Positions 1 to 28,684 of a stretch of DNA of 28,684 nt are shown one piece after another. Below the pieces are notes generated by a model. The model searched no databases, had not been told where the DNA came from, and saw only the letters and a list, made by a program, of their open reading frames with translations. The position numbers were made by a program, and so were the translations under genes. Numbering within the stretch: position 1 is the stretch's first letter; every line of letters begins with the position of its first letter. The DNA is from a virus. Taxonomy: Duplodnaviria; Caudoviricetes. Location: IMG/VR virus record IMGVR_UViG_3300037309_000132, positions 1 to 28,684 of that record; one strand, 5' to 3'.

Positions 1-324
1 GTAGCCGTCGCCGTCGCCGTCGCCGTAGCCGGAGCCGGAGCCGTAGCCGTAGCCGTAGCCGTAGCCGTCGCCGTAGCCGTCGCCGTCGCCGTAGCCGGAG
101 CCGGAGCCGGAGCCGTAGCCGTAGCCGTAGCCGTCGCCGTCGCCGTAGCCGTAGCCGTCGCCGTAGCCGTCGCCGTCGCCGTCGCCGTCGCCGTAGCCGT
201 CGCCGTAGCCGTAGCCGGAGCCGGAGCCGTAGCCGGAGCCGGAGCCGTAGTCGGAGCCGGAACCGTCGCCGGAGCCGTCGCCGTAGCCGGAGCCGTCGCC
301 GGAGCCGTCGCCGGAGCCGGAGCC
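1..324 (-). repeat. Coding hexamer tandem array, 54 units of GGC-(TAC/GAC/TCC)
   Basis: + strand units gtagcc/gtcgcc/ggagcc in phase from 1 to 324; hand count 20 Tyr, 18 Asp and 16 Ser units; only two variant units (gtagtc, ggaacc). Confidence 0.97.
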
Positions 325-333
325 CTTAGGCAT
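1..333 (-). CDS. Gly-X (GY/GD/GS) repeat protein, 3' end outside window
   Basis: ATG at 333 overlaps the upstream stop (ATGCCTAA); reads MPKGSGSGDGSGDGSGYGDG... with no stop to position 1; absent from the ORF track because it is open-ended. Confidence 0.75.
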   Translation of the reverse strand, partial: MPKGSGSGDGSGDGSGYGDGSGDGSGSDYGSGSGYGSGSGYGYGDGYGDGDGDGDGYGDGYGYGDGDGYGYGYGSGSGSGYGDGDGYGDGYGYGYGYGSGSGYGDGDGDGY

Positions 334-640
334 TGTAGATCGGGAAAGAGCGAATGCTCTCTTCCGCCTCGGTAGTGCATTCGAGAATTTCGCAATTTTC
401 GGTCAGCATGATGGTGGCGACCGCTGCGCTCACCTTGCTGCCTTCTGCCAACCCGCTGTTGGCGATGCCGTTCAGAAAGTCGCCAGCACCCTTCGGCACT
501 TTCCAGAACCAGAGCCTGCGCGCCGCTTCCAGCGTGCAGACTCGCCCCTTCGCCTGTATGAGGATCCCGGCGTGAACACCCGCATCGCGACAGCGAACGA
601 TCACATACTTCCCGATCAAGGGATTGGTTGTCGTAGTCAT
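326..640 (-). CDS. Small phage protein, DUF6948-like (possible Sm/SH3-like beta fold)
   Basis: KYVIVRCRDAGVHAG...ARRLWFW...EILECT pattern recalled from this phage family; strong RBS (GGAGAAGGA) immediately upstream. Confidence 0.75.
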   Translation of the reverse strand: MTTTTNPLIGKYVIVRCRDAGVHAGILIQAKGRVCTLEAARRLWFWKVPKGAGDFLNGIANSGLAEGSKVSAAVATIMLTENCEILECTTEAEESIRSFPIYNA

Positions 641-724
641 TTCCTTCTCCTTCCCGCAGATGTGACGGATCCAGAGCCGCAGCGGGACTTGCGGCGCCGA
701 AAGTGGAAAATGCGCTTGCCCAGT

Positions 725-895
725 TCATCGCGTGGTGATTTCCTGCGCGATGCGGGGCGCGGCGTCGGCGATGTGGAATGTCAGCCCGCCGATCAGCGCG
801 AGCGAGACGCCCAGCGCGAACAGGTTCACCGCAAGGCGCAGCCTGCGCAGTTCATCGGGATCAAGCGGCGAGCGGGGTTCGAAATCTGGCAACAT
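725..895 (-). CDS. Small single-TM hypothetical protein (start uncertain; frame is open up to 1039)
   Basis: MLPDFEPR...LAVNLFALGVSLALIGGLTFHI hydrophobic segment; lies within the early operon. Confidence 0.5.
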   Translation of the reverse strand: MLPDFEPRSPLDPDELRRLRLAVNLFALGVSLALIGGLTFHIADAAPRIAQEITTR

Positions 896-956
896 AGGTA
901 AAGGCTCCCCATCGGCAGGCCGCGCCTGCCGTTCCCAAGGTTTGATGTTCAGGTGT

Positions 957-1352
957 TCAGCTGGCGGGCGGGCAGGTGCCGGGCGGTTCGAACAGCGAAA
1001 TCTGTTCGTCATCGTCGTCTTCGCCCGGTGGCCTGACATGCGTGACCTGTTCGCGCGGGCAGACCTTCAGCCCGAGGTCAGGCCGTTCGATATTCCCTTC
1101 GACCAGCGAGTGAACGAAGACGATGTCCGACCGCCAGACATGGCCGCAGCCGGAATCGGTGCAGTGGATGGTCAGATGCGAAACCTGTTCGGTGATCCGC
1201 TCCGAATGGCGAATCCAACCCGGCGCGTCGCATTTGGGGCACAGCAGGAACGCCCGCTTCGTCGCGTTGCGACCGCCGGGGCGCAGGCGAAAGCGCAAGG
1301 GCGCGTGCACCATCGGGCGATCAACAATCGGAGCGGTGACCGGCTTATTCAT
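957..1352 (-). CDS. ogr: Ogr/Delta-like zinc-finger late transcription activator
   Basis: CPKC...HCTDSGCGHVW four-Cys pattern with the RHSERIT segment, in a P2-like context. Confidence 0.85.
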   Translation of the reverse strand: MNKPVTAPIVDRPMVHAPLRFRLRPGGRNATKRAFLLCPKCDAPGWIRHSERITEQVSHLTIHCTDSGCGHVWRSDIVFVHSLVEGNIERPDLGLKVCPREQVTHVRPPGEDDDDEQISLFEPPGTCPPAS

Positions 1353-1777
1353 CGCACGGCGCTCCCCGTAACTTCGGCATGCAATGGAAAATCCACCATA
1401 TTTGGCGAGTGCCGGATTGCCGAAGGATCAATCGAATAAAGCCGGTGGTCCGATCTTTTCAGCACCGCCTCGGATGCAGCCGCGTCCAAATGGACCGAAT
1501 AGGCCCGCAGCTTTCGCGCTGCGAAGAACTGACCTAGAGGATCGCGCTTGATTGCCAGACGATACCTAGGGCCGCTCTCATCGAGAAAGATTTTGACCGT
1601 CTCGCGGCGTTCGGTCAGCCCAAGCTTCGCTGCGACATGTTCACCAAGCCAGATAACCAAAAGTCGAGGTCCATTCGGGCGGATCGGATAAGGGCTAAAG
1701 CGAATGGAGTCGGGCGCAGTTGCACTGGACCCGTTCAATGCCGCACGCATTCCGCGATTGATTGGTGTCAAGGTCAT
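1349..1777 (-). CDS. Hypothetical protein (142 aa)
   Basis: ATGA overlaps with both neighbours (cro-like and ogr); no recognised motif. Confidence 0.65.
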   Translation of the reverse strand: MTLTPINRGMRAALNGSSATAPDSIRFSPYPIRPNGPRLLVIWLGEHVAAKLGLTERRETVKIFLDESGPRYRLAIKRDPLGQFFAARKLRAYSVHLDAAASEAVLKRSDHRLYSIDPSAIRHSPNMVDFPLHAEVTGSAVR

Positions 1778-2091
1778 GACGCGGCCCTGCCGATTGTCGG
1801 CGATGCCGCCTCCCCTAGGGGGGAATGCTGGCGATCAATTGCGCGGAATCGTGCGCCGACAGACGCATCGACCATAATTTCCCGAGGATAGATGTCAGGG
1901 CGCAGATCGTGACGCGAAACGCCGGTGTCAGCCTCGACCTTAAGCACATGCTCGGCAGGCAATTGCTTCGACTGATTGATCCAGCGGGAGATGCTGGGCT
2001 GCGCAACACCAAGCGCTTCAGCCATTGCATCCTGCGTCCGGTAAATCCGGAAGGCCTTCATCAAGGCTTCGAAGCGGGTCATGCGTTTCAT
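1774..2091 (-). CDS. cro: Cro/YdaS-like HTH regulator
   Basis: TQDAMAEALGVAQPSISRW helix-turn-helix and VSRHDLRPDIY motif; divergent from cI; start at 2091 or 2082 rather than 2265. Confidence 0.85.
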   Translation of the reverse strand: MKRMTRFEALMKAFRIYRTQDAMAEALGVAQPSISRWINQSKQLPAEHVLKVEADTGVSRHDLRPDIYPREIMVDASVGARFRAIDRQHSPLGEAASPTIGRAAS

Positions 2092-2098
2092 GCGCTGG

Positions 2099-2139
2099 TG
2101 AATATACGTTAACGTATATCTGTCAATAGCAAAACGTAT
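2099..2139. promoter_or_regulatory. Lysis/lysogeny switch: leftward promoter and operators
   Basis: Perfect 18-bp palindrome ATATACGTTAACGTATAT (2102-2119); related site ATAGCAAAACGTAT (2126-2139); TTGACA on - strand at 2126-2121 with TATTCA 16 bp downstream. Confidence 0.8.
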
Positions 2140-2176
2140 GAAGCCCGAATCTCTTCTACTCGTTACGCCCTTGCCT

Positions 2177-2851
2177 ATGGCTGGTGTTGTCGCCCAAAGG
2201 GTCAAAGACCTGATGCGAACCAAGGGGTTTTCGCAGGATGCGCTCGCGACGAAGGTGGGGATCAAGCAGCCTTCGATTGCCAGGTTGCTCGCCGGAGACG
2301 TTCGAAATCCACGCTATTTGCCCGAAATCGCCCGCGCGTTGGGCACGACCGCCGATTATCTACAGGGCGAAACCGACGACCCTTCGCTGAATTTGGGCGA
2401 CCGGCGTCTTGCATGGCATGGCCCGCCGGTCAGTGATGACCGGACAATCGAAATCCCGGTGATTGATCTGGCCTATGGGATGGGCGGCAGCTATCTGGAG
2501 AACGTCGATCCCGATGCGATCCGCGAGCCGTTCCCGCTTTCGTTCATCCGGCGCTACACCAAGGCGCGGGCTGAAGACCTGGTGATTGCCGATGGTCTGG
2601 GCGATAGCATGTCGCCGACAATCGGATCGAACGACCAACTGCTGATCGACCGTTCGCTGGACACCTTGCGAGTTGCCGATCAAATCTGGTGTTTCAGTTT
2701 CGGCGGGGTCGGCATGGTCAAACGCCTGCGCCCGCGCCCCGATGGCAGCATTGCAATCCTGTCCGACAATCCATTAGTTCCCGAAGACCGCGCGGTCGAT
2801 GATGAACTGTTTCTAATTGGGCGAGTGGTCGCCATTGTAAGGAAGGTCTGA
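2177..2851 (+). CDS. cI: CI-like repressor (XRE HTH plus S24 autopeptidase)
   Basis: SQDALATKVGIKQPSIARL HTH; GDSMSPTI (catalytic Ser) and MVKRL (catalytic Lys); start at 2177 or 2138. Confidence 0.93.
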   Translation: MAGVVAQRVKDLMRTKGFSQDALATKVGIKQPSIARLLAGDVRNPRYLPEIARALGTTADYLQGETDDPSLNLGDRRLAWHGPPVSDDRTIEIPVIDLAYGMGGSYLENVDPDAIREPFPLSFIRRYTKARAEDLVIADGLGDSMSPTIGSNDQLLIDRSLDTLRVADQIWCFSFGGVGMVKRLRPRPDGSIAILSDNPLVPEDRAVDDELFLIGRVVAIVRKV

Positions 2852-3351
2852 TGAACGAGAAGAAACTCTCCCTTGTTGCTGGGGTCTGTCTGTTGCTGGC
2901 GGGATGCGGCCAGTCTGGTGAAACGGTCAGCAATATTCCTGATGATGAACCCAGCGTTGTGGCGCGGGAAGCGTTGGACGCCGCCGGAATAGCCGAGGCT
3001 CTCAAAAAAGCGGGGTTGCCCGTTGAAAGCATCACCATCCTGACGGAGGCGACAGACGAGAACAAAATGATGGGGCGTCCAGGGCTTTACACCAGCAAAG
3101 TCTTTTTCATCGACGGTCGCCACAAAGGCGAGGGGATGGAGCCTAACGAGCAAAACACAGTCGAAGTATTTGCGAGCGAAGAGGATGCGACCCGTCGCCG
3201 CGAGTATATCGAAGGGGTGACTAAGGAAATGCCGATGTTTACACAATATATTATTCAATCCGGCCAGACACTTGTTCGGCTCGACAAGTCGCTCACGCCG
3301 AACGAAGCCAAGGAATACGAAGCCGCCTTGGAAAAGCGTGAACAGAAATGA
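2851..3351 (+). CDS. Lipoprotein, candidate superinfection-exclusion or lysogenic-conversion factor
   Basis: MNEKK + hydrophobic stretch + LAGC lipobox; TGATG coupling to cI. Confidence 0.8.
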   Translation: MNEKKLSLVAGVCLLLAGCGQSGETVSNIPDDEPSVVAREALDAAGIAEALKKAGLPVESITILTEATDENKMMGRPGLYTSKVFFIDGRHKGEGMEPNEQNTVEVFASEEDATRRREYIEGVTKEMPMFTQYIIQSGQTLVRLDKSLTPNEAKEYEAALEKREQK

Positions 3352-3572
3352 AGGATCAGATTGTCGCTGACGTTCGAGACTACGACAACGAAAGGCTTAT
3401 CGGTCACTTCGGTTTTGCTGGCGTGCCTCACGTGGGAGAGGTGGTGACCTGTGACGCTGGCTCTTTCGAAGTTAGGATCGTCGAACACTATGCGTGGAAG
3501 GAAGAAACAGAGGTTCTCTTAGACGTTGCCTTGGTTTGCCTTTGGGTGAGCCCATACCGGCGACCCAACTAA
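3348..3572 (+). CDS. Hypothetical protein (74 aa)
   Basis: ATGA coupling to the lipoprotein gene; stop overlaps the convergent gpD stop. Confidence 0.6.
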   Translation: MKDQIVADVRDYDNERLIGHFGFAGVPHVGEVVTCDAGSFEVRIVEHYAWKEETEVLLDVALVCLWVSPYRRPN

Positions 3573-4564
3573 GCGCTCTCTAGCTCGACCGATTGCTTCA
3601 GTCCGTCGCGACCGAAATCGGTGGCGACGCTTTCCACCAGCCATTCGACGCCATCGATGCGCGCGCCCCAGCCTGTCAGTCGCACCCGCATGTCGGGCTG
3701 CAAGGCGGGTTCGGCGACCGCCAGATCAAAGCTGAACTTCACCGGCGCGCGCGCGTCGCGCTTCATCGATGCTTCAGCCGCCTGGCGCGCTTCGGCTTCG
3801 GTCGCGTAAACGACTTTGAGCTTGCGCCGGTTCTCCCCGCCCACGGTCACGGTGCGCCGACGCGCCGCATCCTGATCCTGCCATTGGGCTTCGGCCCCGT
3901 CATATTTGTCGCGTTCGGTCTGGCTGAAATTCCACGTCCAGCAATCGCGCTTGGTAAAGGTCAAGGTGTCGAGCGCCGCGCCCCCGGCGCTGGCCGATGC
4001 GCCAATCGGCAGGAACAGCAGCTGCGCGTTCTTCCACGTCGCGACCGCATCGAAGCGGCGGCCCAGATCGGCGATGAAGGCAAGGTCGCTCTTGCCTTCC
4101 TGTTCGATCGTGTCGATGGCCTGCGCGCCCAGCGCGGCTTCGACCCGCGCGGCGCGGCCATTGCGCGCGGCGATGGCTTCGACAATCGCGCGCAGCGTGG
4201 TGTTGCGCCAGGTCTGGGTTCGGCGCTTGCGCAGGTCGCCGGTCATGTCGGCGGACTTGCCCTTGAAGGTGACGATGTCGGGCGGGCCCGACTGCCCAAC
4301 TTCGTCGACGGTGAAGCGGCCCTTGGCGACCATGCCAACCGTCACATCGTCGCCCGATTCCCAGCCCAGCGCGAGGGTCAGCAGCACGCCGGGCGAAGGG
4401 ATTGCCAGCAGGCCATTGGCGTTTTGCAGCCGAACGTCGATTTCGTCGGCTTCCTCCCCGCGCTTTTCGGTCAGACTCAAGCTGATCAGGCGCGGATTGA
4501 TCCGGTCGGCCAGATCGGTTCCGTTCTCGAGCGCGATCGCGATTGCGGCTTTTCGGGTGGTCAC
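3569..4564 (-). CDS. gpD: Late control D / baseplate hub protein
   Basis: RLISLSLTEKRGEEADEIDV, GRFTVDEV...GPPD and Q..KSDLAF motifs; position after U. Confidence 0.9.
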   Translation of the reverse strand: MTTRKAAIAIALENGTDLADRINPRLISLSLTEKRGEEADEIDVRLQNANGLLAIPSPGVLLTLALGWESGDDVTVGMVAKGRFTVDEVGQSGPPDIVTFKGKSADMTGDLRKRRTQTWRNTTLRAIVEAIAARNGRAARVEAALGAQAIDTIEQEGKSDLAFIADLGRRFDAVATWKNAQLLFLPIGASASAGGAALDTLTFTKRDCWTWNFSQTERDKYDGAEAQWQDQDAARRRTVTVGGENRRKLKVVYATEAEARQAAEASMKRDARAPVKFSFDLAVAEPALQPDMRVRLTGWGARIDGVEWLVESVATDFGRDGLKQSVELESA

Positions 4565-5025
4565 GGGTTCGGAACACCTTCTTCGCCCGCCACGGTGATC
4601 GTCCCGGTCTGAACCGGGGCGTCGTCGCCGCGTTCAAGGTCGATGGTAAAATCAATGTGGCGCGGCGCGCCGCCCGCCATGATCGACAGATATTCTTCAT
4701 CAATGTGGACAATGCGGTAATTGCCCAGGATGAAGCCCTGTCCGTCGATCAGTGGATAGGTGTCGCCGGTTTCGGCCATTTGGGCCAGCGTTTCGATCGC
4801 CGCGAAATCCGCGCCCAGTTCGGGAACCAGCAGCCCGCCCAGCGTGATCAGATCGGCCCCCGGCCCGACATATTGAGCCGCGTCGCGCGCGCCGTGGCGT
4901 TCGCTCAAGGCATGGCGCCAGTCGCGGCTGCGCCGGAACGATTGATAGGCGGCGGTGTCCATCCCGAAAATGAACATGCCCAGCGTCATGAGTTCGCGCG
5001 GTGAAGCGATAGGTCTGCTTGCCAT
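4561..5025 (-). CDS. gpU: Tail protein GpU
   Basis: LMTLGMFIF, AAQYVGPGADLITLGG and PRHIDFTIDL motifs. Confidence 0.9.
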   Translation of the reverse strand: MASRPIASPRELMTLGMFIFGMDTAAYQSFRRSRDWRHALSERHGARDAAQYVGPGADLITLGGLLVPELGADFAAIETLAQMAETGDTYPLIDGQGFILGNYRIVHIDEEYLSIMAGGAPRHIDFTIDLERGDDAPVQTGTITVAGEEGVPNP

Positions 5026-7277
5026 CAGGCCCGATCCTCATAGCTGCGCTGCGCATCGTCATGCATCATCCGCTTCAGCTTGCGCATGATCCGCTGCGCG
5101 AATTCTTCGTCGCCTTCGCCATCGTTCTTGTGAATGTTCAGCGTGAAATTGTAGGTCGCCCCGGTGCCTGCTGCGGCGCGGCCTGCGCCGCTGGCCGGGC
5201 TGGCGTTGACGCCGGGAGTGATCGCCAGCGCGCCCGCCGCCAGTGCGCCCTTGGCCAGACGACTGGCCGCGCCAGCGACCCGTCCGCCCTGCCGATCAAG
5301 CCCGATGGCCATCCCCTGCCCGGTCTGTTCGCCGATGGTCATGAACACGCGCGAGGGCGAGGCGATGCCCAGGAATTTCTTGACCCCATCGATCCCGTTC
5401 AGGACGATCCGCTTCAAGGTCTGCCAGACCGCGCTGGCGCGGCTCAAGAGGCCCCGGATCAGCCCCTGAATAATCGCCGCGCCGATCTGCGCGAGCCGCG
5501 CGGGCAGGGTGACGAACCATGCGAAGCCGGTGGTCAGGTAGCCCTTGAGCGTCTCCCACGCCTGCTGAACCAGCGCGATGCCTTGCCAGAACGCCTGCTT
5601 GATGGTGTCCCAATGGGTGTAGATCAGATAGGCCGCGCCGCCGATGACGACGACCAGCGCGGTGATCGCGAGCACAACCGGGTTGGCCAGCAGCATGATC
5701 CCCGCCCGCATCACGCCCTTGGCCAGAAACAGCACCGCGACGCGCAGCATGTCGAACCCAACCTTGGCCATGCCCAGAACGTGCTTCCATCCGCCGATCT
5801 TCGCGACAAACGCGTTCAGGTTGGCGATTGGCTTCATGATCGCGCCGATCGCGAACTGCGCCGCGCCCACCCCGATCTTGAACAGCGCGAGCCCGGCGAC
5901 GATCTGCATGATCGTCTTGGCCGCTTCGGGGTTGGCTGAAGCCCAATCCGACACGGCTGTTGCCATTGAAATGACCATATTGACGCCGTCATTCATCATC
6001 GGCACCAATGTAGTGCCCAGCACAATCCCTAGGCGCGATACCGATCCAGCCAAGGCGACCCAGTTGGCGGCTGAATCGCCTTCCATCCGCATATTGAATG
6101 CTGCATCGGTTGTGCCGCTCGCGGCCGCAACGCGTTTCTTTGCTGCGGCAAATTCGTCGTAATTCAAGATGAGAGCGCGCATGGCGGCGCTGGAATCCTT
6201 TTCAGAAAAGAATTCCTGTAACCGCATCAGATCGCCGCCAGTTGCTTTCTTTGTCAAGCCGATCATTGTTTCGAGGGGGCTAATTCCTTGCTTTGCACCG
6301 TTCTTTATTGCGGACATTGCATCGATCCCGGCTTTCTCGAAGGCCTTCATTGTGGTCGGCGCAGTCAATTTGTTCAGCAAGTCGCTTGACTGGGTCATCG
6401 CTTTTTCGGATGTTCCCGAATTAATGCGAACAATTTCAAGCATCGCGACCAGTTCGGCGGTGCCCTTCTTTCCTGTCTCACCGAGAGCTTTCATCTGGGC
6501 TGTTAGCGTTGGGAAGGCGGCGGCCATATCGCTGATTTCAAAAGCACCGATATTTCCGCCTTCTGCCATCATATCGAGCAGCTTACCTGTGTCCGCCAGA
6601 GACAGGTTCATTGTCCTAAGACCAGCATGGATTGCAGCTGCGGCATCTGCACCTTCAACTTTGAACGCGGTCATGAAACGGCCCATTGGTTCGGCCAGTT
6701 TCGCCGACTCTTGAACGCTCATTCCCAGTCCGCTCAACATTTCGACAGATGCCAGAAGATCTGCGGGCATTCGTCCTGACGCTGCTGCTGCTTGAAGAAT
6801 GGTATCTTTGACACGCACTAGCTGGGCGTTGGTAAGGTTGGCCTTCTGCTGGATATCGACCATCCCGCTCGAAAAATTCCCGGCTTCGCGAGCGGCCAGA
6901 ATCAAGGGCGCGGCCAGCGTCGCGCCCTGGCGGATGTTGTCCATGCCCTTCTGCTGAAGCGCTTCGGCTTCGGCCCTGTCTTCGCGACGCTTGCCTTCGA
7001 TCGCGTTTTCGCGGGCGCGCTTGCGCATTTCCTCGTTGACATCGGCCATCGCGTCTTTGAGTTCGCGCTCTTTCTGCGCCAGCTCTTCGATGTTGTCGGC
7101 CCCTTCGGCGATCTGCTTGCGGACTTCGCGCAGCTGGGTCGCCAGCTTGCGGCTTTCGCCGCGCAGTTCGCCCAGCGACCGCCCGCCTTTGCGACCCAGC
7201 CCGATGATCGAGCGCAGCGCGCCCGACATCTTGTCGACGCCCAGAAAGTTGACGATCAGCGAAAGCTTGCTCGACAT
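5025..7277 (-). CDS. gpT: Tail tape measure protein
   Basis: 750-aa Ala/Gly-rich helical protein with TM-like segments and FLGIASPSRVF motif; follows E/E'. Confidence 0.93.
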   Translation of the reverse strand: MSSKLSLIVNFLGVDKMSGALRSIIGLGRKGGRSLGELRGESRKLATQLREVRKQIAEGADNIEELAQKERELKDAMADVNEEMRKRARENAIEGKRREDRAEAEALQQKGMDNIRQGATLAAPLILAAREAGNFSSGMVDIQQKANLTNAQLVRVKDTILQAAAASGRMPADLLASVEMLSGLGMSVQESAKLAEPMGRFMTAFKVEGADAAAAIHAGLRTMNLSLADTGKLLDMMAEGGNIGAFEISDMAAAFPTLTAQMKALGETGKKGTAELVAMLEIVRINSGTSEKAMTQSSDLLNKLTAPTTMKAFEKAGIDAMSAIKNGAKQGISPLETMIGLTKKATGGDLMRLQEFFSEKDSSAAMRALILNYDEFAAAKKRVAAASGTTDAAFNMRMEGDSAANWVALAGSVSRLGIVLGTTLVPMMNDGVNMVISMATAVSDWASANPEAAKTIMQIVAGLALFKIGVGAAQFAIGAIMKPIANLNAFVAKIGGWKHVLGMAKVGFDMLRVAVLFLAKGVMRAGIMLLANPVVLAITALVVVIGGAAYLIYTHWDTIKQAFWQGIALVQQAWETLKGYLTTGFAWFVTLPARLAQIGAAIIQGLIRGLLSRASAVWQTLKRIVLNGIDGVKKFLGIASPSRVFMTIGEQTGQGMAIGLDRQGGRVAGAASRLAKGALAAGALAITPGVNASPASGAGRAAAGTGATYNFTLNIHKNDGEGDEEFAQRIMRKLKRMMHDDAQRSYEDRA

Positions 7278-7287
7278 TGTTTTCGCC

Positions 7288-7416
7288 TTATCGCTTGCCG
7301 CCCTGGGTCCGGTTCCACCAATCGATCGCGCGACTGCGCCAGGTGATCAGTTCGTCGATCGGCAGCGCTTCGAGTTCGGACAGCGGCCAGTGAAAGATCG
7401 CGGCGATGTCCGTCAT
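7288..7416 (-). CDS. gpE': GpE' tail chaperone extension (42 aa; -1 frame of gpE)
   Basis: Hand translation MTDIAAIFHWPLSELEALPIDELITWRSRAIDWWNRTQGGKR, with the typical DIA.IFHW motif. Confidence 0.88.
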   Translation of the reverse strand: MTDIAAIFHWPLSELEALPIDELITWRSRAIDWWNRTQGGKR

Positions 7417-7787
7417 CAGGTCTTCGGCTGTTGTTCCGCGATCATCGCGTCCAGCATCCGGCGCTCCGCCGGAGTCATGAAAAAACCCCGGATCGCGCCC
7501 CCGATTTCGGTCAGATCGGCAGGATCAAGATCGTTGCATTCGGGATCGGTGAGCGGCGGTTCGGTGATGCGCGGGATCAGCTTGAGCAGCGCGCCGATGT
7601 CGAGCCCGATAATATCGGACAGGGTCAACCCGCCGCGCAGTTCGCCCGCCTTGGGCTTGCGCAGGCTGATCTTCGTGTAGGTCATTTCGCCGCGCACAAT
7701 CGGGGCGGACAGTTCGATGGTCTGAAGTTCGACCTTGCCCGCGCTGGCGGTTGCGGTGTCGGCGGGCTGGGTGGTGGTGTCGGTCAT
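7416..7787 (-). CDS. gpE: Tail assembly chaperone GpE
   Basis: LSAPIVRG...LRKPKAGELRG...PRITEPPLT...LDPADL motifs; start at MTDTTT (7787). Confidence 0.9.
   Translation of the reverse strand: MTDTTTQPADTATASAGKVELQTIELSAPIVRGEMTYTKISLRKPKAGELRGGLTLSDIIGLDIGALLKLIPRITEPPLTDPECNDLDPADLTEIGGAIRGFFMTPAERRMLDAMIAEQQPKT
7479..7489 (-). other. -1 ribosomal frameshift slippery site (GGGGTTTTTTC)
   Basis: T6 run at the ..RGFF.. codons; the -1 frame is open from here into gpE', as in P2 E/E+E'. Confidence 0.8.
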
Positions 7788-7932
7788 GCGGGGCTTTCCT
7801 GTATTCGCGATGCGGGGGCTGGGTTGGTTGGGGTGGGCTGACCGACCCCATAGGGGCAAGGTCGGCCAGCCCGGTTCCGACGCCTGGATGCCCCGCAACA
7901 GGTCCGGGCGGCGAAGATGTTAAGCGCCGCGA

Positions 7933-8451
7933 TCAGTTTGAGATGATGCTCATAATCCCGGCGTAGCGATCAAAGCCGTTGACGATGAATGTCCCCGCGA
8001 GTTGATCGATTTCGATTTCGTTCCGACCGTTCACAACGCGGCGGTAGTAAGCGACCGCGACCTTGAATTCGTGTTCAGTGTCGTCGCCCGGCTTCGATGT
8101 GCCGCCCATCATTTCGGTAAACCGCCCGCCGAGAAAGCATTCGACCGCTTGAGGGAAGACGCCGCCCAAGCTGTCATCGGCCTGATATGCTCCGGTCAGA
8201 CGAATGCGCACACCATCAATGGCGGTCAGCCCGAACTTGCGGAACAGTTCGACTTCATGGCCGCCCATCTTGATCGTGGCTTCCATCGGTTCCAGCCCGA
8301 GGTCGATCTTGACCGAACCCAGCATCCCCGCCGCGCGATAATCTTCGGTCGCGAGCGCGAGGTTGGGTTCTTCGAATTCGGTCGCGCGGCCGAGGTAGCC
8401 TTGGCCATCGACATGAATGTTCATATTCTTCAGTTTCTTGGCGATGCCCAT
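7933..8451 (-). CDS. FII: Major tail tube protein
   Basis: KKLKNMN, EDYRAAGMLG, YYR...EIEID motifs. Confidence 0.93.
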   Translation of the reverse strand: MGIAKKLKNMNIHVDGQGYLGRATEFEEPNLALATEDYRAAGMLGSVKIDLGLEPMEATIKMGGHEVELFRKFGLTAIDGVRIRLTGAYQADDSLGGVFPQAVECFLGGRFTEMMGGTSKPGDDTEHEFKVAVAYYRRVVNGRNEIEIDQLAGTFIVNGFDRYAGIMSIISN

Positions 8452-8506
8452 GCGGCGTTCCTTTCATGCGGCGCGGTCAGCGGGGTGAAGATCAGCGGGT
8501 TGCTGG

Positions 8507-9694
8507 TCAGACCAGCTGATCGGCAAAGTTCGAATAGTAGAAATCGGTGATCGCCAGATCGACGTTCGGGTTCTCGAGCGGGGCGACCGGCGTGAACTGG
8601 ATCCGGAACTTCGGGCGGCCCTGGGCAAGTTCCTGCGCGCTGTTCTGGTCAGCGTCATAGAACATTTCGGCCCCGATCAGCCGCCCCTCGCTGCGCAGCT
8701 GCCGGAACCGGGCGTTGCCCGTTTCGAGCAGATCCTTGATCAGCCCAACGGTCATCGGCTGATCAAGGAACGGCGCGACGATCGCTTCGATTTCTTCTTG
8801 CAGCGCGAAGCTGGTGCGGGTCGCGGTTTCGAAGGCGAAACTGGGGTTGGTTTCTCCGGCGCAGGTCCGGTTGCCCCACAGCCGGAAACCGTTCTGGCGA
8901 ATGATCGTCGTGACTTCGGATGCGTTCAGCAGCCCCGCCGGGGTCGACGGGTCGGTCAGGTCGAAATGGACATCATGGCTAAGCCCGATGACCCCGGCCA
9001 GCGGCACATTGGAAATGGTCTTGTGCCATCCGATCGATTCGTCGAGCGCGGCGCGCAGGCCCAGCGCGCGGGCGATGATGTCGCCGCCGCTTTCGTCGGT
9101 ATCCGGCCAGATGATCATCAATTCGCGGTGCCCGAATTCGCCGCGATAGGTGATCGCTTCGGCTTCGGATGCTGCCGGAGTGAAGCCGTCCGCGCCTTTC
9201 GCGCCTGCATATACGAACCCGCGCAGCTTCTTTGCGATGGTGACCAGTTCTTCGACAACCGGCTGCGAATCGAGCCCCGGCGCGCCCAGAATGGTCGGCT
9301 TCACGCCCAGCTGGGTCTGCGCGGCCAGCAGCGCCTGCAACCCGGTGTAGGTCACGCCATCGGTCGCGCCGATGACGTTCGCGTCGGTTTCCTCCTGGTC
9401 TTCGCCTTCGGCAACACGGACGACGATCACGATCGGGCTGGCTTGATCCCCGATCGCGGTCAGCGTCGGCGCGAGCGTGCCGCCATCGCCTGCGCGCCCG
9501 GCCATGATGTCAACGCCGCCGGTGATCAGAACCGGCGTGTTCAGCGGGAAGGCGGCATTGAGCGCGGCCTGTGCGGAAGCGTCGCCGGTGGTGGTTGCGG
9601 TTGCGACGATCCCGATGATCGCTGCCGAAGCGGCGGCAAGCGCGCGCGGCCCGGTGGCGGTTTCGACAAGGGTCAGGCCGTGATTGAATGGCAT
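8507..9694 (-). CDS. FI: Tail sheath protein
   Basis: HGLTLVE, YTGLQAL, GWHKTISN and GFRLWGNRT motifs. Confidence 0.95.
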   Translation of the reverse strand: MPFNHGLTLVETATGPRALAAASAAIIGIVATATTTGDASAQAALNAAFPLNTPVLITGGVDIMAGRAGDGGTLAPTLTAIGDQASPIVIVVRVAEGEDQEETDANVIGATDGVTYTGLQALLAAQTQLGVKPTILGAPGLDSQPVVEELVTIAKKLRGFVYAGAKGADGFTPAASEAEAITYRGEFGHRELMIIWPDTDESGGDIIARALGLRAALDESIGWHKTISNVPLAGVIGLSHDVHFDLTDPSTPAGLLNASEVTTIIRQNGFRLWGNRTCAGETNPSFAFETATRTSFALQEEIEAIVAPFLDQPMTVGLIKDLLETGNARFRQLRSEGRLIGAEMFYDADQNSAQELAQGRPKFRIQFTPVAPLENPNVDLAITDFYYSNFADQLV

Positions 9695-9705
9695 GGCGGG
9701 TTCCT

Positions 9706-10086
9706 TCAGCTAACGGGCGCGAGGCTGCGCCCGAGGTTCAGATCGATCGGGATGGTGAGGGTCTGCAAAATGTTGGCAGCGGGTTGATCGGTGCGCCGCC
9801 CTTCGATGCGAATCGTAAGCTTCCCGCCCGCCGGTTCGCCTTCGAGCGTGACGCGGGTGAGTTGCAGCCGGGGTTCCCAGCGGCGCAGCGCGAGCGCAGT
9901 TGCGGCGTGCAGCAGCATCCGGATGGCGCTGTTGATCGGGCGGTCGATCAGTTCGAACAGCAACGAACCATAATCGCGGCGCATCACCCGGCTTCCCAAC
10001 GGGGTCGCCAGAATGTCGGCGATCGATTGCGCCAGGTGCGCGTCGCCATCGATCGGTTCGCCAGTGGTTCGGTTCATTCCCAGCAT
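9706..10086 (-). CDS. gpW: Baseplate wedge protein GpW/gp25
   Basis: GMNRTTG, HLAQSIADILATPLGSRVMRRDYGS and RWEPR motifs. Confidence 0.95.
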   Translation of the reverse strand: MLGMNRTTGEPIDGDAHLAQSIADILATPLGSRVMRRDYGSLLFELIDRPINSAIRMLLHAATALALRRWEPRLQLTRVTLEGEPAGGKLTIRIEGRRTDQPAANILQTLTIPIDLNLGRSLAPVS

Positions 10087-10133
10087 GATCCGCAGCCATT
10101 GCCATCCGCGCGCGAAACGCCATCGCGGGGCGT

Positions 10134-10152
10134 GGTCAAAGGCGCTTTCACC
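10134..10152 (-). promoter_or_regulatory. Putative Ogr-activator box (late promoter of the W-FI-FII-E-T-U-D operon)
   Basis: GGTGAAAGCGCCTTTGACC, 48 nt upstream of the gpW ATG; matches the boxes at 18440 and 24708. Confidence 0.7.
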
Positions 10153-10169
10153 GGCTAAGCGCTGCGGCC

Positions 10170-10532
10170 ATGTTTCTGACCGGCGCGCTCGTTCTGGCCT
10201 GCACCATCACGGTGATTGATGGCGACACCATCCGTTGCGGTGGCGAGCGCATCCGTTTGACCGGGATCGATGCGCCCGAATTGTCGCGCTGCCCAACCGG
10301 GCGGCAATATGTCAAGGGCGACGGGCAGGCGGCGAAGCACGCGCTGGCGAACCGCCTTGATCGCGGCGAAATCACGATTCGGCGGTTCGGGCAAGATCGC
10401 TATGGCCGGACGCTGGCGGCGGTCTATGTCGACGGGGTGAACGCGGCCTGCGCGATGCTGGCGGGTGGCCATGCGGAATATGTCGCGCAGTGGGATGAAG
10501 GCCAGCGGGTCGCGCGCGATTGTGGGATTTAG
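10170..10532 (+). CDS. Thermonuclease (SNase-like) family protein
   Basis: VIDGDT, RLTGIDAPE and DRYGRTL catalytic motifs. Confidence 0.9.
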   Translation: MFLTGALVLACTITVIDGDTIRCGGERIRLTGIDAPELSRCPTGRQYVKGDGQAAKHALANRLDRGEITIRRFGQDRYGRTLAAVYVDGVNAACAMLAGGHAEYVAQWDEGQRVARDCGI

Positions 10533-11125
10533 GCGGGCGGTCCTGATTGCGACGAACCCGCTGCAACCGCAGTGTGGCGGTGCGACTTGAGGCTTTTGCC
10601 TGCCGCAATCACATCATCGGCAGCGGTGACCGTTTCGCTGACATCGACCGCGCCTTCGATGGTGACATCGCCTTCGATCGTGACCGGCCCGCGCAGGATG
10701 ATCCCGCCGGGCGCTTCGATTTCAGCGGTCGCGCCCGCTGGCAGGATGGCGGTCAGCGCCCCGGCCTGCGCGTCATAGGTGATGCGCGCGCCATCGGCGA
10801 ATTCGATCATTTCCGCTTCGCTCGAGCCCAGCGCGGGGAAGGCGTCCTGAACGATTCCGGTCAATGCAATGGCGCTGCCAACCTGCCCGCCGGGGGAGAG
10901 CAGCAGAACCTGTTCGCCGATCGATGGCGGCGACCAGACCCGCGTTGCGCCCGCGCGCGCGGTGAGCCAGCGGATTGGCGGGGTTTCGCCGGGTTCATCA
11001 TCATCGGGGTCGCCATAGCGCACAGTGCAGCGCGCGCTGGCCAGATCGACCGCCGTGACGGTTCCGATCCTGACCAGCGTCGCGAGGTCGGCGGGGATGT
11101 CTTCGGGTGCCCCGCGCTTGATCAT
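10529..11125 (-). CDS. gpV: Baseplate spike protein V
   Basis: LVRIGTV, RAG...WSPPSIGEQV, FADGARITYD and C-terminal HxH (SHRH). Confidence 0.95.
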   Translation of the reverse strand: MIKRGAPEDIPADLATLVRIGTVTAVDLASARCTVRYGDPDDDEPGETPPIRWLTARAGATRVWSPPSIGEQVLLLSPGGQVGSAIALTGIVQDAFPALGSSEAEMIEFADGARITYDAQAGALTAILPAGATAEIEAPGGIILRGPVTIEGDVTIEGAVDVSETVTAADDVIAAGKSLKSHRHTAVAAGSSQSGPPA

Positions 11126-11127
11126 GG

Positions 11128-11337
11128 TCAGTCCTTGGCTTCTTCAATCGCGGCCAGCAGTTCGGCGCGAACCGCATCGGTTTGGACACGCATTTCGGCC
11201 AGCTTGGCTTGGGCAATCTGCTGATCGTCTTCGCCCAGCGCGTCGATGGCGTTTTCGACAATTCGGATAACGGCCGGAACAGCGCCGATGACAGGCCCGA
11301 TCGCGTCGATTGCCTTCAGAATAGTGGCAAGATTCAT
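11128..11337 (-). CDS. Small amphipathic/coiled-coil protein at the end of the lysis cassette
   Basis: AAGGA RBS; fills the gap between the lipoprotein-like gene and V. Confidence 0.65.
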   Translation of the reverse strand: MNLATILKAIDAIGPVIGAVPAVIRIVENAIDALGEDDQQIAQAKLAEMRVQTDAVRAELLAAIEEAKD

Positions 11338-11367
11338 ATCGTCGTTTCCTTTGGCTTGGGGTTTAGA

Positions 11368-11982
11368 TCAGGCGGCAATCGCTGTGCGAAACTCCGCGAC
11401 TGCGCGCAGGGCATTGGACAGTGCGGCGTTGAAATCCGCGCTGTTCCCGGCGTCATAGGCGGCGCGCATCGCCAGCACCGCGGCGAAGGCTTTGGCTTCA
11501 TAGGCTTCAGCTTTCTCAAGCTCGACGCCGGTCAGCTTGCCCGCCTTGACCTGCGCCAGCAGGATCTGCGCCGCCGCCTGATAAGAGGCTTCGACTGCGA
11601 TCGAAACCTGTTCGTCGAGCATGGTCTGATCGGCAGCTGCTCGCGGCCCTTGCTGCAAGGTGGCGCAGCCCGGCAACGCCACCAGCGACAGCGCGAGCAG
11701 CGGTGCAGCGAAGAACATCATCGGCACGCGGGCGTTCGAAGCTTTGCCGACCGTGATCGGGGGTGCATACTTCTGGGTCACGCGGCCCCACATGGCGTAA
11801 AGTCCGAACAGCGCGGTCAGCCCGTTGACGATGTTGTCAACAATCTCGGCCTGCACATCGGCGCTGACTACATCGACCAAGCCGAAGATGTTGGCGATCT
11901 GAACGATCACCGCCAGCACCGATCCGACGATGACATGCGAACGATACCAGGGAAGGGTTTCGGGATGCGTATTGAGGGACAT
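11368..11982 (-). CDS. Membrane protein: holin-like N-terminus plus internal lipoprotein signal and helical domain
   Basis: PWYRS + two hydrophobic segments, then MMFFAAPLLALSLVALPG-C106; AAGGA RBS; follows the endolysin. Confidence 0.7.
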   Translation of the reverse strand: MSLNTHPETLPWYRSHVIVGSVLAVIVQIANIFGLVDVVSADVQAEIVDNIVNGLTALFGLYAMWGRVTQKYAPPITVGKASNARVPMMFFAAPLLALSLVALPGCATLQQGPRAAADQTMLDEQVSIAVEASYQAAAQILLAQVKAGKLTGVELEKAEAYEAKAFAAVLAMRAAYDAGNSADFNAALSNALRAVAEFRTAIAA

Positions 11983-12021
11983 TGGCTTTTCCTTTCGATT
12001 TCGGTTGGGGGCAGTGAAATT

Positions 12022-12594
12022 TCAGGGAACGAACATCGGATCGGTGACCATGAACCCCTTGATCGGGATCTGGCCGAACACGGCCATCGGGCTGAAACGG
12101 CTGCCCAGCCCGAGGGGAACCCAAAGGCTGGTGCGGATTTCGAAGTGCAGATGCGCGTCTGCCCCTGTCATTCCGCGCGCGTTGCCGGTGTCGCCGGTCA
12201 GGCCGATCGGATCGTTCATGCGGACCTTCTGCCCGACGCGAACATCGATGCGCGAGAGGTGGCAATAGGTCGCGTAGAGCGCCCGCTTGCCCTGACCGTC
12301 CCCGGCCAGATCGAATTCGAAGCGCAGCAGCACATGCTTGCCCAACGCGCCGCGATCATGCACCGCCGCGATTGTGCCATCGGCGATCGCGTAGCAGCGG
12401 AAGCCAATCGGCGCGTAGAAATCCCAGCCCTGGTGCGCCCGGCGACCGCCATTGCGCACCATCCCAAAGGTGTTGTTGACCATGAACCGGCGAATCGCCG
12501 CATACTTGACCGGGAAAGTGATCCCGGCGGGCAGGGTGACGTGTTCGACCGGGGCGTTGCGGTAGAACGGGGTGAATTCCTTGGGGAGAGCCAT
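12022..12594 (-). CDS. M23-family metallopeptidase, putative endolysin
   Basis: HQGWD (HxxxD), YCHLS, IGLTGDTGNA and HLHFE (HxH); no signal peptide; flanked by membrane-protein genes. Confidence 0.88.
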   Translation of the reverse strand: MALPKEFTPFYRNAPVEHVTLPAGITFPVKYAAIRRFMVNNTFGMVRNGGRRAHQGWDFYAPIGFRCYAIADGTIAAVHDRGALGKHVLLRFEFDLAGDGQGKRALYATYCHLSRIDVRVGQKVRMNDPIGLTGDTGNARGMTGADAHLHFEIRTSLWVPLGLGSRFSPMAVFGQIPIKGFMVTDPMFVP

Positions 12595-12615
12595 CGTCAA
12601 ATTCCTTTCATGCGT

Positions 12616-12876
12616 TCAGTTCATCACGCCGATTTCTTCTTCGATTGACTGAATGCGCTCTTCGAGCCGCTTGATCCGGTCTTCGAGCCGTGCGCCGTCC
12701 TGGACGCGGAACCGCTCGTTTTCTTCGCGGTTCAGCTGCGCTTTCATCACGGCGACATCGACCGACATTTGCTGGACAGTGAAGGTCTGCCAGCCCAGCA
12801 GGCCGATGATCACAGCGCCAACGATCTTTTCGACCAGAGAGAGCTGCCAGCGCTCGGATGTGTCGGGGGTGCTCAT
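12616..12876 (-). CDS. Single-TM coiled-coil protein (holin/antiholin candidate)
   Basis: IVGAVIIGLLGW TM segment, then RLEDRIKRLEERI heptads; directly upstream of the endolysin. Confidence 0.65.
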   Translation of the reverse strand: MSTPDTSERWQLSLVEKIVGAVIIGLLGWQTFTVQQMSVDVAVMKAQLNREENERFRVQDGARLEDRIKRLEERIQSIEEEIGVMN

Positions 12877-12887
12877 GAAGTCAGATC

Positions 12888-15143
12888 CTAGACCGCAGTT
12901 GGCGTTTCGGCGGCGACAGTGTCGTCAATTCGAACGGCGGTGATTGCGAAGTTGCTTAGCTGGGCGTTGAGCGCGGCAAGAACCTGCGCCTCGGTCTGCC
13001 CGGTGTGGGTGCCAATCGTGATCACCTCATTCGCGACGCCGGGCCGCGAGAGGGTGACAGTCGATCCGGCCAGCCCGTTCAGCTTGGTCGCCAGCGCCTG
13101 TGTCGAACCGTCGAGCGTCAGCGCTTCGCCGCGACCGGTCGCACGGTCATAGCGCTGCCCGAACAGCGCCACGATCGCCGCCTGACTGCCGGTCAGGGTG
13201 GTGCCATTGTCGGTTTCGAGAACGCGCATCTTCGGGTCTTCGAGCGACACCCCATCGGGCACCACGCCGCGCACCACAAACGGCCAGCGGTCGCGCGCGC
13301 GGGCGGGCATGGCGGGATCGTTGTCCACCATCAGGATCGAACCCTGAATGCCGTTCTCGATCGTGCAGCTGGGATCGACGTAAACCTCGGTCGGGACCGG
13401 TTGCCCGAACGAGCCGATCAGTTGTAGCGACCGGCGGGTCGGATGGTTCGATCGCACGATCGTGCCCTGCTCGAACGACATTCGGCCACCTGCCGCCATG
13501 TTGGGGCTGTTGTGCGCAAAGATCGCAGCGATGTCCGGGCCAGCGCCCGGCGCGCCCATTTCGAACAGACTGGAGACGAAGCGCTGAACCTGCCCTGCGG
13601 AAGTTCCCTGGCCGATGCACGATGGCGCACCGGCAGTAGCGTCGGTGCCCCATGCGCGATACCAGACCCGGATGTAGGCCTGGAACAACCGGAACTTCAG
13701 AACCGGGTCGCCCACCTGCGACAAGCGGCTCTCGCCGCTCGCATTGTCGTTGTGCTCAAGATATTGATTGGCGAACTGCTCGGCGGCGAAATCAATGAAG
13801 ATGCTGGACCAGGTGCGCTCGAACACCCGCAGCGTCGGGTCTTCATTGTAGAACCGGGTGTTGAACATGCCGCGCCCGCGCAGGATCGAAAACGGCAGAT
13901 TGCAGTAACCCGACACCTCCTCTTCGAAGCCGTCTTCGGTCACTTCGAACCCGATGCGACGGGCGTATCCGGTCGGGGAGTTCGGCCAGACCGAAAACTT
14001 GCCGGATCCGGGCGTGTCGTTGAAGTTGTCGTTGTAGAATGGCGCAGTGGCTGCGACCAAACCGGTCGCATCGCCGCCGCTGTTGGCGATGGTGACGGTT
14101 TCATCAGCGCGCGGGGGCGAGGTGACGAACTCTTCGACCGCATTATAATCCGCCAGAAAGTCAGCCCGGATGCCCGCCTGAGTGTAGAGCGTGAAGGTCT
14201 CGGTTGTGGTCACCGACCAATCGGCATCGGCGCTGAGGCGGATGACAAAGTTCTCACCAGTGTAATTGGGGAGAGTGCCCTGTTCGATGAACAACCAGTG
14301 CTCCTGACCGCGCGGATCGGGACCGGTCGCCTTTTGAACGAAAAGCCCGCCTTGGGCGGCATCATAGCCCTTCGTGAAATTGCGGATGGTGATCTGGAAC
14401 CGGTAGAAGGTCGAGAATTCGGCAAGTTCGAAGGTCGAAATTCCATACAGATCACCGCCCTGGGTGTTCCAACCTGCGATGAAGGGCAGCGCGGTCTTCA
14501 TCCGCTCATTGCGCACCTGCGGCACGAACGGGCTTTCGGACAGGAACCCGCCTTCGATCAGACGCGCTTCGATCAGCTCGCCAATGCGCTGCCGGCTCGC
14601 AGTCGACATGAACAGCTGGTCGCGTTTGAGTTCCGACGCAGCGAACGCATAAGGGGTCACATATGCTCCGAATGGCCCGGTGATATCCACCCGAATGCGC
14701 GCAACTTCGGTTCCGGCAGGCACACCCAGAGAAGCGTCGTTGGCAAAGAGCGGATATTCCTGAAACCCGGTCTCTCCGGCCACAACAATGAACCCAGCCC
14801 CGCCCACGCTTTCGCGCAGCAGCAGCGTCGAGGCATTGTCGGTAAATTTGGCAACCCGCAAGCGGACACGATCGGTTGTGGCCTGGCGGGACGCCTCCAG
14901 CATGTGAAATACTGGTGGCCAGTCGAGCGCAACCCCACCAACGCTTTCGTAGCAGTCGATCGTTGCAATGCGCTTCAGCGCCGCGTCGATCACCGAGGGA
15001 TCAGCGAAAGGCGAGAGCAGCTTGGTTGCTAGGCTGGCAATGGCGTTTGCGTTGCCTGCCTTAAGCTCGCCATCCTGAACCAGCGGAATTAGTTCTTCGC
15101 CTTCCAGCGGACCCGCTTCGGGCAACAGGGTTACTTTTGCCAT
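12888..15143 (-). CDS. Large tailspike/receptor-binding-like protein (possible depolymerase)
   Basis: N-terminal KVTLLPEAGPLEGEELIPLVQDG anchor-like motif; beta- and aromatic-rich body with ILRGRG..NT segment; TGATG-coupled to the fibre chaperone gene. Confidence 0.65.
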   Translation of the reverse strand: MAKVTLLPEAGPLEGEELIPLVQDGELKAGNANAIASLATKLLSPFADPSVIDAALKRIATIDCYESVGGVALDWPPVFHMLEASRQATTDRVRLRVAKFTDNASTLLLRESVGGAGFIVVAGETGFQEYPLFANDASLGVPAGTEVARIRVDITGPFGAYVTPYAFAASELKRDQLFMSTASRQRIGELIEARLIEGGFLSESPFVPQVRNERMKTALPFIAGWNTQGGDLYGISTFELAEFSTFYRFQITIRNFTKGYDAAQGGLFVQKATGPDPRGQEHWLFIEQGTLPNYTGENFVIRLSADADWSVTTTETFTLYTQAGIRADFLADYNAVEEFVTSPPRADETVTIANSGGDATGLVAATAPFYNDNFNDTPGSGKFSVWPNSPTGYARRIGFEVTEDGFEEEVSGYCNLPFSILRGRGMFNTRFYNEDPTLRVFERTWSSIFIDFAAEQFANQYLEHNDNASGESRLSQVGDPVLKFRLFQAYIRVWYRAWGTDATAGAPSCIGQGTSAGQVQRFVSSLFEMGAPGAGPDIAAIFAHNSPNMAAGGRMSFEQGTIVRSNHPTRRSLQLIGSFGQPVPTEVYVDPSCTIENGIQGSILMVDNDPAMPARARDRWPFVVRGVVPDGVSLEDPKMRVLETDNGTTLTGSQAAIVALFGQRYDRATGRGEALTLDGSTQALATKLNGLAGSTVTLSRPGVANEVITIGTHTGQTEAQVLAALNAQLSNFAITAVRIDDTVAAETPTAV

Positions 15144-15598
15144 CAATCAAACTCCGGCCAGAGAGGGTGCGCGGCGACCCGGAACGCTTCGAGTTGAGCC
15201 GCAGGAAGGTTCGCAAGGGTGTTTTCGAATGCGTTCGACGCGGCACGAATCGCGTCGATCTGCGCAAAGCGGCGCGCGCCTTCGGGGCTGGGCGCGCGGG
15301 AATCGTTGATCTGTCGCCAAACCGGGGCGACCGCTTCGATCCGGCGCGCAGCTTCGCGCTTGATTGCGCGGGTCAGCGCAGCGCGGCGGGCATCGTCATT
15401 GGTGGGGCGGCCCACGATCTTGGGCTTGCCGCCCTTGCCCGCGACAATCGCGAAGCCTTCGGCCTGCCGCTCGAGCAATTCGACATGGCGGCGCTGTGTG
15501 ATCTTCACCGCATGGGCAGGCGCGGCCTTTTCGGTCAGAAAGAACGCGGGTGCCGGGGTGCCATCGGCGGCGGGCATCATGGCGAAATAGATGGTCAT
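15143..15598 (-). CDS. Tail fibre assembly protein
   Basis: FF...PAHAVKIT...ELLERQAEG..I....G.P pattern; directly after the fibre gene. Confidence 0.75.
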   Translation of the reverse strand: MTIYFAMMPAADGTPAPAFFLTEKAAPAHAVKITQRRHVELLERQAEGFAIVAGKGGKPKIVGRPTNDDARRAALTRAIKREAARRIEAVAPVWRQINDSRAPSPEGARRFAQIDAIRAASNAFENTLANLPAAQLEAFRVAAHPLWPEFD

Positions 15599-16854
15599 GA
15601 CAGGTCGATGATCCCCACGGCGATGAACTGCATGGCGTTGGCGGTGTCGTCCGAACTTTGGACCTGAAACCCGGTCCCGGTGACCGACCCGCCTCTAAGC
15701 GCGGGGTAATTGTCCTGATCGTTGGTGGCGCTGCTGCTGGTGCCATCGGTGACGACTGCGAAGGGGGTCTTGAAGGCGATCGGGAAGCTGACCGAAGTCG
15801 CGCCGTTGGCAATGGCGGTGAACCGCCCCCATTGCAGCAGCACCGCGTTCGCCGGGTCGCCCAGCGACAGGCCGACATAGCCGTTCAGCCCGAGGCTCTT
15901 GACGATCGGCCCGAACACGCCGGGGGTAATGACGCTGGTGTTCGATGTCCCGGCCAGCAGCTGCGCAAGGCTGGCGACCGCGACGTTGATCACGCGGTTC
16001 GCCGCCAGCGAACCGCCGCCGGTTGCCGCGCCGCCGCCGGTGATCGTGCGCGCGGTCAGCGCATCAAGATCGTTTTCGATGCTGGCATCGCCCGTGCTGC
16101 GAAGGCTGGCTTCGGCAGTCAATGCACCTTCGACCCCGGTGATCGCGGCGGCGCGAGCGCTGGCTTCATTGATGATCGACTGCACAACCGGCTGAAGCAC
16201 CCCGGCCAGCTTCAGCGCGGTGATCGCGCGGGCATCGTCAACCCCGGCGTTCGCTTCAGCCTGGGTCGCCAGTTCGATCACGCCTTCGATCGTTTCGGTT
16301 GCCGAGACGAACCCGCCGACGATTTCGGCGATGATCGCCGCCAGCTTCTTGGGCGTGACAAAGCGTTCGTCATCGACACCGGCTTCGACTTCGGCCTGGG
16401 TCGCGATTTCGGCGACGCCCTTGACTGTTTCGGTCGCGGGCGGGAACAGGAAGGTCGCATCGCCAAAGGTGATGTCCCCCGCGATCGAATCCTGAAACGC
16501 GATGTCGAACGCCAGTTGCAGGTTCAGGACCGCCGCCTTGCTGACAATCGGGTCGGCCTGGCTGTAGGCGGCGAACAGGGTGCCATCGGCCAGAAACAGG
16601 CCAAAGCCGCGCACGTCATAGATGTCCTGACTGGAATCCTGCGCGGTCATGTGGATGATCGTTTCGCTGATCGCAGTCCCCGAGACGCTGGCGATGCGCT
16701 TCACTTCGCTGGGCAGCGCGGTGAGCGTCGGGGCGGCGATGAAGGGCTGATCGGTGAACCCGATTTCAGCCACTTCGACCGCGGTGGTCACGCCGTTCTG
16801 GGCATCGACCAGAGCATCGCGCCCCGCCGTGGTGATGGTGAGGGTGAAGCTCAT
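15595..16854 (-). CDS. gpH: Tail fibre protein
   Basis: TITTAG N-terminus, GLFLADGTLFA, two ATET..G..E.ATQAE..AG.DD repeats and a C-terminal LQWG...FPIAF domain. Confidence 0.88.
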   Translation of the reverse strand: MSFTLTITTAGRDALVDAQNGVTTAVEVAEIGFTDQPFIAAPTLTALPSEVKRIASVSGTAISETIIHMTAQDSSQDIYDVRGFGLFLADGTLFAAYSQADPIVSKAAVLNLQLAFDIAFQDSIAGDITFGDATFLFPPATETVKGVAEIATQAEVEAGVDDERFVTPKKLAAIIAEIVGGFVSATETIEGVIELATQAEANAGVDDARAITALKLAGVLQPVVQSIINEASARAAAITGVEGALTAEASLRSTGDASIENDLDALTARTITGGGAATGGGSLAANRVINVAVASLAQLLAGTSNTSVITPGVFGPIVKSLGLNGYVGLSLGDPANAVLLQWGRFTAIANGATSVSFPIAFKTPFAVVTDGTSSSATNDQDNYPALRGGSVTGTGFQVQSSDDTANAMQFIAVGIIDLS

Positions 16855-17501
16855 TCGGCCTCCAGAAATTCGCCAGCTTCGGTTTGAAGTGGTTCGCCGT
16901 CTTCGGTCAGCAGGTAGGTCGCCCAGACCGGATCGTCGGCGATGGTCAGATCGGCTTCGGCTTCGACCCGCGCGAGCCCGCCGAAGATGATCGCGGACAC
17001 GATGCCCAGATAGGCCTGCGCATAGATCCGGTAGGATGCGATCACATGCGCGCGCAGCGGCTTGACCGCTTCGATGTCGCGCAGCAGCCGCGCGATGGTC
17101 GCGGCGTTGTATTCGATCAGGCTCGCGCCCTGTTCGGGCAGGTCGAGCCGGAAGGTGAAGGGTTCAAGATTGTCCCGGTCTTCGAACCATTCGGTCAGCC
17201 CGATTGCGGGATCGATCCGGTCGAGCGCGCGGCGCACCGAAAGCTTGGTGCCCTTGCGCCGCTGTTCGGGGATCGCCCCGGCGATGGCATCGCGCTTGAC
17301 CGCTTCGGTCCAGGCGCTGTCCCACAGGTCAATCGACACGCTCCACGCCAGCCAGGGCAGCAGGTCGGCGGGGCAGGTTTCCGGGTTCCAGACATCGTCA
17401 ACCGGAACCGGCAGCGCATCGAAGCGCGCGGCGGCGGCGTGATCGACCGCGCGTTCAAGTCGGCTCGCGTTGGGCGGCAGGATGGTGGTCTGCGCGTTCA
17501 C
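16851..17501 (-). CDS. gpI: Baseplate/tail protein I
   Basis: LPPNAS.LE, WNPETCPADLLPWLAW, RRKGT and KPLRAH motifs. Confidence 0.93.
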   Translation of the reverse strand: MNAQTTILPPNASRLERAVDHAAAARFDALPVPVDDVWNPETCPADLLPWLAWSVSIDLWDSAWTEAVKRDAIAGAIPEQRRKGTKLSVRRALDRIDPAIGLTEWFEDRDNLEPFTFRLDLPEQGASLIEYNAATIARLLRDIEAVKPLRAHVIASYRIYAQAYLGIVSAIIFGGLARVEAEADLTIADDPVWATYLLTEDGEPLQTEAGEFLEAE

Positions 17502-18391
17502 GTGTCGAAGCCTGCGACGACAATCGAACGGTTGGCGAGCGTCGCCGCTTGGGTCAGATCGACCGCGACATCGGCAACCGGATGCACTAGGATCACATTC
17601 TGCACGCCCGCGACGTGCAGCGCGGCAGTGATCGCCGACCGGGTGAGGTCGCGGCCCAGGCTGCGGTTTGCAGCGATCAGCGCGTCGAGGCTGGCATTGG
17701 CCGCGGCGAGGATCAGCGCCTGATCGGGCCCCGGATACAGCACCAGCTGCGCATCAATGTCGAAGGTGACGATTTCCGCGCTTTGAACCGTGACCTTGTC
17801 GGTCAGCGGGCGGATGCCATCGCTCTTGAGCAGATTGGCGACGCTGGCGACCAGCTGCGGCGATGCGGTGCCATCGCCGGTGCGCGACAGGATCGACACG
17901 ATCACTTCGCCGGGAACCCGGCTGATCGCGCTGGCATCGAGCACGGCAGGGTCGGCGGTCAATGCGTGGAACACATAGGCGCTGGCAGGTCCGGCGACAC
18001 TGAAGCTGTCAGGCGCGAGCAGCACCCGGCGGCGCAGCGCGGTGTCGTCTTCGAACACCGCTGGCGCGCCGGTTTGCGCGTTGGCCGGGGAAATCTGCTG
18101 GCGCTCGACGCCCAAGAGCGCGGCCAGATTGTCAAGATCGGCTCCGGTGGCATAGGCCAGCATGACGCTGCGCGCTGCCGCGTTGATCCGCGCGCGCAAC
18201 ACCAGTTCGCGGTAGGCGACGACTTCCAGCAGCTTGACGATCGGGTCGCTTTCGACATTCGCGCTGAATTGCGGGAACCGCTCGAGGAAGTCGGCCAGCA
18301 CCGCCGCCAGGATGGCTTCGAAGTCGAGCGGTTCGACGACATCGGGCGGGGGCAGGCGCGACAGGTCGATGGTGGTTGCGGCGGCGGTCAT
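17498..18391 (-). CDS. gpJ: Baseplate assembly protein J
   Basis: IDLSRLPPPDVVEPLDFE, ESDP..KLLE..AYRE, SVAGP..AY and RPLTD motifs. Confidence 0.95.
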   Translation of the reverse strand: MTAAATTIDLSRLPPPDVVEPLDFEAILAAVLADFLERFPQFSANVESDPIVKLLEVVAYRELVLRARINAAARSVMLAYATGADLDNLAALLGVERQQISPANAQTGAPAVFEDDTALRRRVLLAPDSFSVAGPASAYVFHALTADPAVLDASAISRVPGEVIVSILSRTGDGTASPQLVASVANLLKSDGIRPLTDKVTVQSAEIVTFDIDAQLVLYPGPDQALILAAANASLDALIAANRSLGRDLTRSAITAALHVAGVQNVILVHPVADVAVDLTQAATLANRSIVVAGFDT

Positions 18392-18439
18392 GCGCGCTGC
18401 CGTGCCTGATCAGACCGCGCGCGCGAAAGGGGCGGCCCC

Positions 18440-18458
18440 GGTGACAGGGGCTTTCACC
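18440..18458 (-). promoter_or_regulatory. Putative Ogr-activator box (late promoter of the J-I-H-...-V operon)
   Basis: GGTGAAAGCCCCTGTCACC dyad, 49 nt upstream of the gpJ ATG. Confidence 0.72.
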
Positions 18459-18468
18459 GGCCTGCCGG

Positions 18469-18948
18469 TCAGGGATCGACCATCGTGCTGACAATGTCGA
18501 TGATCTGTTCTTCGTCTTCGCGGGCGAAGCCCAGCAGGCGGCGTTCGGGGTAGCGGGTGAAGATTTTGCGCCCATCGGGTCCGCGCCCGACAAACCCCTT
18601 GCGCCCGAAGTGGTGGATGGCCGGGATCAGCGAATTGCTCTTGGGCATCAATTCGACGCTGTTCGGGGTTGCCTTGATCGCCCAGCGGCGGGCAAAGCGC
18701 AGCTTGCGAAACATCTTGCCGCCGGTCCCGCTGCGAACCTTGCCGCGCCGGTCAAGGCGGCTTTTGCGCTGAACCATCGCGCTGCCATCGGGTTCGACGT
18801 TCGCCTGAATTCGGGCAAGGTTGGAGCGGCGCAGCGACTGCCCGACTTTCATCAATACCCGCTTGCGCTTGGCCGGGGAAAGCCCGGTCATGACCTGACC
18901 CAGCCATTCTTCGAGCGCGGCCAGCGCGTTGTCGTCGCTTGCTGCCAC
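18469..18948 (-). CDS. gpS: Virion morphogenesis / tail completion protein S
   Basis: LRRSN..RI.....PDGS, KMFRKLR, IHHFG and YPERRLLGF motifs. Confidence 0.9.
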   Translation of the reverse strand: MAASDDNALAALEEWLGQVMTGLSPAKRKRVLMKVGQSLRRSNLARIQANVEPDGSAMVQRKSRLDRRGKVRSGTGGKMFRKLRFARRWAIKATPNSVELMPKSNSLIPAIHHFGRKGFVGRGPDGRKIFTRYPERRLLGFAREDEEQIIDIVSTMVDP

Positions 18949-19706
18949 TATGCCAGCGCCGCCGCGCGCATTCGGATCGACGGCGGCGTGATGCCCGCGG
19001 TCAATTCGCTGTCCGCGAACGCCCAGGGATCAGGGGCCGGATCGGCAAAGGCGACGATGCGGCGCAGCACGGTCGAGTAAGACGTGCCGGTGACCGAGTT
19101 CAAACCGAGGTTGGCCGCCGAAGTGGTGGCGATAGTGCGCAGGGTCGCGGTGCTGCTTTGCCAGACACCCAGCCAGTATTGTCGCCCGTTGTCGAAGGTG
19201 AAATCGACCGCGTGCGATTTGTAACCAGTCGTTGCAAAATCGAGCGCGCTGCCCCCGACAAACTCGAGCGCATCCGGCCAGCCATTCGCATCGCTCGAAT
19301 AGATCAGGCACTTGCCCTGCGCCGCTGCAACGGGGGTCGAAACCGCAACGCCGATCTGATTGATTCGCAGCGGGATCGAAGTGTAGAACGGAGCAAGGTC
19401 AATCCGCCCGGCTGCGCCCGCGAGAGTGGACGCCGCCGCGCCATGAAACGCGTTGTCGTAATAGCGCCCGACGACGAACCCGCCCGCGTTCGGGCTAGCG
19501 AAGTTGCTGATCGTCGCGATGCGCTCGCCCAGCGTGTCACGGCTGCCGCGCGCGTTGGCCAGTTCGAGCGCTGAATTGAGCCGGTGCGCAGTGGAGCCAG
19601 TCGCATCGACGACATAAAGATCAAAGCCCGCCCCGGCCCTGACCGCATAAATCGCATCCGGCTCCAACGGGTCGGGCAGCGCAGCAATGACCTTGGAAAT
19701 CTTCAT
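18948..19706 (-). CDS. Extra virion-like protein B (fibre/decoration candidate)
   Basis: Coupled to both neighbours; N-terminus similar to that of 19706-20257; beta-rich C-terminal domain. Confidence 0.65.
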   Translation of the reverse strand: MKISKVIAALPDPLEPDAIYAVRAGAGFDLYVVDATGSTAHRLNSALELANARGSRDTLGERIATISNFASPNAGGFVVGRYYDNAFHGAAASTLAGAAGRIDLAPFYTSIPLRINQIGVAVSTPVAAAQGKCLIYSSDANGWPDALEFVGGSALDFATTGYKSHAVDFTFDNGRQYWLGVWQSSTATLRTIATTSAANLGLNSVTGTSYSTVLRRIVAFADPAPDPWAFADSELTAGITPPSIRMRAAALA

Positions 19707-20257
19707 CACCAGGCAACCGATCCGGCCTGAACATGGCCTTGCCCGTCATAGGTAAATCCGCCGCTGGCATCCTGACCTATCTTGTCGAGCTGGGTCTTGT
19801 TGGCGTGCGTGTGCGAATTGGCGACGGCGGTATCGATCGCGGCCGGGGTGCTGGCAGGGCCGCCAGTGATGTTCGCCCACGCCAGCGCCAAGTCGAGCCC
19901 TTCGGCTTCGCTGATCTTTATGAATTCATCGGTTGCGACACGGTAGATGTAGGTCGCAGCGCCTGCATTCACACTCGGGTCGGCGCTGGCGTCGATGACC
20001 AGAACCTGCGCGTTTGCCGCCAACGCGAGCGCGTCACGCGCGGCAATGTTGGCGACGACTTCGACCGCGCCGATGGAACCGACGCTGGCGTCGATCATGG
20101 CCTGAATATCGGCTTCGGTCAGCACGCGACGCACAGCGGCGGTGTTGCCGGTGACGTAGATTTCGACCTTGTCGCCGCCGGTCGCGACCAGATAGATGGT
20201 GTTGGCAGACAGCGCACCGGGCAATGCGGTGACGCGCGAAACGGTGAAAGTTGCCAT
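19706..20257 (-). CDS. Extra virion-like protein A (fibre/decoration candidate)
   Basis: AAGGA RBS; VVANIAARDAL, DASADPSV, WANITGGP and HTHANK fibre-like motifs. Confidence 0.7.
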   Translation of the reverse strand: MATFTVSRVTALPGALSANTIYLVATGGDKVEIYVTGNTAAVRRVLTEADIQAMIDASVGSIGAVEVVANIAARDALALAANAQVLVIDASADPSVNAGAATYIYRVATDEFIKISEAEGLDLALAWANITGGPASTPAAIDTAVANSHTHANKTQLDKIGQDASGGFTYDGQGHVQAGSVAW

Positions 20258-20268
20258 GCTTTTTTCCT

Positions 20269-20853
20269 TTACCAGTCAGTCAGACCAAGATCGAAAACGT
20301 CGCCATCGCTCGGCGGCGGCTGTTCGACTGTGACAGGGCGGGTGATGTTGCCCTGATAGGCATTTTCGGGCGCGGCGACCGGCTCCATTACCACGGTCGC
20401 CCCCGTGAACGGGTCGCGCAACGGGTTGTCGCTCAAGAAATCATAATCTGTGAACAGCGGGTTGGGTTCGGCCAGATATTCGATCGACCAGCTGCCATCG
20501 GGTTGCGGCATGACCCCGACATGCTCGCACAGGTCAATCGTGAACAGGATGTCGGCCAGATTGTTGTCGAGAATGTCGGTTTCGAACTTGTAGGAATCGC
20601 CCGCGCCGCCCGCCAGCTGATCGGGCTGGTTCGCATCGAGCCAGCGGTTGATCGCATGGGTCACGATTGCGATGTCGGTCTTCACTTCGCGCAGCAAGAC
20701 CGAAAGCGGGTATTTGAAGCTGAAGCCATGCTTGCCCGTCTGGCGCGAGCGGACCGCCCCGTCTTCGATCCAGATCGCGAGGCGCGAAGGATCGCCGCGC
20801 AATTCGGACAGTGCGGCGGTCAGGGCAATGCGCAGGCTTTCGGGCTTCTTCAT
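20269..20853 (-). CDS. gpR: Tail completion protein R with C-terminal extension
   Basis: MKKPESLR, L.IWIEDG, SFKY, WL..NQPD and FETDILDN...DI motifs. Confidence 0.88.
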   Translation of the reverse strand: MKKPESLRIALTAALSELRGDPSRLAIWIEDGAVRSRQTGKHGFSFKYPLSVLLREVKTDIAIVTHAINRWLDANQPDQLAGGAGDSYKFETDILDNNLADILFTIDLCEHVGVMPQPDGSWSIEYLAEPNPLFTDYDFLSDNPLRDPFTGATVVMEPVAAPENAYQGNITRPVTVEQPPPSDGDVFDLGLTDW

Positions 20854-20863
20854 GTGATCCCAA

Positions 20864-21079
20864 TCAATCCCACAGGCTGACAATGTCGCGGCGCGGCGGC
20901 GCGGCGGCGGCGATTGCGATGGCGGTCAGGTCAACCCGCGTCCCGCCTGCCAGCACCGCCCCCGCAGCGGCAACCGCCGGGTTGGCGGCCAGCGCGGCTT
21001 CGGTCAGCCCGGCGGTGCGGCCCAAGGTGCGCCAGACCAGCGCATCGAGCGTTTCGCCATCCTGCGCGATCACGATCAC
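20864..21079 (-). CDS. gpX: Tail protein X (LysM-like)
   Basis: AQDGETLDALVWR..G, AANP and C-terminal VSLWD. Confidence 0.92.
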   Translation of the reverse strand: MIVIAQDGETLDALVWRTLGRTAGLTEAALAANPAVAAAGAVLAGGTRVDLTAIAIAAAAPPRRDIVSLWD

Positions 21080-21585
21080 AGCAGATCAACCCGGTTGCGG
21101 CCAAGGTCGACCGCTCCGTCGACGGGTTCGACCCCGATTGCCAGCAGATCGGCGACCGCTTCATAGGCGCGGCGGCGGTAAAGGTCGGCGGTGGTGCGCT
21201 TTTCGTCTTCGCGGTCCAGCGCGTCGTCGGTTGCAGCAATGTCAGTGTGCCCGTCGAAGATTTCGGCGGCGGCGTAGAACATGACGACGCGGTTCCACAG
21301 CAGCACCGCCATGTTCTGATCGGCGACGGTTTCTTCGGTCACGCCTGCAAGGTTTTCGATCCCGTTTGCCACATGGCCGCTGCGCCACTGTGCCAGCGCG
21401 CGCAGCCCGGACAGGATCCCCGCGATCGTCGCTTCGGCCAGGCGATCTGCGGAAACCGCGCCATCGCCCAGGCGGACCTTGGCGCGAATGTCGGCGGTGT
21501 CGATCGGCGGGAACCAGCCATCGGCAGCGATGACCTGCCCGGCGGGCGGGGCGGCGTTGTCGGGCGGGGCGGTCAATCCTGACAT
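21076..21585 (-). CDS. gpL: Head completion/stabilisation protein L
   Basis: DGWFPPID, RL.EA...G, D..AT, AVADL and C-terminal VDLL; position after M. Confidence 0.88.
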   Translation of the reverse strand: MSGLTAPPDNAAPPAGQVIAADGWFPPIDTADIRAKVRLGDGAVSADRLAEATIAGILSGLRALAQWRSGHVANGIENLAGVTEETVADQNMAVLLWNRVVMFYAAAEIFDGHTDIAATDDALDREDEKRTTADLYRRRAYEAVADLLAIGVEPVDGAVDLGRNRVDLL

Positions 21586-21609
21586 CGGGGACACCTTTGA
21601 TGTTCCCAA

Positions 21610-21676
21610 GGGTGGGCGGGTGAGGATGAAGCGAATGGACCGGCCAAGGCCGCGCCATCACTTCAACCGCCCGCCC
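21610..21676. promoter_or_regulatory. Intergenic stem-loop between M and L
   Basis: GGGTGGGCGGGTGAGG pairs imperfectly with CTTCAACCGCCCGCCC; inner CGGCC-AA-GGCCG hairpin. Confidence 0.5.
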
Positions 21677-21694
21677 GGCGCCGTGGGGCGTTCG

Positions 21695-22441
21695 TTAATC
21701 CTGTTCGCTGGCGGCGGACTGAAGGTCGCGCTGGCGGCGTTCCAGCTGTTCGATGTCCTTCTTGACCCCGGCCTTCTTGTCGAGCGCGAGTGCGCGGCGC
21801 AGCTGCACCAGCGCGGCTTCGACAAAGGCCGCTTCGCCGCCAGCGGGGGCGGTGTCGTCGGTCGGGTCGAAAGCGTCGGCCTTGGCGCGCCAGGAGCGGC
21901 CCAGCGCCTTGTGCAGCTTTGCCTTTGCCTGATCGGGCATGTCCGCGCCATCGGTCAGTTCGTCGATCTGCGCGAGCAGCTTCAGGTCGACGGTGCCCGG
22001 CGCGGCGATTTCGACTTCGGCGATGTCTTCGCGCAGGAAACACGCGACGCTGCGCTTGTAGCGGTCGGGCATTTGCAGGCCGTGGCGCAGGGCGAATTCG
22101 CCCAAGCGAACCGCTTCGGCAAAATCGCCGACATCGATCGCCCAGACCAGACAGGTCATGACGATTTCATCCTGAACCGGCGCATCGACGGCGATCACGC
22201 CATCGACCCAATTGGCGAAGGCCTTGCGGAATTCGACCTTCATGGGCACGCGCGCTTCGACGCTTTCGGTGTCGGCCAGCTGGCGCAGCTGATCGTGCAA
22301 CTGGACGCGCAGGCCCGCATATTCCTGACCAGCGGGGGTCGCTTCGTCGATCGCGCGCGGTCCCGGCGCGGCGGTCAGCGCGGTCGAACCGGCAAGCTGT
22401 GCCAGCTTGTTCTGGCGGCTGCGAAGGAAGGGGCTGGTCAT
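21695..22441 (-). CDS. gpM: Terminase endonuclease (small) subunit M
   Basis: MTSPF, QDEI....LVWAIDVGD, MPD, DMPDQAKAKLHKA and GVKKDIE motifs. Confidence 0.93.
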   Translation of the reverse strand: MTSPFLRSRQNKLAQLAGSTALTAAPGPRAIDEATPAGQEYAGLRVQLHDQLRQLADTESVEARVPMKVEFRKAFANWVDGVIAVDAPVQDEIVMTCLVWAIDVGDFAEAVRLGEFALRHGLQMPDRYKRSVACFLREDIAEVEIAAPGTVDLKLLAQIDELTDGADMPDQAKAKLHKALGRSWRAKADAFDPTDDTAPAGGEAAFVEAALVQLRRALALDKKAGVKKDIEQLERRQRDLQSAASEQD

Positions 22442-22455
22442 CGGCGGGGTTCCTT

Positions 22456-22495
22456 GAAAAGCGCGGCGGGTTTCGGGGGGAGTGAAACCCGCCGC
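22456..22495 (-). terminator. Hairpin or partial terminator after the capsid gene
   Basis: 12-bp stem GCGGCGGGTTTC/GAAACCCGCCGC followed on - strand by GCTTTT; second hairpin at 22505-22534. Confidence 0.6.
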
Positions 22496-22542
22496 TTCAG
22501 TTAACCGGCGGGCTGGAGAGGATCCGCCCGCTGGTCCGGGTC

Positions 22543-23676
22543 TTACGGAGCAGGCCGCGCAGGCGCAGCGCCCATGACGATGTTTTCGACCAGCACGGCC
22601 AGTTCGTATTCTTCGACGACGAAGGCTTCGTTGACCGATTCGTAGTTCGCGACCCGATCATATTCGGGTTCATCCACCAGACGGCGGCGGCGCGAGCTTT
22701 CCTGCCAGTAGATCGACAGGTTCGACATCTTGGTGATCAGCACCGCGTCCGCCGGGAAGCCCGACACGCGATAGGCCTGAAGCCCGCCAATCATCTTGGT
22801 CGATGCGAGGATGCGGTCGGTCGCTTCCTGTTCGGTGGCGGTGTTGCCGGTGGTCTGCGCGATGTTGAAATATTTGTCATCGAGCAGATCGTGACCGACG
22901 ATAACGACCAGATCGGTGTCGCCGCGATGGCGTTCGTGAATGCCGCGCTTGGCATCGAGCACGAGCGCATCGAGCGACGAATAATCGGCCGCAGCGGTGA
23001 CCGCGTTGGCAGCCGAAGCGTCAAACAGGGTCACGCCCGACTTCACGTAGATTTTCTTCAACGCGACGTTGTTCGCACCATTGCTAAGAACAGTCAGCGC
23101 GCCATCGTCCATCACCTGCGCGGGGGCATCTTCGCGGATTTTGTGCAGCCAGCCTTCGTTGACATCCTGCAACAGCGGGTTGGCGGCACGATCGGTGACA
23201 GCGGCGGCGCTGGTGCCGTTAAAGCCGATCAGGATGCGGTCGAGCGCCTGCTGGGTCAGGATGTCGTCGCGCACCAGCGTTTCGAATTCGGGGCGATGCG
23301 CCCAAGCGTCGAGCTGCGCGTAGGAGCGCGACCAATCGTAATTGGTTTTCTTGCACAGGTAGCGGAACTTTTCGGTTGCCGCGCCAACCGCGACCGGGTT
23401 GCGGCGCGTGTTGTTGGCGGTGCTGACCCGGCCCGCGATCGTGCTCGACACGCCCACGCCCAGCACCGAACCTTCCTGTTCGGCGACCGGGATCATGTTG
23501 ATCATTTGCAGGAATTCGCTCAAATTGCGAATGCGGTCTTCGAGCTTCTGTTCGACGTTCGGGGAGACGTTGAACTTCGACATGCCGGACGCCGGATCGA
23601 CAGGCGCGCCCAGCCCGTTGACCAGGGCGATCTGCGAAACATAAGCCGCGAACTTCAGGCGGGTGGTGGTCTTCAT
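22543..23676 (-). CDS. gpN: Major capsid protein, P2 family
   Basis: FNVSP.VEQKL, LDAWA, QQALDRI.IGFNGTS, NPLLQDVN.GWL and NLSIYWQ motifs. Confidence 0.97.
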   Translation of the reverse strand: MKTTTRLKFAAYVSQIALVNGLGAPVDPASGMSKFNVSPNVEQKLEDRIRNLSEFLQMINMIPVAEQEGSVLGVGVSSTIAGRVSTANNTRRNPVAVGAATEKFRYLCKKTNYDWSRSYAQLDAWAHRPEFETLVRDDILTQQALDRILIGFNGTSAAAVTDRAANPLLQDVNEGWLHKIREDAPAQVMDDGALTVLSNGANNVALKKIYVKSGVTLFDASAANAVTAAADYSSLDALVLDAKRGIHERHRGDTDLVVIVGHDLLDDKYFNIAQTTGNTATEQEATDRILASTKMIGGLQAYRVSGFPADAVLITKMSNLSIYWQESSRRRRLVDEPEYDRVANYESVNEAFVVEEYELAVLVENIVMGAAPARPAP

Positions 23677-23752
23677 CGGGTCGGTTCCTTGAGCAAAGCG
23701 GGCGCGGGGCTTTGTCGGTTAAGGGATGGTTGGGGGTTGCAATTCGGGGCGA

Positions 23753-24616
23753 TCAACAGTCGGTCTTCGTCGCGTTGGCATTCGTGCCAGCGGCGGCGGG
23801 GCGGGTGGTGTAGGCATTGACCGGGGTGGTTTCGATCGTGGTTTCGATCGCCTTGAACCGCAGTTCGGCCTGTTCGGCAGCCTGCGTGATCTGCGTTTGA
23901 AGACCGGCGATCTGGGTTGCGAATTGCTGACCCAAACCTTCGAACAGCGGCTTGAGGTCGGCGACGTTGAATTCGCCGGGCTTGGCTTCGGGTTTGGGGT
24001 CCGGGGTCGCGGGCGACTTGGGTTCAGCGGGCGCGACGACGCCCAGCTTCGCGAAGGTGGTTTCAAGCATCTTGCCAAAGCCCGAAATGAAGCTGGTGGT
24101 GCCTTCGTCGGGCTCGCCTTCCTTCGCAAATTCGATTGCGAAGGACTGTTCGGGCTTGTCCGCGCCCAGCTTGATCGTGCCGGGCAGCGCGCGGTTGAAC
24201 GCCAGTTTTTCGGTGGCAATCGAAGCCGGGCTGTCGGTCAGCGCGACGCCCATCAGATAGGCCTTGCCGGTGCCTGCGAAGTTGGGTTCGATTTCGATCG
24301 ACGGATAGACCTTCTGCCCGGCCTTGTTCAGTTCCTTGGCATCGTCATTGATGTCGAGCACGCCATAAAGGCCGGTGCGCTTTTCGCTCTTACCGTGGAT
24401 GGTGACATCGACTTCGGCGGTCGAAAGCTCAAGCACGTCGCCGAATGCCTTGAACGGTCGGTCGCCCGACAGGCCGCGAATGTGTTCAAGGTTCAGCCGC
24501 GCGCCGTAGGTCTTGGGATCATAGCCTTCGGCCATTTCGCGCAGCATGTTTTCATCGATCGTGCGACCGTCGACGGTGGCGCCGGAAGTGGCGAGCAGGA
24601 AGGGCTTGGTTTTCAT
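23753..24616 (-). CDS. gpO: Capsid scaffolding protein/protease O
   Basis: GATVDGR, YGARLNLEH, QKVYPSIE and ALTDSPAS motifs. Confidence 0.96.
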   Translation of the reverse strand: MKTKPFLLATSGATVDGRTIDENMLREMAEGYDPKTYGARLNLEHIRGLSGDRPFKAFGDVLELSTAEVDVTIHGKSEKRTGLYGVLDINDDAKELNKAGQKVYPSIEIEPNFAGTGKAYLMGVALTDSPASIATEKLAFNRALPGTIKLGADKPEQSFAIEFAKEGEPDEGTTSFISGFGKMLETTFAKLGVVAPAEPKSPATPDPKPEAKPGEFNVADLKPLFEGLGQQFATQIAGLQTQITQAAEQAELRFKAIETTIETTPVNAYTTRPAAAGTNANATKTDC

Positions 24617-24707
24617 CGCAGTCGCTCCAGTCAGCAGCGCCGAACGGGCGCTTCGGTTCTGGCGGACTAAGGCCCTGTCAGCCCCGCGTCTGGCAACGGC
24701 GCGGGCA

Positions 24708-24726
24708 GGTGAAAGCTGCTGTCACC
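24708..24726 (+). promoter_or_regulatory. Putative Ogr-activator box between divergent O and P
   Basis: GGTGAAAGCTGCTGTCACC dyad, 51 nt upstream of the gpP ATG. Confidence 0.72.
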
Positions 24727-24776
24727 GCGCGACGTGATGGACCGGCAGCGGGTCAAGGGGTGCATGGCTTGCAGCC

Positions 24777-26666
24777 ATGCCCCAGCTTGCCGCCCATGCC
24801 CAAGTCGCCCAGACCGCGCTGACCCGGTCGTTCCTGCAACGGCAGGCGCGCTCGCTTTATTGGCGCGGATGGCGGCTGCGCGACATCGCCGAAGAATTCA
24901 GCCTGCCCTACCAGACCGTCAACAGCTGGAAACGCCGGGGCGAATGGGATGACGCCAGCCCGCGCCAGATCATCGAAGACCGGATCGAAGCGAAGATCGC
25001 GGCCTATCTTGACCGCGACGATTTCAACGAAGGGCACATGAAGCGGGTCGATTTCCTGACCCGCATGATGGAGCGCATGGCGCGCGTCGCGAAGTTCGAA
25101 GTCAGCGGCAAGCCCAGCGATCTGAACCCGAAGATCGCCCGGCGCAACGATGACGCCGCGCAGGCGAAGCGCGCTGAAGGGCGGCGCAATTTTCTGACCC
25201 GCGAGCAGTGGCAGGCGCTGCTGGATGATTTCCACGCAAAGAATTTCACCTATCAATCCGGATGGTGGGAACAGCGCGACCAGCGCACCCGCAAGTTCCT
25301 GAAGGCGCGCCAGATCGGCGCGACCTGGTATTTCGCGCGCGAGGCGCTGGCCAAGATCGCGGAAAGCGTGTTGGCCGGGGAGCAACCGCGCAACCAGATT
25401 TTCCTGTCCGCGTCGAAGCGCCAGGCGATGAAGTTCAAGCGCGAGATCGTCAGCTGGGTCAAGCGGGTCTGCGATGTTGACCTGACCGGCGACCCGATCA
25501 TGCTGGATTTTTCTGGTCTGGTGGATGAAGCTGGCGAGCCGTTGTCAATCGACATGGTCGGGCTTTATCCGATTTCGACGAATTCGAACACGGCGCAGGG
25601 CGAAAGCGGCGATTTCTATTTCGACGAATTCTTCTGGGTCCATAATTTCGCGACGCTGCGCAAAGTCGCCGCCGCGATGGCGACCCACAAGATTTACAAG
25701 CGCACCTATTTTTCGACGCCATCGACGAAAACCCACGAAGCCTTCGCCTTTTGGAGCGGTGAAGAATGGAACAGCGGGAAGGCGAGAGGGAAACAGCGGA
25801 CGTTCGATTGCAGCCACAGGCATTTGCGCGGCGGGGCGATCATGCCCGATGGCAGTTGGTGCCAGATGGTCACGCTCGAGGATGCAATCGCGGGCGGGCT
25901 GGGCGAACTGGTCGATATCGACGAACTGCGCGAGGAATCGAGCGAAGACGAATTCCGCAACCTGTATGGCTGCGAATTCATCGACGATGCGGCCAGCAGC
26001 TTCGCCTGGGCGCGGCTCGCGCCCGCGCGCGTCGACAGTTTCCTGACCTGGCGCGATTTTCGCCCCGCGATGCTCGACATCCCCGGCGGTCGCCCGTTCG
26101 GGGACAAGCCGGTCTGGATTGGCTATGACCCGAACAAGCAAGGCCGCGACGATGCAGCGCTGGCCGTGATCGCCCCGCCCGATCAGCCCGGCGTGGGCAA
26201 GCTGCGCATCCTTGACAAATATCGCCTGAACGATTTCGATTTTCAGGGGCAGGCCGATTTCATCAAGTCGATCGCCGACCGCTACAATGTGACCGACATC
26301 GCGATCGACACCACTGGCCACGGGCGCGCGGTGTTCGAGCTGGTCAAGAAATGGTTCCCGACGGTGCGCGCCATCGAATATTCGGTCGCGACGAAGACCG
26401 CGCTGGTGATCAAGGGGCAGTCGCTGTTCCGCAGCGGGCGGGTCGAATTCGACGCGGGCTGGACCGATGTCATGCAAGCCTTCATGGCGATCCGCCCGGC
26501 CCTGACCGGGAGCGGCAAGGGGGTGACCTACACCGCCGCGCGCAACGGCAAGGTCGGCCATGCCGACATCGCCTGGGCGATCCTTCACGCCTTTTCGAAC
26601 GAACCGCTTGACATCGCCGACGCCATTTCTGGCGTCGGAGTTGGCCAGGTGATTTTCTCCGACTGA
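24777..26666 (+). CDS. gpP: Terminase ATPase (large) subunit P
   Basis: N-terminal HTH (SWKRR..WD), KARQIGATWYF Walker A variant, YFDEFFW Walker B, IGYDP and HADIAWA. Confidence 0.97.
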   Translation: MPQLAAHAQVAQTALTRSFLQRQARSLYWRGWRLRDIAEEFSLPYQTVNSWKRRGEWDDASPRQIIEDRIEAKIAAYLDRDDFNEGHMKRVDFLTRMMERMARVAKFEVSGKPSDLNPKIARRNDDAAQAKRAEGRRNFLTREQWQALLDDFHAKNFTYQSGWWEQRDQRTRKFLKARQIGATWYFAREALAKIAESVLAGEQPRNQIFLSASKRQAMKFKREIVSWVKRVCDVDLTGDPIMLDFSGLVDEAGEPLSIDMVGLYPISTNSNTAQGESGDFYFDEFFWVHNFATLRKVAAAMATHKIYKRTYFSTPSTKTHEAFAFWSGEEWNSGKARGKQRTFDCSHRHLRGGAIMPDGSWCQMVTLEDAIAGGLGELVDIDELREESSEDEFRNLYGCEFIDDAASSFAWARLAPARVDSFLTWRDFRPAMLDIPGGRPFGDKPVWIGYDPNKQGRDDAALAVIAPPDQPGVGKLRILDKYRLNDFDFQGQADFIKSIADRYNVTDIAIDTTGHGRAVFELVKKWFPTVRAIEYSVATKTALVIKGQSLFRSGRVEFDAGWTDVMQAFMAIRPALTGSGKGVTYTAARNGKVGHADIAWAILHAFSNEPLDIADAISGVGVGQVIFSD

Positions 26667-26687
26667 TCGACCCGAAAGGAATTGCCA

Positions 26688-27773
26688 ATGAGTGATCAGG
26701 ACAACCTGCCAGCGCCGACCCAGACCCCCGCCGGGGCGATGGCCTTCACCTTTGGCGACCCCGAAAGCGTGATCGATCGGCGTGATCTGGTCGATTATTT
26801 CGAGATTTATCACAACGGTCACTGGTTCGAACCGCCGCTGCCGATGGACCGGCTGTGCCAGGTGTTCAACATGGCGCCCGCGCATCGATCGGCGATTGCG
26901 CTGAAGGTCAATCTGCTGACCGGGTTGCAGGTGCCCACGCCGCAGCTGGGCTCGGATGATTTCGAGCGGTTCGCGCTCGACTTTCTGCAAATGGGCAACG
27001 GCTATCTCGAGAACGTGCCCAACCTGCGCGGGCGATTGGCGCGCGCGCGCCATGCCCCGGCGCGGCATCTGCGCGCCCCGGTCGGCGGGGGCGGGTATTA
27101 TTTCGCCAGCCTGGGCGGCATGGGCTTTGACCGCAGCCATCGCTTTGCCGATGGCGCGATCTTTCACCAGCAGCAGCCCGATGTCGCGCAGGAAATCTAT
27201 GGCCTGCCCGAATGGCTGGCGGCGCTGCAATCCGGCCTGCTGAACGAGAACGCGACGCTGTTTCGGCGGCGCTATTACCTGAACGGAGCGCACGCCGGGT
27301 TCATCCTGTATGTCAACGATGCCTTCGCCGATCAGGAAACCGCCCAGAAGGTCGCCGACAAGATGCGGTCGGCCAAGGGGGTCGGCAACTTCAAGAACAT
27401 GTTCTTCTATATGCCGGGCGGTAAGAAAGACGGCGTGCAGATCCTGCCGATCGGCGACATCGCGGCGAAGGACGAATTCAGCGGAGTGAAGAACATCTCG
27501 CGCGATGACATCCTGATCGCGCATCGGGTGCCGCCGCAGCTGATCGGGATCGTGCCTGCGAATTCGGGCGGGTTCGGGAAGGTGGGCGAAGCGCTCGACA
27601 CGTTCTTCCAGATCGAAATCGCCCCGATGATGCGGCGCATGATGGCGATGAACGAGTTCTTCGACGCGGAAATCCTGCGGTTCGAGAACTACAGCGCGAG
27701 CGATGGCGGCCAGATCACGCCGGAAGGGCGGCGCATCCCATCGCCCAGCGGCGCGAGCCCCGCAACCGGCTGA
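26688..27773 (+). CDS. gpQ: Portal protein Q
   Basis: AFTFGDPE, QEIYGLPE, LNENATLFRRRYY.NGAHAG and HRVPPQL motifs. Confidence 0.97.
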   Translation: MSDQDNLPAPTQTPAGAMAFTFGDPESVIDRRDLVDYFEIYHNGHWFEPPLPMDRLCQVFNMAPAHRSAIALKVNLLTGLQVPTPQLGSDDFERFALDFLQMGNGYLENVPNLRGRLARARHAPARHLRAPVGGGGYYFASLGGMGFDRSHRFADGAIFHQQQPDVAQEIYGLPEWLAALQSGLLNENATLFRRRYYLNGAHAGFILYVNDAFADQETAQKVADKMRSAKGVGNFKNMFFYMPGGKKDGVQILPIGDIAAKDEFSGVKNISRDDILIAHRVPPQLIGIVPANSGGFGKVGEALDTFFQIEIAPMMRRMMAMNEFFDAEILRFENYSASDGGQITPEGRRIPSPSGASPATG

Positions 27774-27812
27774 CCCGCCAGGGCGGACGCCCGACCAGCT
27801 TCGAACACAGTG

Positions 27813-27847
27813 AACCCCGCGTCCGCCCAGGTCGCGGGGTTTCTATT
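27813..27847 (+). terminator. Putative intrinsic terminator after the portal gene
   Basis: AACCCCGCG...CGCGGGGTT stem followed by TCTATT. Confidence 0.6.
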
Positions 27848-27890
27848 GTCCGCGATCGATGGCGACGCGGCACGGCCCTTCACCCGACCC

Positions 27891-27930
27891 CGCGCGCCGC
27901 GGACGCCCCCACGCCCCGCCTGCTTCTTTT
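27891..27930. other. cos-like cohesive-end region
   Basis: GCGCG-CCGCGGACGCCCCCACGCCCCGCC-TGC downstream of Q resembles the C-rich P2/phiCTX cos pattern (from memory). Confidence 0.55.
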
Positions 27931-27999
27931 TCGAATGAAGTTATCCATTGGGGACGGGTGGCGCTTCATCTGTGGGTGGGGGGTATGTGCGGCGAAGGC

Positions 28000-28240
28000 A
28001 TAACATTCCTAACCTGCCCCTTCGAGCGCCCAGAAAAGCCCGGAATTCCGCCATTTCTGAAGTTAGGGTTGAGGCATTATCTGACATAATATTTTTTGGG
28101 TCTTTTCATTACATCATTGATTTTACGAGCTTCTTTGATCGGGAAAAATTAGAGTGGAGAGACACAATCTGATTATAAGGATATTAGGAAATTATTATGT
28201 CATAACACATTGTAATAAAACGAATGTTAGGAATGTTGGG
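28000..28240. other. AT-rich region with nested inverted repeats (origin-like)
   Basis: AACATTCCTAAC (28002-28013) / GTTAGGAATGTT (28226-28237); TGACATAATA (28082-28091) / TATTATGTCA (28193-28202); several TTAGG-like units. Confidence 0.55.
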
Positions 28241-28300
28241 CGTTTCCCGCGCATACCCAGAATTGCTGGAAGGCTAACGGGTTTCTGCGGTTTTTTCATG

Positions 28301-28335
28301 AAAGAGCCCGGCCACGCTGGGAAGCGCGCCGGGCT
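28301..28335 (-). terminator. Hairpin downstream of the -RIAA stop
   Basis: AGCCCGGC (28305-28312) / GCCGGGCT (28328-28335) with inner CGCT-GGGA-AGCG; CTTT follows on - strand. Confidence 0.5.
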
Positions 28336-28365
28336 GGTTTGTCGTTTCGGAATTATCCGCCGGGG

Positions 28366-28492
28366 TCAGGCGGCGATGCGCAGTGTATGCTTTCGAGCAA
28401 ATCGTGCTCCCGCAACCAGCTTTACCTGACTCGCGTGCGAGCGGCAGTTTGATTGCGCTTCAGCGCATTTGACCAATTCCTGGACTTGCTGA
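28366..28492 (-). pseudogene. C-terminal fragment of a putative (serine) recombinase, cut off by the IS
   Basis: Open frame QQVQELVKCAEAQSNCRSHASQVKLVAGARFARKHTLRIAA*; LVAGA is the antisense tRNA 3'-end signature recalled from C-termini of tRNA-targeting recombinases. Confidence 0.5.
28398..28418 (+). other. att-like site: tRNA-fMet 3'-end fragment
   Basis: CAAATCGTGCTCCCGCAACCA versus CAAATCCTGCCCCCGCAACCA recalled for alphaproteobacterial tRNA-fMet (19/21); no tRNA body upstream; local dyad GAGCA-N5-TGCTC. Confidence 0.7.
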
Positions 28493-28684
28493 TGGTCTGA
28501 GCCCGAAGTTTCTACCCGCTACGAGTAGAGCCTTTGGCCGTTGTGATGCCCATCGCCGGGCGTGATGGCAACAACCGTATTGGGGGCATGCCCCCAATAC
28601 GGTTTGCCGATTTACCCCGTCCCCATTCCGCCGGGGTTCGGTTCCCGAGGCTCGAGTGGGGCCGGAAGTGGTTGTAGTCGTGCC
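28493..28684 (-). mobile_element. IS3-family (IS407-group-like) element, right end with transposase C-terminus
   Basis: - strand HDYNHFRPHSSLGNRTPAE motif; terminal IR-like TGGTCTGAGCCCGAAGTTTCTACCC starting with TG at 28493. Confidence 0.85.
28573..28604. repeat. Perfect 32-bp palindrome
   Basis: AACCGTATTGGGGGCA|TGCCCCCAATACGGTT, no spacer. Confidence 0.95.

Follow-up and report, generated by a model that had tools for sequence, protein, structure and literature searches.

Integrase genes that run across their own attachment site have been reported before, the integrases of Mx8 and SSV both extending across attP (PMC4383910, in the text available). In Mx8, attP lies inside int and integration makes a new 3' end, a switch that, according to the accessible part of the source, changes specificity (PMC6070905). 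Among serine integrases, DsiB of Dehalococcoides overlaps attL and has a divergent C-terminus; the available portion of that report raises possible regulation and proposes no degron (PMC3146451). A related principle acts on a repressor in mycobacteriophage BPs, where an ssrA-like tag on the repressor is lost by way of attP and the integrase bears a signal of its own (PMC4557955, as far as the accessible sections go).

The locus described here resembles Mx8 in having attP within the integrase gene and a new 3' end on integration, but the Mx8 enzyme is a tyrosine recombinase affected in activity and specificity, whereas here the enzyme belongs to the large serine recombinases and what is exchanged resembles a proteolysis signal. 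DsiB differs in that its target is ssrA and its setting is islands, while here the element is a prophage in tRNA-fMet and the AA end is conserved. In BPs and the phages of clusters G, I, N and P it is the repressor that is switched, the integrase tag remaining unswapped; here the integrase itself would be switched. These comparisons extend to what the available parts of the three papers cover. With other large serine recombinases the system shares the Resolvase, Recombinase and Zn-ribbon domains and attP arms that are symmetric around a 2-bp centre. In the model enzymes Bxb1 and phiC31, attP lies outside the integrase gene. Listings from a literature search that excluded most subscription literature and Mageeney et al. 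2020 (regulated gene integrity) include no report of a serine integrase that exchanges a degron, and searching the accessible text of PMC12884075 by term gave nothing on that subject. The sequence evidence set out below supports well an attR with a swap of the integrase tail, and we consider it probable that an Ile-Ala-Ala ClpXP tag is thereby switched on after excision and off after integration. If true, the recombinase would alter its own half-life by acting on its own gene, a minimal feedback loop that would unite two separately known ideas, the tail swap of Mx8 and the degron removal of BPs.

The window (the whole stretch of DNA analysed, 28,684 nucleotides) is an entire virus record and carries, by domain matches, a P2-like portal, terminase, ogr and a cI/cro pair. 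Its features are as follows.

1 to 28418, no strand assigned: P2-like prophage (cro/cI, ogr, tail, capsid, terminase, portal), from domain matches and a gene order as in the prophages of G006 and G211
28305 to 28335, minus strand: conserved hairpin, terminator-like with a weak U-tract, 30 nt past the stop, from shuffle folding and relatives
28366 to 28419, minus strand: free-form (attP) 3' end of a large serine integrase gene, LVAGARFARKHTLRIAA-stop, which the lysogen retains at attR, from translation, the attP contig and relatives
28384 to 28391, plus strand: P-arm motif, an inverted copy of the integrase-side arm motif, encoding tail residues H-T, from the window against the loose end of the attP contig; symmetric and co-varying in relatives
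28398 to 28418, plus strand: tRNA-fMet 3' fragment without a tRNA body, attR core region, from ARAGORN, translation, the attB contig and relatives
28407 to 28424, no strand assigned: 18-bp block of identity between attP and attB with the predicted crossover dinucleotide at 28407-28408, from the branch points of three junction contigs and the arm symmetry centre in related elements
28419 to 28492, no strand assigned: host-side DNA that lies downstream of the tRNA-fMet gene in the empty site, from the attB contig (28407-28436) and a 145-nt contig (28407-28551)
28493 to 28684, minus strand: end of a multi-copy IS3-family element (transposase C-terminus) and contig break, from an rve_3 match, loose ends and high depth

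The initial annotation had described a tRNA-fMet-like 3' end lacking a tRNA body, an antisense tail frame and a following hairpin, and translation, ARAGORN and shuffle folding bear this out. Positions 28398-28418 agree at 18/21 nt with the tRNA end in the attB contig and in relatives, ARAGORN finds 0 tRNA genes in the window, and the minus frame from 28419 to 28369 translates to LVAGARFARKHTLRIAA with the stop TGA at 28368-28366. An Rfam scan of the window gave nothing relevant, its one chance match falling on the palindrome of the IS, a perfect 32-bp palindrome (28573-28604) inside the transposase C-terminal frame. The IS3-family end begins at 28493 (rve_3, E 6e-6; loose ends of 3 contigs). 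The cI gene (2138-2851) is 25 kb from the att site, so attP is not inside the repressor gene, and the cI/cro pair is intact in the window and separate from the integrase. No integrase is present among the window ORFs examined; by comparison with relatives, the left end, which would carry the integrase and the tRNA, lies off the contig together with several kb of missing early region.

Junctions were read from the contigs of one public run (X1), a possible or probable source of the window. These contigs branch at the att spot, where the 28-kb contig stops at 28424. A 42-nt contig covering 28395-28436 represents attR; a second 42-nt contig, made up of 28395-28424 plus 12 other bases that read antisense as D-C-M-L-K, represents attP; and a third, in which the tRNA T-arm is joined directly to 28407-28436, represents the empty attB. 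Because the T-arm adjoins the host side in the attB contig and the attP contig goes on differently, the contigs identify the site as the attR of a P2-like, Erythrobacter-type prophage in tRNA-fMet, and the 74 bp from the core to the IS as host-side DNA rather than part of the phage integrase. The D-C-M-L-K of the attP contig matches the integrase ends of three related loci (L031, L032 and L101), and by this match the contig joins the RIAA tail to the C-terminus of a large serine integrase. Thus the recombinase frame that the initial annotation expected to join the tail is found as an integrase-like continuation, and, of the two options it gave for the site, attR of this prophage is borne out. 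Both recombination products, attP and empty attB, are present as contigs, which points to free or tandem attP DNA in the run; attP may stem from a tandem double prophage. Contig depths are 15.7 (attR), 4.2 (attP) and 9.6 (attB), values not usable as cell fractions.

Two other readings had been offered for this site, namely that the IS3 element disrupted the integrase of an attP that has not recombined, or that this is an attR beside an older integrase element that now wears the tail. Their appeal lies in a host-side frame that runs QVKL into VAG, as four integrase homologues do, and in an attP/attB identity that extends 6 nt beyond CCA in the junction contigs. Against this, the T-arm stands directly before host DNA in the attB contig, which largely refutes the IS-hit attP, and the attP contig proceeds into an integrase-like end; the older element is left with a likeness of QVK only, since 980/1000 shuffles score as high against integrase C-termini as the 24 host-side residues do, a result with which an eroded relic is compatible. 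Taken as a pair, these readings are most improbable. An exact search with a 22-nt stretch of the window found no match among the viral contigs, and the 43-aa window frame, a weak test as a query, found no longer homologue.

The window's own integrase is visible only as 5 C-terminal residues in one 42-nt contig, and neither its gene nor the attL junction was recoverable from the run contigs; the full arrangement can be seen in related prophages. Among 30 portal-related viral loci, four have the same core behind the portal, all with an AA-ending tail. In four distinct related prophages the integrase lies at the tRNA end and finishes in VAGVGFEPTTFRL, and attR carries a tail that ends in AA. In G002 the tail stands at one end and the other end holds a complete tRNA-Met gene, into which runs a 546-aa recombinase with this same ending; the attL/attR pairing recurs in Erythrobacter sp. 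EC-HK427 (G006) and in G211, with ends about 37 kb apart, and in G007 both att ends are found, on separate contigs. A fragment of the target gene at one end and an intact target with the integrase at the other are thus found in G002, G006 and G211. The initial annotation had expected tRNA-fMet and a recombinase at the left end of the prophage, which holds in these three relatives; for the window itself, whose attL was not recovered, we infer the left-end layout from the attR, attB and attP contigs. Of the window proteins tested, 12/17 match the att-bounded prophages of G006 and G211, with order kept. The integrase of these relatives has 545-546 aa and ends at the tRNA, in G006 as the last gene of the cro-oriented run, and the Resolvase, Recombinase and Zn-ribbon domains in two paired relatives (L031 and L101) place it in the serine family.

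As judged from the attP contig and the paired relatives, recombination gives the integrase one of two C-termini in turn, a tail ending in AA or one read antisense from the tRNA, as the initial annotation had proposed. Like Mx8, the system has attP within int, a tRNA target and a new C-terminus upon integration. The free-form tail is also present in L002, L004, L006, L114 and L124, and its predicted RIAA ending stands. The earlier prediction of the lysogen form needs one correction: the tail of the window's element is predicted to read VAG-V-GFEP(TTFRL) rather than VAG-A-GFEPATFRL, because the attB contig has a V-encoding tRNA variant, one common to L031, L032 and L101. The crossover codon directly after VAG would then be Ala in the free form and Val in the lysogen.

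The position of the crossover can be predicted from the attP arms. The two attP arms of five pairs, comprising 4 distinct sequences (2 pairs identical), were compared, and inverted arm symmetry at 16-25 bp is strongest around a single centre, with 36/50 matches against 26 at the next offset. In the window this centre falls on the two opening bases of the attP/attB identity block, 28407-28408, which are the predicted crossover dinucleotide. Both attP arms have changed together in G211, a co-variation. Distal inverted motifs are typical of serine-integrase attP sites, and the P-arm motif at 28384-28391 is likely the binding site of the zinc-ribbon domain. This constraint on the DNA arm motif can account for two conserved stretches of residues, H-T in the tail and C-M-L in the integrase body. 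The L-R-I-A-A-stop lies 25-41 bp from the centre, outside the symmetric motif, and the DNA constraint does not explain it.

Integrase tails were surveyed in two sets of homologues. The first comprised the best 120 of 1907 homologues, from which 9/120 rows (fragments, over-long or without a VAG/VAE anchor) were dropped, and the remaining 111 were placed in a FastTree phylogeny. Tails were tRNA-derived in 66/111 and free-type in 45/111. Every integrase of the family has two natural C-termini and database entries mix both, which matters for mining serine integrases as tools and for att-site annotation. Of the free-type tails among these best 120 of 1907, 19/45 end in AA, 11 in RV and 4 in RI, 26/45 being other than AA. 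The clade nearest the window's phage has AA in 13/14 free-form tails, with one CA, six further AA rows lie on three other branches, and two clades have RV/RI (again among the best 120 of 1907); these tallies are of sequences that share ancestry, not of independent trials. Internal AA occurs in 1/509 dipeptides of the first-set tails, background AA precedes 57/2302 stops and 8/140 long-ORF stops (2.5-6%), and in the other two antisense frames the AA end is found at none of 9/9 sites. In related loci the Ala codons vary among GCC, GCT, GCA and GCG and all three stops are used, and unrelated tails of 25-38 residues still end in AA (L081, L134 and L138).

The second set comprised the best 120 homologues of the integrase of Rhizobium phage RR1-A, of Rhizobiales type; 22/120 rows had no anchor, and 7/43 att rows, tRNA-derived or cut short, were set aside by eye. 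The free RR1-A integrase ends FVA, and 14 AA plus 8 VA give 22/36 free-type tails among these best 120, with no acidic residue at the final two positions in 43/43. These tails have a different sequence, another tRNA target and variable length. A related recombinase of Microcystis phage Mae-JY29, which has no VAG anchor, was left out. The enrichment of -AA that the initial annotation had anticipated is thus seen in both surveys, and by these tail sequences -AA is strongly enriched in the free-form tails of the clade.

Wider scans indicate that the AA end is limited to clades. Among the matches listed from a metagenome pattern scan, non-tRNA sites ended in AA at 1/109 and in VA at 1, and conserved tails ended RHV, WV or KAV. 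In 401 Sphingomonadaceae-family genomes, 3/9 sites were AA-ending, as were 8/62 loci in viral contigs, a count in which several repeat loci already counted and many matches are phage tRNA genes. Other tail families at tRNA-Met att sites (L140-L259 and L037-L093) end ELRKAV, ITRHV, ISAWV, KQRVKLT or LPFRIK and may represent further degron classes used in other hosts. Ends in the non-AA clades are non-polar and often basic, which would presumably fit a second ClpX signal class or another function.

The model of a free-form relative (P0005) is confident to about residue 510, with pLDDT below 50 over 512-549, so that the integrase tail is likely disordered and accessible; low pLDDT is here taken as disorder in a monomer model without DNA, which is compatible with tail packing in a synaptic complex. 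A different role for the swap is conceivable, in which it is real and chiefly alters recombination activity or directionality, for example through tail contacts with the coiled-coil or a directionality factor, degradation being secondary. Mx8 offers a precedent (PMC6070905, in the part available), clade tails keep a pattern of ~8 residues, and several clades have RV/RI rather than AA. However, the tail is of low confidence in the P0005 model, its middle is accounted for by the DNA arm motif, and tails that differ widely in length and sequence converge solely on their last two residues. We regard this explanation as very unlikely.

The ending itself matches the host. In Caulobacter, a terminal Ala-Ala is described as a typical ClpXP signature, and Asp-Asp stabilises a substrate (PMC4470285, in the accessible text). 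The tmRNA tags of 3/3 host-type genomes end LAA or IAA, that of Erythrobacter being IAA, and the free-form tail end copies this tag, with a free C-terminal AA/VA. The Ile-Ala-Ala end of the free form is thus likely a ClpXP degradation signal. The end that derives from the tRNA is dictated by it and has no terminal Ala, unlike the host tmRNA tag, and the lysogen tail is predicted to be without a degradation mark. A true degron need not make a switch, since both forms could be unstable, or the lysogen form could be barely expressed against convergent tRNA transcription, with the overlap saving space and supplying a stop and terminator. Lysogen tails end FRL, RGL or QGL, non-polar at the last residue in all, and a terminal Leu could likewise be a protease signal; the BPs integrase, moreover, has an unswapped proteolysis signal (PMC4557955, in the text available). 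The contrast between a free-form end that copies the host tag and a tRNA-fixed end that does not makes this account unlikely.

Under the proposed degron switch, an incoming or excised phage would make a short-lived, ClpXP-tagged integrase, and integration would occur only if integrase synthesis outran the protease, as with many phages per cell or with busy or inactive ClpXP. ClpXP is cell-cycle regulated in alphaproteobacteria. In the prophage, the integrase would be untagged and longer-lived, available upon induction for excision with a putative directionality factor. Excision would then bring back the tag and the hairpin, so that new integrase would be tagged and re-integration in lytic growth limited. 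An element that arrives later and integrates in this tRNA would put its own tail onto the integrase of the resident element. Full integrase frames running into such tails occur, among the matches listed, at 6 HMM-confirmed metagenome loci, as free attP or in a tandem array. Changing AA to DD would be a two-residue test of proteolysis control over lysogeny in alphaproteobacteria. More tentatively, and with somewhat less than even confidence, the system may belong to a widespread serine integrase family whose own recombination toggles a host-matched degradation tag (AA/VA in alphaproteobacteria, basic-hydrophobic elsewhere), in which protease capacity or cell-cycle-gated ClpXP would set lysis-lysogeny at integration and newcomers would tag and silence the resident integrase.

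Right behind the AA tail of L028 (8763-8874, the same as L047), three tRNA-Met 3' cores follow at 51-bp spacing, each with VAG antisense, and look like stacked att remnants. Two viral records (one holding L041 and L093, the other L059 and L064) have two att cores each, and in each record a long open frame (577 and 386 codons) lies before one core and runs into a tail; these may be tandem elements, with one integrase wearing the tail of its neighbour. At L269 (G397:C1, about 2014300-2017600), two integrase-like matches lie on opposite strands around a single core with no nearby tRNA gene, the joined frame giving a 32-residue tail that ends LAA, possibly an inverted duplication or an invertible segment.

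The hairpin at 28305-28335 has a z of -2.8, 2/200 shuffles folding equally well. Across 3-4 relatives, 93.6% of cells are paired with 1 double-sided change, a result that does not beat shuffles, and a terminator scan of the window did not call it. Behind the portal lies a conserved non-coding block (27885-28260) that consists of a GC-rich motif, which we take to resemble cos, and, after it, short repeats in an inverted array with an AT-rich centre and arms at 27981-28013 and 28226-28258. It is also found in P2-like relatives beside other tRNAs (L010, L014, L018 and L019) and is therefore not att-specific; it may be a packaging site or origin. At the opposite end of the window, a low-complexity ORF of Gly-Ser and Gly-Tyr-Gly-Asp repeats (1-333) stands right behind the DUF6948 gene, and the contig breaks within it. 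A staphylococcal-nuclease-like gene in the tail cluster (10170-10532) and a lipoprotein-like gene behind cI (2851-3351) are possible accessory or exclusion genes.
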